DNA of 64,000 nucleotides from Candidatus Bathyarchaeia archaeon (lineage in GTDB: Archaea; Thermoproteota; Bathyarchaeia; Bathyarchaeales; Bathycorpusculaceae), in assembly GCA_050015395.1 (NCBI GenBank), contig JBEKBM010000006.1, positions 32,001 through 96,000 of the forward strand. Reading direction: 5' to 3'. The translations under genes were made by a program, and so were the position numbers. The first letter of the stretch is position 1. Each line of letters opens with the position of its first letter. Positions 1 through 64,000 of the stretch are shown here, piece by piece. The notes beneath the pieces were generated by a model. It saw only the letters and a program-made list of their open reading frames with translations, was not told the origin of the DNA and did not search any database.

Positions 1-260
1 TTAACGCCTTCTTTCTCTGCTAAGCCGAGAATATATTTAATGTATCGTTGACCATCTTGCTTTAGCTCCTGTTCAACATTCTCGCGTTCGGTTACTTTGG
101 AAAGTTGGTTAAGAACAACCTCATCAATCACGTAAACTACTATGATTTGGGCATCAAGCATTTTTGCAATACTTATACTGTACTCTGCTGCACGTATGCT
201 GTAATCTGACCCATCAGTAGGAATCAAAATTTTTTGAATGTTTTTAAAATTCAAAGTCAA
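1..260 (-). CDS. Universal stress protein (UspA family), 3' end runs off the window
   Basis: Manual translation, not in ORF track: (M)TLNFKNIQKILIPTDGSDYSIRAAEYSISIAKMLDAQIIVVYVID, the USP N-terminal motif; starts 1 nt after atpD stop. Confidence 0.9.
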   Translation of the reverse strand, partial: MTLNFKNIQKILIPTDGSDYSIRAAEYSISIAKMLDAQIIVVYVIDEVVLNQLSKVTERENVEQELKQDGQRYIKYILGLAEKEGV

Positions 261-261
261 A

Positions 262-891
262 TTATTCGCGCTCCCTAATCATATGCTTAATCCGTTTAGT
301 TCTAACAAACTCTTCTCGATCTTTTTCTTCCAAAACGAGTGCAATCTTTTTAGTGATATTGCGATACATGGGGATGAGAACGTAATTCAACGCGTTCACC
401 CGACGCTGAGTCCTTCCCACATCGTTAGCAATCTGAAATGTGGTACCCTCAGCCTTAGCTAAATTGGCGATTAACTCCAGCACACTGTAGAATTGCTTAA
501 ACGCTTTATCTAGTTCAGCGTTGGTATTTGCGAAACCGTAATCAGGCTTCGCATCAGTTTCGCTTTGAAATTCTACATTAGGAACACTTACGCCCATGAT
601 ACTTTTGAAATCCAAGAGGAAATCTGCTTCATAGCTTGAGCCCAAAGCCACGTTGGCAACAGTTTCCGAACCCTTAGTCATATTTGCTTCCTTTAGGCTT
701 TGGTAAGCCTTTGCAAGAGCTTCCAATAAGTCCTCGCGGGCTTTCTCAGCTTCGTAAATGCTATTTCTTAGTTCGCGGAGCAAAATGTCACGTTTACGTT
801 CAAGTACATCCCGCCCAGACTCTGCTAGACTCAAGGTTTTTTTTGTTCGTATCAGGTTAATTCTTGTTGGGCTAACGTTTTCAAGAGACAT
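262..891 (-). CDS. atpD: A/V-type ATP synthase subunit D
   Basis: SPTRINL, LERKRDIL, TQRRVNALNYVLIP motifs; operon context. Confidence 0.97.
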   Translation of the reverse strand: MSLENVSPTRINLIRTKKTLSLAESGRDVLERKRDILLRELRNSIYEAEKAREDLLEALAKAYQSLKEANMTKGSETVANVALGSSYEADFLLDFKSIMGVSVPNVEFQSETDAKPDYGFANTNAELDKAFKQFYSVLELIANLAKAEGTTFQIANDVGRTQRRVNALNYVLIPMYRNITKKIALVLEEKDREEFVRTKRIKHMIRERE

Positions 892-896
892 TAAGC

Positions 897-2294
897 TTAC
901 TTTACCTCCTTAACGATTTTTGGGTAGTACTTCTTGATGAATTCAGGGCGTATGCTTGTTAATTCTTCATCTGGCAAAACTGAAAGGGTATCCCAAGCAA
1001 TAGAAAGCGTCTGCTCGATTGACCTGTTCTCGTTTTTACCTTGGCAAATAAGCTTCCGCTCGAAACGCTCACCGAAGCGCAGGTATTCTTTGTCCCTGCT
1101 TCCTAACCCTTCCTCGCCGATAATTGTAGCCAGAGACTTCACACCGTTGTACTGTGCATAAGCGGAATATAATTGACTTGCAACGTTAGCATGATCTTCT
1201 CGTGTGCTGTCTTTGCCTATGCCATCCTTCATCAATCTGGAAAGACTTGTGGAAACATAGATTGGGGGATAAATGCTCTGCTTTTCCAAATTGCGAGACA
1301 AAACAATTTGCCCTTCGGTAATGTAGCCTGTAAGGTCAGGAATAGGATGTGTGATATCATCATTTGGCATAGTCAAAATAGGCATCTGCGTGATTGAGCC
1401 TTTCTTGCCAATTATTCTACCTGCTCGTTCGTATATATTTGCGAGATCACTGTACATGTAACCTGGGTAACCCTTTCTACTTGGCACTTCCTCCATTGAA
1501 GCGCTAACCTCACGTAGGGCTTCGCAGTAATTCGTCATATCCGTCAATATTACAAGCACATGCGACTCCTGGTCAAACGCCAAATACTCAGCTAAAGTCA
1601 AACCTGCTCTAGGTGTGATAATTCGTTCCACAGGCGGGTCCTCAGCTAAGTTAAGGAACATTGCTACGTTTTTTATTGCACCAGTTTCCTCAAAGCTTTT
1701 TTGGAAAAAAGCGGCATCATCATGCTCTAGGCCCATTGCAATGAAAACAATATAGAATTCTTCGCCTCCCCCACGAATCTGCGCTTGCCTTACAATCTGA
1801 GCAGCAAGATCATTGTGAGATAAGCCTGGACCGCTAAAGATTGGAAGCTTCTGTCCCCTCACGAGACTGGTTAAACCATCAATTGCCGATATGCCTGTCT
1901 GTATGAAGTCCCTTGGGTATTCTCTTGCAGTAGGATTCAAGGGGAAACCGTTTACGTCGCGTTTTTCTTCCGTGAAAAACCTTGGATGACCGTCAATAGG
2001 TTCGCCGAAACTGTTCATTACACGCCCAAGCATTTCTGTTGATACAGGCACTTCTAGGGACCTTCCGAGAAATCGAGTACGCGTTTCCGAAGGTGACAAC
2101 CCTGTCGTGCCTTCGAAGACTTGGACGGTTACGGCTTTCTGAGTTACCTCAATAACTTTGCCCAAGCGGGTTTCTCCTGTTTGAGTTTTCACCGCTACAA
2201 GTTCATCGTAACCTACTTGTTGCACGTTCTCTACTATGATTATTGGGCCGGAAATTGAAGCTACGCCTTTATATTCTAATCCTGAACCTGCCAT
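897..2294 (-). CDS. atpB: A/V-type ATP synthase subunit B
   Basis: [54 protein letters not shown]. Confidence 0.98.
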
Positions 2295-2299
2295 ATTCT

Positions 2300-4069
2300 T
2301 TACCTCAAACTTGCCTCTAACTCTTCGAAGTGTTGTTGCATCCGTCTTTCCAAATCGTCTAAGAGATTGATTTTATCGTTTGGTATCATAATTTTCATGC
2401 GCATTATCTCCTCTGTGACGGGAAACTGAATAACTTTGATGATTGGTGCACCTTTACTTACGACGCGAGCAGCAAACCTGTGGAAATCTACGATTATCTT
2501 TAACATTTTGAACTGTTTTTGCGGAGAGCAGTAAGTATCTATTGGGTCTAAGGCATTCTGCTGCAAGAGAGCTATACGGATTATTCGGGCTGTCTCTAAA
2601 ATTAAGCGCTGTTTATCAGGCAAAGCTTCTGGACCAACCAGTTTAACGATGTTTTTCAAGTCGTCCTCCGCCTGCAAAATACGCATTGCCTCTTCCCTGT
2701 AACTATTCCATTCTTTGTCCACTTGTTTATGCCACCAACCAGCAAGTTCGTCAACGTAGCCACTGTAACTTTGCATCCAATTAATCGCGGGATAATGCCT
2801 AGCATCTGCTAATTCAGGGTCTAAAGACCAGAAAACCCGTGTGAAACGTTTAGTATGCTGTGTAACAGGCTCAGAAAAGTCACCGCCCGGAGGAGAAACT
2901 GCTCCAATTGCGGAAATCGAGCCTAAACGTTTTTCCGAGCCTAAGGTTTCCACGCCACCTGTGCGTTCATAAAATTCAGCTAATCTTGACGGCAAGTAGC
3001 TCGGAAAACCTTCTTCAGCAGGCATCTCTTCAAGCCTTCCTGAAACTTCTCTTAGCGCTTCTGCCCACCGGCTTGTGGAATCCGCCATTAAAGCAACGGT
3101 GTAGCCCATGTCTCGGTAGTATTCAGCGATAGTTATACCCGTGTAGATGCTGGCCTCACGAGCAGAGACCGGCATGTTGCTTGTATTAGCGACGAGTATG
3201 GTTCTCTCCATAAGAGGGTGCCCAGTAGTAGGGTCAATTAACTTTGGAAAGCTAGTCAGCACATCCACCATTTCGTTGCCGCGTTCTCCGCAGCCCACGT
3301 AAATTATTATGTTCGCGTCTGACCATTTGGCTAGTTGCTGCTGAGTAACAGTTTTCCCAGTACCAAAACCGCCTGGAATGCATGCGCTTCCACCCTTCGC
3401 GATTGGAAAAAAAGTGTCAATTACGCGTTGTCCAGTGATTAAAGGAACAGATGGAGGAAACCTACGACTGTATGGTCTGGGTTTTCTTACTGGCCATTTC
3501 TGCAGCATTGGCATGTCGGTTTTTTTGCCGTTTGCTTCTATGGTGGCAATTACCTCTGTGATCGTGTAGTCGCCTTGGGGTGCAATCTGGACTAGTTTAC
3601 CTTGCAAGGTAGGCGGAACAAGTATACGATGTTCAACCAAATCGGTTTCTGCTACAGTACCGAGGACATCGCCGCCTACAAGCTTGGTTCCAACTTTAGC
3701 TTTGGGTATAAAAGGCCACTTTTTTTCTCTTGAAAGCGGTGATACTCCGCGTGCACTTTTGATAAAGGGTCCCGTAAGTGTCCTTAACAATTCCAATGGT
3801 CTTTGGATGCCATCGAAAACAGTCCCGACTAGTCCCGGAGCCAGCTCCACTGAAAGTGGGCTTCCTGTACCCAAGACGGGCTCGTTAAGTTTAAGTCCAG
3901 AAGTGTTCTGGTAAACTTGGATTGTTGCACGTTCACCTTCTAAACGGATAATTTCACCTATTAAGCCCTCTTTACCTACTTCAACCAGTTCATGCATCAC
4001 GGCTTGTGCCATGCCGTTGGCTTCAACGACTGGCCCCGCAACTCGAATTACTCTGCCTTTAACCGACAT
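2300..4069 (-). CDS. atpA: A/V-type ATP synthase catalytic subunit A (no intein)
   Basis: P-loop [42 protein letters not shown]. Confidence 0.98.
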
Positions 4070-4074
4070 ACTTT

Positions 4075-4695
4075 CTAGGCCTTCTCCCCGAACAATATTT
4101 TTGCCACTTCAACACGTAAGGCAGGCTTGAGTTCTTGCAACCGATTATCTATGGTGCTATCGTAGGTTATTTTGCCGTCTATAGTTTGGATTTTGCAACC
4201 GCCAATGAAATCTTCGTTTTCGTCTGACAGGTTTAATTCCCGACGTAACTTCTTCGACAAACGGTTCAGCATGTCTTGCGTTAACCATCCTTTATCTTTA
4301 GCGTTGACTTGTATGACGAGATTTTTTTGGCCGATTCTTCCAGCCGCTTCTTCTATAAGCTTCAGGAGATAGCCGTGATATTCCACAGTTGTTACGAAAC
4401 CCTTAAGGTTGAAAAAGGCTTTCTCGAAAGCAGTATCAACTAAGCCTTCTTTTGTTTGAAGCAGGCGATTTCTCATTTCCACCTCAGTTACAGAAGCGAT
4501 TTTTCGCCTCTCGCCTTCTGCTTTAGCTGTCGCCTGATTCATTAAAGTCTGGTAGTTTTGGACTGCTTGCTCTTTTCCTACTTTTAATGTTTGTTTAGCT
4601 TGATTTTCAGCAAATAAGATTATGGCTTCTGATTCTTTTTGCACGTCCCCTAAAACTTCGTTTGCAATCGCGGAAAGACCATCTTTAATACTCAC
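4075..4695 (-). CDS. atpE: A/V-type ATP synthase subunit E
   Basis: Helical N-terminus, C-terminal IGGCKIQTIDGKITYDSTIDNRL; operon position. Confidence 0.93.
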   Translation of the reverse strand: MSIKDGLSAIANEVLGDVQKESEAIILFAENQAKQTLKVGKEQAVQNYQTLMNQATAKAEGERRKIASVTEVEMRNRLLQTKEGLVDTAFEKAFFNLKGFVTTVEYHGYLLKLIEEAAGRIGQKNLVIQVNAKDKGWLTQDMLNRLSKKLRRELNLSDENEDFIGGCKIQTIDGKITYDSTIDNRLQELKPALRVEVAKILFGEKA

Positions 4696-4711
4696 TTTTT
4701 TAATCCAGCTT

Positions 4712-5032
4712 TTATATTCTAACGCCTAAGGTTTTGCTGATGAGGTCAGACATGTGGACTTGACTTGGTTTTCCCCTGCTTCCAGGCATCTCCACAATTA
4801 AGGTGCTCTTGCGTTCGCGGCGAATTTTTTCGATAGCCTCATGCATTTGCGGTTGAGCGGAGAATTCTTCGCTTACGATTATAATTGCCAGATCATTGCG
4901 GACAAGCGCTTTGTTTAGAGCTTGCCGTGCCTCATCAACTGAATTTACTTCGGCACCTTCAAGGCCGACCAGTCTGAACCCAGTGATCATGTCGCTGTCG
5001 CCGATAACGTAACCGAGCATGCTATCGCCCAA
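4712..5032 (-). CDS. atpF: A/V-type ATP synthase subunit F
   Basis: VIGDSDMITGFRLVG motif, about 100 aa. Confidence 0.95.
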   Translation of the reverse strand: MGDSMLGYVIGDSDMITGFRLVGLEGAEVNSVDEARQALNKALVRNDLAIIIVSEEFSAQPQMHEAIEKIRRERKSTLIVEMPGSRGKPSQVHMSDLISKTLGVRI

Positions 5033-5036
5033 TAAA

Positions 5037-5043
5037 ACTTTAA
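5037..5043. repeat. Left arm (ACTTTAA) of a 7-bp inverted repeat bounding atpI
   Basis: Exact reverse complement of TTAAAGT at 7077-7083. Confidence 0.5.
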
Positions 5044-5076
5044 TTTCTAGTTAATCAACATTTTGTTAGAACATGC

Positions 5077-7080
5077 ATGTTTCGACCAGAAAGAATGAGC
5101 GACACATCAATAATATGCGTTAAACAAGACGTTGAATCAGTACTACAAGCGCTAAGCAGCTTTGGAGAATTCCACATAGAACAAGCAACTGAAGACGCAA
5201 GCCTTACCGACTACAGCGAGAACATCCAGAAGGCTGAGGAGTCCCTCACAAACGTCAACGAGTTAATTAAACAACTTTGCCAAGAAAAACCAGGCATCTT
5301 CGACGTTTTCAAAGTATCACAACCAACTAGAACACAAGTAACCGCGGAAAATTGGCAAGCCCTCTCAGAATCCACTTGCCAACAAGTCTTGACGCTTAAA
5401 AAGGAAGTTGACGACATCAACACCTCTCTATCCAGCCTGCAAGAAAAAACTGCACAGCTTAACCACATCAAAGACATGCTGACAACAATGGATAAGATGA
5501 AAGCAGACCTTGCAGCCATGGAAGAACTAAAATTAATACGTGTTGCCTTTGCAAACGTGCCACATAAAAACTTCGATGGATTAAAAACGGCACTTACAGA
5601 CTTTTCGCTCATTCTGCATCGCTACTACTTAACCAAGGCAACTGACTTTGTATCCTTAGCTGTGCCAAGCAAACAAGGCGCAGACGTCGAGAAAATCCTG
5701 AAGCTACATCACGCTGAAACCTTTGCGATTCCTAAGGATTTACCGCACGATGTGGCTCAAGCGCTTAATGAAGTTAATAATCGATTAAAAGAAAACACGC
5801 ACAAAGAAAAAGCGTTTTTCGATTCACTAAATAAACTAAGCAAAGAAAACAAGAATAAACTTGTCTCATGGAAAGAAAACACTGAAAACATTCTTGCATT
5901 GCTAAATGCGAAAAGAAAGATACTTCAGTCCGGACGGCTTGCAACAGTTAAAGGGTTCGTGCCGGAGAAAAAATTCCGTGCGCTCAACGAAAAAATTCAT
6001 GCAATGCTAGGAGAAAAAGCTTTAGTGCTTCAGAATGAGCCAGTTCAGAACCAAGACCCCCCTACAAAGCTTAGCCACAACAGATTTATCAAGCCTTTTG
6101 AAGAGATCACTAAGCTTTGGGGTCTACCACATTACGACGAGCTGGATCCAACGCCAGTTATTGCAATAACGTTCCCGATTATTTTCGGGTTAATGTTCGG
6201 CGACGTTGGACACGGCTTAATCCTACTAGTCGGCGGGTTAACGCTTGGAATACTAATTAAAAAGAACCAAGCAATAAAAAATGTATGCTGGATTATGGCT
6301 GCCTGCGGCGCCACCACCATTGTCATGGGGCTAATGTATGGCGAGTTTTTTGGTCAGGAGATATTTGCTTTATGGTTCCGCCCGTTTAATAATATCTTTG
6401 ATTTCCTAATTTTCGCCCTTGCCGTAGGCGTAATACAAATCGTCAGCGGTTTGGTTTTGGAAATGGTGAACTTTCTGATTAAGCATAACGTCACTGATGC
6501 AGTTTTTACGGCGGTACCTAAAATAGCGTTCTATCTTGGCGCAGTTTACCTTATTGTAGTTTACAAGTTAAATCTTGGCTTGTGGTTTTCGGGTCCAATA
6601 TTGCTGATTATTGTACCATTTGTGTTTTTGGTTTGCGGTAAGCCAGTTTTTATGACTTTAGAAAAATTTTCATTGCGTGCAGTTGGCCCCGAAATTGAAC
6701 AAAAAGGTCAAGAGAACTTGTTAGGACAGAGAATTTTCGAGGGCGGAGACTTAGTTACTCGCTTGCTTAGTAACACTATTTCTTACACGCGAATTCTTGC
6801 TTTGCTTATGGCTCACTGGGCATTACTCCTTGTAGTATACACTATCGCCGGCTTGGTAGGTTTTGCTTCGATTCCAGCGTTGATTATCAGCGGCATAATC
6901 ATCGTCGTCGGAAATATTTTCGTGATCGGGCTTGAAGGATTAATCGTTTTCATTCATACGCTAAGATTGCACTTCTACGAGTGGTTCAGCAAGTTCTACG
7001 AGGGCACTGGAACAGTGTTTAACCCATTTAAGCAGAACCATGTCTACACTGAAGTTGTCCTTGAGGGAAAACAGGCTTAA
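5077..7080 (+). CDS. atpI: A/V-type ATP synthase subunit I (a), antisense to the rest of the operon
   Basis: PPTKL, GLPHYDELDPT, FGLMFGDVGHG, SYTRILAL with the essential Arg, HTLRLHFYEWFSKFYEG. Confidence 0.97.
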   Translation: MFRPERMSDTSIICVKQDVESVLQALSSFGEFHIEQATEDASLTDYSENIQKAEESLTNVNELIKQLCQEKPGIFDVFKVSQPTRTQVTAENWQALSESTCQQVLTLKKEVDDINTSLSSLQEKTAQLNHIKDMLTTMDKMKADLAAMEELKLIRVAFANVPHKNFDGLKTALTDFSLILHRYYLTKATDFVSLAVPSKQGADVEKILKLHHAETFAIPKDLPHDVAQALNEVNNRLKENTHKEKAFFDSLNKLSKENKNKLVSWKENTENILALLNAKRKILQSGRLATVKGFVPEKKFRALNEKIHAMLGEKALVLQNEPVQNQDPPTKLSHNRFIKPFEEITKLWGLPHYDELDPTPVIAITFPIIFGLMFGDVGHGLILLVGGLTLGILIKKNQAIKNVCWIMAACGATTIVMGLMYGEFFGQEIFALWFRPFNNIFDFLIFALAVGVIQIVSGLVLEMVNFLIKHNVTDAVFTAVPKIAFYLGAVYLIVVYKLNLGLWFSGPILLIIVPFVFLVCGKPVFMTLEKFSLRAVGPEIEQKGQENLLGQRIFEGGDLVTRLLSNTISYTRILALLMAHWALLLVVYTIAGLVGFASIPALIISGIIIVVGNIFVIGLEGLIVFIHTLRLHFYEWFSKFYEGTGTVFNPFKQNHVYTEVVLEGKQA

Positions 7081-7083
7081 AGT
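7077..7083. repeat. Right arm (TTAAAGT) of the inverted repeat; carries the stop codons of both atpI and atpC
   Basis: Reverse complement of 5037-5043; its TTAA supplies both TAA stops. Confidence 0.5.
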
Positions 7084-8129
7084 AACAGTTGACCCTGTAT
7101 CTCCTCAGGGTTCACTGCCGCTTCCACACCCGAACTCGTAGCAATAAGATCATGCACTTCTGCTTCTTTTTGTGTCATGAAGGCAAGTGGTGCACCAATG
7201 TTGAAAATTTCACCAATCCTGCTTGCTTTAGCATGTTGAAAAACTGCTCTCTTGAAGGCCTTTTCAGCGTTTGCTACCGTTTCTTCTGGATTTTGAGCTT
7301 TAACAAAGAACTTTGCGTAATGGCTCTCGAGGGCAATTTTGAGGGCTGATTCGAAATCAGCTGCCGATAATAGAGCCTCAACAGTTTCCATAGAAAGATT
7401 AAAATTATTATGAGGCACCGCTAGTCGCAGCCAGTTGGCGTCGTAGTTTAGGGTTTTTCCCCTCAGAAGCGTCAGCAATGTGAAGCTATCATTTTCTGTG
7501 CTTGCATAAAAATGTGCATGTGGCTTCTCTTTTTTGGGAAGACTCTCATAACTGTCATGGAGTTTTTCGTAAAATGTCTTATCAAGAAGCATATCAAAGC
7601 GTGCGGTTGAACCGCTTTCCTCATAATTTTGCAGTCCCGTATTCAAGGTGAACGCGTACTCTGTGCTTTTGAGAGCATTCACCATTTGCTTTAAGGCTGG
7701 GGCTTTAGCAGCCTCCTCAATGACTGAGCGTTTTTTAAGATAATCTTCTATAGAAAGGTATATTTTGGCTAGCTTTTGCTCAGGACTTAGGTTGGCGTAG
7801 GCTGCTTTTATCAGCGCCTTGATGTTTTCCACTTCGAACCTTAAAGGGTGCAAGTTAAGATATTTTGTTGCGTTTTTGGGTGAGTTTTTGACTATTTTTG
7901 CATAAGATTCAATGAGATTTTCATTGAATGCTCTTTCGAGTTTGCGGCTTGTAAGTGGCAAGGGCACTTTAGCTATTTGCGCCTGGTAACTGGTTTCTCG
8001 GAGTTGAGCTACGAATGCGGAGAGGTCTCTGCTTTCCGTTAGCGTTTTGAGTTTAACTTCGCTTAGAAGTTTGCTTCTTTCTGCCCCGATTTTGGCTAGA
8101 ACACTCGCATAAAGTGTTGTCTGGCTCAA
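7077..8129 (-). CDS. atpC: A/V-type ATP synthase subunit C (d/AC39)
   Basis: 350 aa, YASVLAKIGAERSKLL, LRETSY, RFEVENIKALIK. Confidence 0.93.
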   Translation of the reverse strand: MSQTTLYASVLAKIGAERSKLLSEVKLKTLTESRDLSAFVAQLRETSYQAQIAKVPLPLTSRKLERAFNENLIESYAKIVKNSPKNATKYLNLHPLRFEVENIKALIKAAYANLSPEQKLAKIYLSIEDYLKKRSVIEEAAKAPALKQMVNALKSTEYAFTLNTGLQNYEESGSTARFDMLLDKTFYEKLHDSYESLPKKEKPHAHFYASTENDSFTLLTLLRGKTLNYDANWLRLAVPHNNFNLSMETVEALLSAADFESALKIALESHYAKFFVKAQNPEETVANAEKAFKRAVFQHAKASRIGEIFNIGAPLAFMTQKEAEVHDLIATSSGVEAAVNPEEIQGQLLL

Positions 8130-8446
8130 GGCTGGGTTTCCTCAATCACTGCGTTCACAACTTTCGTGATTGCTGATTCCATATGTTTTTCCGCTTGCAC
8201 TCTCAGTTTATCTGCGGCTACTTGGTTTGCTTTCAGCAGTTCGTCACGGTTGCAATTAGCTTCCTGAATTGTGTTCATGTACAGCTGCTGTGACTCCTCC
8301 TCAGCGTAAGTTTCGCTGTTGGCCAACAACTCTTCCGCTTCTTTCTGTGCGAGATCAGTCATCTTTTTGGCCTTATCCTGCGCTTCGCTACGGATTTGCT
8401 CTGCTTGAGCTTCGATTTTTTTAAGTTCTTCCCAGACTTTCTCCAT
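8126..8446 (-). CDS. atpH: A/V-type ATP synthase subunit H/G (peripheral stalk)
   Basis: 106 aa E/K/A-rich coiled coil (LKKIEAQAEQIRSEAQ), first gene of the operon, overlaps atpC. Confidence 0.85.
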   Translation of the reverse strand: MEKVWEELKKIEAQAEQIRSEAQDKAKKMTDLAQKEAEELLANSETYAEEESQQLYMNTIQEANCNRDELLKANQVAADKLRVQAEKHMESAITKVVNAVIEETQP

Positions 8447-8687
8447 TATTCCACAAATATGCTATGGTTTATGTGGTTTCTAAAGGTTTTGTGCTCTAAA
8501 TAAAGATTATATTTTTGACTGAAAAATAGTTTGTAAAGTTGAATTAGACAGGTCATTTTGCCGTACTTAAAACTTTTTTTCCAACCTGCTTGATTTTCTC
8601 ATTTTGAAAACCTGAAAGCCGAGTAAGCGATAAAACCTTGGTTTGAAACTGTGCAATTTTTCATAGAATGTAGCGCAGGGACTGCAC

Positions 8688-8856
8688 ATGAATTCAACTA
8701 ACGAAGACGAGTGCCATCCGAACAGAAACCTCCTTAAAGATCATGTCTGACATCTTGCAGCGCTGCGTTGAACCTAAGTCCCCAACTAGCTTAATATACA
8801 ACGTTAACTTGAGTTACGTATTTAACATCCAAAAACCATCAATTATATGGGGATAG
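8688..8856 (+). pseudogene. Frameshifted, truncated winged-HTH regulator fragment (HTH_45-like)
   Basis: MNSTNEDECHPNRNLLK then, after a frameshift, IMSDILQRCVEPKSPTSLIYNVNLSY, matching the archaeal pattern R..I..DIL...T.I.Y..NLSY. Confidence 0.55.
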
Positions 8857-10367
8857 CCGTGGAATCGAAAAGTGATTCACTCATAGCTTACAATGTTTTG
8901 AAGAAGAAAATCATAGACTCGGGCTTTTGCACGGCTTGTGGAGCTTGTGAGGTGGCATGCCCGGTTGGGGCACTGCAGATTGAGGATGATAAGGTTAAAC
9001 GTATACATAATTGTGCAGATGATTTGGATCTCTGTCCAATCTGTTATGCAGTGTGTCCTCACTCTGAGGCCCTTTTGCTAAGAAGCCTACGGGCAGTTTC
9101 GGATGCGCCAATCAAGAATGAAGCAATAGGCTATTACAGAAAAATGCTGCTTGCCCAAGCGGCAGACCCAAAGCTCAGGGAACAATGTAGGGGCGCAGGG
9201 GTTGTAACCGCCCTCTTGACTTACGGCGTCGAAAACAAAATTTTCGACAGCGCCATAGTTTCCCAAGCTGAACTTGGAGACCCAACAAAGACTAAGCCCA
9301 TGGTGGCCGTGGTACCAGATGACATCCTTTCAGCGGTCGGTACGAAGTTCTTTCCCTCAGCAGTCGCCAAGGCTTATGGGACAGCTGTAATGGAATACGG
9401 AAAAACGAAGATCGCCTTTGTCGGCGTACCCTGCCATGTACTTGCCCTCCGTAAGTTGGGAGCATGGCAACACAAGATTAGCGGAAACTTGAAGATAATC
9501 ATAGGTCTCTTCTGTTTTGGTACTTTCTCACTTAAGCCGTTGATGGAATACATAACAAAAACCTACAATATTAAGCCTTCAGACATTAAGCAAATGCGCC
9601 TCTCAAAAAATTTAGTTATCCAGACAGAAAAGGAATCGATAAACATTCCGTTTGAAGAGCTTCAGAGCAAGATTTTGCCCAGCTGCAGAACATGCGTAGA
9701 TTTCACTTCTGAATTTGCGGATATCTCAGTTGGACGCGCTTTCCCGCTCACGGACTGGTCTGTGGTAATCATACGAACCAAAACTGGAGAAGACTTCTTT
9801 TTCGACGCAGCAGAAAAGGGAGTTATCAACTTACGTGCTATCGAAGAGGAGCCAAAAGTGTTTGAGCGTGTGATTGGACCAGCCATAAAGAAACGAACAG
9901 AAGCCCTTCGCGCGGCCGGTAAACTTGAGGAAACCCAAGGTTTTATTCCAGCTCGATTGCTGAGGGAGACGGATTTGCTTGCCCATGTCAAGGTCGAGGA
10001 AATCATGACGAGAAAAGTCCGATCTGTGCCTAGTAACATGACTGTTAGCGAACTTTTGGAGCTGATGGCGGCGGAGCAGCATGGCGGGTACCCCGTGACG
10101 AATGAAAAAAATGAGCTCGTCGGCATTGTAACCATCGAAGAAGTTTCGTTTGTGGATAAAAAGAAGCGAGGCCAGACTTCCGTTGGTGCTATAGCAAGGC
10201 CAAACCTCGATGTGGTCTATCCTGGGGAGACGGCGTTGGATGCATATAAAAAAATGAGCAAACAGGAAACAGGGCGGGTACTCGTTTTGGACCCGGAAAA
10301 TCCGCAACGAGTGATAGGCATAGTAACCAAAGCAGACTTGTTGCACGCCCTGGTGAACCAAGCCTGA
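8847..10367 (+). CDS. FrhB/FdhB-family (F420 hydrogenase/dehydrogenase beta) protein with N-terminal 4Fe-4S dicluster and C-terminal CBS pair
   Basis: CTACGACEVACP, GVVTALL, VGVPCHV, IIGLFC, CRTCVDFTSEFADISVG; CBS: VEEIMTRKV...GYPV...GIVTKADLL. Confidence 0.9.
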   Translation: MGIAVESKSDSLIAYNVLKKKIIDSGFCTACGACEVACPVGALQIEDDKVKRIHNCADDLDLCPICYAVCPHSEALLLRSLRAVSDAPIKNEAIGYYRKMLLAQAADPKLREQCRGAGVVTALLTYGVENKIFDSAIVSQAELGDPTKTKPMVAVVPDDILSAVGTKFFPSAVAKAYGTAVMEYGKTKIAFVGVPCHVLALRKLGAWQHKISGNLKIIIGLFCFGTFSLKPLMEYITKTYNIKPSDIKQMRLSKNLVIQTEKESINIPFEELQSKILPSCRTCVDFTSEFADISVGRAFPLTDWSVVIIRTKTGEDFFFDAAEKGVINLRAIEEEPKVFERVIGPAIKKRTEALRAAGKLEETQGFIPARLLRETDLLAHVKVEEIMTRKVRSVPSNMTVSELLELMAAEQHGGYPVTNEKNELVGIVTIEEVSFVDKKKRGQTSVGAIARPNLDVVYPGETALDAYKKMSKQETGRVLVLDPENPQRVIGIVTKADLLHALVNQA

Positions 10368-10554
10368 AGAGGCAAGCAAAACCCTGAGTCCCGAACCCCG
10401 CTCCACTTCAACCGATTCGCACACGACGTATCCATGGTTCTGGTCTTTCACAGCGCCGCGCCGCGCTCCAATTTTGCTGGTGATTGTACCGTTTGTTTTT
10501 CTAGTTTTGTGAAGCCTACCTTTTTGGCACTGGTAAAGCTATAATTACGAGCGC

Positions 10555-11472
10555 TTAAACACCCATTAACTTCAGCAAAATCGCCTTAGCTGCGTATAGT
10601 CTGTTTTCTGCCTGCTCATAAATAACCGTTTTGGGATTCTCGATTGTTTCTGCGCTTATTTCGTATCCGCGATGAATGGGCATGTCATGCATAATGTATG
10701 CGTTGCTATCTTTGAGCAGTTCAGCGTTGATTTGGTATGGCATCATAAGCTTAATTCGCTTCTCCTTTTCCGCCGCAAACTTTGGGTCAGTGAAGAATTC
10801 CATGTCAATCCACGTGTCTGTATAAACAAAATCTGCATCTTTAACAGCTTTCTTTGCATCTAAGGTTGACTGCCACAACCCAGTTTTCTTTGCCTCAGAT
10901 AGCAACTCATCATCGCGTGCTGCTTCGTTCAAAATCGGTGTAACCGTTGTTAGTTTTAATCCTGTTTTAGTGCAGCTTTCTATTAGCGAGTTGCAAACGT
11001 TATTGTGGACGCCGATGTAGACGAGCTTGGCGTCTTTTAGCGTGCCTTTCTTTTCTTTTATAGTGATTAAATCTGCTAAAGCTTGGCTTGGATGATACTT
11101 CTCGTCGCAACCGTTGATTACTGGAACACGAGAAGCATTAGCCATCTTTATTAAATCAGCGTTATACAGCAACCTAGCCATGATACAGTCAACATTACGG
11201 GACAAATAACGAATTTCATCCGTTATGTCAGCTAACATGAAGTTCGTTGTTCGCCAATCGATAAACAAGCCGTGACCTCCAAGCTGAGTGGCCGCAACCT
11301 CAAAAGCAACCCTTGTCCGTGTGGAGGTTTTCTGGAAAACTAACGCAGCCGACTTGCCCTCAAAGGCTTTACGGTATTTTTTAGGGTTGTGCTTAACTTC
11401 GATGCCTAAATCAACAAGTGCATTAAGATCTTGACTTGATAACTCTTTGAAATTAATCAGATGCATCTTCAC
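10555..11472 (-). CDS. argF: Ornithine carbamoyltransferase-family enzyme (HDMP variant)
   Basis: FQKTSTRT, HPSQALAD, EQAENR; HDMP instead of HCLP. Confidence 0.88.
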   Translation of the reverse strand: MKMHLINFKELSSQDLNALVDLGIEVKHNPKKYRKAFEGKSAALVFQKTSTRTRVAFEVAATQLGGHGLFIDWRTTNFMLADITDEIRYLSRNVDCIMARLLYNADLIKMANASRVPVINGCDEKYHPSQALADLITIKEKKGTLKDAKLVYIGVHNNVCNSLIESCTKTGLKLTTVTPILNEAARDDELLSEAKKTGLWQSTLDAKKAVKDADFVYTDTWIDMEFFTDPKFAAEKEKRIKLMMPYQINAELLKDSNAYIMHDMPIHRGYEISAETIENPKTVIYEQAENRLYAAKAILLKLMGV

Positions 11473-11580
11473 TTTGCCTCCAGTAAACGCTGAACCAAGC
11501 CAGCAATTATAAGCTTTATGGAAAAACCTACTTTTGCAAACTCATTAATTTTAGTTTAATTGTTTAAGTAGTCAAAGATT

Positions 11581-11820
11581 TTATCTAAAACGGACTCGGT
11601 GAAGTTCCAGCCCCCGCCGCATTCTCTCAACCGCCATGTCAACATTATTTGCAAGCTCTTCATCTTTTTCCAAATTCGAATACCAGCGCCAGACTTCATG
11701 CCAGTTACCTTTCGGCGTACTAGCTATTGGAGTATCTATTTTATGCCAATCTTTCGTCATTTTTCGTCCACTACTCTCATTTATCAAACGAACTTTTTCC
11801 CTAGCGATAATTGTCCACAA
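11581..11820 (-). CDS. Small hypothetical protein, possibly an orphan antitoxin fragment
   Basis: Short ORF in AT-rich gap; charged C-terminus AVERMRRGLELHRVRFR; start uncertain. Confidence 0.35.
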   Translation of the reverse strand: MWTIIAREKVRLINESSGRKMTKDWHKIDTPIASTPKGNWHEVWRWYSNLEKDEELANNVDMAVERMRRGLELHRVRFR

Positions 11821-11898
11821 CAGTTAATAAAAATAATTATAGTTTAAATTATATCAAATGTTAAGCAATTAACAAACATAACTCGTAAGTGTTGAAAA

Positions 11899-12723
11899 AT
11901 GATTCTGGTCGTCCATTCAAGCCGTGATATTGCAGGCGTAAACATAGCCAAGAATTTACTTCAACTCTACCCCTTCGCAAAGACAAAGCAGACTTACCAA
12001 GAAAACCCAATTTATCTGGCTGAAATGTATGGCAAACAGATCAGCTTCATAACGCTTAAAGAAGAAGCGGTCAACGCACAAAACCTCCAAGAAGACTTCC
12101 CAAGCGCCCAGCTGATAGTGTTCATTTCACGTCACAGCAGCCAAAGCGGAATCCCCACCTTATCCGTTCATACCCCGGGAAACTTTGCTGAAGCAGGACT
12201 AGGCGGATTGCCTAGAACAGTCTCAGTTTCACCTGCAACAGCCATGCGTGACGCTTTAAAAACGCTTTTACACTACAAAGGAGAATTAAGCCTCAACTAC
12301 GAAGTGTCATACGAGTGCACTCATCACGGTCCCAGCTTGAATGTGCCAACGATGTTTGTTGAGTTAGGCAGTTCCCCAGCACAATGGAACGATTTAAGGG
12401 CAGCAGAAGCCGTTGCCCACTCCGCAATGTCTGCAATCGCCAACTTCTCAACGCCTGCCAATTCAGCGGTTCTTGGAATAGGCGGAACACACTACAACCA
12501 AAAGTTCACGCGTATGGCTTTGGCTGGCGAAGCCGTTTTCGGCCACATGGTACCTAAATACGCTGTCTCCATGATTGACTCTGAAATATTAGCGCAGTGC
12601 ATCGCGAAAACTTTAGAGAAAGTCTCGTTGGCGATTCTTGATTGGAAAGGAATCAGAAGCCAAGACAAGCCAAAACTATTATCGTCTCTGCAGGATGTTG
12701 GGTTGCCTTTCAAGAAAGTTTAA
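11899..12723 (+). CDS. dtdA: Archaeal D-aminoacyl-tRNA deacylase
   Basis: FISRHSS, LSVHTPGN, ECTHHGPS, FVELGS, GIGGTHY, GHMVPKY. Confidence 0.95.
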   Translation: MILVVHSSRDIAGVNIAKNLLQLYPFAKTKQTYQENPIYLAEMYGKQISFITLKEEAVNAQNLQEDFPSAQLIVFISRHSSQSGIPTLSVHTPGNFAEAGLGGLPRTVSVSPATAMRDALKTLLHYKGELSLNYEVSYECTHHGPSLNVPTMFVELGSSPAQWNDLRAAEAVAHSAMSAIANFSTPANSAVLGIGGTHYNQKFTRMALAGEAVFGHMVPKYAVSMIDSEILAQCIAKTLEKVSLAILDWKGIRSQDKPKLLSSLQDVGLPFKKV

Positions 12724-12834
12724 CCAAAAAATAGTCAGCCTCGTAAGGAAGCTTTAAAAGTGTTGATAAAGCTAGTTTTTAAACTCTAGGTTACAGTAAC
12801 GTTTATTATTCATAAATGAAATCTTGAGTGTGCG

Positions 12835-13026
12835 ATGAATATGGGAATAAAATCTTGGTTAACGCAAGCAGCAAGAACCTTAAAGCTAGCTGTAAAACCT
12901 GGAAGAGAAGAGCTGTGGCTATCAATAAAAATTAGCCTCTTAGGCATAGGCGCAATTGGTTTAATCGGTTTCGTAATTAAACTATTAGCGTACGCAGTAG
13001 GCGGCGCATCAGGAGCAGCAACTTAA
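12835..13026 (+). CDS. secE: Protein translocase subunit SecE/Sec61-gamma
   Basis: LKLAVKPGREE plus one TM helix; upstream of spt5. Confidence 0.93.
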   Translation: MNMGIKSWLTQAARTLKLAVKPGREELWLSIKISLLGIGAIGLIGFVIKLLAYAVGGASGAAT

Positions 13027-13042
13027 AAGGAATCTTGGGTTT

Positions 13043-13516
13043 ATGGAAAAGAAAGAAGAGCAAACGCAAGCAAAAATTTTCGTTGTCAAAACCACCACTG
13101 GTCAAGAACGGAATGTTGCCAGATTGATTGCTTCAAAAGTGGAAATGAATCACATTCCAATGAAAGCTCTTCTTGTTCCAGACACTCTAAAAGGATACGT
13201 GTTTGTTGAAGCTGACGGGCCACATTTGGTGGAAGAAGCCATCACAGGCTTAAGACACGTACGCTCCAGAATCCCTGGGCTGGTAAGCTTCAATGAGATA
13301 GAACGGTACATTGTCCGAAAACCAGTCATGGAAGACCTCAACGAAGATGATGTCGTCGAAATTACTGGTGGACCTTTCAAAGGTATGCGAGCCAAAATCA
13401 CAAGACTTGACAAGGCAAAAGGCGAAGTTACTCTCGAACTACTTGAGGCAACATTCACTTTGCCAATCACAGTACACTCAGACTATGTAAAACTAGTAGA
13501 AAAAGCAAAAACATAA
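13043..13516 (+). CDS. spt5: Transcription elongation factor Spt5
   Basis: KTTTGQE, LKGYVFVE, KOW motif VEITGGPFKG. Confidence 0.97.
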   Translation: MEKKEEQTQAKIFVVKTTTGQERNVARLIASKVEMNHIPMKALLVPDTLKGYVFVEADGPHLVEEAITGLRHVRSRIPGLVSFNEIERYIVRKPVMEDLNEDDVVEITGGPFKGMRAKITRLDKAKGEVTLELLEATFTLPITVHSDYVKLVEKAKT

Positions 13517-13531
13517 AACAGGCGAAAAAAC

Positions 13532-14020
13532 ATGGGAGAAAAAAAAGTTGTAGAACTGCTCGTAAATGGAGGACAAGCCAATGCAGGTCCACCATTAGGT
13601 CCTGCTCTTGGTCCATTAGGCGTCAATATAATGGCTATCGTCAACAAAATTAACGAGGTTACAAAGGACTATGCTGGAATGAAGGTTCCAGTGAAAATCA
13701 GCGTTGATACTGAGGACAAAACCTTCGATGTGTCCGTTGGCACTCCAACCGCTTCAGCATTAATCGTTGCTGAATTGAAAATAGAGAAGGGTTCAGGAAC
13801 GCCCAACACTGTAAAGGTAGGCAATTTGTCTATGGAGCAGATGGTTCGGATAGCGAAAATTAAGCGACTTGAGCTTTTAGCCCCAACGCTAAAGAAGGCA
13901 ACTAAAGAGATGCTTGGAACCTGCGTCAGTTTAGGTGTCACCGTTGAAGGCAAAGACCCACGTGAAGTGCAAAAAGATATTGATGCTGGCAGCTACGAAC
14001 AGTTATTTGGTAGCGAATAA
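13532..14020 (+). CDS. rpl11: 50S ribosomal protein uL11
   Basis: GGQANAGPPLGPALGPLG, GTCVSLG. Confidence 0.98.
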   Translation: MGEKKVVELLVNGGQANAGPPLGPALGPLGVNIMAIVNKINEVTKDYAGMKVPVKISVDTEDKTFDVSVGTPTASALIVAELKIEKGSGTPNTVKVGNLSMEQMVRIAKIKRLELLAPTLKKATKEMLGTCVSLGVTVEGKDPREVQKDIDAGSYEQLFGSE

Positions 14021-14078
14021 TGATAAGCGAATATTTTTATAATGGGTTTCCAATCCCTCATTGGCACGAGGCTTAAAA

Positions 14079-14729
14079 ATGCCCCTAGACAACAAGACAA
14101 TTTCAGAAGCAGTTAAACAGGCAAAGGCGAAGTCTGGCGGAAAAAAATTCAACCAGACAGTAGATATAATCTTGGATATTGTAGAGATCGATATGAAGGC
14201 GCCAGAAGGCAAAATCCAAGAAATTGTTGAGCTTCCTCATGCAACCGGAAAGCCGAACAAGATCTGTGTTATTGCTTCTGGAGAATTTGCATTTAAAGCA
14301 AAAAACGCACAAGCTGATCACGTTATAGAACGTTCCGACTTAGACGCGTTATCTGGCAAAAAGAAGGAACTGCGCAAGCTTGCCAGCGAATATGACGTTT
14401 TCATTTCAGAAGCTCCATTAATGCCGCTAGTAGGTAGAATTCTTGGTCCAGTTTTGGGCCCGAGAGGAAAAATGCCTATTCCTGTTCCACCGAACGCTGA
14501 CATTGCAGCCATAATAAATAAGCACCGCAAAACCGTGGTTGTGAGAATGCGCAACCAACCGATTATTCAAGTTTCAATTGGCTCTCAACAGATGAAGGAT
14601 GAAGAACTTGTCGATAACATTATGACGGTTCTTCGTGTTTTAGATGGAAAACTTAAGCGTGGCTTGAAAAACGTAAAGTACGCTTTTATTAAGACATCTA
14701 TGGGTGAGCCGGTAAAAATTAAACCGTAA
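14079..14729 (+). CDS. rpl1: 50S ribosomal protein uL1 (likely ATG start at 14079)
   Basis: KFNQTVD, LGPVLGPRGKMP, KTSMG. Confidence 0.97.
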   Translation: MPLDNKTISEAVKQAKAKSGGKKFNQTVDIILDIVEIDMKAPEGKIQEIVELPHATGKPNKICVIASGEFAFKAKNAQADHVIERSDLDALSGKKKELRKLASEYDVFISEAPLMPLVGRILGPVLGPRGKMPIPVPPNADIAAIINKHRKTVVVRMRNQPIIQVSIGSQQMKDEELVDNIMTVLRVLDGKLKRGLKNVKYAFIKTSMGEPVKIKP

Positions 14730-14744
14730 CAGAGAAGAGAAATC

Positions 14745-15611
14745 ATGCCGTCCCAACAAGTATTAGACGAAAAATCAAGCCAAGTAGACTCAATAAAAGG
14801 CATACTGAAAGAATACAAATCCATCGGTATCGCTAGCCTGCAGAAGGTTCGTGCTTCGCAACTTCAAGAAATTAAGAAAAGTATGGCTGGTAAAGTTTAC
14901 CTTAGAGTTTTAAAGAACACGCTAATGAGACTAGCCATTGAAGAGATGAATCAAGAAGATTTAAAGAAGCTTGAGGAGTATTTGGATGGATCAAACGTTT
15001 ACTTGTTCACAGACCTAAACCCGTTCAAACTGGCGCTGTTGCTGGAACGGGGCAAAGTGAGAACAACCGCCAAGTCAGGTGATATTGCCGCCAACGATGT
15101 GGTTGTTCCAGCTGGTAACACGGGTCAACCTCCAGGTCCATTTATCAGCCAATTAAACGCTGTTGGCTTGCCGACGAGGATTGAGTCTGGCAGCGTGTGG
15201 GTCAGTAAAGACACTTTGGTAGTTCGCAAGGGTGAAGAAATTAACGAGCGCCTTGCCGGTGTACTCTCAAAACTAGGCATTAAAGCAGTTGAACTCAGCA
15301 TATCAATGCGTGCAGTTTTTGACAATGGCTTAATGATTACTGGTGACCAGCTGAAAGTTGACGTTGATGCAACAAGGAAAAGCATTGAGCAAAGCAACCA
15401 AGAAGCCTTCGCACTAGCAATGGGCATCTTTTACCCATCCAAAGAAACAATTAAGCCATTATTGCAGATGGCACACCAAAAGGCTGTTGCATTAGCTGTC
15501 GGCGCTGCAATACCAACCAAAGAGACAATTGGTGACCTGATAAGAAAAGCGAACATGGAAATGACAAGTTTAAGCGGTGCTGTGGAGAAAGCTAAGCCTA
15601 AAGCAGCTTAA
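14745..15611 (+). CDS. rpl10: 50S ribosomal protein uL10/P0
   Basis: KNTL, PAGNTGQPPGP, AVGLPTRIESG; follows rpl1. Confidence 0.96.
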   Translation: MPSQQVLDEKSSQVDSIKGILKEYKSIGIASLQKVRASQLQEIKKSMAGKVYLRVLKNTLMRLAIEEMNQEDLKKLEEYLDGSNVYLFTDLNPFKLALLLERGKVRTTAKSGDIAANDVVVPAGNTGQPPGPFISQLNAVGLPTRIESGSVWVSKDTLVVRKGEEINERLAGVLSKLGIKAVELSISMRAVFDNGLMITGDQLKVDVDATRKSIEQSNQEAFALAMGIFYPSKETIKPLLQMAHQKAVALAVGAAIPTKETIGDLIRKANMEMTSLSGAVEKAKPKAA

Positions 15612-15641
15612 CCAACCTCTTTTTGAGTTGATTTTTCTAGT

Positions 15642-15663
15642 GCTAATAGTATACCCTATTAGC
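15642..15663. terminator. Hairpin GCTAATAG-tatacc-CTATTAGC after T-tracts downstream of rpl10
   Basis: Perfect 8-bp inverted repeat 30 nt after the stop, preceded by T-runs. Confidence 0.4.
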
Positions 15664-15875
15664 TTATTTACTGGCTGCGTTGGATAGAACAAGTCTTGCT
15701 TAGATTTTTCAGTCTGTTCAGTAGTTCCGCAAGTGAGCTTTAGTAACTTGAAAACTTAACGATGCTGTGAAGTGTTCACCCAAGCCTGCCATCGCAGATT
15801 CCTTCAATGGCTAAGAACACTATACTTTACAAGGCATCGCACTTGAAAGTCTCAAACGCTTTAGGCACATGTGAC

Positions 15876-15931
15876 TGTACCGACAAAATGTACCGTCAAA
15901 ACGTATATGCATTTAACCCCCTTGGTGGGTA
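15876..15931 (+). repeat. Dispersed non-coding element, copy A (two 13-bp tandem units plus tail)
   Basis: TGTACCGACAAAA TGTACCGTCAAAA CGTAT...CATTTAACCCCCTTGGTGGGTA; about 75% identical by eye to the reverse complement of 27210-27264. Confidence 0.6.
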
Positions 15932-16121
15932 GTAGCCTACACGTATATTCAACCCTATTGAAAACCACCTCAATAGAAGACCCAACACTCACGGTTACAT
16001 TAAGCAAAACCAATGAAAAATAGACTCTTTTTGCCAAAAAGCACTTACGGATCTACTGCTGTTTTGATAAGGCTTAATAGTTTCTTACGTCGTGTACATT
16101 TCAATAATAACGTGACTTGGC

Positions 16122-17405
16122 ATGGTTGATGTTTGGCTTCCCTACGGAAAAACCGACGTGTGCATCCGAGTTCCAGCCCGAAACCTCCTTGGAACAATCG
16201 AGCCAGCAGAGCGCCAAGGCGCACTGGATGCTAAGGCTGAGGTGGAGCGAGCTCTAAAAGAACCCATTGCCTCAAAGCGTTTAAGCGAAATCGCCAAGCC
16301 CGAGAGCAAAGTGGCTATTGTTGTTGACGATGCTACTAGGAAAGCGCCGAGTGAAGTGATGCTTTTGCCAGTGCTCGCCGAGCTTAATCTAGCTGGCGTA
16401 AAAGATGAGAATGTCATGGTTATTTTTGGTTGCGGAACACACCGAGCGGTTAAGCCTGAGGAAGCGACGGCGTTGCTTGGTGCGGAAGCGCTTAAACGGG
16501 TGAAAACCATCAGCCATGACTGCCGAGCGCAAGATTTAGTGTATGTGGGCACGACTAAGACGCATGGCAACAAAGTTCATGTTAACCGCGTGTTCGCTGA
16601 GGCAGACGTGAAAGTGCTCTTGGGAGATGTTGGCTTCCACTATTATGCTGGTTACGGCGGTGGAAGAAAAAGCGTTTTACCAGCGGTCTGCGGCGAAGAA
16701 ACCATAAAGCAAAATCATGCAATGCTACTTCACGCCAATGCACGAACTGGAGTTCTGGAAGATAATCCCGTGCATCGGGACATGACTGAGGCAGCAAGAT
16801 TAGCCAAAATAGACTTCATAGTAAACGTTGTCGCGAACAAGAAGGGCGAAATCGTAAAAGCCTTCGCTGGGGATTTAGAGCAGGCATTTCTGGAAGCCGT
16901 AAAACTGGTCGACGAAATGTACCGTATAACAGTGGACCGTCGAGCAGACATCATAGTCGTAAGTGCAGGCGGTCATCCAGCGGACATGAATCTGTACCAA
17001 GCTTACAAAGCGCTCGACAATGCGTTGGACGCAGTTAAACGCGGAGGAGTAATAATCCTTGTCGCTGAGTGTCCTGAAGGGCACGGGAACCAAGTGTTTT
17101 ATGATTGGATGACGCGTTTGGGGGATTTGAAAAATGTTGAACATGAAATTAAACGCAACTTTGTTTTGGGCGGTCACAAGGCTTATTACCTTTTAAAAGC
17201 TCTGCAGAACCACCAAATCATATTGGTATCTTCCTTGCCTGATTACTATGCGACGAGCATATTCAAGTTGAAGACAGCTCGAGCCGTAAATGACGCTTTT
17301 GCTGAAGCGTTGAAAATTGCGGGTTCAGCTTCAAGAGTTTGGGCGATGCCTCAGGGCAGCAACACCTTGTCCGTGTTCAAGGCGCCGGAAGAAACAAAGA
17401 CTTAA
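16122..17405 (+). CDS. larA: Nickel pincer-dependent lactate racemase family protein
   Basis: DDATR, GCGTHR, HYYAGYGGGRKSVLP, NPVHRDM, YQAYKA. Confidence 0.93.
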   Translation: MVDVWLPYGKTDVCIRVPARNLLGTIEPAERQGALDAKAEVERALKEPIASKRLSEIAKPESKVAIVVDDATRKAPSEVMLLPVLAELNLAGVKDENVMVIFGCGTHRAVKPEEATALLGAEALKRVKTISHDCRAQDLVYVGTTKTHGNKVHVNRVFAEADVKVLLGDVGFHYYAGYGGGRKSVLPAVCGEETIKQNHAMLLHANARTGVLEDNPVHRDMTEAARLAKIDFIVNVVANKKGEIVKAFAGDLEQAFLEAVKLVDEMYRITVDRRADIIVVSAGGHPADMNLYQAYKALDNALDAVKRGGVIILVAECPEGHGNQVFYDWMTRLGDLKNVEHEIKRNFVLGGHKAYYLLKALQNHQIILVSSLPDYYATSIFKLKTARAVNDAFAEALKIAGSASRVWAMPQGSNTLSVFKAPEETKT

Positions 17406-17501
17406 ACAATCTGCGTACGCAAAGCAAGAAAGCAAGAGATTGATGCGTAAAGCGTAACCTTTAAGTTGCAACGGTGAAATTTGGTTTAAGAAGGCGAAAC
17501 A

Positions 17502-17978
17502 ATGCAACAAACCTTCAAGCTCCGCAAATTTGTCCCCGATGATTTACAAAGTGTCATGCAAATCAACCGCGTGTGCCTGCCAGAAAACTATACTGACTTC
17601 TTCTTTATGGACTTGCATCAACGGTTTCCTGAGACCTTTATTGTGGCAGAAGAGAATGGAGCTATTGCAGGTTACACCATGTGCCGTATTGAAGTTGGCT
17701 TATCAAATTATGGTTTCGGCGGCTTGATAAGGAAAGGACACGTCGTATCCATAGCGGTTCTGCCACAGCACAGGCGCAAGGGCGTCGCTCAAGCAGTAAT
17801 CACCAGAGCATTGGAAGGCATGCAATATTACAAGGCTAAACAATGCTTCCTAGAAGTCAGGGTAACAAACGAAGCAGGCGTATCGCTCTACAAGAAGCTA
17901 GGCTTTGAGGTCACCAGAACCATTAACGGGTATTACTCAGATGGCGAAGACGCCTATGTCATGACCAAAAAACTCTAA
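17502..17978 (+). CDS. ard1: N-terminal protein acetyltransferase (Ard1/RimI)
   Basis: CLPENY, KGHVVSIAV, LEVRVTN, YYSDGEDAYVM. Confidence 0.95.
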   Translation: MQQTFKLRKFVPDDLQSVMQINRVCLPENYTDFFFMDLHQRFPETFIVAEENGAIAGYTMCRIEVGLSNYGFGGLIRKGHVVSIAVLPQHRRKGVAQAVITRALEGMQYYKAKQCFLEVRVTNEAGVSLYKKLGFEVTRTINGYYSDGEDAYVMTKKL

Positions 17979-18230
17979 AAAAGGCTTATTTTAGCCTTTA
18001 ATTAGCAAAAAAGCCTTTGTTTGGTTTTTTAGCTTTTAATTTCTAATTAATCGCTCAAATAACTTCCAATTGCTCCTCGCCATCTACATAAGAAGCTTAA
18101 GGCAGCACCCACATATGTTCGCCATCACTTTAGGGAAGCTTTTGTATGTGATTCAGAGAAAACAGAAAACATATAATAAGCGAGCAAACGCCAAGATGAT
18201 TATTCAACTATTTATGAACAAGGGGCGGTT

Positions 18231-19292
18231 ATGATGGAAAAAGCGCTTAAGTATTTATTGACTTTTTCATCTTGGGGAAGAAAATATAGAGGCGATTTCT
18301 TAGCAGGTTTAATAGCTTTTTTGATTCCACCATTGGTAAGCTTTGCATTCAATGAACAAAAGGCTTGGGGAGACGTAACAACGATTGCAAGCGGAATCGG
18401 TTTACTAGTCACTTTGGCTTTTCTAATACTAGGTCTTGACCAAACATCAAATATTTTGGTGAAAAACTACCGTAAAAATAGATTTAAGCCCACTGTTAAC
18501 ATCGGCGTTTTCAATGGCTATCTATTAAATGATGCTGAGGATACCAAGGAGAAAAAACTTGCAACATATGCCTTTCCCCCGGAAGAATGGCAAGAAAAGT
18601 TATCGACTGAAAACACAGTAGTTAATTTAATAAAAGCAAATGAACTTTCTGAACGATTTGATGTTATTATTAATCCCTTTGGTCCCATTTACCCTGAAAT
18701 AAATAAGCCGAATATGACCACTTTTCGACGTATAAAAAAGTTTGTCCAAGATGGTGGAATATTTGTGAATGCGGGAGATTTACCCTTTTTCTATTTTTGG
18801 GATGGAAATAAAAAAGCATTAGCAGGTGATCTGTCAGAATCATTCCACATAGATGGACGTACGGGAAATCTTGAACCTGTTGTGCTGTTCAATATGTCTC
18901 CTTTGACAACAACCGTTCTTTACAAGCAACTTGGAATAAGAACAACATTTTTTAAAGATAAACTTCTGGAAGTTCACCCCATTGAAGACGAATACTTTAA
19001 AGGCTTAGACACCGTTGGTGGTTTAAAAACTGTAAAGGAATTCCGTTCACCTTACCGATGTGAAAAAAGCAACACTACCTTAATTCCCCTATTAAAAGCC
19101 GAATACCCTTGGAAAGACAACGATCCTTTGGAAGTATTTGACTGTTATCCAATTGCCGCCATCAAATATGGTAAAGGATGCTTCGTCTTAAATGGAATGG
19201 CCTTAGAAAAAGAGCGCCCAGAAGACTTCAAAAAGGCAATCTCGGCAATCAACAGAATACTAAAAAAGCTACAAGAAACCGGGGATCTGTAA
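18231..19292 (+). CDS. Hypothetical protein with two N-terminal TM helices and a soluble alpha/beta domain
   Basis: 353 aa ORF, AT-rich; DVIINPFG...FVQDGGIFVNAG suggests a GATase-like fold. Confidence 0.75.
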   Translation: MMEKALKYLLTFSSWGRKYRGDFLAGLIAFLIPPLVSFAFNEQKAWGDVTTIASGIGLLVTLAFLILGLDQTSNILVKNYRKNRFKPTVNIGVFNGYLLNDAEDTKEKKLATYAFPPEEWQEKLSTENTVVNLIKANELSERFDVIINPFGPIYPEINKPNMTTFRRIKKFVQDGGIFVNAGDLPFFYFWDGNKKALAGDLSESFHIDGRTGNLEPVVLFNMSPLTTTVLYKQLGIRTTFFKDKLLEVHPIEDEYFKGLDTVGGLKTVKEFRSPYRCEKSNTTLIPLLKAEYPWKDNDPLEVFDCYPIAAIKYGKGCFVLNGMALEKERPEDFKKAISAINRILKKLQETGDL

Positions 19293-19327
19293 CCTGACGG
19301 TAAACGAAGACGGCGAACCTTCCTATG

Positions 19328-19975
19328 TCATGACAAAACGATTTTAGGTTGAGTTACCGTTCTTTTTAAGGCTAATGGAACAGCTAAGTTTATCGTAACA
19401 ATTAACGCTAGCAGTCCATATCGTATTCCCGTTGCCAGAGCGGCAGTCTCAACGAACACTTGGAAGTTTTGTGCTCCAGCCATCAAGTTCATCATGCCCA
19501 TGCCAAGCGTTACCAGCGTTAATGGTATGGTAGCGTAGAGGGCGATGTTTTCCTTAAATTTAAACAGCAAAATATAGGAGAAAACTAATGCCGGGGCGTA
19601 ATATGCGAATGCGCCTAAAATGCCAAGCGGCCACCCAAGCGGATTCAACTCTACCGCTAAACCTGTAACGTTAATGGCGTAGAATGTTGTTGCAATATCA
19701 AACATCCAGAAGGCTAACGCAACGCCTTGAAAAGAAAACAGCAAATTCCGCCATTTCTCAGAAGTGTCTGGCGCAGCTTTGGGGTTAGTATTTTTCAGTT
19801 TAAGATATGTGATGCTGGAGACTGGAATAAGCAAGATGAGCGCGTATGTTAAGCCTAGCCAAGCGTCGCCAACTCTGATGAGCGCGGCGATGTTGAATAT
19901 CCAGATTAGTCCTATGGCAACTAGAAAGCCTTGAGCTAAGCTTTTCAGTGACCCCATAAAGGTATTCTCCCCCAT
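19328..19975 (-). CDS. Multi-pass membrane protein (DUF5658-like)
   Basis: About 6 TM; FDIATTFYA...ELNPLG motif. Confidence 0.75.
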   Translation of the reverse strand: MGENTFMGSLKSLAQGFLVAIGLIWIFNIAALIRVGDAWLGLTYALILLIPVSSITYLKLKNTNPKAAPDTSEKWRNLLFSFQGVALAFWMFDIATTFYAINVTGLAVELNPLGWPLGILGAFAYYAPALVFSYILLFKFKENIALYATIPLTLVTLGMGMMNLMAGAQNFQVFVETAALATGIRYGLLALIVTINLAVPLALKRTVTQPKIVLS

Positions 19976-20070
19976 TATTGCCCTTCAGGGTAGTTACCTA
20001 CATAACCTTTATTCCCAAAACGCAACTTCTTTAAAACGCTGGGCACATAATTATCTTTGAGGAATCAAGT

Positions 20071-20760
20071 TTGTCAATTCAGAAAATACCGGAAAAAAAC
20101 ACCATACTATTCGTTTGGTTCAATCAGTATGCTGGAATAGTCCTAAAAACCCCCAGTAAAACCCTTGCCATAGACCCAGTTGACATCAAACCCAAAAGCC
20201 TCCAAAATGTAGATGCAATCCTAATAACACACGAGCATTATGACCACTTGGACCCAAGGCTAATCACAGAAACCCAGAAAGCGACAAACTGTACAATAAT
20301 CGCTGATTCAGCCTCAACTAAAAAATTGCAACACGCAATACCCGCAGAAAAACTCCAGGAAATCAAACCAGGCGCTGAAATGAAAATCGGCGAAGTCTCC
20401 GTTAAAGCAGAAAAATGTAACCACATTGCTCAAGCACCCGTAACTTACATAATAACCAGTGAAGACGAAGTCAAAGTCTACCATACAGCAGACAGTTTAC
20501 CCTTTCCAGAACTAGCAGCTATAGGGCAAAGAGAAAAATTCGATGTAGTCTTCTGCATAGTTGGCATAGCGCCGGGCTCCACGCCACAAACAGGCTTTGA
20601 AATAGCTCGTTTAACTAAGCCTCAAGTCGCAGTGCCCTATCATACAGCGTCAGCAGCAAGCCAAACTGAGTTCGCGCAAATAATAAAGAAGGAATTGCCT
20701 AGAACTGCATGCTTGATTCCTGAACAAAATAAAATATATCAGGTATCAAAAAGGAAGTGA
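20071..20760 (+). CDS. MBL-fold metallo-hydrolase
   Basis: IDP, ITHEHYDHLD, YHTADS, VPYH. Confidence 0.9.
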   Translation: MSIQKIPEKNTILFVWFNQYAGIVLKTPSKTLAIDPVDIKPKSLQNVDAILITHEHYDHLDPRLITETQKATNCTIIADSASTKKLQHAIPAEKLQEIKPGAEMKIGEVSVKAEKCNHIAQAPVTYIITSEDEVKVYHTADSLPFPELAAIGQREKFDVVFCIVGIAPGSTPQTGFEIARLTKPQVAVPYHTASAASQTEFAQIIKKELPRTACLIPEQNKIYQVSKRK

Positions 20761-21395
20761 AAAAATTGAAAATAGACAAAGTGGTCCAAGACAAGAAAGA
20801 CAAAGTGGCAAACATACTTTTCAAAATTGACGCAATAAAATTTGGAGTGTTCAAACTGTCTAGCGGAAAAGCAAGCCCCTACTACATTGATCTAAGAGTA
20901 ATTCCCAGTTTCCCAGATGCCTTCCGAGAAATCTGCGACTTCTACGCTGAATACATAACCAACCAGATTGGAGTAAAAAACTTTGATAGAATGGCAGGAG
21001 TACCCTTAACCGGAATTATATTTGCGTCCCAAGTTGCGTATAACCTCAAAAAACCCTTCATTTATGTACGCAAAGGCGTCCGACTGCATGGAAGAGAACG
21101 AAGGGTGGAAGGACTTCTGGCATCAGGGGACAGAGTTCTATTAATTGATGATTTAGTAACCACTGGGTTAACTCTCAAAAAAGCTACGGAAGCTGTTAGA
21201 GCTGAAGGTGGCGTGGTAACAGACGCCGTCGTTTTTCTAGACAGAGAAGAAGGCGGAAACCAACAGCTTGAAAAAAACGGAATAAACCTTCATACATTGC
21301 TGAAAATAAGCGAAGTAGCTAACACCCTCTATGAATTAGGCGCCATTGACCAAGAAAACCTAAAGACAATCCTAAAGCAAGTAAAAAAACAGTAA
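20757..21395 (+). CDS. pyrE: Orotate phosphoribosyltransferase
   Basis: FKLSSGKASPYYIDLR, PRPP motif LLIDDLVTTG. Confidence 0.96.
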   Translation: MKKLKIDKVVQDKKDKVANILFKIDAIKFGVFKLSSGKASPYYIDLRVIPSFPDAFREICDFYAEYITNQIGVKNFDRMAGVPLTGIIFASQVAYNLKKPFIYVRKGVRLHGRERRVEGLLASGDRVLLIDDLVTTGLTLKKATEAVRAEGGVVTDAVVFLDREEGGNQQLEKNGINLHTLLKISEVANTLYELGAIDQENLKTILKQVKKQ

Positions 21396-21405
21396 AGCCC
21401 AAATT

Positions 21406-21966
21406 TTATTCATAAAATATTAGATTGGTTTCTTCAAGTAGCGTATGCAATTTTTCCACTGCGTCATAAACGTCTTGTTCTTTTTTGGCTCCGGTGCAAA
21501 CGAGTTTTCCACTTGCAAAAAGCAAAATCACAACTTTTGGCTCTTGCATCCTATAGATTAAGCCTGGAAACTGTTCAGGTTCGTACATTGCATGTCCAAG
21601 CGTGTATGCAGCTTTTTCTAAATCGATCATGCCTCCTAAACCGCCTGCAGCAACTATGTTTTGTATTTTAAGTTCTGGTTTACTGATGATTATTATGCCG
21701 CCTTTCTTAAGTTCCTTAACAACTTTCATTACAGCTCTACGAGCTTCCTTCTCCGATTTAGCCCCTGTGCAAACCATCTTTCCAGAACTAAAAATTAAAG
21801 TCGCGGTTTTGGGGCGTTTTATTCTGAAAACTAGACCTGGAAACTGTTCAGGGCGATATTCAACACTTGGGTAACCCTTTACCACGGCGTTCAAGTCAAC
21901 TTTCTGGTTCAGCGTTGCAGAAGCGACCACATTCTCGATGCTTATTGTAGCTTTAACTTTTGGCAC
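21406..21966 (-). CDS. tbp: TATA-box-binding protein
   Basis: Two repeats: IENVVA/IQNIVA, YxPEQFPGL, FxSGKxVCTGAK. Confidence 0.98.
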   Translation of the reverse strand: MPKVKATISIENVVASATLNQKVDLNAVVKGYPSVEYRPEQFPGLVFRIKRPKTATLIFSSGKMVCTGAKSEKEARRAVMKVVKELKKGGIIIISKPELKIQNIVAAGGLGGMIDLEKAAYTLGHAMYEPEQFPGLIYRMQEPKVVILLFASGKLVCTGAKKEQDVYDAVEKLHTLLEETNLIFYE

Positions 21967-22017
21967 TCAATTTCCCTCTTGCTTTAACGCCCTTTAAATA
22001 TCCCTTATCAACTGACT

Positions 22018-22734
22018 TTATAAAGACATCTGTGACTGCGGCTGCATTCGGTTCTGTTGTTCAGGTTTTTTCTCTCTTAATATGGGCATAATAAATTCGA
22101 TAACTATAAGCAACATTATAAGCGCAATAACCACTGGCAAACCCCAAGAATTATCCCTCATGAAAAGTGTTACCCAACCAAACCACGGAATACGCATAAC
22201 AACTATGCCCACTACCATGTTTTGGGGAACTCCTGGTGGATTGCTGCTGTCCCATGGGTCTTGGCCTGATGTTGGAGTTTGTGGCCATGGGTTTCCGTTT
22301 CCGTCCCCTTTAGTGAGATAATATGTGGTGCCGTTGACTACTTCGGTGCCTATTATGCGGTGCACAATTAACATGCTATAATCGTAGGGGCTATGGAAGA
22401 CGATTATGTCGCTGTTCGGGTAGTTAGTGTTTAGGTCTTTAGGGTTTATGCCTTGGACGATTATGATGTCGCCTATACTTAGGGTTCGGTCAAACGGGTG
22501 AGCTATGCTTAACCAGAAGTTATCTTGGCCATCGTAAGGAATATTCATGCTGCCGCTTTCCACAGTTAACGCAGGATCAGACGTGTGAAGCGCGAACTGC
22601 AAGCCAAATAAGAAACCAAGAACAATTGCAACAATCAAGGCGATGGCAACTACCGTTTTGAAATAATCGTTTTTCCAGACCCTTTTTAGATCGCTCAAAT
22701 TTTTGCCTCGGCTATTTGAAGTATTCCTTTTCAT
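22018..22734 (-). CDS. Signal peptidase I (archaeal Sec11-like)
   Basis: VESGSM, GDIIIV, IVHRI, TKGDGN; N- and C-terminal TM helices. Confidence 0.93.
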   Translation of the reverse strand: MKRNTSNSRGKNLSDLKRVWKNDYFKTVVAIALIVAIVLGFLFGLQFALHTSDPALTVESGSMNIPYDGQDNFWLSIAHPFDRTLSIGDIIIVQGINPKDLNTNYPNSDIIVFHSPYDYSMLIVHRIIGTEVVNGTTYYLTKGDGNGNPWPQTPTSGQDPWDSSNPPGVPQNMVVGIVVMRIPWFGWVTLFMRDNSWGLPVVIALIMLLIVIEFIMPILREKKPEQQNRMQPQSQMSL

Positions 22735-22827
22735 AAGGAGTTCCTATGTTTTAAAACTTACCGTCTCATAATAAAGAAAAATAAGAGAGGACAAATAGCG
22801 CAATCAGCAAGTTTCTGGTTGCACTGT

Positions 22828-22998
22828 TTAGATTTTCTTTTTACTTAACACTTCGCGGAATACTTTGCCGCATTTTGGGCACTCGTAGAGTCCGATTTCT
22901 AGTTGCATGCGTTTTCCAGCTTTATCTGGACGACCAGCCATTTTCCAACTCTTTTTTATCTTTGAAACTTCTGTTCCGCATTTTGGACATTTAGCCAT
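22828..22998 (-). CDS. creN7: Cren7-family chromatin protein, zinc-ribbon type (copy 1, 56 aa)
   Basis: Manual translation, not in ORF track: MAKCPKCGTEVSKIKKSWKMAGRPDKAGKRMQLEIGLYECPKCGKVFREVLSKKKI; GGAGG SD upstream. Confidence 0.85.
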   Translation of the reverse strand: MAKCPKCGTEVSKIKKSWKMAGRPDKAGKRMQLEIGLYECPKCGKVFREVLSKKKI

Positions 22999-23314
22999 TC
23001 AATTTCCTCCGTATTACCGATTCCATGGTTTATCATTATAGAATAAAAAACTTTCCATACCTTTCCAATACATATTCTGCGTTTCCACGGTATGTTTAAA
23101 CAAGTTTTTGTATACACAATTGAACATCGTCAAAGGAAATGGTTGAAAGCCTTTAAAATATCTCACTTACTCGCCAAAAACAGCAACAATTAATCAAGCC
23201 ATTAGCATTAAAAGTTAAAAATTGCCAAGAAAAGCCTGAAGTTCTTCTAAACCTTCCCTAACCTTTTTTATAGCAGAATCTCAGCTTATCTTACCATTCG
23301 AGGCTCAACTTATA

Positions 23315-26185
23315 TTGCAGGCAACTTCTGAAAATGCTTTTGAAATGCTTGTGAAGCCAGTTCGAAGGCTCGTTGAACAGAAAGGATTCTCTAAACCAAC
23401 TGAACCTCAAGAAAAAACAATACCAAAAATACTCGACGGCAAAAATATACTGTTAATTTCACCTACAGCCACAGGCAAAACAGAAGCCGCTTTCCTGCCT
23501 GTGCTAAGCATGCTTCTTAAGGAACCCAAAACTCCAGGCATAAAAGTGCTGTACATTACGCCGTTGCGGGCTTTAAACAGAGACTTGCTTGAGCGGCTTC
23601 AGTGGTGGTGCAACAGCCTAGACATAAAACTCGCCGTTAGGCATGGTGACACTGAAACAAAAGAGAGAACCCGTCAATCCCGAAGCCCGCCTGACATTCT
23701 TATAACGACTCCTGAAACACTGCAAGCTATACTTTCCGGCTGGATTTTACGTCAACACCTGCAAAGCTTAAGATGGGTAATAATTGATGAAGTACATGAG
23801 TTAGCTGACAGCAAACGGGGAAGCCAGCTGTCATTGGCACTGGAACGAATCCGAAGCCTAATCGGAAAAGACTTCCAAATGATCGGTTTATCCGCCACCA
23901 TTGGCAGCCCAGAAAAAGTCGCCCAATTCCTCGTTGGAAACAAGCGACCAGTTGAAATCATCCGTGTTCCCGTTGCCAAAATGGTGAAGCTGCAAGTAAT
24001 ATACCCTAAGCCAAGCGAGGAAGACGTTAGGTTTGCATCGAAAATTTACACTCATCCGGAGGTGGCGGCTAGACTGCGTATTATTCGCGATTACATGAGC
24101 AAACGAAAATCTGTTCTTCTGTTTACAAATACACGTTCAATTTCGGAAGTTTTAGCTTCTAGATTTAAGGTTTGGGACATTGATTTTCCAATTTCAATTC
24201 ACCATGGCTCCTTAGCTAAGGTCTCAAGGATAGCTGCCGAAACTGGGTTAAAGCGTGGTGAACTTAAGGGTTTAATCGCTACCAGCAGCCTCGAATTAGG
24301 CATCGATGTCGGAGTCATAGATCTGGTTATCCAGTACATGAGTCCAAGGCAAGTAACCAGGCTTATCCAGCGCGTGGGACGGGCAGGTCACACTTATGGG
24401 CAAGTTGCTGAGGGCGTAATAATCGGCATGGATTCAGATGATACGCTTGAAGCCTTAGTTATCGCCCGCAGAGCCCTCAACGAAGAGTTGGAGCCTGTTG
24501 AAATTCCAGATAAACCCTATGATGTTTTGGTTCATCAGATTGCTGGGTTGATGCTGAAGAGCAGGCGATTAGAATTTAACGATGTTCTAGAAATAGCGCG
24601 TAACGCTGCACCGTTTGAGAACTTAACATTGGAAGATGTCGAAAAAGCTTTCAAGTACATGCATGAGCGTTTTCCACGTTTAGCGTGGGTGTCCTTTGAG
24701 GATCAGGTGGCTTTGAAGCCTCAGCGGTCTAAGGCTTTGTTTGAGTACTATTTTGATAATTTATCAATGATTCCTGAGGAGAAACAATTCCTTGTAATTG
24801 ACGAGTCATCTGACACTTCGATTGGTGTTTTAGACGAAGCGTTCATGGCGGAGTACGGCAAACCTGGAACAAAATTCATCATACGTGGCAGCCCATGGCA
24901 AATAATCCATGCCACAGAAGACAAAGTTTACGTGCGACCTGTTGATGACCCGACCGGTTCAATTCCCAGCTGGATAGGCGAGGAAATTCCAGTGCCGTAC
25001 AAGATAGCGCAGGAAGTGGCAGAAATACGCGGATTCGTTGAAGAAAAAATGCATAGTGGGCTTACGCCTGAGCAGGTTAGTGCTTTGCTTTCTGAGCGTT
25101 ATGCGGCTGATAAGGAGACTATTTTGCATGCGTTGGCGGAGACGGTGGAGCAAGTGAACTGTGGCTTTGCGGTTCCTACCCCCAGGCGGATTGTAGTTGA
25201 GGATTGGGGTGAATTTGTTATTATTCACTCTAATTTTGGTTCACTAATTAATCGTGCCTTAGCGCAGTTCCTTGGGGAAGTGTTGTCTGATAAGCTTGGT
25301 CATGGTATCGTGGTTCAGCATGACCCTTACCGCATTTTTGTGCAAACCATGGGCAGTATGAGTGCTGAGAGGCTGGTTGAAGTTTTCAATGAACTCAAAG
25401 GCATGAGTACCCAAGCGGTTAAGAACACGTTAACTAGGTCAACTATAAAGACAGGATTATTCAAGAGACGAGTAATACAGGTAGCAAGGCGTTTTGGTGC
25501 ACTAAAGAAGTGGGCTGACTTTAGCAACGTTAGCATTCAGAAGTTGATCTCAAGTTTTGAGGGTACGCTGATTTATGAGGAGGGTTTGAAGGAGGTTTTC
25601 TCTAAAGACCTTGATGCAGATGGGCTTGTCATGGTGCTTAAGCGGATTCATGACGGTGAGGTAGGTTTGCAGGTTGTTGCCACTGGCGGAGATGCGACTC
25701 CTGTTGCTCGCGTGGGCATTGAGCGGGTAAGCATGAAAACCGATCTTATTCCGCCAGAGAAAATGCGTGCAGTGCTTATTGCAGCAGCCAAAGCGCGATT
25801 ACTTAATGAAACAGGCAATTTCATTTGCACTAACTGTTGGGATTACATGGAGACCATTCGCATCAAAGACTTGCCCGATAAACCAAAGTGCCCAAGATGC
25901 GAGTCTTTTGCCATTGGATTGTTGAAGGTGGAAGAGGAGAAGGCTTTGCCGTTAATTGAGAAGAAAGGACGCTTAGCTAAGGACGAGGAAAAGATGCAGT
26001 TGCAGGCTAAGCATACTGCTGAATTAATAGAAAAGTATGGTAAAGTGGCGGCAGTGGCATTGAGCGCTCGACGGGTTCAAACGGTGGACATTGCAGGTGT
26101 TTTGGAGAAGGAGCCTAAGCTTTCAGACCGATTTTACGAGTTGGTTATGGAGGCTGAACGTAAAGCACTGAGTAAACGTTTTTGA
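23315..26185 (+). CDS. lhr: Lhr-family ATP-dependent helicase with C-terminal Zn finger
   Basis: SPTATGKT, TPLRALNRD, DEVHE, SAT, HHGSL, LELGID, QRVGRAGH; CTNC...CPRC. Confidence 0.95.
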   Translation: MQATSENAFEMLVKPVRRLVEQKGFSKPTEPQEKTIPKILDGKNILLISPTATGKTEAAFLPVLSMLLKEPKTPGIKVLYITPLRALNRDLLERLQWWCNSLDIKLAVRHGDTETKERTRQSRSPPDILITTPETLQAILSGWILRQHLQSLRWVIIDEVHELADSKRGSQLSLALERIRSLIGKDFQMIGLSATIGSPEKVAQFLVGNKRPVEIIRVPVAKMVKLQVIYPKPSEEDVRFASKIYTHPEVAARLRIIRDYMSKRKSVLLFTNTRSISEVLASRFKVWDIDFPISIHHGSLAKVSRIAAETGLKRGELKGLIATSSLELGIDVGVIDLVIQYMSPRQVTRLIQRVGRAGHTYGQVAEGVIIGMDSDDTLEALVIARRALNEELEPVEIPDKPYDVLVHQIAGLMLKSRRLEFNDVLEIARNAAPFENLTLEDVEKAFKYMHERFPRLAWVSFEDQVALKPQRSKALFEYYFDNLSMIPEEKQFLVIDESSDTSIGVLDEAFMAEYGKPGTKFIIRGSPWQIIHATEDKVYVRPVDDPTGSIPSWIGEEIPVPYKIAQEVAEIRGFVEEKMHSGLTPEQVSALLSERYAADKETILHALAETVEQVNCGFAVPTPRRIVVEDWGEFVIIHSNFGSLINRALAQFLGEVLSDKLGHGIVVQHDPYRIFVQTMGSMSAERLVEVFNELKGMSTQAVKNTLTRSTIKTGLFKRRVIQVARRFGALKKWADFSNVSIQKLISSFEGTLIYEEGLKEVFSKDLDADGLVMVLKRIHDGEVGLQVVATGGDATPVARVGIERVSMKTDLIPPEKMRAVLIAAAKARLLNETGNFICTNCWDYMETIRIKDLPDKPKCPRCESFAIGLLKVEEEKALPLIEKKGRLAKDEEKMQLQAKHTAELIEKYGKVAAVALSARRVQTVDIAGVLEKEPKLSDRFYELVMEAERKALSKRF

Positions 26186-26286
26186 TAAAAATGTTGCAGT
26201 TTCCTTTTTTTTATTAAATTGTATGTTTATGCGGAATAACAGCAACTTTTTAAACCTAGAACTGCTTATCTGCTTATCTGTTTATA

Positions 26287-26637
26287 GTGCCAGTAGGAGA
26301 TTTAAGAAGCGTGGAAATAAGTCGAAAGAATTTACGCAGTGAAGTTCTTGAACGCATTAAATACGTTAAAACTTGTGTCATGGCGCGGGAGCTGTGTTTG
26401 CTTGTTCGCACCAATAGGGCTATCTTGGAACCTAAAGATGTGCAAGAAGTATGCCAGTACATTTCGAAACTATGCAAAGAAGAAGGCTGCTCTGAGCCAA
26501 GTGAACTCTGCACGAAAGCAGCTAACGCGGTTGGTTCAGCAGATGAAGAAAAATATCTTGATTTATGCGCTCAAAGCTGTGCAAAATGCGGAGAAGCCAG
26601 AAGACCGGTTCCGAAAAAAGACGCTTACGTGGCATAA
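26287..26637 (+). CDS. Cys-rich helical hypothetical protein
   Basis: 116 aa with 9 Cys; co-oriented between lhr and the methyltransferase. Confidence 0.75.
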   Translation: MPVGDLRSVEISRKNLRSEVLERIKYVKTCVMARELCLLVRTNRAILEPKDVQEVCQYISKLCKEEGCSEPSELCTKAANAVGSADEEKYLDLCAQSCAKCGEARRPVPKKDAYVA

Positions 26638-26668
26638 AAAGCATAAATAACATTGGTGAAGTCTGAAA

Positions 26669-27145
26669 ATGTTTATTGCTCCTTTTGTTCCAAGTCCAAA
26701 CAGTGTTGTAGAATATATGCTGAAGTTGGCTGATTTGAAGGCTGGCGAAGTATTGTTTGATATGGGTTCTGGAGATGGCAGAACCGTAATCATGGCGGCC
26801 AAAACTTTCGGCGCCAGAGGCGTCGGCATCGAGTTGCGTGAGGATTTGGCGAAAAAAGCGTTGGCTACTATTCATGAGAACGGTCTTGAGGACAGAGTAA
26901 CCATTATGAATAGTAACATGTTTGATGTCAACTTAAGCTCGGCTGATGTAGTTTACTTGTATTTGACGACAAGCGCAAACGAGAAAATCAGGCCTAAGCT
27001 TGAAAGCGACCTTAAAAAAGGCGCACGCGTGGTCTCGCATGACTACGAGATTATCGGTTGGCACCCGGAGAAAGTTGAGAATTTCTGCGAGAACCCCCAG
27101 TTAGGCTATCCTTCCCACACAATCTATCTTTACAGGAAGCCATAG
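26669..27145 (+). CDS. SAM-dependent protein-lysine methyltransferase (aKMT/FAM173-like)
   Basis: APFVPSP, DMGSGDGR, ADVVYLYL, NEKIRPKLE, GARVVSHDY, HTIYLY resemble crenarchaeal aKMT. Confidence 0.8.
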   Translation: MFIAPFVPSPNSVVEYMLKLADLKAGEVLFDMGSGDGRTVIMAAKTFGARGVGIELREDLAKKALATIHENGLEDRVTIMNSNMFDVNLSSADVVYLYLTTSANEKIRPKLESDLKKGARVVSHDYEIIGWHPEKVENFCENPQLGYPSHTIYLYRKP

Positions 27146-27209
27146 TCTTTTCGCCTTGTTTATTCAGTAGATTCGCAAGTGGGTTAGCTTTAATGTGTGT
27201 GCGCACAGG

Positions 27210-27264
27210 TACCTACCGGGAGGGTAAATGTCAATACGTTTTGTCGATACACTTTGCAGATACA
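27210..27264 (-). repeat. Dispersed non-coding element, copy B
   Basis: Reverse complement TGTATCTGCAAAG TGTATCGACAAAA CGTATTGACATTTACCCTCCCGGTAGGTA aligns with 15876-15931. Confidence 0.6.
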
Positions 27265-27422
27265 TTGAAGAACATACGTAGGCAGGTTCTTGGGCGCACA
27301 GTTCCTCCCAGAATCGTTAAGAGTTTTTTAGATACCTTGTGGGTCTCTTGTGGATTTACTGTTATTGGGAAAAAGATTTTTAGTCTCCCCCTTCATAATT
27401 TCCAAAAGAGTGTCCTCTAAAA

Positions 27423-27938
27423 ATGAAGTTTATTCCATGGCAAAACATAGCTGACTGGCATTGCAAAGCATGCGGTTACTGCTGCAAACTCTACAGCGTG
27501 GTCTTAGGCTTCACGGAATGGATGCAATTAGCTAAAACTTTTGGCATAGAAACCACCGTGGCAGGATTAGACCGATTCTACATTAAACGTGCCAGCGACG
27601 GCTCATGCGCTTTCCTATGCAACCACACAAACAACTACTACTGCGGACTGCAAAACATGAAACCTGAAGCATGCAAACTCTGGCCCTTCAAAGTGCTCTC
27701 CGAACCAAAATACGGAGAGCCAAACCAAGCAGCCTACGACTATAACGGAATCCGACTGTACATTTACGGGGACACCATGTGCAGCGGCTTACGTTGCGGA
27801 ACGCCAACATGGGACTTCCGCAACACAACCATAAAAGAGTTCACTGAACTAGCGCTAGGCGTTAGGCAGATACAGTACAAAACAACTAGGTCGGATGCGT
27901 TTAGGCAGCAACAGTGGGGAAGACAACTATTCCCATAA
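27423..27938 (+). CDS. YkgJ-family cysteine cluster (CxxCxxCC) protein
   Basis: CKACGYCC, CAFL, YCGL, KPEACKLWPF. Confidence 0.88.
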   Translation: MKFIPWQNIADWHCKACGYCCKLYSVVLGFTEWMQLAKTFGIETTVAGLDRFYIKRASDGSCAFLCNHTNNYYCGLQNMKPEACKLWPFKVLSEPKYGEPNQAAYDYNGIRLYIYGDTMCSGLRCGTPTWDFRNTTIKEFTELALGVRQIQYKTTRSDAFRQQQWGRQLFP

Positions 27939-28088
27939 AAAAAGGCCTCTTTAAGAGTTAGTTACGTTTATTTAAAGAGGGAACCGTTTTAAGTATTGGA
28001 TTCCCCGCTTGTCTCAATTAGGTTATTAAGCGGGTTTTAAACTCTTAACCAGCAAAACTAATCCGTTAACAAGTGAGGTAACTGTTGT

Positions 28089-28871
28089 ATGCCCAAAGCT
28101 AAGGTTGGCGTTTCAATGCTCTACTGCTTAGGTGAACCATTCAACAGGATGGTTAAACGTTTAGGCACTATGAATACGCGTTACATTGAGATTTTAGATG
28201 ATGGCACTCATGAACTTGACAAAAAACGCGTAGCCACACTCAAAGAAGCCGCCAAATCTTACAGCTTAGAGTTCTCACTGCACGCACCCTTCGCCGACAT
28301 CAATATTGCTTCACCATCTAAATCTATGCTGGACGCTTCCATGAAACGGCTCAAGCAATCCATGGCTTATGCTAATGCGTTGGATGCAAAGCTTTGGGTT
28401 TTTCATCCTGGAGCGAAAACAGGCATTGGCCAATTCTATCCTGGCGCTGACTGGAAACAAAATAATCAAAGCATAAAAGAACTCTGCGAGACAGCGGAAG
28501 AATTAGGGTTAAACATTGCTTTGGAAAACCTGCCGGCAAAATACTATTTTTTCATGAGTAAAGCAGAAGACTTCGTTAAGTTTTACCGTGAAACTAACTT
28601 GCCAGTCGGCATCGTCATGGATTTGGGTCACGCTAACCTCGAAGGCCAAATTGAGCCATTCTTCAACATGTTAGCTGACAAAATCATTCATATCCACGCC
28701 AGCGATAACGACGGCGTAGAAGACCAGCACTTCGGTATAGGCCAAGGCAAAATTAACTATGAATGGTTCGCAGAGACTATAAAGAAAATGGGCTACGACA
28801 AATCAGTCATCATCGAATCCATAACCAACGTTACACAAAGCATCCAAAAACTAACACAGCTCCTCGCTTAG
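28089..28871 (+). CDS. Sugar phosphate isomerase/epimerase (xylose isomerase-like TIM barrel)
   Basis: LHAPFADINIAS, FHPG, ALENL, DLGHA, HIHASDNDG..DQH. Confidence 0.9.
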   Translation: MPKAKVGVSMLYCLGEPFNRMVKRLGTMNTRYIEILDDGTHELDKKRVATLKEAAKSYSLEFSLHAPFADINIASPSKSMLDASMKRLKQSMAYANALDAKLWVFHPGAKTGIGQFYPGADWKQNNQSIKELCETAEELGLNIALENLPAKYYFFMSKAEDFVKFYRETNLPVGIVMDLGHANLEGQIEPFFNMLADKIIHIHASDNDGVEDQHFGIGQGKINYEWFAETIKKMGYDKSVIIESITNVTQSIQKLTQLLA

Positions 28872-29795
28872 TTAGCTTTCTTTAAGCGGCAACTCCAATT
28901 CCATAAAATCCTCAGCCACAACTGCGTTTGCAAACACTTTTTTCGCCTGCTCCAAAAGCAAAGTGGCATCAGGATACCTAGCGCTAATATGCGTTAAAAC
29001 CAGCCGCTTAGCATTAGCCGCCTTCGCTTCCTGCGCCGCTTGACTTGGAGTTGAATGCCCATCCAGTGCTGCTTTCTCGGCTAGTGAATCGTCAAAGGTG
29101 CTCTCGTGAATAACCAGATCTGCATCTGCGGCAAACTTTGCAAACGCTTCGAAGGGTCGGGTGTCGCCAGTGTAAACTATTTTCCGTCCAGCTCGAGGTG
29201 GCCCCATCACGTCGCTTGGCTTAACCACTCTGCCGTCTGGCAGTGTGATTTCTTCTCCACTCTGAAGCTTGGACCATAATTCACCTTGGGGAACTTCGAG
29301 TGCTTGGGCTTTTTTGGGGTAAAACTTTCCAGGGCGCGGTTTTTCCACAAATGCGTAAGCGTAACTGTCCACGGCATGGTTAGACCTGGCGGCTGTTAGG
29401 GTGTAGTCTTCTTCATCTAGAATTGTGCCTTCGCTTAGAATCTCGTTGATTTCGACTGGGAACGTTAAGCCAAAATTGAGGGTTTCTTTGGTGCAAACCA
29501 GAAAATCCTTAATCCCTGGCGGCCCGTACACAGCGACTGGCTCTTTACGGTCCATCAAAGCCATCGTCTGCAAAACGCCTGGCAAACCCAACACGTGGTC
29601 CCCATGCAAATGGGTAAGAAACACTTTTAGTTTTTTGTGGAAGCTTACTTTTGCCTGCATCATTTGCCGCTGCGTGTTTTCGCCGCAGTCAAACATCCAC
29701 AGCTCCCTTGGACATTGGACAACGACAGATGGCAAGCTCCGCTTTAGGGTTGGTACGCTGCCGCTTGTTCCCAAAAACACCACGCGAATACTCAC
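28872..29795 (-). CDS. rnz: Ribonuclease Z
   Basis: FLGTSGSVPT, FDCGE, THLHGDH, YTGDT, HEST, GHST, THISARY. Confidence 0.97.
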   Translation of the reverse strand: MSIRVVFLGTSGSVPTLKRSLPSVVVQCPRELWMFDCGENTQRQMMQAKVSFHKKLKVFLTHLHGDHVLGLPGVLQTMALMDRKEPVAVYGPPGIKDFLVCTKETLNFGLTFPVEINEILSEGTILDEEDYTLTAARSNHAVDSYAYAFVEKPRPGKFYPKKAQALEVPQGELWSKLQSGEEITLPDGRVVKPSDVMGPPRAGRKIVYTGDTRPFEAFAKFAADADLVIHESTFDDSLAEKAALDGHSTPSQAAQEAKAANAKRLVLTHISARYPDATLLLEQAKKVFANAVVAEDFMELELPLKES

Positions 29796-30842
29796 TTAGT
29801 CATGCACCTTCTCGAACACTGCGATTTCCCTTGTTAACGTTCTATGTACGTAGGCGAAATGGGACTCCACATGCCTATATCCCAATGCTATGCCTAACGC
29901 TTTAATGTTTAATGTTTTAGGCGAAGCAATACAAATCCGTTGCCCCGCCCCCAACAAGCCATGCGCCGAAGCCAAAACCTCCTGCACCAACTGCTTAGTC
30001 GTCGACCGAAGCGTGCTCGATGAACGGCCATACGGCGGATCCGTAACAACGCAATCAACCCTAGTGAACGGCAACTGGCGTGCGTCAGCCCAGATTAAAC
30101 CTTCAGGCGAGATATTGAAGTGTCGCAGGTTTTTTTTGCAACCCAAAACCATCCTCCTTTGAGCATCAACCCCTAAAGCTCGGCAACCGATGTAGGTGGC
30201 TTCAATAAGCGAAGTGCCCGTGCCACAGAACGGGTCCAGCACCAAATCTTCAGCTTTCGCATGCGCCAAATTCACCATGCAACGGGCAAGCTTGGATGGC
30301 ATCGCTGACGGGTGGAAGAACGGTTTTCTGCGTGGCCTGCGCTCAGAGAAGGTTTTGGTTTGAATTTCGGTAAGCTTTAAGCCAAAAACGAGTTTTTCGT
30401 CTGTTACTATGCCTATGAAGGTTTTATCTGGGCTTTTGAGGTTAACTTTTGTGGCTTCTGTGCGTTGCAGTATTATTTTTCCCAGTTTTCCCTCAAGCCT
30501 CATTGTGTTGATGGCTTGGTCAGCGTAGTTTTTTATGCGGTTTATCCGCACCGAGAAACTCTCGCCGGGTTTTAGGACAGATTTGAAGTCTATGTTGCCT
30601 GCGGCTTCAGCGATGTCTATTTCGGTGGCGTCTGATTTGAAGAGCTCCAAGGCGCAAAGTCTCGTGAACGCGGCTCTAACATGCACCGCTTGGACGCTGC
30701 CCAGCTCTGCTTCTAACCGTAGGGTTTGGTCGAGGACTTCAGCGTTCGCATATGGGTAGCCTTCGGCTTCCAGTATTGCTTTGACTTCCGCAGCAGGCAG
30801 CGACTCGCTTTCGCCTGACAAGAGGAAAAACAGTTTAGCCAA
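29796..30842 (-). CDS. trm11: THUMP-domain tRNA (guanine-10 N2) methyltransferase
   Basis: THUMP N-terminus; RPRRKPFFHP, LDPFCGTG, TDPPYGRS. Confidence 0.9.
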   Translation of the reverse strand: MAKLFFLLSGESESLPAAEVKAILEAEGYPYANAEVLDQTLRLEAELGSVQAVHVRAAFTRLCALELFKSDATEIDIAEAAGNIDFKSVLKPGESFSVRINRIKNYADQAINTMRLEGKLGKIILQRTEATKVNLKSPDKTFIGIVTDEKLVFGLKLTEIQTKTFSERRPRRKPFFHPSAMPSKLARCMVNLAHAKAEDLVLDPFCGTGTSLIEATYIGCRALGVDAQRRMVLGCKKNLRHFNISPEGLIWADARQLPFTRVDCVVTDPPYGRSSSTLRSTTKQLVQEVLASAHGLLGAGQRICIASPKTLNIKALGIALGYRHVESHFAYVHRTLTREIAVFEKVHD

Positions 30843-31724
30843 CTATTTTTGCGCCTTAAGTTCTTGGCTTATCAGCGGCGCTAACGAAACCTTGCTTACG
30901 CTGCCGGGTACGCTGTCGGTTCCCACAATTTCCTCCACGCCCGCGTCAAGTATGCGTTTTTCTGCATCGCCAATTAGCAAGCCATGCACGCAAGCGCAGA
31001 AAACATGTTTGGCGCCCTGTTCGCGGAGGATTTTTGCTGCTCCCACAATTGTGCCGCCTGTGCTAATTATGTCGTCAAAAATGATTACGGTTTGGCCTTT
31101 AACGTTTAAGCCTTCAGCGGTCTGCTTGGTTTGTCCAGTGTAGCGGTCACGCTGCTTATCCAAACTTCCAGCATCGCCGCCTAAAACCTCCTGCGCCTGC
31201 TTCGCAATATACATCGCGCCCTTGTCAGGCGACAATGCAAACGCGCCTTTGAAGCCCTTGTCCACGAAATACTGTGCCAGAAGCGGTATGGCACTCACTG
31301 TTTTGGCTGGAAACGGAAACTGCTTAAGCGCCTCCTCCGAGTGAATATTAACGGTTAAGAGCTCGTCGATTCCAGCAGCCTTCAGCATCCGCGCCACAGT
31401 TTCAACGCTTATGCCTTCGCCCGATAGAAACATCTTGTCCTGACGTGCATAAGCCAAGTAAGGCACAACCGCCGTGACTTTGACGGCGCCGCCTCGTTTT
31501 GCCGCGTCAGCCATGAATGCTAACTGAAAAAGCCTCCCATCCTGCATTGGAGGACACGTAGTCTGCACAATAGCCGCACTTTCGCCTTGAACGCTGCCTT
31601 CCAAACGCACATACGATTCCCCGTCAGGAAAAACCTTGGAAGCAACAGGAACATTCCCAAAGCCAGTTAACGCTGAAACCGCTTCAGCAAGCTCCTTCGA
31701 CGCTGGACCAGAGATAACCTTCAA
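30843..31724 (-). CDS. prs: Ribose-phosphate pyrophosphokinase
   Basis: FPDGESYVR, PYLAYARQDK, SPDKGA, DDIISTGGT. Confidence 0.97.
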   Translation of the reverse strand: MKVISGPASKELAEAVSALTGFGNVPVASKVFPDGESYVRLEGSVQGESAAIVQTTCPPMQDGRLFQLAFMADAAKRGGAVKVTAVVPYLAYARQDKMFLSGEGISVETVARMLKAAGIDELLTVNIHSEEALKQFPFPAKTVSAIPLLAQYFVDKGFKGAFALSPDKGAMYIAKQAQEVLGGDAGSLDKQRDRYTGQTKQTAEGLNVKGQTVIIFDDIISTGGTIVGAAKILREQGAKHVFCACVHGLLIGDAEKRILDAGVEEIVGTDSVPGSVSKVSLAPLISQELKAQK

Positions 31725-31830
31725 TTATGATTCCTCTTGCCTTTAAAATGCAAGTTCAGGTTTTAAGGCTTTATCTATCAAACGCCTTTTCCGATTAAAA
31801 CGCCTTATGATTCTTTACCTGTCTAACAGA

Positions 31831-32121
31831 TTATTTTGTGTATGCCTTCTTCCTTGCTTTTATGTCAGTAACATAAATTGTGTTATCCGATTTATTGACA
31901 AAAAATATTATTCTATACTTGCCGATTCTTAGCCTAAAAGTCTTTTCAACTCCGTGGATTTTCTCAGTGTCCATTTCTCTTAGGCTTAAAGGGTAATCTT
32001 GCAGCTTTGCAATGTGGTCTTTGACGGTTTTCTTGAGTGCTTGGTCTGTTAGGTCGTTTAAGAACTTGTGTACTTTTCGATGCGCCACTATTTTGTATTT
32101 AGGCACTCTCAAGTTCCTCAA
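31831..32121 (-). CDS. relE: RelE/ParE-family toxin
   Basis: FRLRIGKYRIIF...IYVTDIKARKKAY; overlaps the upstream antitoxin. Confidence 0.9.
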   Translation of the reverse strand: MRNLRVPKYKIVAHRKVHKFLNDLTDQALKKTVKDHIAKLQDYPLSLREMDTEKIHGVEKTFRLRIGKYRIIFFVNKSDNTIYVTDIKARKKAYTK

Positions 32122-32311
32122 GCGTTACGCAATTGCCTTTTTTCATCTCTTGGATTGAGCGTTTGATTTCCTCTTTTTCCTCTTTGCTTACAGTTACCTC
32201 AGGAAGCCCTCTTACGATAACTTCCTCGATTGCATCTTCAATAAGGCTCAATCTTTTATTCACTCGTTTGACTTCATCGTAAATCATTTCAAGCGTAACC
32301 TGAGTACCCAC
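32099..32311 (-). CDS. Cognate antitoxin of the RelE toxin
   Basis: 70 aa acidic ORF ending EIKRSIQEMKKGNCVTLEEL, overlapping the toxin start. Confidence 0.85.
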   Translation of the reverse strand: MGTQVTLEMIYDEVKRVNKRLSLIEDAIEEVIVRGLPEVTVSKEEKEEIKRSIQEMKKGNCVTLEELESA

Positions 32312-32593
32312 TTTCCTTCCCTCAATAAAGACTCATCTAAGCCGCTTATATTTTTTTCATTATTATTTACTAAAAATATGGCCATAACTTTGAAAGAAAG
32401 GCTTGCATGAGTGAATAGTGTCCAGATAAAATCCTTAATTTTATTGCTGCTGTTAGCGTTTGTTTCACGTTTGTTTTGGCAAACAGCGCTTGTTTTCGGC
32501 TCTTCTTTAACGTCACGCATATACATTGTTACTCGTCACGCACCTCCATAGTTATACGTCAACGAGGCAATAAAGTCATGTTTGCTCAGCATC

Positions 32594-32732
32594 TTTTGTA
32601 TTAGGTCCCTTGAGTTCGTCAAGTGTTACGCAATTGCCTTTCTTCATCTCTCGGACTGAGCGTCTAATTTCTTCTTTTTCCTATTTGCTTACAGTTACCT
32701 CAGGAAACTTTTTCACAATAATTCCTCAATTA
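32594..32732 (-). pseudogene. Decayed duplicate of the RelE antitoxin 3' part
   Basis: About 140 bp roughly 80% identical to 32091-32231; PEVTVSK*EKEEIRRSVREMKKGNCVTLDEL with in-frame TAG and a frameshift. Confidence 0.85.
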
Positions 32733-32736
32733 GCAG

Positions 32737-32904
32737 TTACAGTTTTGCTTTAACTTCCAGATAACCCTCAATCGCTTCCTTGATGTTGCTTAAGGCTTCT
32801 TCTCTGGTCTTGCCTTGGCTTGCAACTGGAAGCTCCAAACACTTGACTACGAAACCGCCTTCTTCGGCAGGTTCAAGTAAAACGGTGAATTTATGAGCAA
32901 CCAT
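32737..32904 (-). CDS. hicB: HicB-family antitoxin (55 aa, orphan, possibly truncated)
   Basis: Manual translation MVAHKFTVLLEPAEEGGFVVKCLELPVASQGKTREEALSNIKEAIEGYLEVKAKL. Confidence 0.85.
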   Translation of the reverse strand: MVAHKFTVLLEPAEEGGFVVKCLELPVASQGKTREEALSNIKEAIEGYLEVKAKL

Positions 32905-33019
32905 TAAGCAATCCCAACATCTACTTTACTTTCTAGCTTGGATATGAATATGTCTAAATTAGCGCATTACCGTTTGCATAACAGTTTTAAGCTTAACTCA
33001 ATTTTCCATTAGAAAAGGA

Positions 33020-33814
33020 TTGAATTGTATGGATACTTGGCGTTTACTGCCGCTTCAAACCAATAATGCGTTTATGAACATGGCAATCGACGAGGCAATT
33101 CTGACTGCAAGAAAAGCGGGTAAAGTTCCTAACACTCTGCGTTTTTATCGTTGGCAACCATCCGCCGTTAGCATTGGCAAAAACCAGAACCCTGAAGCTG
33201 AGGTTTACCTTGATGCTTGCAAACGGTTGGGTGTTAATGTGGTTAGGCGTATTAGTGGCGGCGGCACCGTTTACCATGATTATGAGGGCGAAGTCACCTA
33301 CAGCGTAACCGCTAAAACCGCAGACATGGGCACTGCAGACATCACTACTGTTTACGTCAAGATTTATGATGCGATAAAGGATGCGCTTAGGCTTTTGGGA
33401 ATAACTGCCGACTTCAGCAGCGGCGACGCAAAAAACTGCCCGAACCTGACCGTTAATGGCAAAAAAATCTCAGGCAGCAGCCAAACCATAACCCGCGGCG
33501 TCGTGCTCCAACATGGCACACTATTGCGAAGTGTTGATTTGCCAAAAATGTTTATGCTTCTAAAACTAAAAAACGCCAGTTGCACTCAAGCCGCTGACAT
33601 TGCAAAGCGTAAAATTACCAGCATACAAAACGAGTTAGGCCACGCTGTTATACCTGAAACAGTTGCCAATGCGCTGGCTCAGGGTTTTAGGGCGATGTTG
33701 AAGATTCAGCTTGAGCCTGGCGAGTTAACGCCTTACGAAGTGGAGCTTACAAATAAGCTCTGTAAAGAAAAGTACGCTACTAATGTATGGAATTTTGAGG
33801 GCAAAACCGTTTAA
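33020..33814 (+). CDS. lplA: Lipoate-protein ligase A catalytic domain
   Basis: NMAIDEA, LRFYRW, VSIGKNQ, RRISGGGTVYHD, KKISGS, QHGTLL. Confidence 0.93.
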   Translation: MNCMDTWRLLPLQTNNAFMNMAIDEAILTARKAGKVPNTLRFYRWQPSAVSIGKNQNPEAEVYLDACKRLGVNVVRRISGGGTVYHDYEGEVTYSVTAKTADMGTADITTVYVKIYDAIKDALRLLGITADFSSGDAKNCPNLTVNGKKISGSSQTITRGVVLQHGTLLRSVDLPKMFMLLKLKNASCTQAADIAKRKITSIQNELGHAVIPETVANALAQGFRAMLKIQLEPGELTPYEVELTNKLCKEKYATNVWNFEGKTV

Positions 33815-35226
33815 GCTTTTTCTTTATGCCACCTTACGCCTTGTGCTGTATCCTCAAGCACGATGCCCATTGCCTTAAGCTGCGCTCTTATGGCGTCGGC
33901 TTCTTTCCAGTTCTTGGCTTTTCGGGCTTCCTCACGCTTCTGCACTAACGCGTCAATGTCAGCGGGCAGGGCTTCTTCCACTTCCACTTTGCCAATAACA
34001 CCTAAGACCTCGTCTATCCGCATCATCAAACCGCCAACCTCTGCCGCTTCCGATTTGCTTACCATGCCTGCATCAAGCAGGTTGTTGACTTCCCGCACAA
34101 AATCAAAAAGTGACGCCAATGCTATACCGATATCCAAGTCATCATCCAGTGAACTGCCAAAGCCTGCCTCAAGCTTTGCAGTTAAAACGGCGACTTTCCC
34201 TTTGCTCTCCTTGCCCTCCGCGTCATGTAAGCGCCGAACAAAATTTCTAAGCCTATCCACTGCGCCTTTCGCGGATTCTAAGCCTTCAAAAGTGAAGTTG
34301 AACTGCTGCCGATAATGCGTAGACATTAGCAAGTACCTGATTGCAATCGGATCATACCCCTTAGCAAGCAGATCGCGGAGCGTGTAAAAGTTGCCAAAGC
34401 GCTTAGCCATTTTTTTGCCTTCAACAAGCAAATACTCATTATGCAACCAGCAATTCACAAACTTCTTGCCCGTCGCAGCCTCGCTCTGCGCAATCTCGTT
34501 CTCATGATGCGGAAACATGTTGTCTACTCCACCACAATGAATGTCGAAGGTTTCTCCTAGGTACTTCATGGACATTGCACTGCATTCGATGTGCCAGCCG
34601 GGTCTGCCTTTGCCAAGCTCCGTCTCCCAAAACACGTCGCCGTCTTCCGGCGTCCAAGCTTTCCATAGGGCAAAGTCTTGTGCTTCTTCTTTGGCGTATT
34701 CGTCTTGGCTTACTCTTGCGCCCGCCTTGAGATCGGCAGGTTTGATTTTTGAGAGTTTGCCGTAATCTGGGAACTTACTGATAGCGTAGTAGATTGAGCC
34801 GTCTTCGCCTCGGTAAGCGTAGCCTTTAGCCATCAAGGTTTTGATTAAAGCAACCATCTCGGGAATATGCTCGGTGGCTCGGGGGTAAACGTCCGCGGGT
34901 TGGATGTTTAAGGCTTTGATGTCTTCAAAGAACGCTTTCACGTAAAAGTCGGTGAACTGCTTAAGCGGCACCTGCTGCTTCTGGCTTCCCTTGATGGTTT
35001 TATCATCGATGTCCGTTAGGTTCATGACATGCGTGACATTGAAGCCTCGGTGCACAAGCCAACGCTTCAGCAAATCCTCAAACAAAAAGGCCCTGAAATT
35101 TCCAATATGAGCATAATCATAAACCGTGGGGCCACACGTGTACATTTTCACTTTGCCCGATTCCAACGGCTTAAAAACTTCTTTCTTGCGCGTTAGCGTG
35201 TTAAAAAAACAAATGCTCGATTGCGT
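33811..35226 (-). CDS. cysS: Cysteine--tRNA ligase; conserved frame extends 20 codons upstream of the tracked TTG to an ACG
   Basis: [29 protein letters not shown]; upstream in-frame [18 protein letters not shown] is the standard CysRS N-terminus. Confidence 0.95.
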
Positions 35227-35230
35227 ATTA

Positions 35231-35320
35231 TTATTTCTCCTTTAAAAGTTTAACTTTGAAGCCTTCCTGTTCCAAAATTTTAATTAAACGATTAGAATTT
35301 ATCGGCGAAATCTTAGGCAA
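35231..35320 (-). pseudogene. hicA: Truncated HicA toxin (N-terminal 29 aa only)
   Basis: TTG overlapping the hicB end: MPKISPINSNRLIKILEQEGFKVKLLKEK*, stopping before the catalytic GSH motif. Confidence 0.75.
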
Positions 35321-35537
35321 GAGCTTTCACTTTTTGTATGCCAACGACTTTTTCTTTTAGCAGATCTTTCTTCTCTTGCGCAGTTAAGGTTTCCCAGTAA
35401 AGATCTATAGCTTCTTTCGCGTTTTCCATAACTTCCGCCAATATGTCTCCCTGCGTATGGCATCCTGGCAAAGCAGGCACTATAGCGACATAGCCGCCTG
35501 TTTCGTCTTCTAGAAGTACTACATCGAAATCTCGCAT
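35313..35537 (-). CDS. hicB: HicB-family antitoxin
   Basis: FDVVLLEDETGGYVAIVPALPGCHTQGD..EVMENAKEAIDLY. Confidence 0.92.
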   Translation of the reverse strand: MRDFDVVLLEDETGGYVAIVPALPGCHTQGDILAEVMENAKEAIDLYWETLTAQEKKDLLKEKVVGIQKVKALA

Positions 35538-35596
35538 ACAATTCCCAACATGCTAAAGAGATGAGGGCACATATAAAAATTCTGATAACGTTAGTT

Positions 35597-36880
35597 TCAA
35601 ACAAGGACGCCCTTCAGATAAGTAGCCGAAGCCTCAACAACCTCAACTGTAATCGTTTTGCCCAGCAGGTTATCTGTACTTTTTATAGCGACGGGTTTGT
35701 AAGCAAAATTGCGTCCCACCCATGAACCTTCAACTTTGCCTTTCTCATCAACAAGCACTTCGCCAACCCAACCGACCCAACGCTGATTCCGCTCAAAAGA
35801 AACCTGCTTAGCCAACTGAGCTGCAACAGTGCTTCTGCGCTTAATTTCCTCTCGTTCAACCAAACCATCCTGGATTTGTGCTGCTGAAGTTTTGGGTCTG
35901 GCAAAAAACTTTGAAACATTAACAATATCAGGCTTAACTTCCTCTAAGAGCTTAAGCGTCTTCTCAAAAGCCTCGGCTGTTTCGCCTGGAAAACCCACAA
36001 TGACATCTGTAGCAAGCGTTAAGTCGGGAAACTCTGCCCTAAACGCCTCCACAATGCCCTTGAATTGCTCAGCGGTGTAAAATCTTCGCATACGCTTCAA
36101 CGTCTCGTCATCGCCGCTTTGTACTGGTAAATGCAAAAACTTGAACACTTTATCACTCCTAAAAGCCTCAACAAGGCGGTTTTTCATGTCAGTGACCATG
36201 TTCGGCGTCATCATGCCAACACGAACCTTAAAATCACCAGCTAAACCATCAAGCGCTTCCAGCAACTCCGCAAGGTTACTGCCTAAATCTCTTCCATAGC
36301 AAGCTGTATCCTGCGAAGTTATCCAAAACTCCCTGGCGCCAGCAGCAAAATCGCTTTGCACACGCTCAGCAACTTCCTTTATGCTGTAGCTTCGCAGGTG
36401 ACCACGCGCAAAAACAACACAACAGTACGCACAAGAACCCAAACAACCATAATTCACGGGGACGACGCTTACGACGGGATTAGACTTAACTCTTGGAAGA
36501 TCAAGCTTTGGCTTAGCGTCCAAACCACCCAATTCCACAACTTTCTCGCCATCCAAAACACGGGAAACCACATCCACAATTCCTTTGCCGACCGCTGGAC
36601 CCACAACGCCATCAAAGCGAGCTTCACGCATCAACCGCTCAAAACTAATCATGGGCAAACAACCTGCAACAATAAGCTTCTTGCCCTTTGGTGCACGCTT
36701 CAAAGCGTCAATAATGCGGTTCTCCGTTGGACCCTTCACAGCGCAGGTATTGTAGATTAGCACGTCAGCTTCAGCTTCCGATGCCGCCAGTTGAAAGCCA
36801 GCTTGCGCTAGGCAACCTGCCAAAACCTCGCTATCAGCCATATTCGCCGAACAGCCAAAGCTTCTAACGAAAACCTGCAA
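35597..36880 (-). CDS. mtaB: tRNA t6A37 methylthiotransferase (archaeal MtaB/CDKAL1 type)
   Basis: FGCSAN, NTCAVK, AGCL, GCLGSCAYC, HLPVQSG, DVIVGFPGET, TRAM domain. Confidence 0.92.
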   Translation of the reverse strand: MQVFVRSFGCSANMADSEVLAGCLAQAGFQLAASEAEADVLIYNTCAVKGPTENRIIDALKRAPKGKKLIVAGCLPMISFERLMREARFDGVVGPAVGKGIVDVVSRVLDGEKVVELGGLDAKPKLDLPRVKSNPVVSVVPVNYGCLGSCAYCCVVFARGHLRSYSIKEVAERVQSDFAAGAREFWITSQDTACYGRDLGSNLAELLEALDGLAGDFKVRVGMMTPNMVTDMKNRLVEAFRSDKVFKFLHLPVQSGDDETLKRMRRFYTAEQFKGIVEAFRAEFPDLTLATDVIVGFPGETAEAFEKTLKLLEEVKPDIVNVSKFFARPKTSAAQIQDGLVEREEIKRRSTVAAQLAKQVSFERNQRWVGWVGEVLVDEKGKVEGSWVGRNFAYKPVAIKSTDNLLGKTITVEVVEASATYLKGVLV

Positions 36881-36981
36881 GGGTCATGTATCACCAGCAC
36901 GTAAGAAGCTTCAACAAGAGATAAAAACATAAATGTTTCTTAACAAAAATTGACAGAAACCTGCAACCTAATCCATTAAAA

Positions 36982-37015
36982 GCTTATAAGCACAGGAACG
37001 AACATGTTATAAGCA
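36982..37015 (+). promoter_or_regulatory. Tandem TTATAAGCA boxes upstream of the RHH gene (TATA and/or operator)
   Basis: TTATAAGCA at 36984 and 37007; the first lies within palindrome GCTTATAAGC. Confidence 0.4.
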
Positions 37016-37097
37016 TATTTAAGGCATGATATATAGAACTATAGCCAACGACCCATTGCTTGTTTTATTAACTCACTAATTGGGAGAGATAACTAAA

Positions 37098-37253
37098 ATG
37101 AAATTGATCACTCTGTATCTGCCTGAAACGTATATAAAAGCTTTGGACCAGTTGGTAGACGAGAGATTCTATCCTAACCGTGCCGAAGCCATCAGGGTCG
37201 CAATTCGAGACTTAATCAGTGCTGAGGTATGGAGGCGTAAGGGCGTTGACTAA
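37098..37253 (+). CDS. Ribbon-helix-helix regulator, CdrS/aCcr1-like (51 aa)
   Basis: Manual translation, not in ORF track: MKLITLYLPETYIKALDQLVDERFYPNRAEAIRVAIRDLISAEVWRRKGVD. Confidence 0.88.
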   Translation: MKLITLYLPETYIKALDQLVDERFYPNRAEAIRVAIRDLISAEVWRRKGVD

Positions 37254-37533
37254 GCATTTACATGACGAAGCACTAAAGCCACTGGGCATTGATGATGCGA
37301 AGGTTGAGGTTGCTCCAAAAATCATTGACAACTCAATGGTAATTGGCGGTCCACACATAGTCCGTAAACCAAAAAACAAAATGAACGTCAGGATGGTTAA
37401 AAATAAAGTGCCCCTTAAAAGAACAAGCAGACTGGAGAAAGCTACACAGTGCCTCTATGACTTAGAAGAAGCCCATGAACCTGAAAAACCCTTAAACATC
37501 GACCTCGGCCTCTACCAAATGGAAGATTACTAA
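37246..37533 (+). CDS. 95-aa protein resembling only the C-terminus of archaeal FtsZ
   Basis: TTG overlapping the RHH stop, GGAGG SD at 37231; DNSMVIGGPHI...MNVRMV and tail LYDLEEAHEPEKPLNIDLGLYQMEDY. Confidence 0.6.
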   Translation: MTKHLHDEALKPLGIDDAKVEVAPKIIDNSMVIGGPHIVRKPKNKMNVRMVKNKVPLKRTSRLEKATQCLYDLEEAHEPEKPLNIDLGLYQMEDY

Positions 37534-37622
37534 CCATCAATTCCTTCCTTGTTTTTGCCCTCAACTTTTATGTAAACAATATTTAGAAAAAGCTATTATT
37601 CATAAAAAACCGCTTTATCGGC

Positions 37623-38333
37623 ATGAACAATATCCTTGCTCAAATAAGAGAAGAACTAAAAGCTAACACAGACCCGCAAACACAAAGAAGTTTTCAGCGC
37701 TTCTTTAAAGAACAAGTAAAATTCTACGGGGTTAAAACTGAAGTTGTTGGCAAAATAGCCAAAAAATACTGGAAACAACTAAAAACTCTGGACAAGCAAA
37801 CAATTTTCAAGTTATGCGAAGAGCTTTTCCGTTCAGACTACACTGAAGAAGCGTTCATAGTTTCCTTCTGGCTGCCCAACTACATTGAGCACCTTGAACC
37901 AAGCGATTTGGCAACATTCAAGATGTGGATTGAACGGTACATTAATAATTGGGCTAAATGTGACGGCTTCTGCAACCACACCATCGGCGACTTAATCCAG
38001 AAGTACCCCGAAAGCTTAAGCGAAGTGAAAAGCTGGGCTACAAGCGGTAATCGTTGGCTTAAACGGGCTGCGGCTGTGTCGCTTATTGTTCCAGCGAAAA
38101 AAGGCGATTTCAAGCAAGAAGCCTTCGAGATATGTGACCTGCTGTTGGACGATGAAGACGATATGGTGCAGAAAGGTTATGGGTGGCTGCTTAAAGAGGA
38201 AAGCCGAAAGCACCAAAAAGAAGTTTTCGACTACGTCTTTAAAAACAAGAAGATTATGCCTAGAACAGCTTTAAGGTATGCTATTGAATTGATGCCTAAA
38301 GAGTTCAAGGTACAGGCAATGAAGAAGGATTGA
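37623..38333 (+). CDS. DNA alkylation repair protein (AlkD-like HEAT repeat)
   Basis: RFFKE..FYGVKT, INNWAKCD, NRWLKRAA, DMVQKGYGWLLKE, MPRTALRYAIE. Confidence 0.9.
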   Translation: MNNILAQIREELKANTDPQTQRSFQRFFKEQVKFYGVKTEVVGKIAKKYWKQLKTLDKQTIFKLCEELFRSDYTEEAFIVSFWLPNYIEHLEPSDLATFKMWIERYINNWAKCDGFCNHTIGDLIQKYPESLSEVKSWATSGNRWLKRAAAVSLIVPAKKGDFKQEAFEICDLLLDDEDDMVQKGYGWLLKEESRKHQKEVFDYVFKNKKIMPRTALRYAIELMPKEFKVQAMKKD

Positions 38334-39468
38334 TTTGTTGTATGTCACTTTTCGGTGCTTCAGTTCTCCAGTCGGGGGCAGCCTTTTTCCTTAAAACAAA
38401 CACTTGGATTGAACCAATAATTATTAACACCATCCATATGTTGGAATAGAAAAAGTAGTAAACGAATAATTCGTGAAGTTTCATTTCCCTAAAACCAAGT
38501 TTTCTTGAGAAACCGTAGAAAACAGCGGCAGTTAACACAAAACTGGATAGCGAAATAATTAATATCTTAAGTAAGTTTGCGGTTGCAAGGGAAACTAGGA
38601 AAACTGGCATTAAAATGTTGAATTTTACTGACAAAAACAGTGAGAATACCAGCAGTGAATTGTACATCCAGAGGTTTGGCATTAGAACGCTTATGAAGAA
38701 AATGGCGACGGAAGGGTAAAGGAAGAATAAGCTTGGCAGAAAAACTTGAGGTTTCTTAATAAATTTTTTTCCTAAATCACGATGCCAACGTTCCAACCAC
38801 AACGCTTGACCTATTGCCCATCTTCGGCGCTGCTTAAACCATTTTCTCCATTCGGAGTAAACAACGTTTTTTACTTCAACGTCGGTGGTGTATGCGAAAC
38901 TGCTGCCTTCGAGGAAAGCTCTTGTTGCAATGTCAATGTCTTCGGCAACAACCTTGTGGAAACCGCCAACTTTCTCGAACATTTCTCGCTTAATCGCAAA
39001 CGCTGCACCGTTCACAGCAGGACACTTATGCATGTACCTTGACGATAACCAAGTGCTAATGTTAAACGTAAAATATTCATAATAAGCCATCTTGGACAAA
39101 AATGATTTCCCTTTTGAAACCTTCTTTTTTATATCAAGCACATCAGCCAGCTGCATTTCCATAATAATTTTTCTCAAAAAATCAGGATCATCACTTATTT
39201 CAACATCGGAATCAAGGAAAAGCAGCACTTTTCCCGAAGACAACTTAGCAGTGCTATTTAGTGCGTTTGCCTTCCCAATACGCTCTTTGTTAACAATGAA
39301 TTTGATGTTATCGTTCTCTAACTGTTTTATTTTTTCGGAAAAATCTTGGGTTGGCTCATCAATTGTTACAAAAATTTCTTTTGTTACGTTTTGAGAACTT
39401 AGTTTATTTAGCATGGACGCTAGCTGGTTCGATTCTTTGTAAACTGGGATGAAGATGCTGATGTCCAC
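38305..39468 (-). CDS. Membrane glycosyltransferase family 2
   Basis: IPVYKE, GKANALN, FLDSD, AEDID, QRRRW, C-terminal TM helices. Confidence 0.92.
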   Translation of the reverse strand: MDISIFIPVYKESNQLASMLNKLSSQNVTKEIFVTIDEPTQDFSEKIKQLENDNIKFIVNKERIGKANALNSTAKLSSGKVLLFLDSDVEISDDPDFLRKIIMEMQLADVLDIKKKVSKGKSFLSKMAYYEYFTFNISTWLSSRYMHKCPAVNGAAFAIKREMFEKVGGFHKVVAEDIDIATRAFLEGSSFAYTTDVEVKNVVYSEWRKWFKQRRRWAIGQALWLERWHRDLGKKFIKKPQVFLPSLFFLYPSVAIFFISVLMPNLWMYNSLLVFSLFLSVKFNILMPVFLVSLATANLLKILIISLSSFVLTAAVFYGFSRKLGFREMKLHELFVYYFFYSNIWMVLIIIGSIQVFVLRKKAAPDWRTEAPKSDIQQINPSSLPVP

Positions 39469-39666
39469 AGCCAGTCCTCAATTATTAAGCATAAATCCAA
39501 ATGTTTTATTTTCAAACGGGTTTTTAAATTATTCTAGAAAAAAGGGAGCATGCAAGGTATGGAAGGGTGAAAAAGTAGGATTTGCTCTAATTATACGCAA
39601 CGGGATCCCATACCTTGATTGCAAGAAATAAGAAGAAAATGATTTTGCATGCTTTAACGTTGCTGG

Positions 39667-40197
39667 CTACTGCATGCTAACCAGATTTTTTACCTCAGTT
39701 TTTGAAATTGGGCCAATTCTGTACAGAATCTCAGGTTCATGACCGTCGTTTTCGAAGTCTTCTTCGTTAAACAACACATTTTCTTCGCATTTGGTGTTTA
39801 GTAATTGAGCTAATTCACAGAAATTTCTTTTAGATGCTTCATTTGAAGGGTTTACGGTGCCTTCAAAATATTTTGCGCCTGTTATGCTGATTTGATGAAG
39901 AAGCATGCGTTTTTGCAAGCCGTTTCCCCGGTAATCTTTGTGAACCACTACTTCCCAGTTGAAAAAGGTGTCTGGCCTGTCTGGTGGTACATATCCTGAA
40001 GAAAAAGCGATTATTTTGTTATTCTGTTCGGTAACGACGCAGGTATCTGAGAAATCTTTAGCCAAAAGAAAATAGGTATATCGAGAATTTAACCCTACGT
40101 AAGGTCTATTCGCTACAAGCAGTTTGTACACTTCTTTTATGTCCGACAACACTATGTTTCTGATTCTAAATTTCAAGTATTCTTTAATTCTCTGCAT
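39667..40197 (-). CDS. GNAT acetyltransferase, EctA (diaminobutyrate acetyltransferase)-like
   Basis: [58 protein letters not shown] are EctA signatures. Confidence 0.85.
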
Positions 40198-41545
40198 TCA
40201 GAATGCACGTTCCTTTGCTTTTTTCTCTTCGTTTCATTCGAAGGTTTCCTTTTGGTATGAGCGATATTTCATCGTCGTCGGTTAACAATTTTTCAACGCC
40301 TACCGCTGTTTGCTCCTCTTCCTCTAATTTTAGCTGCAAACCGCATTTGTTACAGTTCCTGTCACATGGAATTGATTTGTAGTCGTCAGGTTCTTTGTAT
40401 GTGGTGATGACGCCTTCATAGTTTCTTAAGACCACTTTATTAGTGGACCATGAGACAATGTAGTTTGGCATAAGGGGAATTTTTCCTCCACCTCCAGGAG
40501 CATCTATAACGTATTTTGGTACTGCAAGCCCGCTTGTGTGCCCTACTAGGCTTTCCATGATTTCGATGCCTTTTCCGATGGGTGTTCGAAAATGAGTTAG
40601 CCCTTCTGATAGGTCGCATTGGAACAAGTAATATGGTCGCACTCTATTTTGTACAAGCTTTTGATTGAGCTTTTTCATAATTTGCGGGCAATCGTTTACA
40701 CCTGCCAGTAGCACGGATTGGTTTCCTAATGGTATTCCCGCATCTGCTAACTTTCTGAGAGCTTCTCGAGAAGATAGTGTAAGTTCTCTTGGATGATTGA
40801 AATGAGTGTTCAACCACAAGGGATGATGTTTTTTAAGCATTTGCACTAGCTCGTCAGTTATTCTATAGGGAAGAACAACAGGTATTCTTGAGCCAATGCG
40901 CACCACTTCGATATGTGGAATGCTGTTTAGCTCTGTTAGAATCCAATCTAGATAATCATCCGGCAACATGAGAGGGTCTCCTCCCGAAAGCAGCACATCG
41001 CGTATCTGAGGATTGTTTTCTATGTAGCGAATTCCTTGGATTATTTGGTGCTTTGAAGGGATGTGGTCAGGGTCGCCAACCTTTCTTTTCCGCGTACAGT
41101 GTCTACAGTACATTGCGCAACGGTTACTAACCAGAAAAAGTACTCTGTCAGGGTATCGATGGGTAATTCCCTTGGTTGGGCTGTCTTTGTCTTCATGTAG
41201 GGGGTCTTTCATGTCGTATTTTGAGATTTTTAGTTCAGCTGGATTAGGAAACGCTTGCTTAAATATGGGGTCATTACGGTAATTTTCTTTTTTTATTAAT
41301 GATGCATAATATGGCGTTATGCTGAGTGGAAATTTGCTAATTGTATTTTCGAGTTCTTCATGTTCTTCTTCTGTGAATGTAATACCTGTAAACTTTTCAA
41401 AAGCAGCAACAGTTTTTATCGAATTATTCAGTTGCCATTTATAGTCTTTCCACTTAGTAACAGTAATATTTGCTTCAGCATTTTTAGCGGCGTATTCTTG
41501 ATAGCTGATGATGTTTTCAGTTTTTTCAACAACCAATTGTTTCAT
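40184..41545 (-). CDS. ablA: Lysine 2,3-aminomutase (likely ATG start at 41545)
   Basis: [47 protein letters not shown]-terminal CDRNCNKC. Confidence 0.95.
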
Positions 41546-41814
41546 CTCCGCCAAGCGCTTTCTTACCATTTTCAATAAACATTTTAAGATTTTATAGCTT
41601 TTTGACAACTGAAATTCGCCAAAAAGTCAAATCCGCTTAAGGACAACGAACAAACTGCACTTCGCAAATAAGTCAAGTTCTCTTAACAAAGCCACATACA
41701 TCCCGAAAAAACCGTCAGCATTTAGCAAGATTATTCTTGTTTAGCTTTGTCAGGTTTTTTCTTCTATTATTTATCGTTAGATTATTATTTAAGGTGAAGA
41801 ATGCTATTGGCGGT

Positions 41815-42819
41815 ATGACTCGCGTTAAGGCTTTAGGTTTACTTTCAGGCGGATTAGACAGCATTCTTGCTACAGAAATGATTCTAAAGCAAGGCATCGA
41901 AGTAGTAGCCTTTAACGTCAAGACTCCCTTTTGCATTCCTAAGAAAGACGGAACCAGTGAAGCAGCCGAAGCCGCGAACCAGTTAAAAGTTCCACTCAAA
42001 GTAGTCAGCGTCGACAAGGATTATTTGCAAATGCTTCGCAACCCCAAGTACGGTTACGGCAAAAACATGAATCCTTGCATCGACTGCAAAATCTTCATGA
42101 TAAAAAAAGCCAAAAAATACGCCAAAGAAATTGGCGCAGACTTCCTCTTCACAGGCGAGGTTCTTGGTGAAAGACCAAAATCCCAGCATTATCCTGCACT
42201 GCGGGTTATTGAAGAAGAAGCGGGTTTGAAAGGTGAACTGTTGAGGCCTTTGTCGGCGAAGTTGCTGCCTGAAACGGTTGCTGAAAAGAAAGGCTTAGTT
42301 GACAGAGCTAAACTCGTTAATATTCAGGGCAGGTCAAGGAAGCCTCAGTTCGAACTTGCAAGGGAATTCGGAATCAAAAGTTACCCTTCTCCGGCTGGCG
42401 GATGCTTGCTAACATGCGAAGAATACTCAAAGAAGCTACGAGACCTGTTTGCCAACAAAAAACGCGTTTCTATGGCTGATGTGGCCTTGCTTAGGGTAGG
42501 CAGACACTTCAGGCTGGCTAAAAACAAGATAATCGTCGGAAGAAACGAGGCGGAAAACAAGCTTTTAACCGTTAGAAAAACAAAAAGCGAATACTATTTT
42601 GAACTGCCCGAAATTGTCGGTCCAATAACGATTTTGCAGGGACCGAAAACCAAAAAAGCCATTGAAACAGCCGCCAAACTAACCGCGTACTATTCAGATG
42701 CTAAAACTGGCAAAGTTAAAGTAAATTTTGGCAGAGAAGCCCTCAACAAGTCACTAACCGTCTCAGTTCCAGATGCTGCCGACGTGGAAAAACTAAGGGT
42801 TGGCAACGTAAAGAACTGA
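41815..42819 (+). CDS. tRNA thiouridylase-like PP-loop ATPase (ThiI/MnmA-like) with C-terminal RNA-binding domain
   Basis: LLSGGLDS, NPCIDCK, TGEVLGERPKSQ, PAGGCLLT, GRHFRL, IVGRN. Confidence 0.88.
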   Translation: MTRVKALGLLSGGLDSILATEMILKQGIEVVAFNVKTPFCIPKKDGTSEAAEAANQLKVPLKVVSVDKDYLQMLRNPKYGYGKNMNPCIDCKIFMIKKAKKYAKEIGADFLFTGEVLGERPKSQHYPALRVIEEEAGLKGELLRPLSAKLLPETVAEKKGLVDRAKLVNIQGRSRKPQFELAREFGIKSYPSPAGGCLLTCEEYSKKLRDLFANKKRVSMADVALLRVGRHFRLAKNKIIVGRNEAENKLLTVRKTKSEYYFELPEIVGPITILQGPKTKKAIETAAKLTAYYSDAKTGKVKVNFGREALNKSLTVSVPDAADVEKLRVGNVKN

Positions 42820-42869
42820 ACGCTTCTTAAGGAAACAAAAAATACGTTTTCCTTTAGTGGGGGCGATAG

Positions 42870-42883
42870 GTAAAATTATATTT
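42870..42883 (+). promoter_or_regulatory. BRE/TATA promoter of the tRNA gene
   Basis: GTAAAA-TTATATTT about 30 nt upstream of the mature tRNA 5' end. Confidence 0.55.
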
Positions 42884-42910
42884 AGATGTGTATCATTAAA
42901 GAGCCGAAAA

Positions 42911-43009
42911 GGGTCCGTGGCGCAGGACGGATAGCGCGTCAGCCTTCTAACGCCTATTTTGGGGTGTGAAGAGAGCTGAAAGTCATGGGTTCAAATCCCA
43001 TCGGACCCG
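42911..43009 (+). tRNA. tRNA-Arg(TCT) with 24-nt intron at 37/38 (42950-42973), CCA not encoded
   Basis: Acceptor GGGTCCG/CGGACCC, D stem GCGC/GCGC, anticodon stem TCAGC/GCTGA, T arm ATGGG-TTCAAAT-CCCAT; BHB helix CTTC/GAAG. Confidence 0.95.
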
Positions 43010-43365
43010 CTTTTTGCGCTTTACTTGCTCGTTTCTTGCGTTTTTTCGGCAAGAATTCTTATAGTACTGCTTTATGGAGATTCTTCACCAAAGATTGACG
43101 GGCACCTACAGTCGCAGTTCATCGCGCTCAAGTCATTATGATCGAGCAAGTAGGCGATCGAATATGGTTTCGTTTGATAAGCACTATAAAATGGGGGGAC
43201 GCGGACCTGCTCGGGGCTAAGTCCGGTAGAGAATAGCACCATTTAGGGTACGAAACCTTTTTGATTCAACGGGCGATTTTCACTCGTAAATCTATTTAAC
43301 AAATGCCTTTTATCATGAAGATTCTACACATAAATTCTCTCGTTAAAATCAAAGGAGACAAAAAC

Positions 43366-43527
43366 ATGGCAAAATGTCCAAAGTGTGGAAAAGAAGTTCA
43401 ACCTAAGAAAACCTGGAAGATGGCAGGCAAACCAGACAAAGCAGGAAAAAGAACAGAATTAACAATCGGCCTTTGCGAATGCTGCGGCAAAACCTTCAGA
43501 ACAACATTAGGCAAAAAGAAAATATAG
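43366..43527 (+). CDS. creN7: Cren7-family chromatin protein, zinc-ribbon type (copy 2, 53 aa)
   Basis: MAKCPKCGKEVQPKKTWKMAGKPDKAGKRTELTIGLCECCGKTFRTTLGKKKI; AAGGAG SD; paralog of 22828-22998. Confidence 0.85.
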   Translation: MAKCPKCGKEVQPKKTWKMAGKPDKAGKRTELTIGLCECCGKTFRTTLGKKKI

Positions 43528-43763
43528 CCCTCTGAAAAAATCAACCATTCTTCTCTTTTCTTTCCTTTAGAAAATTTTGCATTAGTACGTAAAAAATTAA
43601 GTGCTTTCCCATTTCATTTTCAATTTGTGTCTTCGAATACGGTTAAAGCATCGCCCTTTTCAATTTGCACGCCTTATTTGAAAGCCATCTAATATGCTTG
43701 TCGCGCTAAAATTTTCTAAGTCGCACGCGCAGGTTGAACTTCACTTGCTTTACGCATTTGCAC

Positions 43764-45407
43764 TTACCTTGCTATTTGCAGTAGATACTTGGGTAGCTTT
43801 CTGGCTAATGTTATCATGCCATTAATCGAATGAAAGTCGAGTTTCATCCCCTCACTAAAAGCTGTTAGAGGATCTTCGTGCATTTGTGCAAAGAAATTAT
43901 TTAGCGATTCAATGCCAGCGTCAAATAGTCTGTTGGCTGCTTCCCTGTAAAGGGGGTTTGTTAATTCACTAAGTAGTTGGTCGCGAACTTTTTGGGAAAA
44001 CCAAAGACTTTGTTGCCAAGAAATCCAGAACAGCTCCCAGACGGCCTTTGGCATTGCCTTCAAGTTTGGATAGCCTTGCTTCTCAAGAGGCGTGTTACTT
44101 ATAGGGATCGAGAGGAGCGGAAATGTCCACGCCATAGCCTTCATGTTTCTTAACTCACTCACGAGTTCTATTGTCTTGACTATGTCATCTTCGTTCTCAT
44201 CTGGGAAGCCAACTATCATCGTGTAACAAGGGTACCAATGATTTTCGTTCATTATTCTAGTAGCTTCAAGGGCTGTCTCAGGCCACTCTTGAGGCGTCCA
44301 GGGTCTAGGCTTTCCAGACATGTACTTAGCAATTATTCTTGGGCTCCCGCTCTCTAATCCTACATCTGGAAATGTTGGATGCCTAAAATCAAAGCCGGCT
44401 ATTTCGGATATCTCTTTGACTAAACTTGGGTCTTGTCTGACAGTGGCAATAGAAACATGAGGAAAAGTCACTGGCACATTGTACTTTTCTATTACAGTTC
44501 TGAAGAGTTTAGTGACGGTCTCATGGTTTACCCATATGCCGTTTGCACCATATAGCAGTATGTCGTCACTTCTTAAATCAATGTGTTTTAAACCGTTTTT
44601 TACGTTAACTTTAATTTCCTCCAAAATTTTTTCAAGAGGCATGCTTCTGAATTCCAGCGTAGCCGGCGAGCAGAACTGGCACCCTCTTGGGCATCCTCGG
44701 GTAATCTGGACTGCGCCTAATCTAGACGGATTGACAATAGCTGGAATTTCATCGACTGAGGGTGTTTCGCCGTAAACGATTGAGGGCGTTTTTTCACCAT
44801 TGATTATGCTGCTGGCTAGTTGCGGAAAAGTGACTTCGGCTTCGCCAAAAAACAGGGTATCTATGCCTAACGCTTTTTGGACTGTTGACAACTGCCAGAC
44901 TCCTTGGCCTCCAACTATAAGCTTGAAATTGTATTTTTTCTTGAGCGTTTTGACTTCTTTCATTAGGGTTAGAAACTCGACTTTTGTGCAAGAGTCTCCT
45001 CCGCCCAGAAGCGAGGCGAGCGTATAGGTGACTGGTGCCTTGCCTAGGGGGTCAACGACGCTTAAACCGACAATACATGTGTCCTTGGTAATTGCTCTAC
45101 GTATTTTGTTTGGTGTCGTGACAATTACTTGTTTCCTTTCGAATCCTGCATTAAGAAGGGCTGCTTCCACCTTCCTTAGCGGATATGTTGCTATCCTGGC
45201 TCTTCCTCGACCGTCTGTCTCAGGAGGAGAGCCTAAGACTTTTTTCAAGAACGGCTCTGGCACAAGGCGGTATGGAACGCAATGACCAAAATCAAAGAAG
45301 GATATGCCACTGAAATTTGTCATAAGGGCTTGGTCAGCTGTTAGCACTATGGTTCGACTGTCGCTAACTCTTCTTTCGCTTTCATACGCACTTATTATGG
45401 GCATCAC
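43764..45407 (-). CDS. B12-binding-like radical SAM protein
   Basis: IVGGQGVWQ, FFGEAE, ITRGCPRGCQFC, GLESGS, IVGFPDE. Confidence 0.9.
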   Translation of the reverse strand: MMPIISAYESERRVSDSRTIVLTADQALMTNFSGISFFDFGHCVPYRLVPEPFLKKVLGSPPETDGRGRARIATYPLRKVEAALLNAGFERKQVIVTTPNKIRRAITKDTCIVGLSVVDPLGKAPVTYTLASLLGGGDSCTKVEFLTLMKEVKTLKKKYNFKLIVGGQGVWQLSTVQKALGIDTLFFGEAEVTFPQLASSIINGEKTPSIVYGETPSVDEIPAIVNPSRLGAVQITRGCPRGCQFCSPATLEFRSMPLEKILEEIKVNVKNGLKHIDLRSDDILLYGANGIWVNHETVTKLFRTVIEKYNVPVTFPHVSIATVRQDPSLVKEISEIAGFDFRHPTFPDVGLESGSPRIIAKYMSGKPRPWTPQEWPETALEATRIMNENHWYPCYTMIVGFPDENEDDIVKTIELVSELRNMKAMAWTFPLLSIPISNTPLEKQGYPNLKAMPKAVWELFWISWQQSLWFSQKVRDQLLSELTNPLYREAANRLFDAGIESLNNFFAQMHEDPLTAFSEGMKLDFHSINGMITLARKLPKYLLQIAR

Positions 45408-45599
45408 CTTGTAACGAAACTATAGAGGCGACCAAACGCTAGCCCCTGCATTCTCGTAAGTGCAGAAGAGCGCCACATTTTTTGATTCCTTTTTTACCCT
45501 GCAAATAAGTTAATATTTGCCCTAAATGTGTTCCTTTAACATCTCCGTCCTTTTTACCTCTGCCTAAAGCATCAGTAACATGCTTAATTTCAGACGCAA

Positions 45600-45770
45600 T
45601 TAATCATCTCTTACTAAAACAATTATTATACATGAAGCATTATTAATTAACTTTGGAATTACTGAAAAAACTCTCCAGCCTTCTTTCAGATAACTATTAA
45701 CTCTATCTTGAAAGTCTATTAATTTCTCTGGTACAGTAACATAAGTATTAACTTCTTTAAATGATTTCAA
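45600..45770 (-). CDS. Small DUF4177-like protein (56 aa)
   Basis: Manual translation (M)KSFKEVNTYVTVPEKLIDFQDRVNSYLKEGWRVFSVIPKLINNASCIIIVLVRDD; N.YL.EGW.V.SV pattern. Confidence 0.55.
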   Translation of the reverse strand: MKSFKEVNTYVTVPEKLIDFQDRVNSYLKEGWRVFSVIPKLINNASCIIIVLVRDD

Positions 45771-45874
45771 TAGCGCGATGGCATGGGAAATGTTAAACGA
45801 GCTGGACGCTCATGCCATTTTAGCGCGCGGCGCGCTTCTGCAATAAACTACCTTTAAGATGGAAGGTGATAGGA

Positions 45875-46012
45875 ATGCCTGAAGAGAAGAAAAAAGTTGA
45901 AAATGCTGCTGAAAAAACTGGAGAAGAAGTCGGCAAAGGCATCAGGAAAAGCGCCAAAGCCGTAAATGACCTTGGAAAAGGAATAAAGAAAGAACTCAAG
46001 AAAAAAGAATAA
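45875..46012 (+). CDS. Small hydrophilic LEA/CsbD-like protein (45 aa)
   Basis: MPEEKKKVENAAEKTGEEVGKGIRKSAKAVNDLGKGIKKELKKKE with GAAGGTGA SD. Confidence 0.75.
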   Translation: MPEEKKKVENAAEKTGEEVGKGIRKSAKAVNDLGKGIKKELKKKE

Positions 46013-46129
46013 AGAAAGCAAAATTCCCCTTTCTCACAAACAAAAAAGAAAAGTACTTGTTATTATCTATGTGAATTCGCAGAGTTCAAACTGTTCTTGG
46101 AGGATAGGGACAGGTTTCCAACCATTCTG

Positions 46130-46284
46130 TTGAAGAAAAAAACATTCACCATTATGTTGAGAACTTTTGGTTAGGGATGAGAATCTATCGTGGCTTTATC
46201 TCAAACTTATTTGACGTTAAGGCTCCTCTGTTTTGCGGACATAAATTGACTTACAACTGCAATCTCCAATGTAACGTGCGCGCT
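46130..46284 (+). pseudogene. Truncated N-terminal paralog fragment of the downstream radical SAM gene
   Basis: GMRIYRGFISNLFDVKAPLFCGHKLTYNCNLQCNVR versus intact GLRLYRGLLLNSFGVKAPLFGGHKLTYNCNLKCKMC. Confidence 0.85.
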
Positions 46285-46300
46285 AATAATAAAATTTTAA

Positions 46301-47317
46301 TTGAGGTTGAAATTTTTGAAAAATAAGGCACACAACTATCAGGAAACAGTAAGGATAGGTCTTAGACTATATCGTGGATTACTTTTAAACTCGTTCGGAG
46401 TAAAAGCTCCATTGTTTGGTGGACATAAGTTAACTTATAACTGTAACCTTAAGTGTAAAATGTGCCCCTTCTGGAAAAGATCCAGCGAAAATTTAAGCAC
46501 CCAAAAGGAAAAAGAAATTCTAAAGCAAATTTACGATTCAGGTGTTTGCGCTATTGGGTTTGAAGGTGGAGAGCCGCTCTTGAGAAAAGACTTGACTGAA
46601 ATTCTAGCCTATTCTCGTTCTCTGCCTCTACATACAAGCCTTGTCACCAATGGCACGCTCCTCAAATCAAGGATAGATGAAATAGCACCATACATCAACG
46701 GTATCGTCTTTGTTTCATTAGATGGTCTGGAGAAAACTCATGACCTGATAAGAGGTGTTAATGGCTGTTTCAAAGAAGCGCTACAGGGCATAACTGCAGC
46801 CAAAAGGAAGGTTTCTGTAACAATCAATATGACCATAATGGCTGATAACATCCATGAAGTAGAAGATACGGTGAAATTGGCAAAGGATTTAGGTGTAAGA
46901 ATCATATTGTCGGTAGCTCATGAGTACCATAACATTGATGCGTCTGCACCTCAAGCCGATGAAATTAAAAAGATTGCTAAACAGCTTATTGAATTAAAAA
47001 GAAAAGGCTATCCTATTATGAATTCAACTAATTATTTTAAAGTAATAGCTAAAGAAAAGAACTGGAAATGCAAACCATGGTCGATTATCAATATTGGTAC
47101 AGATGGCCGGTTGGTTCTGCCTTGTTACGTTCATAATCAGTACGAGACGAGCGCTTCTGTTTTTGAGAATAGCATTAAAGCGGCCACTTCAAGTTTTGAT
47201 TGGAAAGTAACGCATAACTGTGTAAAATGCAATCTTCATTGTTACGTGGAGCCTTCTCTTGTGCTTTCATGGGATTTGCGCAGCTGGATAGATTGGGCTT
47301 TCCCAGTTAGAACGTGA
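46301..47317 (+). CDS. Radical SAM/SPASM protein, PTO1314-like archaeal family
   Basis: GHKLTYNCNLKCKMCPFW, GFEGGEPLLR, VTNG, VSLDG, LPCY, CVKCNLHCYVEPS. Confidence 0.9.
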   Translation: MRLKFLKNKAHNYQETVRIGLRLYRGLLLNSFGVKAPLFGGHKLTYNCNLKCKMCPFWKRSSENLSTQKEKEILKQIYDSGVCAIGFEGGEPLLRKDLTEILAYSRSLPLHTSLVTNGTLLKSRIDEIAPYINGIVFVSLDGLEKTHDLIRGVNGCFKEALQGITAAKRKVSVTINMTIMADNIHEVEDTVKLAKDLGVRIILSVAHEYHNIDASAPQADEIKKIAKQLIELKRKGYPIMNSTNYFKVIAKEKNWKCKPWSIINIGTDGRLVLPCYVHNQYETSASVFENSIKAATSSFDWKVTHNCVKCNLHCYVEPSLVLSWDLRSWIDWAFPVRT

Positions 47318-47751
47318 TATTGGTAAATTTTAATTCCAGTGAGTTAGTAGAATAGGCTGGTGTGTTGGTTGTAACCCGTTAGAACGGGTGATGTCACCCA
47401 ACTTCTTCCCATTTTTTCAGTTGGACGGTCTTTCTATTTAACAAGGCCATCAAATGGTTGAGTTCACGCATAATCCAAAAGAAGAGAGCTTCAATCTTCC
47501 ATAAGTTTTGTATAGTTCGAGTTAACGGCAACCTGCACCAACCTTTACTAGCGCGCGGGTAAGCCCAGTCCGGCCCACTCCTAATTGGAAGTGAGTCCTG
47601 ACGGTGGTTTTATAAACCCTGAACTGCAGTTTCTTCTTATGCTGAAAAAACCGAGTTATCAAAGCAGGAAAGATGGTTGCAAGCACAATAGCACAAAAAA
47701 TTAAGAAAAAAGTAACGACTAACAATTAATCCAACCCGAGGGTTCAAACGC

Positions 47752-47775
47752 GGGTTCAAACCTATACGGACCCGC
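47752..47775 (+). repeat. Decayed copy of a tRNA 3' end (att remnant)
   Basis: GGGTTCAAAcctataCGGACCCGC versus tRNA-Arg GGGTTCAAAtcccatCGGACCCGC. Confidence 0.7.
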
Positions 47776-48009
47776 CATGTTCCGCACTCTTTCTAAGCAT
47801 GGAACCCAACAACCTCGCATCGTTCCAAATACAGAACTGAAGAGACTTAATGTGCTCCGCTCTCTTTCTGGTTTTGCGTTTTTGATGATGAGAAAGCATA
47901 TGGGAACATTAATTTGGCAAGTGTTAAATGGTCACGTTAACATTCACAGCCCGGGAGTTAAAAGTCCATAGACAAGTTTTATAATGGTGTTTGCCTTAAT
48001 CAACGAAAC

Positions 48010-48300
48010 ATGAAAATGCCTCTCGAAAGAAAAATTCTTGTAATAAAAGTTACCGGGGAAATGCTATTCTTATTTGGTCTTCTCGCGTGGGCTAATGGAG
48101 TATTGATTCAGTTTACTCATCCCATGGTGCTGGCCATGCCCGTGTCGCATTTACTTCTCTGGATGAGAACAGACACCTTCACCATATTGTCCTTTCTAGT
48201 AAGCGCTCTCGGATTCTTCATGTGGAGACTATCCGCTGAACTAATCAAGTTTGAGAAAGACAAAGCGTCTGATAAGTCGTCTGGCGCATCGAACGTATAA
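48010..48300 (+). CDS. Small two-TM membrane protein
   Basis: Two hydrophobic helices; TTTTATAA box about 30 nt upstream. Confidence 0.7.
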   Translation: MKMPLERKILVIKVTGEMLFLFGLLAWANGVLIQFTHPMVLAMPVSHLLLWMRTDTFTILSFLVSALGFFMWRLSAELIKFEKDKASDKSSGASNV

Positions 48301-48772
48301 AGCCTTGTGCAGCACCGATAGAAAGCTAATTTTTACTATGCTTGCATGTATTTATGAGAATTAGTTTTGGATTAAGCAGTATCTACATCGTAGTCCAAAA
48401 GCTAAATACAGCAAACCGCTGGCTATCGCTATTATTCCAAGCACACTTGCTAGGTAAATTATATTCGACTTTCCAGCAACTTTGACAAGAAAGTCAATCA
48501 AGAACAAACTTACAGGAATCTGGCGTGAAAGACTTTTACGGAAGGAGAAAAGCGCCCATGTTTGGTTGAACTTAGTCGCGTCTGACGCCATGCTAATTCT
48601 TAGCAGTTTTCCTCGACAAATAACAAAACACTCAAACTGACTTTTCAAACATAAATCTATATGCGGGTTATTAACATATAGAAAAAAGAGAATATGAACC
48701 CTTGATTGATGCTCCAAGTATGCTCTCTTGTAATGGACACAGACGTTTCTGGCGCACCCTTAAAAAAAGGGG

Positions 48773-48940
48773 CTATTCTTCTTCTTTCTTCCAGTCTTTG
48801 TCTTTCTTCCAGTCTTTATCCATCCATTTAGGGTTCATCCAATGCATTTTCGGCATCCATTCCTTTGAAGCTTCCATTAGAGCCTCGTTTATTTCCACTT
48901 CAAGGGTTATTTTCAATTTTCCCTTCTTTTCTTCACTCAT
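48773..48940 (-). CDS. Small Trp/Met/Lys-rich protein (55 aa)
   Basis: Manual translation MSEEKKGKLKITLEVEINEALMEASKEWMPKMHWMNPKWMDKDWKKDKDWKKEEE; GGAGGTGA SD. Confidence 0.75.
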   Translation of the reverse strand: MSEEKKGKLKITLEVEINEALMEASKEWMPKMHWMNPKWMDKDWKKDKDWKKEEE

Positions 48941-49169
48941 CTATTTCACCTCCTTCAATTTTGTGGGGGCGCGCCTCGTTTAAAGCTCAATAGCCGTATC
49001 TGCATCGTAGTCAATGTACCTGACGCTTAGAGATCCTGCCAAAAGTAGCAAACTCAGTTTCTTGGTGGCTGAATATAGCATATGTCAAAAGCGAAAATTA
49101 AGTCTATTCCTAACAATATAGCATGTCGTGCGCGGGCGTGGGCGTTCGCAAAGCTTTAATGTTGAGTAG

Positions 49170-49183
49170 TTATACATGTATAA
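49170..49183. promoter_or_regulatory. Palindromic operator of the vapBC operon
   Basis: Perfect 14-bp palindrome TTATACATGTATAA ending 2 nt before the antitoxin ATG. Confidence 0.65.
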
Positions 49184-49185
49184 TC

Positions 49186-49392
49186 ATGAACGCAAAGGCG
49201 AAAGTCAAGTGTTGGGGAAATTCGCTAGGTATAGTGCTACCCAAAACACTGGTCGAGGAAGAAGGGCTCAAGGAAGGAGAAGAAGTCGAAGTAACAGTAA
49301 GAAAAGTGTCTGACGTGCGTAGTTTTAGAGGCAAATATCCTTTCAAGGACCTGCAGCATGAGAAAGACGAAATGAAACGCGGCTGGGAATGA
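49186..49392 (+). CDS. vapB: AbrB/MazE-type antitoxin
   Basis: KVKCWGNSLGIVLPK...GLKEGEEV. Confidence 0.92.
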   Translation: MNAKAKVKCWGNSLGIVLPKTLVEEEGLKEGEEVEVTVRKVSDVRSFRGKYPFKDLQHEKDEMKRGWE

Positions 49393-49393
49393 T

Positions 49394-49777
49394 TTGCAGA
49401 AAACTACAAGGTTCTTCTATGACACCTATGCTGTTCTGGCATACCTTAGCGATAACCCAAAATACGGGTTTTTCTTTGAAGAAAATGATGGTTTTTTAAC
49501 GAAGCTCAATTTACTGGAAATATATTACCGAACTCTTGAGGTTCACGGAGCGAAAGCCGCTTCTCAAGTAGTTAAAGTGTTTGCCAAATATGTATTGGAC
49601 TTTGGAGTAGCTGACATTGAAGGTTCAATGAAACTTCGGTTGAAGCTAAAGAAAAATGGCCGCAGCATATCTTACGCTGATGCCCTTGGATACTATCTTG
49701 CATTAAAGTCTAACGTAAAATTTTTGACTGGAGACAAATGGTTTAAAGGATTAGAAGGCGTTGAATTCGTCGTCTAA
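49394..49777 (+). CDS. vapC: PIN-domain toxin
   Basis: FYDTYA, LLEIY, ISYADA, LTGD acidic tetrad. Confidence 0.92.
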   Translation: MQKTTRFFYDTYAVLAYLSDNPKYGFFFEENDGFLTKLNLLEIYYRTLEVHGAKAASQVVKVFAKYVLDFGVADIEGSMKLRLKLKKNGRSISYADALGYYLALKSNVKFLTGDKWFKGLEGVEFVV

Positions 49778-49800
49778 ACCAAGCTTTCTGTAGAGAAATA

Positions 49801-49840
49801 AAGAGAGCCGAAAATTGTGTAATTGAATCCATCGGAACCC
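49801..49840 (+). repeat. Decayed copy of the tRNA-Arg 3' half including the intron end (attR remnant)
   Basis: AAGAGAGCcGAAAaTtgTGtaaTtgAATCCATCGGAACCC versus AAGAGAGCTGAAAGTCATGGGTTCAAATCCCATCGGACCC. Confidence 0.7.
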
Positions 49841-49917
49841 AGAATCTAAAATGCGTCAAAGCATTAAGAAAATAACTGCTTTAAATTTGAAGTGTCCGCA
49901 TTCGTATCGATGATTGC

Positions 49918-50979
49918 TTATGATTTGCACTTTGGTTGTTGTTGTGAGATGCAGTGAATTGCCCCAAACCCACATATCAAGTCAACACAATTTATGCCGA
50001 CAACTTTTCTTTTCGGGAATAGTTCTTGCAGAATAGATAATGCTATCTTGTCGTTCCCGTGTTCAAAGGTTGGAACCAAAACTGTTTTGTTGCCTATGTA
50101 AAAGTTTGTGTAGCTTGCGGGGAGTCTTTTTTTGTTGCACTCGATGTTTCCTGGCATGGGCAGCTTGACAATGTTTAGTTTCTTGCCATCTTGGTCAGTG
50201 GATTGGCAAAGTATGTCATAATTTTTTCTTAAGGCGTCTGCATTCTCATCGTTGCCTTCTTCATAAGCGCACACAACTGTCGTCGGGTTAACAAACCGTG
50301 CAAGATCGTCCACATGACCATCTGTATCATCTCCAGCGATACCACTTTTCAACCAAATTATGTGAGCCACGCCCAGATAGTCTTGTAAGAATTTCTCGAT
50401 TTTTTCTTTGTTAAGGTGAGGATTTCTGTTCTTGTTTAGTAGACACTGTTCAGTTGTGAGCAGGGTTCCTTTTCCGTTGACATCTATTGATCCGCCCTCC
50501 AGAACGATGCCTGGTTCAAAACAGTTCAAGCGCATCTCGTGATTTATTATGCGTGCGATCTGCTTGTCTTTCAAAAGTTCTTCGTATTTTTCTCCCCAAG
50601 AATTAAAAATCCAGCGCACCATTGCTAACTCTTGGTTTCTGTTCCTCACAAATATCGGACCGTAATCTCTAAACCATACATCGGCGTAATCAAATTCAAA
50701 AAAACGTATTCTCTTTAAATCAATCTCTTTTTTTACAAACAAACCTGTTATCTTTTCCTTCATGACCTCATCTTTCACAAAAAGATTAACGTATTCATCT
50801 TCATGGAGTAGCTGCACGATTTGAACGTAAGTTTCCTCGACTTTCTCGACGCCGGACGTAAAGGTTGTAGGGTCATGTGGCCACGCTAACCAGACTGCCT
50901 CATGCTTACACCATTCTGCGGGCATGCAGTATCCTAGTTCGCGGGGCGTCTTGTTTGAAGACGTATTTCCAGTCCTCAT
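49918..50979 (-). CDS. aguA: Agmatine deiminase
   Basis: MPAEW, DVWFRDYGP, LEGGSID, DTDGHVD, PASYTNF, GAIHCISQQQP. Confidence 0.95.
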   Translation of the reverse strand: MRTGNTSSNKTPRELGYCMPAEWCKHEAVWLAWPHDPTTFTSGVEKVEETYVQIVQLLHEDEYVNLFVKDEVMKEKITGLFVKKEIDLKRIRFFEFDYADVWFRDYGPIFVRNRNQELAMVRWIFNSWGEKYEELLKDKQIARIINHEMRLNCFEPGIVLEGGSIDVNGKGTLLTTEQCLLNKNRNPHLNKEKIEKFLQDYLGVAHIIWLKSGIAGDDTDGHVDDLARFVNPTTVVCAYEEGNDENADALRKNYDILCQSTDQDGKKLNIVKLPMPGNIECNKKRLPASYTNFYIGNKTVLVPTFEHGNDKIALSILQELFPKRKVVGINCVDLICGFGAIHCISQQQPKCKS

Positions 50980-51891
50980 TTATTGTGCCTCAGAATTATT
51001 TTCGGTTAGTTTATTGTACGTGTCTGGTCGCCGATTTTTAAGGAACCCCCACCCTTCTTGGATCCTTTTATTTTTATTAAGATCCACCTTGACAACCAAT
51101 ACTTCCTCATTCGTATCGCTTGCTTCTTTAAGCACTTTCCCAAAGGAGTCACATACGAATGAACCGCCCCAAAACTTTAGTTGCCCTTCCTCGCCTACCC
51201 TATTCACAGCAGCAACATGGACTCCATTCATTATGGCGGTGGCACGTTGCACTGTTTTCCAAGCGTCATGCCAGTCCCCGTCTGGCGAGGTATAGCCTTT
51301 AATCCAGCCAATCGCTGTGGGATAGAATATGATTTCTGCGCCGTTTAACGCGTTGATTCTGGCGGGTTCAGGGAACCATTGGTCATAGCAGATGAGTACC
51401 CCCACAGAAGCGTAATGGGTTTTGTGCACAGAGTAACCTGAGTCGCCTGCTTCAAAATAGTTTTTTTCATAGAAAAACGGGTCATTTGGTACGTGTACTT
51501 TGCGGTAAGAGCCTAAAATTTTCCCGTCAGCATCAATTATGACCGCTGAGTTGTAGTATTTTCCGTTTGAATGTTTTTCAAAAATAGGCGCAATTATAAC
51601 TATCTTGTTCTTTTTCGCCAGCTCTGAGAAAGCTCTTGTAGATTCCCCGGGAATCGTTTCAGCTAATTGACTAACGTCCTGTTTTTCTTCTTGCGGAAAA
51701 TATTTGGTTCTGTACAGTTCTTGGAGGCAGACAATTTGAGCCCCTCTTCGTGAAGCTTCTTCGATTCTTTCTATGGTCTTTTTCATATTGTCAGCTATGT
51801 TGTCTGAAACAGTCGTTTGAATAAGTCCAATATTAACGATTTTTTCTTCTGTTCCAAAATCGTTTGGGTCAACAGTATCAGTAGATTTCAT
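50980..51891 (-). CDS. aguB: N-carbamoylputrescine amidase (nitrilase family)
   Basis: CLQEL, YRKVHVP, ICYDQWFPE, YPTAIGW; abuts aguA. Confidence 0.9.
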   Translation of the reverse strand: MKSTDTVDPNDFGTEEKIVNIGLIQTTVSDNIADNMKKTIERIEEASRRGAQIVCLQELYRTKYFPQEEKQDVSQLAETIPGESTRAFSELAKKNKIVIIAPIFEKHSNGKYYNSAVIIDADGKILGSYRKVHVPNDPFFYEKNYFEAGDSGYSVHKTHYASVGVLICYDQWFPEPARINALNGAEIIFYPTAIGWIKGYTSPDGDWHDAWKTVQRATAIMNGVHVAAVNRVGEEGQLKFWGGSFVCDSFGKVLKEASDTNEEVLVVKVDLNKNKRIQEGWGFLKNRRPDTYNKLTENNSEAQ

Positions 51892-52197
51892 TATCCTTCC
51901 TTAATCGCAACTATGTGAGGCTCTGGTCGTAATAACTTTTCTGAGCCAAGACACAGAATACCACGATAGAATGCCCAAAACTAAAGCCTTCGCGCGTCTG
52001 AAAATGATATGTCAGGAAAAGAGTGCCTATATCCTATCACGTATCACACAAAAACAAGAGCACATTATGGAGTGAGTTAGATACAATGAGAGTACTCTAA
52101 AAGAGTATCTCCTTTTTCATTCGTGTTTTAATAGAGAATTAGCCACATCTGATAATGAACTGGAGAAACTTAATATTTACACACGCGATAGCTATAT

Positions 52198-52716
52198 TTG
52201 GGTTTCTTTATGAAGCGGAAACTTCTGGTAGCTAGTTTTGCCTTAATCTTAGCGGTAATTGCTGTCTTGTCAGCCTATCAAATCATTACTCCATCTTACT
52301 CGAATACTGTATCATCCAAGTTTTTTACAAAGGGCAGGGACGCTCCTTATGCAGCAGGAAGTTCGGTATCCTGCGAAATCACCATGCCAAAAACCGCTGT
52401 CCTGACTGGAAGCTTCATTACAAACAATAGCGTATCATTCTACATCTTGACCTCAGAAGAATACTCTGAACAATCTCCTAGTTTTTCAGGCTCAATATCA
52501 TATTATTATACTACTGGAGATGTTTCTTCAGCCATGGTAAATGTGACGTTGCCAGCTGCAACATATTACCTACTTTTCGCATTCAAGAGCAGTAGCGAGA
52601 CCATACCTACAGCCGAAAATGTTACTGGAATTGGTAGTAACACTGGAATTGGTAGTGAACCCGTATGCACAATGCTTAGTATCACGCAGAGTTTCGTTGC
52701 AACATCCATATCGTGA
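52198..52716 (+). CDS. Membrane-anchored or secreted Ser/Thr-rich beta-sandwich protein
   Basis: N-terminal signal/TM; VSFYIL, TYYLLF; internal repeat TGIGS x2. Confidence 0.7.
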   Translation: MGFFMKRKLLVASFALILAVIAVLSAYQIITPSYSNTVSSKFFTKGRDAPYAAGSSVSCEITMPKTAVLTGSFITNNSVSFYILTSEEYSEQSPSFSGSISYYYTTGDVSSAMVNVTLPAATYYLLFAFKSSSETIPTAENVTGIGSNTGIGSEPVCTMLSITQSFVATSIS

Positions 52717-53277
52717 GGTCAAAATTTAATCCAAGCGCCACGCTCTGAATCTAAGTCGGTTTAGGATGGTCGCAATAATTACTAGTGTGTTTTTAGCTGG
52801 TGCTTTTAGTCCAAGTAATTGTGTTATGCTTTTAGCATTCTTATTTCAATAGTAAATAGTACCCTCCCTCCCACTTCTGGAAGAGCTCGTTTTGGATTGC
52901 TTTTTTGGTTTAGGGCTTGAATTAGCGTTAGGCTGAAGTATTTTCTGTAAATTTGGTATATAAAGAGGTAAAAAGGCATTAAAGAGTGATTGCTTGTGAG
53001 CCTGCAATGTTTAAAACCAAATTGCAAACAGGTAAATCGAACTGTCCTAAATACACATAATTACTATATTTCATGAGGGTTTTCGTGGTCTGCCATTTTT
53101 CATGTAATATACCAAACATACTGTTATGCGTTGGTCGTATCTGGTAGTCAGTTTGGAGACGACGTGAATCTGCCTAAATTAACACGGTTTAAGCATGTAT
53201 TGATTGGAAATTATTCACCTATTTTCGCAGGTTGTCAAGCGATTATAGAAAAGTTTCATAAGGTCTCTTTCTCATAA

Positions 53278-53754
53278 ATGTTCAGGGGTATTGGGATGCT
53301 TTCAACAAGCTTGGATGATTTGGACAAGCGTATACTTAAGCTGTTGCAATTTAATGGCCGGCTTTCTTTTGCAGATCTTAGCCGTGAACTAGATGCCGCT
53401 GAAGCCACAGTTAGATTTCGAGTTAACCGGCTTGTAAGCAACGGTGTCATCACTCGATTTGCAGCATTGCTTGATCCAGCTAAAGTTGGTATGAAAGTGA
53501 GCGGAGCAATCCTGCTCAAAATTGATCCAGCCTATTTGGAAGAAGCTTGCAAGCAATTAGTTTCATTTAGCGAAACGCAGTACTTGTTTCAAAGCACCGG
53601 TGAATACGACGTGGTTTCTGTAATTGTTGCCCGAGACATGGAACACCTTAATAACTTAATTAAAAAGACCAAGATTATTCCAGGTGTAAAAGATGCACGG
53701 GTATCAGTGACAACGAGGTTTTTGAAATTTGACCCCAGCATCATCCTGTTATAA
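53278..53754 (+). CDS. Lrp/AsnC-family transcriptional regulator
   Basis: LDDLDKRILKLLQFNGRLSFADLS, STGEYD. Confidence 0.93.
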   Translation: MFRGIGMLSTSLDDLDKRILKLLQFNGRLSFADLSRELDAAEATVRFRVNRLVSNGVITRFAALLDPAKVGMKVSGAILLKIDPAYLEEACKQLVSFSETQYLFQSTGEYDVVSVIVARDMEHLNNLIKKTKIIPGVKDARVSVTTRFLKFDPSIILL

Positions 53755-53927
53755 TCTAATTCAGCGAAGCTAAGGCTTCCGTTTCTTGCTGAATTAGCAA
53801 GAATTGTCGTCTAACTCTTAGTTTTCCGCAAGGTTAATACGTAAAGCAATGCCAACTATCGCAGTAAAGAGCTAAATCCTAAGGAATAAGTAATCGCTTT
53901 AAAAACCAAGCTTGACTTCAAGGTGAA

Positions 53928-54485
53928 ATGGTGAAAGAGAACACTGGTCAGATTAAAGATGAGAAATGTAAAAATTCAGAGGCAAAACTCAATTCACATG
54001 ATTCTACAACATCATCGCTCATAAGTCTCGACGAAACTGACAGAATAATACTGCAGATGCTTCAAGATGACTTCCCCATTGTGCAAGAACCCTGGCTCGA
54101 AATAAGCAACAGGCTCAAAATCAGTGAAGGCGAAGTTATATCGCGTTTAAAGCGGCTTATTGAAGCTGGTGCCATCGTAAAGATAGGTCCAATCTTTGAT
54201 GCTTCAAGAATCGGTTTAAAGGCAGCTACTTTAGTCGCATTGAGGGTACCAAAAAACAAAGTGAATGATGTTGCTCGTGTCATAAACGAATATGATAACG
54301 TTTCCCACAATTACGAACGTGAGGACGAATATAACGTATGGTTTACTCTTGCTGCGTCAAGTAATAGCGAATTAGCCATGATACTGGATGAGATCAAGCA
54401 AAAAACAGACACCAAAGATCATGATATACTTGACTTGCCTACCATCCGTCGCTTTAAGATAAACGTACATTTCCAACTAACCTAA
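53928..54485 (+). CDS. ahbA: Siroheme decarboxylase subunit alpha
   Basis: LQDDFPIVQEPW, IGPIFD, VSHNYER, YNVWFT. Confidence 0.9.
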   Translation: MVKENTGQIKDEKCKNSEAKLNSHDSTTSSLISLDETDRIILQMLQDDFPIVQEPWLEISNRLKISEGEVISRLKRLIEAGAIVKIGPIFDASRIGLKAATLVALRVPKNKVNDVARVINEYDNVSHNYEREDEYNVWFTLAASSNSELAMILDEIKQKTDTKDHDILDLPTIRRFKINVHFQLT

Positions 54486-54509
54486 ACAAACTTTTAAGGT
54501 GAAAGAAAA

Positions 54510-55043
54510 TTGGATGAAATTGACCATAAACTTTTAGCTGGCATGGAAAAAGGCATTACTTTGACAACAGAGCCTTTCAAAGAGATTGCCCTTCAGCTAG
54601 GAATCACACCGAAAGAAGTCGTCACTCGCCTATGTAAACTTAAAGAGAAAGGCGTAATCAGGCGATTTGGCGCTTCAATAAAACCTAACAACATTGGTTT
54701 CTCGGCAAATGCCCTTGTAGCTTGGAAGGTGCCTGAAAACCGCGTTCAAGAAATAGGAGTTTATTTGTCAAAATATCAAGAAATCTCACACTGCTACGAG
54801 CGCAAAACTGTCAATGGAAGATGGGACTACAATCTCTACGCAGTTATACATGGAAGAGAACGAGAAGTTGTTCAGCGTATGGTTAAGGAAATCTCAGAGG
54901 GAATCGCAATAAACGAATACAAAATATTGTACAGCACAAGAGACCTTAAAAGAACAAATGTCAGCCTTGGCAGCTCCGCCATGATTCCAGCAAAAGCTTC
55001 TGCTATTTTGCCTTACGATTTTCGGGAGATGAACGATCCTTGA
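54510..55043 (+). CDS. ahbB: Siroheme decarboxylase subunit beta
   Basis: IRRFGA, NALVAW, SHCYER, WDYNLYAVIHG. Confidence 0.9.
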   Translation: MDEIDHKLLAGMEKGITLTTEPFKEIALQLGITPKEVVTRLCKLKEKGVIRRFGASIKPNNIGFSANALVAWKVPENRVQEIGVYLSKYQEISHCYERKTVNGRWDYNLYAVIHGREREVVQRMVKEISEGIAINEYKILYSTRDLKRTNVSLGSSAMIPAKASAILPYDFREMNDP

Positions 55044-56188
55044 TTAACATTACAAAACTTTGGTGTGGCACTCCAGGCTCTATGGATCACTTACGATATG
55101 GCGTTGCAACTCACCAAAGACCAGTTGTTGTTTGGAACACTACCAGACGCTGTAACCTCAATTGCTTGCACTGCTATTCGAAGTCCGAGAATAAGATATA
55201 CCCCAACGAATTAACGACGGATGAAGCTAAAGCTTTTGTGAAAGATATAGCAGAGTTCGGTGTTAACGTACTGTTGTTTTCCGGCGGAGAACCATTGCTT
55301 AGACACGACCTTTTTGAAGTTGCACGTTTCGCTTCCGAAGCAGGCTTAAGAGCAGTGTTATCTACAAACGGCACACTAATTACAGAGAGCGTAGCAGGGC
55401 AATTAAAAAATGCAGGTTTTTCCTATGTGGGAATTAGTTTAGATGGGATAGGCGAAACTAACAACAAGTTTAGAGGCAAAAAAGAAGCCTTCGAGCTGGC
55501 AGTTGAAGGAATCCGGAACTGCCTTAAAGCGGAGGTTAAAACGGGCTTACGCTTTACCGTCACTAAATATAATTTCAAGGACCTTCCTGAAATTTTCGAG
55601 CTCATTGAAGCTGAAGGACTCCCTCGAGTATGCCTTTATCACTTAGCATACGTGGGGCGAGGAACCGAAATTACAAATGAGGATCTTACGCATGAACAGA
55701 CAAGGGAGTTCATGGATTACGTTTTAAAGAAAGCCGAGACTTTCCACAAGAAAGCCTTAAACACCGAAATCTTAACCGTTGACAATCATGCAGATGCAGC
55801 GTATTTGTACCTTAAACTGAAAAAAAAGGACCCGAAAAAAGCTGCAGAAGCGCTTCAACTTCTAAAGGTAAATGGCGGCAACAGCTCGGGCACAGGGATA
55901 GCTTGCGTTGATTTTAATGGTTATGTGCATCCAGATCAATTCTGGCAACATTACTCACTAGGTAATATCCGAACACGCAAATTCAGCCAAATCTGGGCAG
56001 ACAACTCCGAACCGTTGCTTCAAGCTCTCAGGAACAGAAAAATTCAACTCCACGGAAAATGTACAGAATGCCGATTTCTTGATATCTGTAACGGCAACCT
56101 CAGAGTTAGAGCGGAAGCAGTTTATGGAGACACATGGGCACCTGACCCTGCCTGCTACTTAACACCGCAAGAAATAAAGCGCGATTAA
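55040..56188 (+). CDS. ahbC: Fe-coproporphyrin III synthase (radical SAM)
   Basis: RPVVVWNTTRRCNLNCLHCY, YHLAYVGRG, LTVDNHAD, GGNSSG, CNGNLRVRA, DPACYL. Confidence 0.92.
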   Translation: MINITKLWCGTPGSMDHLRYGVATHQRPVVVWNTTRRCNLNCLHCYSKSENKIYPNELTTDEAKAFVKDIAEFGVNVLLFSGGEPLLRHDLFEVARFASEAGLRAVLSTNGTLITESVAGQLKNAGFSYVGISLDGIGETNNKFRGKKEAFELAVEGIRNCLKAEVKTGLRFTVTKYNFKDLPEIFELIEAEGLPRVCLYHLAYVGRGTEITNEDLTHEQTREFMDYVLKKAETFHKKALNTEILTVDNHADAAYLYLKLKKKDPKKAAEALQLLKVNGGNSSGTGIACVDFNGYVHPDQFWQHYSLGNIRTRKFSQIWADNSEPLLQALRNRKIQLHGKCTECRFLDICNGNLRVRAEAVYGDTWAPDPACYLTPQEIKRD

Positions 56189-56201
56189 GAAGGCAAACAG
56201 C

Positions 56202-57254
56202 ATGAACGCAACCGACAAATCACGCTCATCCGAAACGCAAGAAGTTGCACCTAGAGTTATGGCTTGGGAATCCACGCGTGCCTGCAATTTTGCATGCGTT
56301 CACTGTAGAGCTGAAGCACAAAGAGAGCCTGATCCAAAACAACTCACAACCCAAGAAGCACTAAATTTGGTAGATCAAATCGCCGAGTTATGCAAGCCAG
56401 TTTTCATTATAAGTGGCGGTGACCCTCTCCAGAGAAAAGACATCTTCGAAATCGCCTCATACGCTTCCAGCTTAGGTTTACGAGTGGTTATGTCTCCAAG
56501 CGGCAGCAACCTGACAGCAGGCACCTTTGAAAAATTGAAGACGGCTGGCGTAAAGATGATTTCACTTAGTCTTGACGGTTCGAGCCCTGAGATTCATGAT
56601 AATTTCAGGCAGGTAACTGGCGCTTTCAATTTGGCTATGAAAAACATGTCGCTGGCTCGTCAAAGCGGATTTGCTTTTCGCGTTAACACAACTGTCACCC
56701 AGCATAACCTCAATGACCTCTTCAATATTCAAAAGGTAGCGGCTGAAATGGGCGCTCGTGAATGGGACGTCTTCATGCTGGTGCCGACGGGTCGCGGAAA
56801 GGTAAAGATGGAAATAACGCCAGACCAATATGAGGAGACTATTCAGTCTATTTATAAAGCAAGCCTCACATCGCCTATTCCGATTAAAATGACCTGTGCA
56901 CCTCAATACATGAGAGTTATCGCTCAGCAGCAAAAAGAACCTCACCAGCCCCATACAGGCGGCAGAGGATGCATGGCTGGCAACGGTTTCTGCTTTATCT
57001 CACACGTCGGAGAAGTCTTCGGTTGCGGCTTCCTTCCAGTTCCAGCTGGCGATGTTAGGCAGCAAAAATTCAAGCAAATTTATCAGCAGTCTCCATTGTT
57101 TGTTCAACTGCGCAATCATGAATTGTTGAAAGGGAAATGTGGCAGGTGTGAGTACAGAGTGTTGTGTGGCGGTTGTCGTGCAAGGGCATTGTCAGTTAAT
57201 AAGGGCTACTTAGAAGAGGAACCGTACTGCCTTTACCAACCCAAAATGTTATGA
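56202..57254 (+). CDS. ahbD: Heme b synthase (radical SAM)
   Basis: AWESTRACNFACVHCRA, VPTGRG, TCAPQY, GCMAG, CGGCRARA, EEPYC. Confidence 0.9.
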   Translation: MNATDKSRSSETQEVAPRVMAWESTRACNFACVHCRAEAQREPDPKQLTTQEALNLVDQIAELCKPVFIISGGDPLQRKDIFEIASYASSLGLRVVMSPSGSNLTAGTFEKLKTAGVKMISLSLDGSSPEIHDNFRQVTGAFNLAMKNMSLARQSGFAFRVNTTVTQHNLNDLFNIQKVAAEMGAREWDVFMLVPTGRGKVKMEITPDQYEETIQSIYKASLTSPIPIKMTCAPQYMRVIAQQQKEPHQPHTGGRGCMAGNGFCFISHVGEVFGCGFLPVPAGDVRQQKFKQIYQQSPLFVQLRNHELLKGKCGRCEYRVLCGGCRARALSVNKGYLEEEPYCLYQPKML

Positions 57255-57322
57255 GCTAGAAACCAAGCGTCTTGAGTAACCTTTGAAATAGTAAAAAAAA
57301 GGATGAAGATTATGTGTTTTAG

Positions 57323-58480
57323 TTAGATTTTGAAGTATTTAGCGTACAGCACTATGCCAATTGCTAGGATAGCTGCGCAAGACGCAGATACAACCGTCAA
57401 ATCCAGGAGTACGGCTGGGCTTGTGACTGCTGCGCCTCTGAGGAAAAGAGACGTTAAAGCGTTTGTAACGTAGTAGCTGGGTACGAATTTGCCTGCAACT
57501 TGAGCGCCGGAAGACAGTGACGCACCAACAAATGTGCCGAGGAAAAGCTGTGGAAGCACGAAGAGGAAGCTTAAGCCTGTTGCTGCACCTGCGGATTTTG
57601 CGATTGTAGCTGTTATTAAGCCGAATCCCACGTTGGACAGTGAGAATATTAGCACCAGTACAAAAGCGAATGCGTAAGCGGGTATGCCGACGTTAGGTCT
57701 GAAACCTAAAGCATATATCATCATGAAAACCAGAGCTGCCTGGATTAACGCGATACCCATGTAGGATGCTACTTGGCTTGCCATGAACTCAGTCGGCGTT
57801 GTGGGTGAGATGCGGATGCGCTTCATCATGCCGTTTTCTCTATCTTGAGTGAATGATTGGGCAACCATCATTATGAGGAATATGGAAGCGAACGTGAACA
57901 TGCCTGGGGCGATGAAGTCAAGTGCCGATGTGGTCTTTACTTCAACCAACGATGCGGTTTCCACGTGGAATGGGCTTTGGAGTGCTTGCTGACTTTGACC
58001 CGCTATGGCGGTGAGAACTTGTTGGATGATTGGCGGTATGGCTTGGGTGGCAACTAAAGAGCCTTTATCTAAATACAAAGAGACGGTGGCGTTTGTCCAT
58101 TTTGACGGGTTATTGGGTGCAGCTTGATATGAAGCTAAGCTTTGGCTGAAATCCGTCGGAATAAGCATCACCGCTTGAACAGTGCCTTGCGACAAGTCGC
58201 TTTGAGCGGTTTGGTTGTTAGCGTATATGTGAATATTCAGTATCTTTGTGTTAGACAACGCTGTGACAAGTATCTGAGAAGCGTTTGAGTTTCCATTGTC
58301 CAAGTTGACTACGCCGATTTGATACGTAACTGTTTGGCTGCCGCCGACTCCGCCGAATGAAACTCCGAAAGCGAAAACGAACACTACTGGAAACAGGAAA
58401 ATCATAAAAAGCACTGCGGGTTCGCGGACTGTTTTCATAATTTCTTTCTTGGTTAAAGCGGATATTCGCTGAAGCTTCAT
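57323..58480 (-). CDS. ABC-2 type exporter permease
   Basis: N-terminal TM, extracellular loop, DRENGMMKRI, five more TM helices. Confidence 0.92.
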   Translation of the reverse strand: MKLQRISALTKKEIMKTVREPAVLFMIFLFPVVFVFAFGVSFGGVGGSQTVTYQIGVVNLDNGNSNASQILVTALSNTKILNIHIYANNQTAQSDLSQGTVQAVMLIPTDFSQSLASYQAAPNNPSKWTNATVSLYLDKGSLVATQAIPPIIQQVLTAIAGQSQQALQSPFHVETASLVEVKTTSALDFIAPGMFTFASIFLIMMVAQSFTQDRENGMMKRIRISPTTPTEFMASQVASYMGIALIQAALVFMMIYALGFRPNVGIPAYAFAFVLVLIFSLSNVGFGLITATIAKSAGAATGLSFLFVLPQLFLGTFVGASLSSGAQVAGKFVPSYYVTNALTSLFLRGAAVTSPAVLLDLTVVSASCAAILAIGIVLYAKYFKI

Positions 58481-59226
58481 TAGACTTCCTCCCGCATGGT
58501 TCTTCCTGTTAGTTTGATGAAAACTTCCTCCAAATTCTTCGCCTGATTTTTAGCAACTAGTTCCTTTGGGCTGCCAAGCGCAATGAGTTTTCCATGGTCA
58601 ATTATGCCTACTCGGTCGCAGAGTTCTTCAGCTTCCTCCATGTAATGCGTGGTTAAGATGATGGTTTTGCCTTGTGTTTTTTGGTCTTTTATAAAGTCCC
58701 AGACAGCATGGCGAGATTGCGGATCCAAGGCTACCGTTGGCTCATCTAAAAAAGCGACTTGAGGGTCGTGTATTAATGCGAGAGTTAGGCTCAGTCGGCG
58801 TTTCATTCCGCCGCTGTATTTTGCCGCTTTCCTTTTTGCGTCTTCTTTTAGCCCCATTTTCGCCATCAGCATGACGCTTCTTTCTTTGAGCATTTTTCCC
58901 TTCATGCCATAGAGGTTTCCGAAAAGCTCAAGGTTCTCTGCGCCAGTTAAGTACGGGTAGATGGCTGTTTCTTGAGTGCAAACACCGATTAGCTCCTTAA
59001 CTTTCTGTGTTTCTTTTTGCACGTCATAGCCGTAGATTTTGGCTTTGCCGCTTGTTGGTTTTACGAGTCCACAGAGGATGTTTATTGTGGTTGTTTTTCC
59101 TGCACCGTTTGGTCCTAGTAATCCGAAGAGTTCTCCTTTGGTGACTTGCAGATTGAGGTTTTCTACTGCTGTTTTGTCTTCAAATCTTTTGGTTAGATTT
59201 TGTATTGTTATTGCTGATTCAGTCAT
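58480..59226 (-). CDS. ABC exporter ATP-binding subunit (likely ATG start at 59226)
   Basis: GPNGAGKTT, YSGGMKRR, LDEPT, TTHYMEEAE. Confidence 0.95.
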   Translation of the reverse strand: MTESAITIQNLTKRFEDKTAVENLNLQVTKGELFGLLGPNGAGKTTTINILCGLVKPTSGKAKIYGYDVQKETQKVKELIGVCTQETAIYPYLTGAENLELFGNLYGMKGKMLKERSVMLMAKMGLKEDAKRKAAKYSGGMKRRLSLTLALIHDPQVAFLDEPTVALDPQSRHAVWDFIKDQKTQGKTIILTTHYMEEAEELCDRVGIIDHGKLIALGSPKELVAKNQAKNLEEVFIKLTGRTMREEV

Positions 59227-59370
59227 TTTGCTTATCTCCTTTTTTACGGTGTAATAGTTTTTTGAGAATTTAGTTTCATGTTTACCTGTTGCTGAAGGAA
59301 AATGCATTTGAGAAGTGCTGGAAAGTCGCTTTTCAACTATGACTGGTTAAAAAACAGGACATTCCCTGAG

Positions 59371-60267
59371 CTATGGGATATCGTCTATCCATGTGTTGAA
59401 AACGTATCCTGTGTAGATGATGTTTGGGGCTACTGCTTGTACCGCTGGTTCCCGCTCCAAGCTTTCACGGGTTTCTCGGAGTCCTTTTGCGGTCGAGGTC
59501 CATGTGAAAAATATGTAAGTGTTTGGTATATTGCTAAAGCCCCAGTAAAAGATTATATTTGGATAATGTTTTTGCCAAATCATATTAGGCGTATTGGGGT
59601 CGGCATCAGGTTTAAGTTGAACATGAAATACGCTTATGATATCATTTGAAGCATCAGGATACCAATCTATAGACAGCATTACCAAGAAGTTTTTTACCAT
59701 TCTGGCGAGTCTACGACGAACCGTCTTGGCGGAGACACCTAATTCTTCAGCGACAACCGAAGTGGCTTTACGTGAATCATCTTTCAAGGAACGAATAATT
59801 TTGTAGTCAAGCTCACAAAGCTTCGTATCAGGATTAACGCCCCTTATCATGTTCAGCGGTAAAGGCGAAACCACTAAACCAACCGTTGGTTCAGGCAACT
59901 CAGCAGCCTCTCTAACAAAACGAACCAGTGGCTCCAACTCACCTATGTTTTTTAAACAAGCACCTATGTACAAGAAGTTCCCGCCGCCGATTGCCAGCCA
60001 GTAAATTGACCCATTTTTTTCCAGTTTTGGGTTTAGGTCATGGATTGAATTAGTTTTTGATGTTCCAAAAATAAATATGAGAACCCCTTTTTTAGCAAAC
60101 AGACTAAGTTTAGCAGTGAATTTACGTATTATGCCCAATTCGATTAAGGATTGAATGCGGTTATGAACCGCAGTTACTGACAGGTTCAGTTTTTCAGCCA
60201 GTTCACGGTAAGAAAGCCGAGAATTCATAAGTAACAACTGGCATAATATCACGTCGGTCTTATCCAC
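59371..60267 (-). CDS. Tandem-HTH Lrp/AsnC-like transcriptional regulator
   Basis: Two HTHs: NSRLSYRELAEKLNLSVTAVHNRI and DSRKATSVVAEELGVSAKTVRRRL. Confidence 0.9.
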   Translation of the reverse strand: MDKTDVILCQLLLMNSRLSYRELAEKLNLSVTAVHNRIQSLIELGIIRKFTAKLSLFAKKGVLIFIFGTSKTNSIHDLNPKLEKNGSIYWLAIGGGNFLYIGACLKNIGELEPLVRFVREAAELPEPTVGLVVSPLPLNMIRGVNPDTKLCELDYKIIRSLKDDSRKATSVVAEELGVSAKTVRRRLARMVKNFLVMLSIDWYPDASNDIISVFHVQLKPDADPNTPNMIWQKHYPNIIFYWGFSNIPNTYIFFTWTSTAKGLRETRESLEREPAVQAVAPNIIYTGYVFNTWIDDIP

Positions 60268-60398
60268 TGTCTCACCATTAACTAGTATCTTATGCGGTAA
60301 ACTGCTTTAAGACTTTAGCCCAAATTTTAAGCGACAGCAAACCCGTGACTATAAATCGAATCAGCGGATGAAAACATTTGTCGATTAAGAGCAAGCGA

Positions 60399-60698
60399 TT
60401 AATTTTGGTTTACTTTTTTGGTTTGTTTGAGTGAATAGTCAAAGAACTTTTCAGCGGTACCTTCAGAAGACCATTCTGAGCGAATTCTAGTTTTCTTTTC
60501 AGCCTTACGCAATTCAGAAAGCAGTATGCGATTTAAGTCTCTGGCGCTTTCACCTTTGATTTCAGCATTGACTTCGAACCCGTCGGCGGTTGGTTTGATG
60601 GAGCCGTTGTTGCCAATTATTCGTTCTAACACAGCTTTTATAGCTGAGGGAGTAGCGCTGCTTACTCTTGCAGATAGCTTGAATTTTTTCTCGGACAC
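60399..60698 (-). CDS. Conserved-looking hypothetical protein
   Basis: 99 aa ORF co-oriented with neighbours; GESARDLNRILLSELR, EKFFDY. Confidence 0.7.
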   Translation of the reverse strand: MSEKKFKLSARVSSATPSAIKAVLERIIGNNGSIKPTADGFEVNAEIKGESARDLNRILLSELRKAEKKTRIRSEWSSEGTAEKFFDYSLKQTKKVNQN

Positions 60699-60722
60699 TA
60701 ATTGTCAGTCCTTTGCTTTAGT

Positions 60723-60926
60723 TTACAGGGATTGCGTGTGCGCGAGTCTTTCTGAATGCAATTGTCCCCCCGTTGCCCAATTGCTCTTTGGCGCTTCATA
60801 AATAACGATCTCGACTGCTTCCTTGGGAACTCCTAAATCTTCAAAAACTTTCGTTATCCCTTCGACTGTTTTCTTCTTGTTCTCAAGGCTCATGCCCTCC
60901 CAAACAGAAACTTGAACTATTGGCAT
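60723..60926 (-). CDS. 4-oxalocrotonate tautomerase family protein
   Basis: Catalytic Pro-1 (MPIVQV), NWATGG; GAGGT SD. Confidence 0.92.
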   Translation of the reverse strand: MPIVQVSVWEGMSLENKKKTVEGITKVFEDLGVPKEAVEIVIYEAPKSNWATGGQLHSERLAHTQSL

Positions 60927-61407
60927 TTCATTTTTACCTCAATTAACACATTCTTCGTTTCCCTAATTAATGTATTCTCAATGGCACTTGAAGCTGGAAC
61001 CTGCTGCTGTGCAACCACGACAATATCATTAAATCAGGCAAATTAAAGGTTAATTGCTTCTGTTATAAGCTCAATTAGGCTGAGGATGTGCTGATTTAAT
61101 TGAAGCAGGGAAAATAGTTGGAAGAGCAGTTTTATTTTAATTACCCTTTGCAACTCTCAAAAGTCGTATTGAAGCTCGCTATGATTTCATCAGGAATCCA
61201 TTAGGTCGTTCTCACTCTTATTAGGTTTCGCACGCGCGCTTGATTTTCTTTTGAGCAACAACCGTGAATTCTAGGTAAATCAGTAGCTCGTTGGAGCTTT
61301 GCTCAAGTTTGTCCATACTCCGTCCGTTATACATTCCATTTAACAAGTTAGCCGTCGTATGGAATTCTTTCAAAGAAAAAAGGAGATGGTTTGTTTTTTA
61401 CGTTTTT

Positions 61408-63933
61408 TTATGGTCTTTTTCTTAGAATCAACATTGTCGCTATTGCTATGGCTAGGACTATGACGATTGTTGCGATTATAACATAGGGTATTATTGTTGA
61501 CTCAATTGCTGTCTCGCTCAATGGTGTTGCTGTGGGTGCAGTTGTTGCAGTCTCAGTGACTACGGTTCCTGTTTCAGCAGAAGAAGACCAGTATGAGCCC
61601 GTTCCGGCGAAACTTGCAGTAATCCTGTATGACCCAGATATTTGAGGAGTCCAGCTGTAGTAGAAGTTGCCTGCTGAATCAGTTGTCGTTGTTCCAATAA
61701 TAACCGTGTTGTTGTTGGGGTCGACTGCGGTCAATGTAACTGGAACGCCAATCTCTTGAGGAGGTGAATTTAGCAATGTAGCGTTCTGCATATGCAGGTA
61801 GTCCATCCACTCGCTCATGCTTGAGTCAGATACCGCAGGTGTTCCCGGTTGCGCTGGAGACTGATCTAAGACATTGCCTTGGATTTGTACCGTCGACTTT
61901 AAAGCAAAGTTGTTGGGTACCGAAACTGACGTCGAAGTCGCGCCTTTGCCAATGCAATATTGTTTTCCATCATAGTTTCCAAAGGCTAAGAGATAACCGT
62001 CGGCAGCCGCGTTAGGAGATACACCTCCATTCAACGTAAACATCGTCTTTCCGGTAGTAGCGTTTATGGCAATGGTCATTGCAAATCGGGGGATGGGGTC
62101 AATCTCATAATCTTGCGAATAACCGCCGTATGCGTAGACAGTGCCGCCTGCAATTACTAAGCCACCAAACTCGAACGGCAAGTAGTTGCTCATGTACTCT
62201 GTTGAAGGTATCTTTGTGCTTTGCCACACAACTTTTCCGTCAGCCAAACTTAATGCGATTACTGATCCATCTGGACTCGCAATGTACACATTACTATTGT
62301 CATTTGCGAGGAAATAACCACTGTATTTCGTGTTCCAGGGGAAGGCTCCAACGTTTGCACTTGACCATACTAATGCTCCAGTAAGGTCGCTATAGCAGTA
62401 AAACGTTGCAGTTGACACATCGCACGTAAGAAAGTCGGTGGTATTGTACAGTTGGATTTGCCCCATTGTACTAGTGTAAGGTAATGTAAGGTTCCAAATT
62501 GAAGCGCCAGTTTTTGCATTGAAGCCTTCAACCAAGTCGTCACCTGGTCCTCCGCCATATACAATGGCGGACAGATCTTTTGACACTGCAAGGCTAGTCC
62601 GCCCCGATCCGTCTGAAGGTGCAGGATGAGACAGAAAAGTTTTCCATACGAGTCCATTGTACCAGTTTTTGCCGTTATTAACAGCGGTAGTTAGGTTCCA
62701 TTCCCAAACGTAGTTTTGATAACCAGTGTATGTTGTGCCAAAAGCAATTTCGCTGCCATCTACAAGTGCGATGTTCATTGCCGTTACATTACTGATACTT
62801 AGTGCGAGCGTCCCAGTATTCGGGTCATAATAATTCCATGTGCCATTCATCGGAGAACCAACAGTTTGAAACAGATACTCGGTCGGTGTGTTTCCGTAGG
62901 AAGCATGCAATTGTACTAAGCCAGCGGCGGATGATTGGTAGTAGGCATTTCCAGGTAGATGGAGACCAGCGGTGATGCTGCCAGACGCGGTGTACAACAC
63001 TTTTCCGGTTGTCAAGTCGATGCATTCAAACTGTGTAGGCGCTGCAGTTAAGCTATCAGGCAAAATATTTTGATAGACTTTGCCCCCCATAATAATCGGG
63101 TTGCCAGAAATCAGGTTGCCTGGCTCGATACTGTAGCTGCCGAAAGATCCGCCTACTATGCCTCCTGCAGTGTTCTGTATGTCCCAAAGGATGTGTCCTG
63201 TGCTAGGTCCTGAACCGTACTGCTGCCAAAAGCCGCCCGTGTTCAATATCATTGGATAAAAAGTTGGGGGGACGGAGGCTGTTAGCCAGTCGCCTGAGAT
63301 CTGGTACCATTCTCTGTTGTTGCTGTTTATGGGGTAACTCCAGTAGCCTGTTGGAAGCTGAGAATATGGCCATCCGTTGAGTAGGCCAGCGTTCACTGGA
63401 GCAGTCTGCACTGTGAAGTAAACGGGTGCACTGGTACATGCCGTCCATTGCACGGTTCCAGACCAATCAGTGAAGTTCTGTGCAGGCATCGTCATCGTCA
63501 CGCTCCAATTACCAGCCATGTTTGGTGCGTACAAGAAGTACATTGAGCCAAGTGGATCAGTCACTCCTGCAGGATAAGTGCCCGTTCCGTCTGTTGGTGT
63601 GAATGTGTCTTTATTTCCGTCTGGTTTTGTGAACGTCACGGTAATGCCAGTAAAACCGTTGTACCATGCTGCCGTAGCATAGTCTTGCGGTGGAGGTAAA
63701 ACCCACAGGTTTACGGTTGCTGATTGGCCAACCCCGATAAGGGTGGGCGCAACGCTGATGTAGCCTGCGGTTTTGCGTGGTGCACTAAAGGGAATCTGGG
63801 CTGAACCCGTCGGTGCAAAATCCAATGCAATTGAAACAGCGAAAAGCAGAATTAACGATGTTGCAAGAATTGCATTTTTGTTCTCTCGAATTTTAGTAGT
63901 ATTTATTGTCAAATTTGTATTCATTTTTTTCAT
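61408..63933 (-). CDS. Secreted PQQ-like beta-propeller surface protein with C-terminal membrane anchor
   Basis: Signal peptide, repeated (D/N)xxTGxxxW motifs, T-rich linker, TM helix and LRKRP tail. Confidence 0.88.
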   Translation of the reverse strand: MKKMNTNLTINTTKIRENKNAILATSLILLFAVSIALDFAPTGSAQIPFSAPRKTAGYISVAPTLIGVGQSATVNLWVLPPPQDYATAAWYNGFTGITVTFTKPDGNKDTFTPTDGTGTYPAGVTDPLGSMYFLYAPNMAGNWSVTMTMPAQNFTDWSGTVQWTACTSAPVYFTVQTAPVNAGLLNGWPYSQLPTGYWSYPINSNNREWYQISGDWLTASVPPTFYPMILNTGGFWQQYGSGPSTGHILWDIQNTAGGIVGGSFGSYSIEPGNLISGNPIIMGGKVYQNILPDSLTAAPTQFECIDLTTGKVLYTASGSITAGLHLPGNAYYQSSAAGLVQLHASYGNTPTEYLFQTVGSPMNGTWNYYDPNTGTLALSISNVTAMNIALVDGSEIAFGTTYTGYQNYVWEWNLTTAVNNGKNWYNGLVWKTFLSHPAPSDGSGRTSLAVSKDLSAIVYGGGPGDDLVEGFNAKTGASIWNLTLPYTSTMGQIQLYNTTDFLTCDVSTATFYCYSDLTGALVWSSANVGAFPWNTKYSGYFLANDNSNVYIASPDGSVIALSLADGKVVWQSTKIPSTEYMSNYLPFEFGGLVIAGGTVYAYGGYSQDYEIDPIPRFAMTIAINATTGKTMFTLNGGVSPNAAADGYLLAFGNYDGKQYCIGKGATSTSVSVPNNFALKSTVQIQGNVLDQSPAQPGTPAVSDSSMSEWMDYLHMQNATLLNSPPQEIGVPVTLTAVDPNNNTVIIGTTTTDSAGNFYYSWTPQISGSYRITASFAGTGSYWSSSAETGTVVTETATTAPTATPLSETAIESTIIPYVIIATIVIVLAIAIATMLILRKRP

Positions 63934-64000
63934 TTTCCTTTTAATATTCTTTTAGGTTTAATGATTGGTGGATAGACGGATTAGTTTTGGGACAGATAAG

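Follow-up and report, generated by a model that had tools for sequence, protein, structure and literature searches.

A CdrS-like gene followed by an FtsZ remnant that lacks the GTPase domain and is maintained by selection in Bathyarchaeia

INTRODUCTION

Few archaea are as abundant in soils and sediments as Bathyarchaeia, in which both of the prokaryotic systems for cell division are present. In a 64,000-nt stretch of DNA from a Candidatus Bathyarchaeia archaeon (contig JBEKBM010000006.1, positions 32,001 to 96,000; hereafter the window), a small gene encoding a ribbon–helix–helix (RHH) protein overlaps an intact ORF of 95 aa. The initial annotation, which was made from the sequence alone, proposed that the RHH protein is a CdrS-like regulator, and that the ORF is an FtsZ reduced to its C-terminal tail, being either a relic or a decoy or adaptor for SepF-like partners. 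The locus hence raises the question of what the 95-aa ORF descends from, whether it is functional, and what its product could bind.

The cdrS–ftsZ2 gene pair is reported across archaeal clades in a study in which Bathyarchaeota genomes were also inspected (Darnell 2020, PMC7439475). The C-terminal domains of archaeal FtsZ proteins are described as binding the groove of SepF through a motif centered on a nearly invariant G-I-D (Pende 2021, PMC8178401). Literature searches on Bathyarchaeia FtsZ, SepF and Cdv, and on truncated FtsZ with archaea and SepF, yielded no article that describes a tail-only FtsZ, although the supplementary listings of loci by genome in the studies by Darnell (2020) and Pende (2021) could mention these genomes.

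RESULTS

Layout of the locus

Direct reading and translation of the window confirmed the gene pair with its 8-nt overlap (TTGACTAA), the GGAGG Shine–Dalgarno sequence, and the lack of a GGGTG(S/T)G motif in the 95-aa product, as they had been described in the initial annotation (Table 1). The ATG at which the RHH gene begins (MKLITLYLPE...) is the start position common to relatives. An alternative GTG start at position 37219 was rejected, because it is missing from several genus loci, while all 36 have the TTG or ATG in the overlap. A scan for bacterial-type promoters and terminators returned 0 sites, which is uninformative for an archaeon.

TABLE 1. Features of the RHH/mini-FtsZ locus and their positions in the window
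Feature	Position	Strand	Remarks
Shine–Dalgarno-like GGGAGAG	37082..37088	+	9 nt 5′ of RHH ATG; inferred from sequence
CdrS-like ribbon–helix–helix gene, 51 aa	37098..37253	+	ATG 37098, TAA 37251-37253; Pfam RHH_1, E 1.5e-7
GGAGG Shine–Dalgarno for mini-FtsZ	37231..37235	+	Within RHH codons Trp-Arg; 10 nt before TTG
8-nt overlap TTGACTAA	37246..37253	+	Mini-FtsZ start TTG and RHH stop TAA; putative translational coupling
Mini-FtsZ gene, 95 aa and stop	37246..37533	+	TTG 37246, TAA 37531-37533; FtsZ minus ~residues 4-279, in frame
Residues 9-58, diverged FtsZ C-terminal-domain remnant (last helix, last two strands)	37270..37419	+	Colinear alignment
Residues 40-62, derived Lys/Arg-rich segment	37363..37431	+	Charge count, 35 genus sequences
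Residues 63-95, conserved FtsZ C-terminal domain, presumed partner-docking tail	37432..37530	+	RLEKAT..LYDLE......EK.LNIDLGLYQMEDY
T5 run, possible archaeal oligo-T terminator	37552..37556	+	19 nt past mini-FtsZ stop; inferred

The RHH protein, which is almost invariant across all 36 genus loci, matched the Pfam RHH_1 model with 31.6 bits (cutoff 20.5). Its best NCBIfam match was CdrS (NF058555), a model named for haloarchaea, with a score of 42.7 bits that is under the equivalog cutoff of 100. The RHH fold and the position directly upstream of ftsZ were both borne out, while the score does not place the protein in CdrS proper. The arrangement resembles the cdrS–ftsZ2 operon described for Halobacteria and other archaea in that a small co-oriented RHH gene is located directly upstream of an ftsZ-derived gene, but it differs from that operon, as reported, in the subthreshold score of the RHH protein, in the downstream gene being a 95-aa stub, and in having no cdrL (Darnell 2020, PMC7439475). 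The aCcr1 regulators of Sulfolobales are likewise small RHH proteins tied to division in Cdv-using archaea (PMC9976878), but the protein studied here is not a member of that family, because it scored 13.1 bits against the aCcr1 model (NF053762), for which the cutoff is 60. The pair was also considered as an RHH antitoxin with its toxin, which was rejected, since the second gene of the pair shows homology to FtsZ and matches no Pfam or NCBIfam toxin.

Relationship of the 95-aa ORF to FtsZ

Searches of general databases assigned no Pfam or NCBIfam family to the 95-aa product, here called mini-FtsZ. There was no match to the Pfam Tubulin model at E ≤ 1, no match to FtsZ_C (PF12327), of which only the second half is left in a diverged form that was seen by hhalign, and no match to any toxin or partner family. 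The weak Pfam matches to SIN1 RBD (E 0.032) and DUF1948 (E 0.17) were attributed to chance. A PDB sequence search with the mini-FtsZ alignment retrieved no FtsZ chain and only a chance-level match to mitoribosomal mL40 (E 0.24), and the ESM Atlas contains the sequence itself but no usable neighbor of it. Public sources label the protein as "hypothetical protein."

Comparison with the FtsZ C termini of related archaea revealed homology by three methods. In BLASTP, residues 5-95 of mini-FtsZ matched residues 276-370 of the FtsZ of a relative with an E value of 6e-13, and the matched stretch of the relative's protein includes ...DDAMVIWGARV... and EPEKPLNIDLGLYQ. The profile–profile alignment of mini-FtsZ with ortholog FtsZ using hhalign gave a probability of 99.1% and an E value of 1.5e-18. 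When mini-FtsZ was aligned with full-length FtsZ using MAFFT, its sequence from about residue 9 onward fell on FtsZ residues 280-372, and the deletion junction was visible. The BLASTP and hhalign matches, which are far beyond chance, establish as real homology the echoes of FtsZ motifs (of the DNSMVIGGPHI... type) that had been noted in the initial annotation. Residues 9-58 align colinearly with ...MTIEEANRVGEIVTEMMD..ALVIWGARVNP....LKVTLVMTG of the full-length relatives, and their helix and two strands correspond to those named H10, S9, and S10 in the FtsZ structure literature.

The gene order in relatives points in the same direction. The orthologous RHH gene overlaps a full-length ftsZ in all nine loci from other families of the order, and a full-length ftsZ also follows it in five loci of the same family. 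The full-length proteins encoded downstream of RHH in the other families are 370–380 aa long, and their last ~95 residues are colinear with the ORF; these orthologs match Pfam Tubulin (163 bits) and FtsZ_C, and they score 394 bits against TIGR00065. In a sister genus, full-length FtsZ begins one codon upstream in the same RHH overlap (MLTK...), and the RHH gene, the overlap, and the divergent MiaB-like neighbor all flank full-length ftsZ in relatives as well. Gene order and alignment identify the 95-aa ORF as the ortholog of ftsZ by position. An in-frame internal deletion took approximately FtsZ residues 4-279, and with them the entire GTPase domain and one half of the C-terminal domain.

Mini-FtsZ shares with archaeal FtsZ (TIGR00065; Tubulin and FtsZ_C) the same locus, direct descent, a colinear start, the last helix and strands, and the C-terminal domain, and its conserved tail may likewise be centered on Ile-Asp. 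It differs from archaeal FtsZ in being a stub without the GTPase domain, the T7 loop, and the first half of FtsZ_C, in the globular remnant now being rich in Lys and Arg, and in having NID in place of GID. Of the proposal that FtsZ was reduced to a tail-only protein, the reduction is supported, while the notion of a pure tail is not, because the start region and the diverged last helix and two strands remain.

Distribution of the deletion and selection on the frame

An intact frame of the 95-aa type was found in 36 of 36 loci of the genus and in 78 of 80 further loci. The 8-nt overlap was kept to the same extent, with TTG as the start codon in 34 of the genus loci and ATG at the same position in the other 2. 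The deletion junction was identical in 17 of 20 loci from other genera, which together with the window's own genus makes 11 genera, and this common junction suggests a single origin of the stub in a large clade of one family. The stub has persisted across at least 11 genera, between which its identity has fallen to 40% or below. When 1.84 billion representatives were searched with a profile, there were 129 matches, 121 of which were 135 aa or shorter, and mini-FtsZ therefore represents a diverse family of small proteins. A 459-aa match with five stretches (P0097) was discarded as spurious, being a TPR-like repeat protein whose composition accounts for its match to the tail profile. One copy is out of frame between two compensating frameshifts (L117), and in three others the frame is lost before the tail (P0019, P0021, and P0045); these copies may reflect either sequencing errors or real decay.

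Other reduced forms of FtsZ were found within the order. Frames of 70 aa follow RHH in two species of another family, a frame of at most 94 aa occurs in a third family, and there are internal-deletion forms of 151 and 175 aa; the tail is kept in all of them. Some full-length FtsZ proteins have destroyed GGGTGTG motifs and retain the C-terminal half with the tail. The tail-only reductions in other lineages are independent of the junction common to the 11 genera, and the tail is always conserved. The reduction that had been proposed for this lineage is upheld, but it is not peculiar to one genome: it is an old event found in at least 11 genera, and independent reductions in other parts of the order parallel it.

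The codon substitution data showed that purifying selection maintains the stub, most strongly on the tail. The GY codon model gave an omega value of 0.157 for mini-FtsZ (lnL −6582.3), and the model with omega fixed at 1 (lnL −6994.4) was worse by 412 lnL units. The NG86 method gave a median omega of 0.22 for those pairs whose dS was usable (94 of 630). These values, which lie between 0.16 and 0.22, reject neutral evolution. The median pairwise omega was 0.28 for residues 4-60, and 0.14 for tail residues 63-95. We consider it nearly certain that the stub is both of FtsZ origin and under selection. Two objections to the origin, namely a spurious FtsZ alignment and a full-length ftsZ with the same tail at another place in this genome, already look excluded.

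The signals for translation of the stub are also conserved. Of 58 distinct junction sequences, 57 have AGG as the Arg codon with which GGAGG is completed, while elsewhere in the same RHH genes AGG accounts for only 18 of 290 Arg codons, which indicates a synonymous constraint on this Shine–Dalgarno sequence. The stub is probably translated from its own Shine–Dalgarno sequence and TTG codon, and coupled to the RHH gene. A 432-nt contig from a soil metatranscriptome, which is from a relative and 90%–95% identical, covers both genes (37118-37533); it is a single low-depth contig from an RNA library possibly containing DNA, and as a hint of expression it informs on the bridging of the two genes rather than on transcript level, strand, or ends. 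Only one RNA run matched the locus, with a small share of words.

The tail and its putative partners

In the alignment of the tails, residues L89, Y90, Q91, M92, and E93 are invariant, L83, N84, D86, Y71, L73, and E74 are each conserved in at least 90% of sequences, and I85 is the majority residue, present in ~80% of rows. The stub tail matches the C-terminal tail of the full-length orthologs of the order. Compared to the archaeal G-I-D, its motif reads N-I-D, with Gly replaced by Asn, and its flanks differ from those of the M. smithii peptide; for the acidic residues that engage in ion pairing in the M. smithii complex, the stub tail offers no obvious equivalent. The middle of mini-FtsZ evolves fast. 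Across 35 sequences of the genus, the median net charge of residues 40-62 is +9 (range +3 to +11), versus +2 for the equivalent segment of FtsZ, but this basic character is not universal across genera, and in g90, for example, the segment is non-basic.

The inventory of division genes showed no FtsZ GTPase or FtsZ_C domain in the genome, in which the only tubulin-related protein is a divergent Tubulin_2 protein of 896 aa that is conserved within the genus. The genome encodes SepF, two CdvA, four Snf7, and one Vps4_C match, with a full Cdv/ESCRT cluster, Snf7–CdvA–Snf7–Vps4, located on contig C2, and it also contains five PRC-barrel matches. The SepF protein, which is 162 aa long and encoded on contig C37, consists of a membrane-targeting N terminus, a linker, and a core at residues ~64-155. 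A PDB search with the SepF alignment matched the SepF-like structures of P. furiosus and A. fulgidus, while the M. smithii complex was not matched. SepF was detected in 36 of the 38 genomes of the genus, and likewise in 23 of the 26 genomes of a genus without any tubulin match, and its core has 31 invariant columns in common with FtsZ-bearing lineages, with an omega of 0.078. In four stub-bearing genomes of 93%–96% completeness SepF was not found, also when a profile was used, and in a fifth it is split into two frames. The rate of SepF absence among stub-bearing genomes is about what incompleteness would give. In one 95%-complete genome of the order SepF is present, while FtsZ, the tail, and the orthologous RHH were all undetected, and SepF is therefore not strictly dependent on the tail. 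A second FtsZ paralog, which has no tail, occurs in 9 of 38 genus genomes and in 0 of 26 genomes of another stub-bearing genus.

DISCUSSION

The explanation that we favor is that the 95-aa ORF is a functional small descendant of FtsZ, which acts as a non-polymerizing ligand or adaptor of SepF; as a full account we consider this probable, though with ample room for doubt. In the ancestor of a large clade of one family, the ftsZ gene located after the CdrS-like RHH gene lost approximately codons 4-279 in frame, in an event that spared the start codon within the overlap with RHH, the helix–strand–strand remnant, and the conserved C-terminal domain. Because the GTPase domain, the T7 loop, and the first half of FtsZ_C are gone, the stub would be unable to bind GTP or to polymerize, as follows from general knowledge of FtsZ. 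Its tail may dock in the peptide groove of SepF, the alpha2/beta3/eta1 groove of PDB 7AL2, as do other archaeal FtsZ C-terminal domains, and we place the chance that SepF is the partner slightly above even. The stub could then be a soluble ligand that regulates the self-assembly of SepF at the membrane, or alternatively its basic middle segment could tether SepF to another partner, while cytokinesis proper would be performed by the Cdv/ESCRT-III machinery of the same genome.

The stub could instead be functional with its tail docking elsewhere, such as on a PRC-barrel protein (CdvA/CdpB-like), an ESCRT-III subunit, the second FtsZ paralog without a tail, or the 896-aa Tubulin_2 protein, so that Cdv is linked or regulated directly. 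We regard this as unlikely. In its favor, the genome holds candidates of several of these kinds (the PRC-barrel, CdvA, and Snf7 proteins, and the genus-conserved Tubulin_2 protein), SepF was not found in four fairly complete stub-bearing genomes, the stub tail departs from the GID consensus, and PRC-barrel proteins are described as part of the archaeal FtsZ/SepF divisome (10.1101/2023.03.28.534520). On the other hand, SepF is the sole partner of archaeal FtsZ C-terminal domains documented in the work of Pende (2021, PMC8178401), and the SepF core is strongly constrained in lineages without FtsZ. The sparse occurrence of the second FtsZ paralog excludes it as a general partner.

It is improbable that the stub serves as a co-factor of the RHH regulator, in a complex that modulates DNA binding as small modules of an RHH protein and its partner do, with its likeness to the FtsZ tail being merely historical. 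The tight translational coupling with its invariant 8-nt overlap, the extreme conservation of the RHH protein, and a basic middle segment that could touch DNA are consistent with such a role, but the overlap is also present with full-length ftsZ, which makes the coupling ancestral rather than stub-specific, constraint is strongest on the acidic tail, which FtsZ also has, and not on the basic segment, and the product matched no toxin or partner family.

A cis role of the frame, in which the passage of ribosomes would stabilize or tune the mRNA of RHH while the peptide itself would not matter, would agree with the conserved Shine–Dalgarno sequence and start codon overlapping the RHH gene, but we give it very little weight, because it would not hold omega at 0.14–0.28 over 95 codons, nor keep LYQME invariant, nor preserve the same tail in independent lineages. 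The relic alternative of the initial annotation, a decaying and functionless ftsZ, to which the loss of the GTPase domain, a remnant no longer recognized by Pfam, and a few frameshifted copies might seem to point, is already refuted by the selection tests (412 log-likelihood units; omega 0.157) and has next to no chance in view of intact frames at 36/36 and 78/80 loci, persistence over at least 11 genera at 40% identity or less, and the synonymous constraint on its Shine–Dalgarno sequence.

Truncated FtsZ proteins of a different kind occur in bacteria, where the paralogs of Hyphomicrobiales reportedly lack C-terminal parts, of which the Bathyarchaeia stub would be the mirror image. As described by Aubry (2026, PMC13732431), the Hyphomicrobiales proteins are, like the stub, short FtsZ derivatives that have been long maintained, and they are thought to tune division; however, they are presented there as duplications of the "FtsZ GTPase" that exist in addition to an essential FtsZ. 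The stub, in contrast, takes the place of the ortholog and has the GTPase deleted and the tail kept. Another comparison is provided by Nitrosopumilus maritimus, a Cdv-dividing archaeon, the FtsZ of which is reported not to polymerize (PMC3684127). Like the organism studied here, it is a TACK archaeon with Cdv and an FtsZ homolog, in which FtsZ is seemingly demoted from division, but according to that report its FtsZ is still full length, while here the enzyme part is deleted and SepF is retained.

The order as a whole contains a graded series, with several origins, that extends from intact FtsZ through GTP-dead full-length FtsZ and internal-deletion forms to stubs of 60–95 aa. We tentatively suggest, as a possibility that we think is on balance doubtful, that SepF together with the free tail of FtsZ makes up a membrane module, independent of the GTPase and wired into cytokinesis by ESCRT-III (Cdv), in which the FtsZ peptide is a signaling or adaptor unit, and that the graded series records the handover from FtsZ to ESCRT in TACK archaea with the FtsZ–SepF interface kept. 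The order offers intermediates for studying the replacement of FtsZ by ESCRT-based division toward Crenarchaeota and, more distantly, eukaryotes.

The practical consequences concern both annotation and experiment. Inventories of FtsZ that are scored by the Tubulin domain would call such genomes FtsZ-free and overlook the remnant, while a 30-residue peptide and the 85-residue SepF core would suffice for a direct binding assay. In a large clade the FtsZ GTPase has been lost, with the tail, the CdrS-like regulator, and SepF all under selection, which suggests that the GTPase is dispensable there. The conservation of the stub suggests that the tail by itself performs a function, that the docking function of FtsZ may be separated from its filament function, and it predicts a role of SepF that is independent of FtsZ.

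Organization of the RHH–stub locus

The initial annotation described a 51-aa ribbon–helix–helix (RHH) gene overlapping an intact 95-aa open reading frame (ORF), and this arrangement was confirmed when both frames and their overlap were read and translated (see table). The 51-aa product is an RHH protein (Pfam RHH_1, E 1.5e-7). Its proposed similarity to CdrS held in part: CdrS was the top match in NCBIfam, but its score of 42.7 bits was under the model cutoff of 100; the aCcr1 model gave 13 bits only. The 95-aa product, called here the stub, matched no Pfam or NCBIfam family, and in public sources it is annotated as "hypothetical protein." The flanking genes are ordinary housekeeping genes. 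The window also contains a gene for a HicB-like antitoxin domain protein, and a lysine 2,3-aminomutase gene overlapping that of a GNAT acetyltransferase, a pair that, from its domains, may correspond to ablA/ablB, which makes the osmolyte N-epsilon-acetyl-beta-lysine in methanogens. The genome from which the window comes (2.59 Mb in 42 contigs) is 98.9% complete.

Features of the RHH–stub locus, its surroundings and the tubulin, Cdv and sepF genes of the same genome (G000, genome of the window; C, its contigs; L, fetched loci)
Feature	Position	Strand	Description
RHH gene	ATG 37098 to TAA 37253	+	51 aa
Stub ORF	TTG 37246 to TAA 37533	+	95 aa, after RHH gene
RHH/stub gene overlap	TTGACTAA	+	read in sequence
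GGAGG	10 nt upstream of stub TTG	+	putative ribosome-binding site
MiaB-like radical-SAM enzyme	upstream of RHH gene, divergent		housekeeping gene
DNA-alkylation-repair protein	downstream of stub		housekeeping gene
HicB-like antitoxin domain protein	35313-35537	-	74 aa, E 8e-10; between cysS and MiaB-like gene
Lysine 2,3-aminomutase overlapping GNAT acetyltransferase	39667-41608	-	Pfam domains (LAM_C + Radical_SAM for the aminomutase)
Tubulin_2 protein	G000:C3 ~125261-127950 (L001:1117-3243 and beyond)		outside window; 896 aa, match in N-terminal 200 residues, E 8e-16
Cdv cluster	G000:C2:40313-43724		outside window; Snf7-CdvA-Snf7-398-aa frame with Vps4_C
Second CdvA-domain gene	G000:C3 136888-137211		within 230-aa open frame
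sepF	L033:1273-1758 (G000:C37)		other contig than RHH–stub pair

The stub is a derivative of FtsZ

The earlier suggestion that the stub resembles the C-terminus of FtsZ was supported by homology and gene position, which together identify it as a tail-bearing remainder of FtsZ. In a search of 60 relatives, 35 of the 36 genomes belonging to the window's genus contained the stub as an open frame of ~100–110 aa. Matches in five further families (order Bathyarchaeales) were confined to the C-terminal end of longer open frames, of 373–399 aa. These longer frames carry the GGGTGTG signature and match Pfam Tubulin and FtsZ_C as well as the TIGR00065 FtsZ model. The gene following the RHH ortholog, and overlapping it, was full-length ftsZ in all nine loci of the other families, and the same arrangement was observed for full-length FtsZ genes within the window's own family, Bathycorpusculaceae. 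This is the known cdrS–ftsZ pattern as outlined in Darnell 2020 (PMC7439475).

BLASTP aligned stub residues 5–95 with residues 276–370 of the FtsZ of one relative, up to its last residue (E 6e-13), and a profile–profile comparison of 35 genus stubs (of 36, L011 being omitted as a near-duplicate of L010) against nine full-length FtsZ sequences gave a probability of 99.1% (E 1.5e-18). In a joint MAFFT alignment the first three residues of the stub were placed on the FtsZ start and residues ~9–95 on FtsZ residues 280–372, so that FtsZ residues ~4–279 were deleted in frame; the deleted stretch comprises the entire GTPase domain together with half of the C-terminal domain, namely its first part. 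The FtsZ of a sister genus starts with MLTK inside the same RHH overlap. The stub retains the last helix and the last two strands of FtsZ, H10, S9, and S10 of its structure, followed by the conserved C-terminal domain (residues 63–95, the tail). The data show that the stub descends from FtsZ and has lost all of the parts on which GTP binding and polymerisation depend; it is an FtsZ derivative, although by the defining tests it falls outside the FtsZ family.

Literature searches, which did not extend to the locus tables supplementing the CdrS and SepF papers, turned up no account of a tail-only FtsZ. The truncated FtsZ paralogs of Hyphomicrobiales, as summarized in Aubry et al. 2026 (PMC13732431), represent the opposite kind of truncation, because they were found as duplications of the GTPase domain.

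The stub is under purifying selection

The possibility that the stub is a relic, raised in the initial annotation, was rejected by the intactness of the loci and by their substitution pattern. In 36/36 genus loci the RHH gene overlaps a stub ORF that is free of interruptions (start codon TTG in 34, ATG in two), and 78 of 80 further loci were intact. Of the other two, one is truncated where its contig ends, and the second, L117 (CAWJXC010000001.1), contains two compensating frameshifts, which bracket residues ~22–40. The latter, the sole non-truncated locus with a broken stub among the 80, could reflect assembly error or real decay. The pairwise Nei–Gojobori dN/dS of the stub, computed from those 94 pairs (of 630) whose dS lay between 0.05 and 1.2, had a median of 0.22 (range 0.08–0.67), with values of 0.28 for residues 4–60 and 0.14 for residues 61–95. 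The GY+F3X4 codon model applied to the 36 sequences, with three overlap codons excluded, gave an omega of 0.157, and with omega set to 1 on that tree the fit was worse by 412 log-likelihood units. These data show purifying selection on the stub, which is strongest on the tail.

Of 58 distinct junction sequences, 57 have AGG as the Arg codon of the RHH gene that completes GGAGG, and AGG accounted for 18 of the 290 remaining Arg codons of the same RHH genes; this retention is a synonymous constraint consistent with a working ribosome-binding site. In a soil RNA library, one 432-nt contig belonging to a relative spans both genes (37118–37533), which cannot prove transcription. When 1.84 billion cluster representatives were searched exhaustively with a profile, 129 proteins were returned at E≤1e-3, and since 121 of them are ≤135 aa long, the stub belongs to a diverse family of small proteins. 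Three of the longer matches inspected (P0019, P0021, and P0045) were stubs losing frame before the tail. Decay or sequencing error does, on occasion, affect the stub.

Age and recurrence of FtsZ reduction

In a sample of 251 genomes of the window's family (70 genera) a match was found in 222, with frames of ~100–120 aa in some genera and 371–383 aa in others. Twenty loci from other genera included 17 stubs with the same architecture and junction (16 with the RHH gene upstream in the fetched sequence), one fragment of a full-length gene at the edge of its contig, and two loci unmatched by the matching rule. Same-junction stubs occur in 11 genera, the window's genus included, which argues for a single old deletion. 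The titles of 80 related loci from species-representative genomes were nearly all Candidatus Bathyarchaeota or Bathyarchaeia MAGs, with two Candidatus Bathycorpusculum; five stub records (L078, L128, L130, L131, and L126) were titled Acidoferrum, Methanocella, Nitrososphaerota or Crenarchaeota, titles that probably result from errors of binning or labelling in the public records.

Independent reductions were also observed. In two species of another family, the RHH gene precedes a conserved frame of 70 aa with a related tail at its end. In one genome from a third family, the frame behind the RHH gene has at most 94 aa, with only the tail recognisable, and there was no tubulin match in that genome. 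Two proteins from the database, 175 and 151 aa long, are FtsZ sequences with differing internal deletions, in which only Pfam FtsZ_C is left. Full-length FtsZ with destroyed nucleotide-binding signatures and well-kept C-terminal halves and tails was found in the window's family and another. In four such orthologs downstream of the RHH gene (loci L179, L026, and L194 of genomes G063, G059, and G051, and database protein P0101) GGGTGTG is changed to FDSKTAI, GDETGTE or GDEAGTE, and one is without any Pfam Tubulin match; these are pseudo-GTPase intermediates. In all of these cases the tail was the persisting part.

Tubulin and Cdv genes

In Bathyarchaeia, genes for CdvABC are accompanied by genes for FtsZ homologs and for FtsZ-like proteins of a non-canonical type, according to the outline in Kohtz et al. 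2022 (PMC9723716). In the window's genome there was no FtsZ_C match; SepF, two CdvA, four Snf7, and one Vps4_C match were found, four of the Cdv matches in one cluster, together with five PRC-barrel matches. The frame matching the second CdvA-domain gene has 430–1345 aa in other genus genomes. The sole Tubulin-family match, a weak one, was in the Tubulin_2 protein, which is the only tubulin-superfamily protein of this genome and is kept in most genomes of the genus; several of these have a further weak tubulin-like gene (~390–500 aa) ~3 kb away on the opposite strand.

Strong tubulin matches (E≤1e-10) were absent from 26/26, 7/7, and 2/2 genomes of three stub-bearing genera, and in the window's genus 9 of 38 genomes had them. 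Those fetched from three genus genomes were a second FtsZ paralog that lacks both this tail and the RHH gene, and the remaining ones were assigned to it by similar scores only. This paralog (L182–L186, from genomes G003, G008, G030, G042, and G052) has ~370 aa, Tubulin and FtsZ_C domains, 314 bits against TIGR00065, no RHH gene upstream, and a different, basic C-terminus without the NID..LYQME tail. It is absent from the window's genome, and its score class is also scattered in other genera, stub-bearing or not. In genomes with both the stub and the second paralog, the GTPase and the tail reside on separate genes.

SepF and the possible role of the stub

The SepF of the window's genome has 162 aa, with an amphipathic N-terminus, a Pro/Glu-rich linker, and a core. 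Across the family, 232 of 251 genomes had SepF (129 of 133 when only those of high quality are counted), as did 36/38 and 23/26 genomes of stub-bearing genera. The core, with 31 invariant columns in common with SepF of FtsZ-bearing lineages, had an omega of 0.078 in the genus (30 of 120 pairs usable), and the linker ~0.36. The genus linker (Pro/Glu/Ala/Gln-rich; L033:1273-1758 and L156–L170) is much longer, with proteins of ~150–230 aa versus open frames of ~110–140 aa in FtsZ-bearing relatives. In several stub-bearing genomes (G073, G185, G162, G265, G010, and G002) sepF lies 3–19 kb from the RHH–stub pair on the same contig.

The archaeal FtsZ C-terminal domain, as presented in Pende 2021 (PMC8178401), binds as a peptide in a SepF groove, centred on a conserved Ile-Asp. 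In the stub tail, N84 and D86 are conserved in at least 90% of sequences, I85 is the majority residue (~80%), and L89–E93 (LYQME) is invariant. Because of this docking, the conservation of these tail residues, and the constraint on SepF where no tail-bearing FtsZ GTPase exists, a role of the stub as SepF adaptor or decoy, as the initial annotation had proposed, is plausible. On the other hand, the motif is NID and not the GID of SepF-binding archaeal FtsZ, which counts against a SepF partner. So do four stub-bearing genomes of 93–96% completeness in which SepF was not found, also with a profile, a fifth in which it is split, and a 95%-complete genome with SepF and no detectable tail gene; the rate of missing SepF is close to that predicted from genome incompleteness. 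The derived basic segment of the stub (median charge +9 versus +2 in FtsZ) is not universal among genera, a further point against a SepF partner.

The nearly invariant RHH protein is probably still a CdrS-type division regulator, as suggested by synteny and by the account in Darnell 2020 (PMC7439475). The stub itself would be a soluble, non-polymerising ligand of SepF, which may regulate SepF assembly or serve as an adaptor through its basic segment, and constriction would be carried out by Cdv/ESCRT-III.
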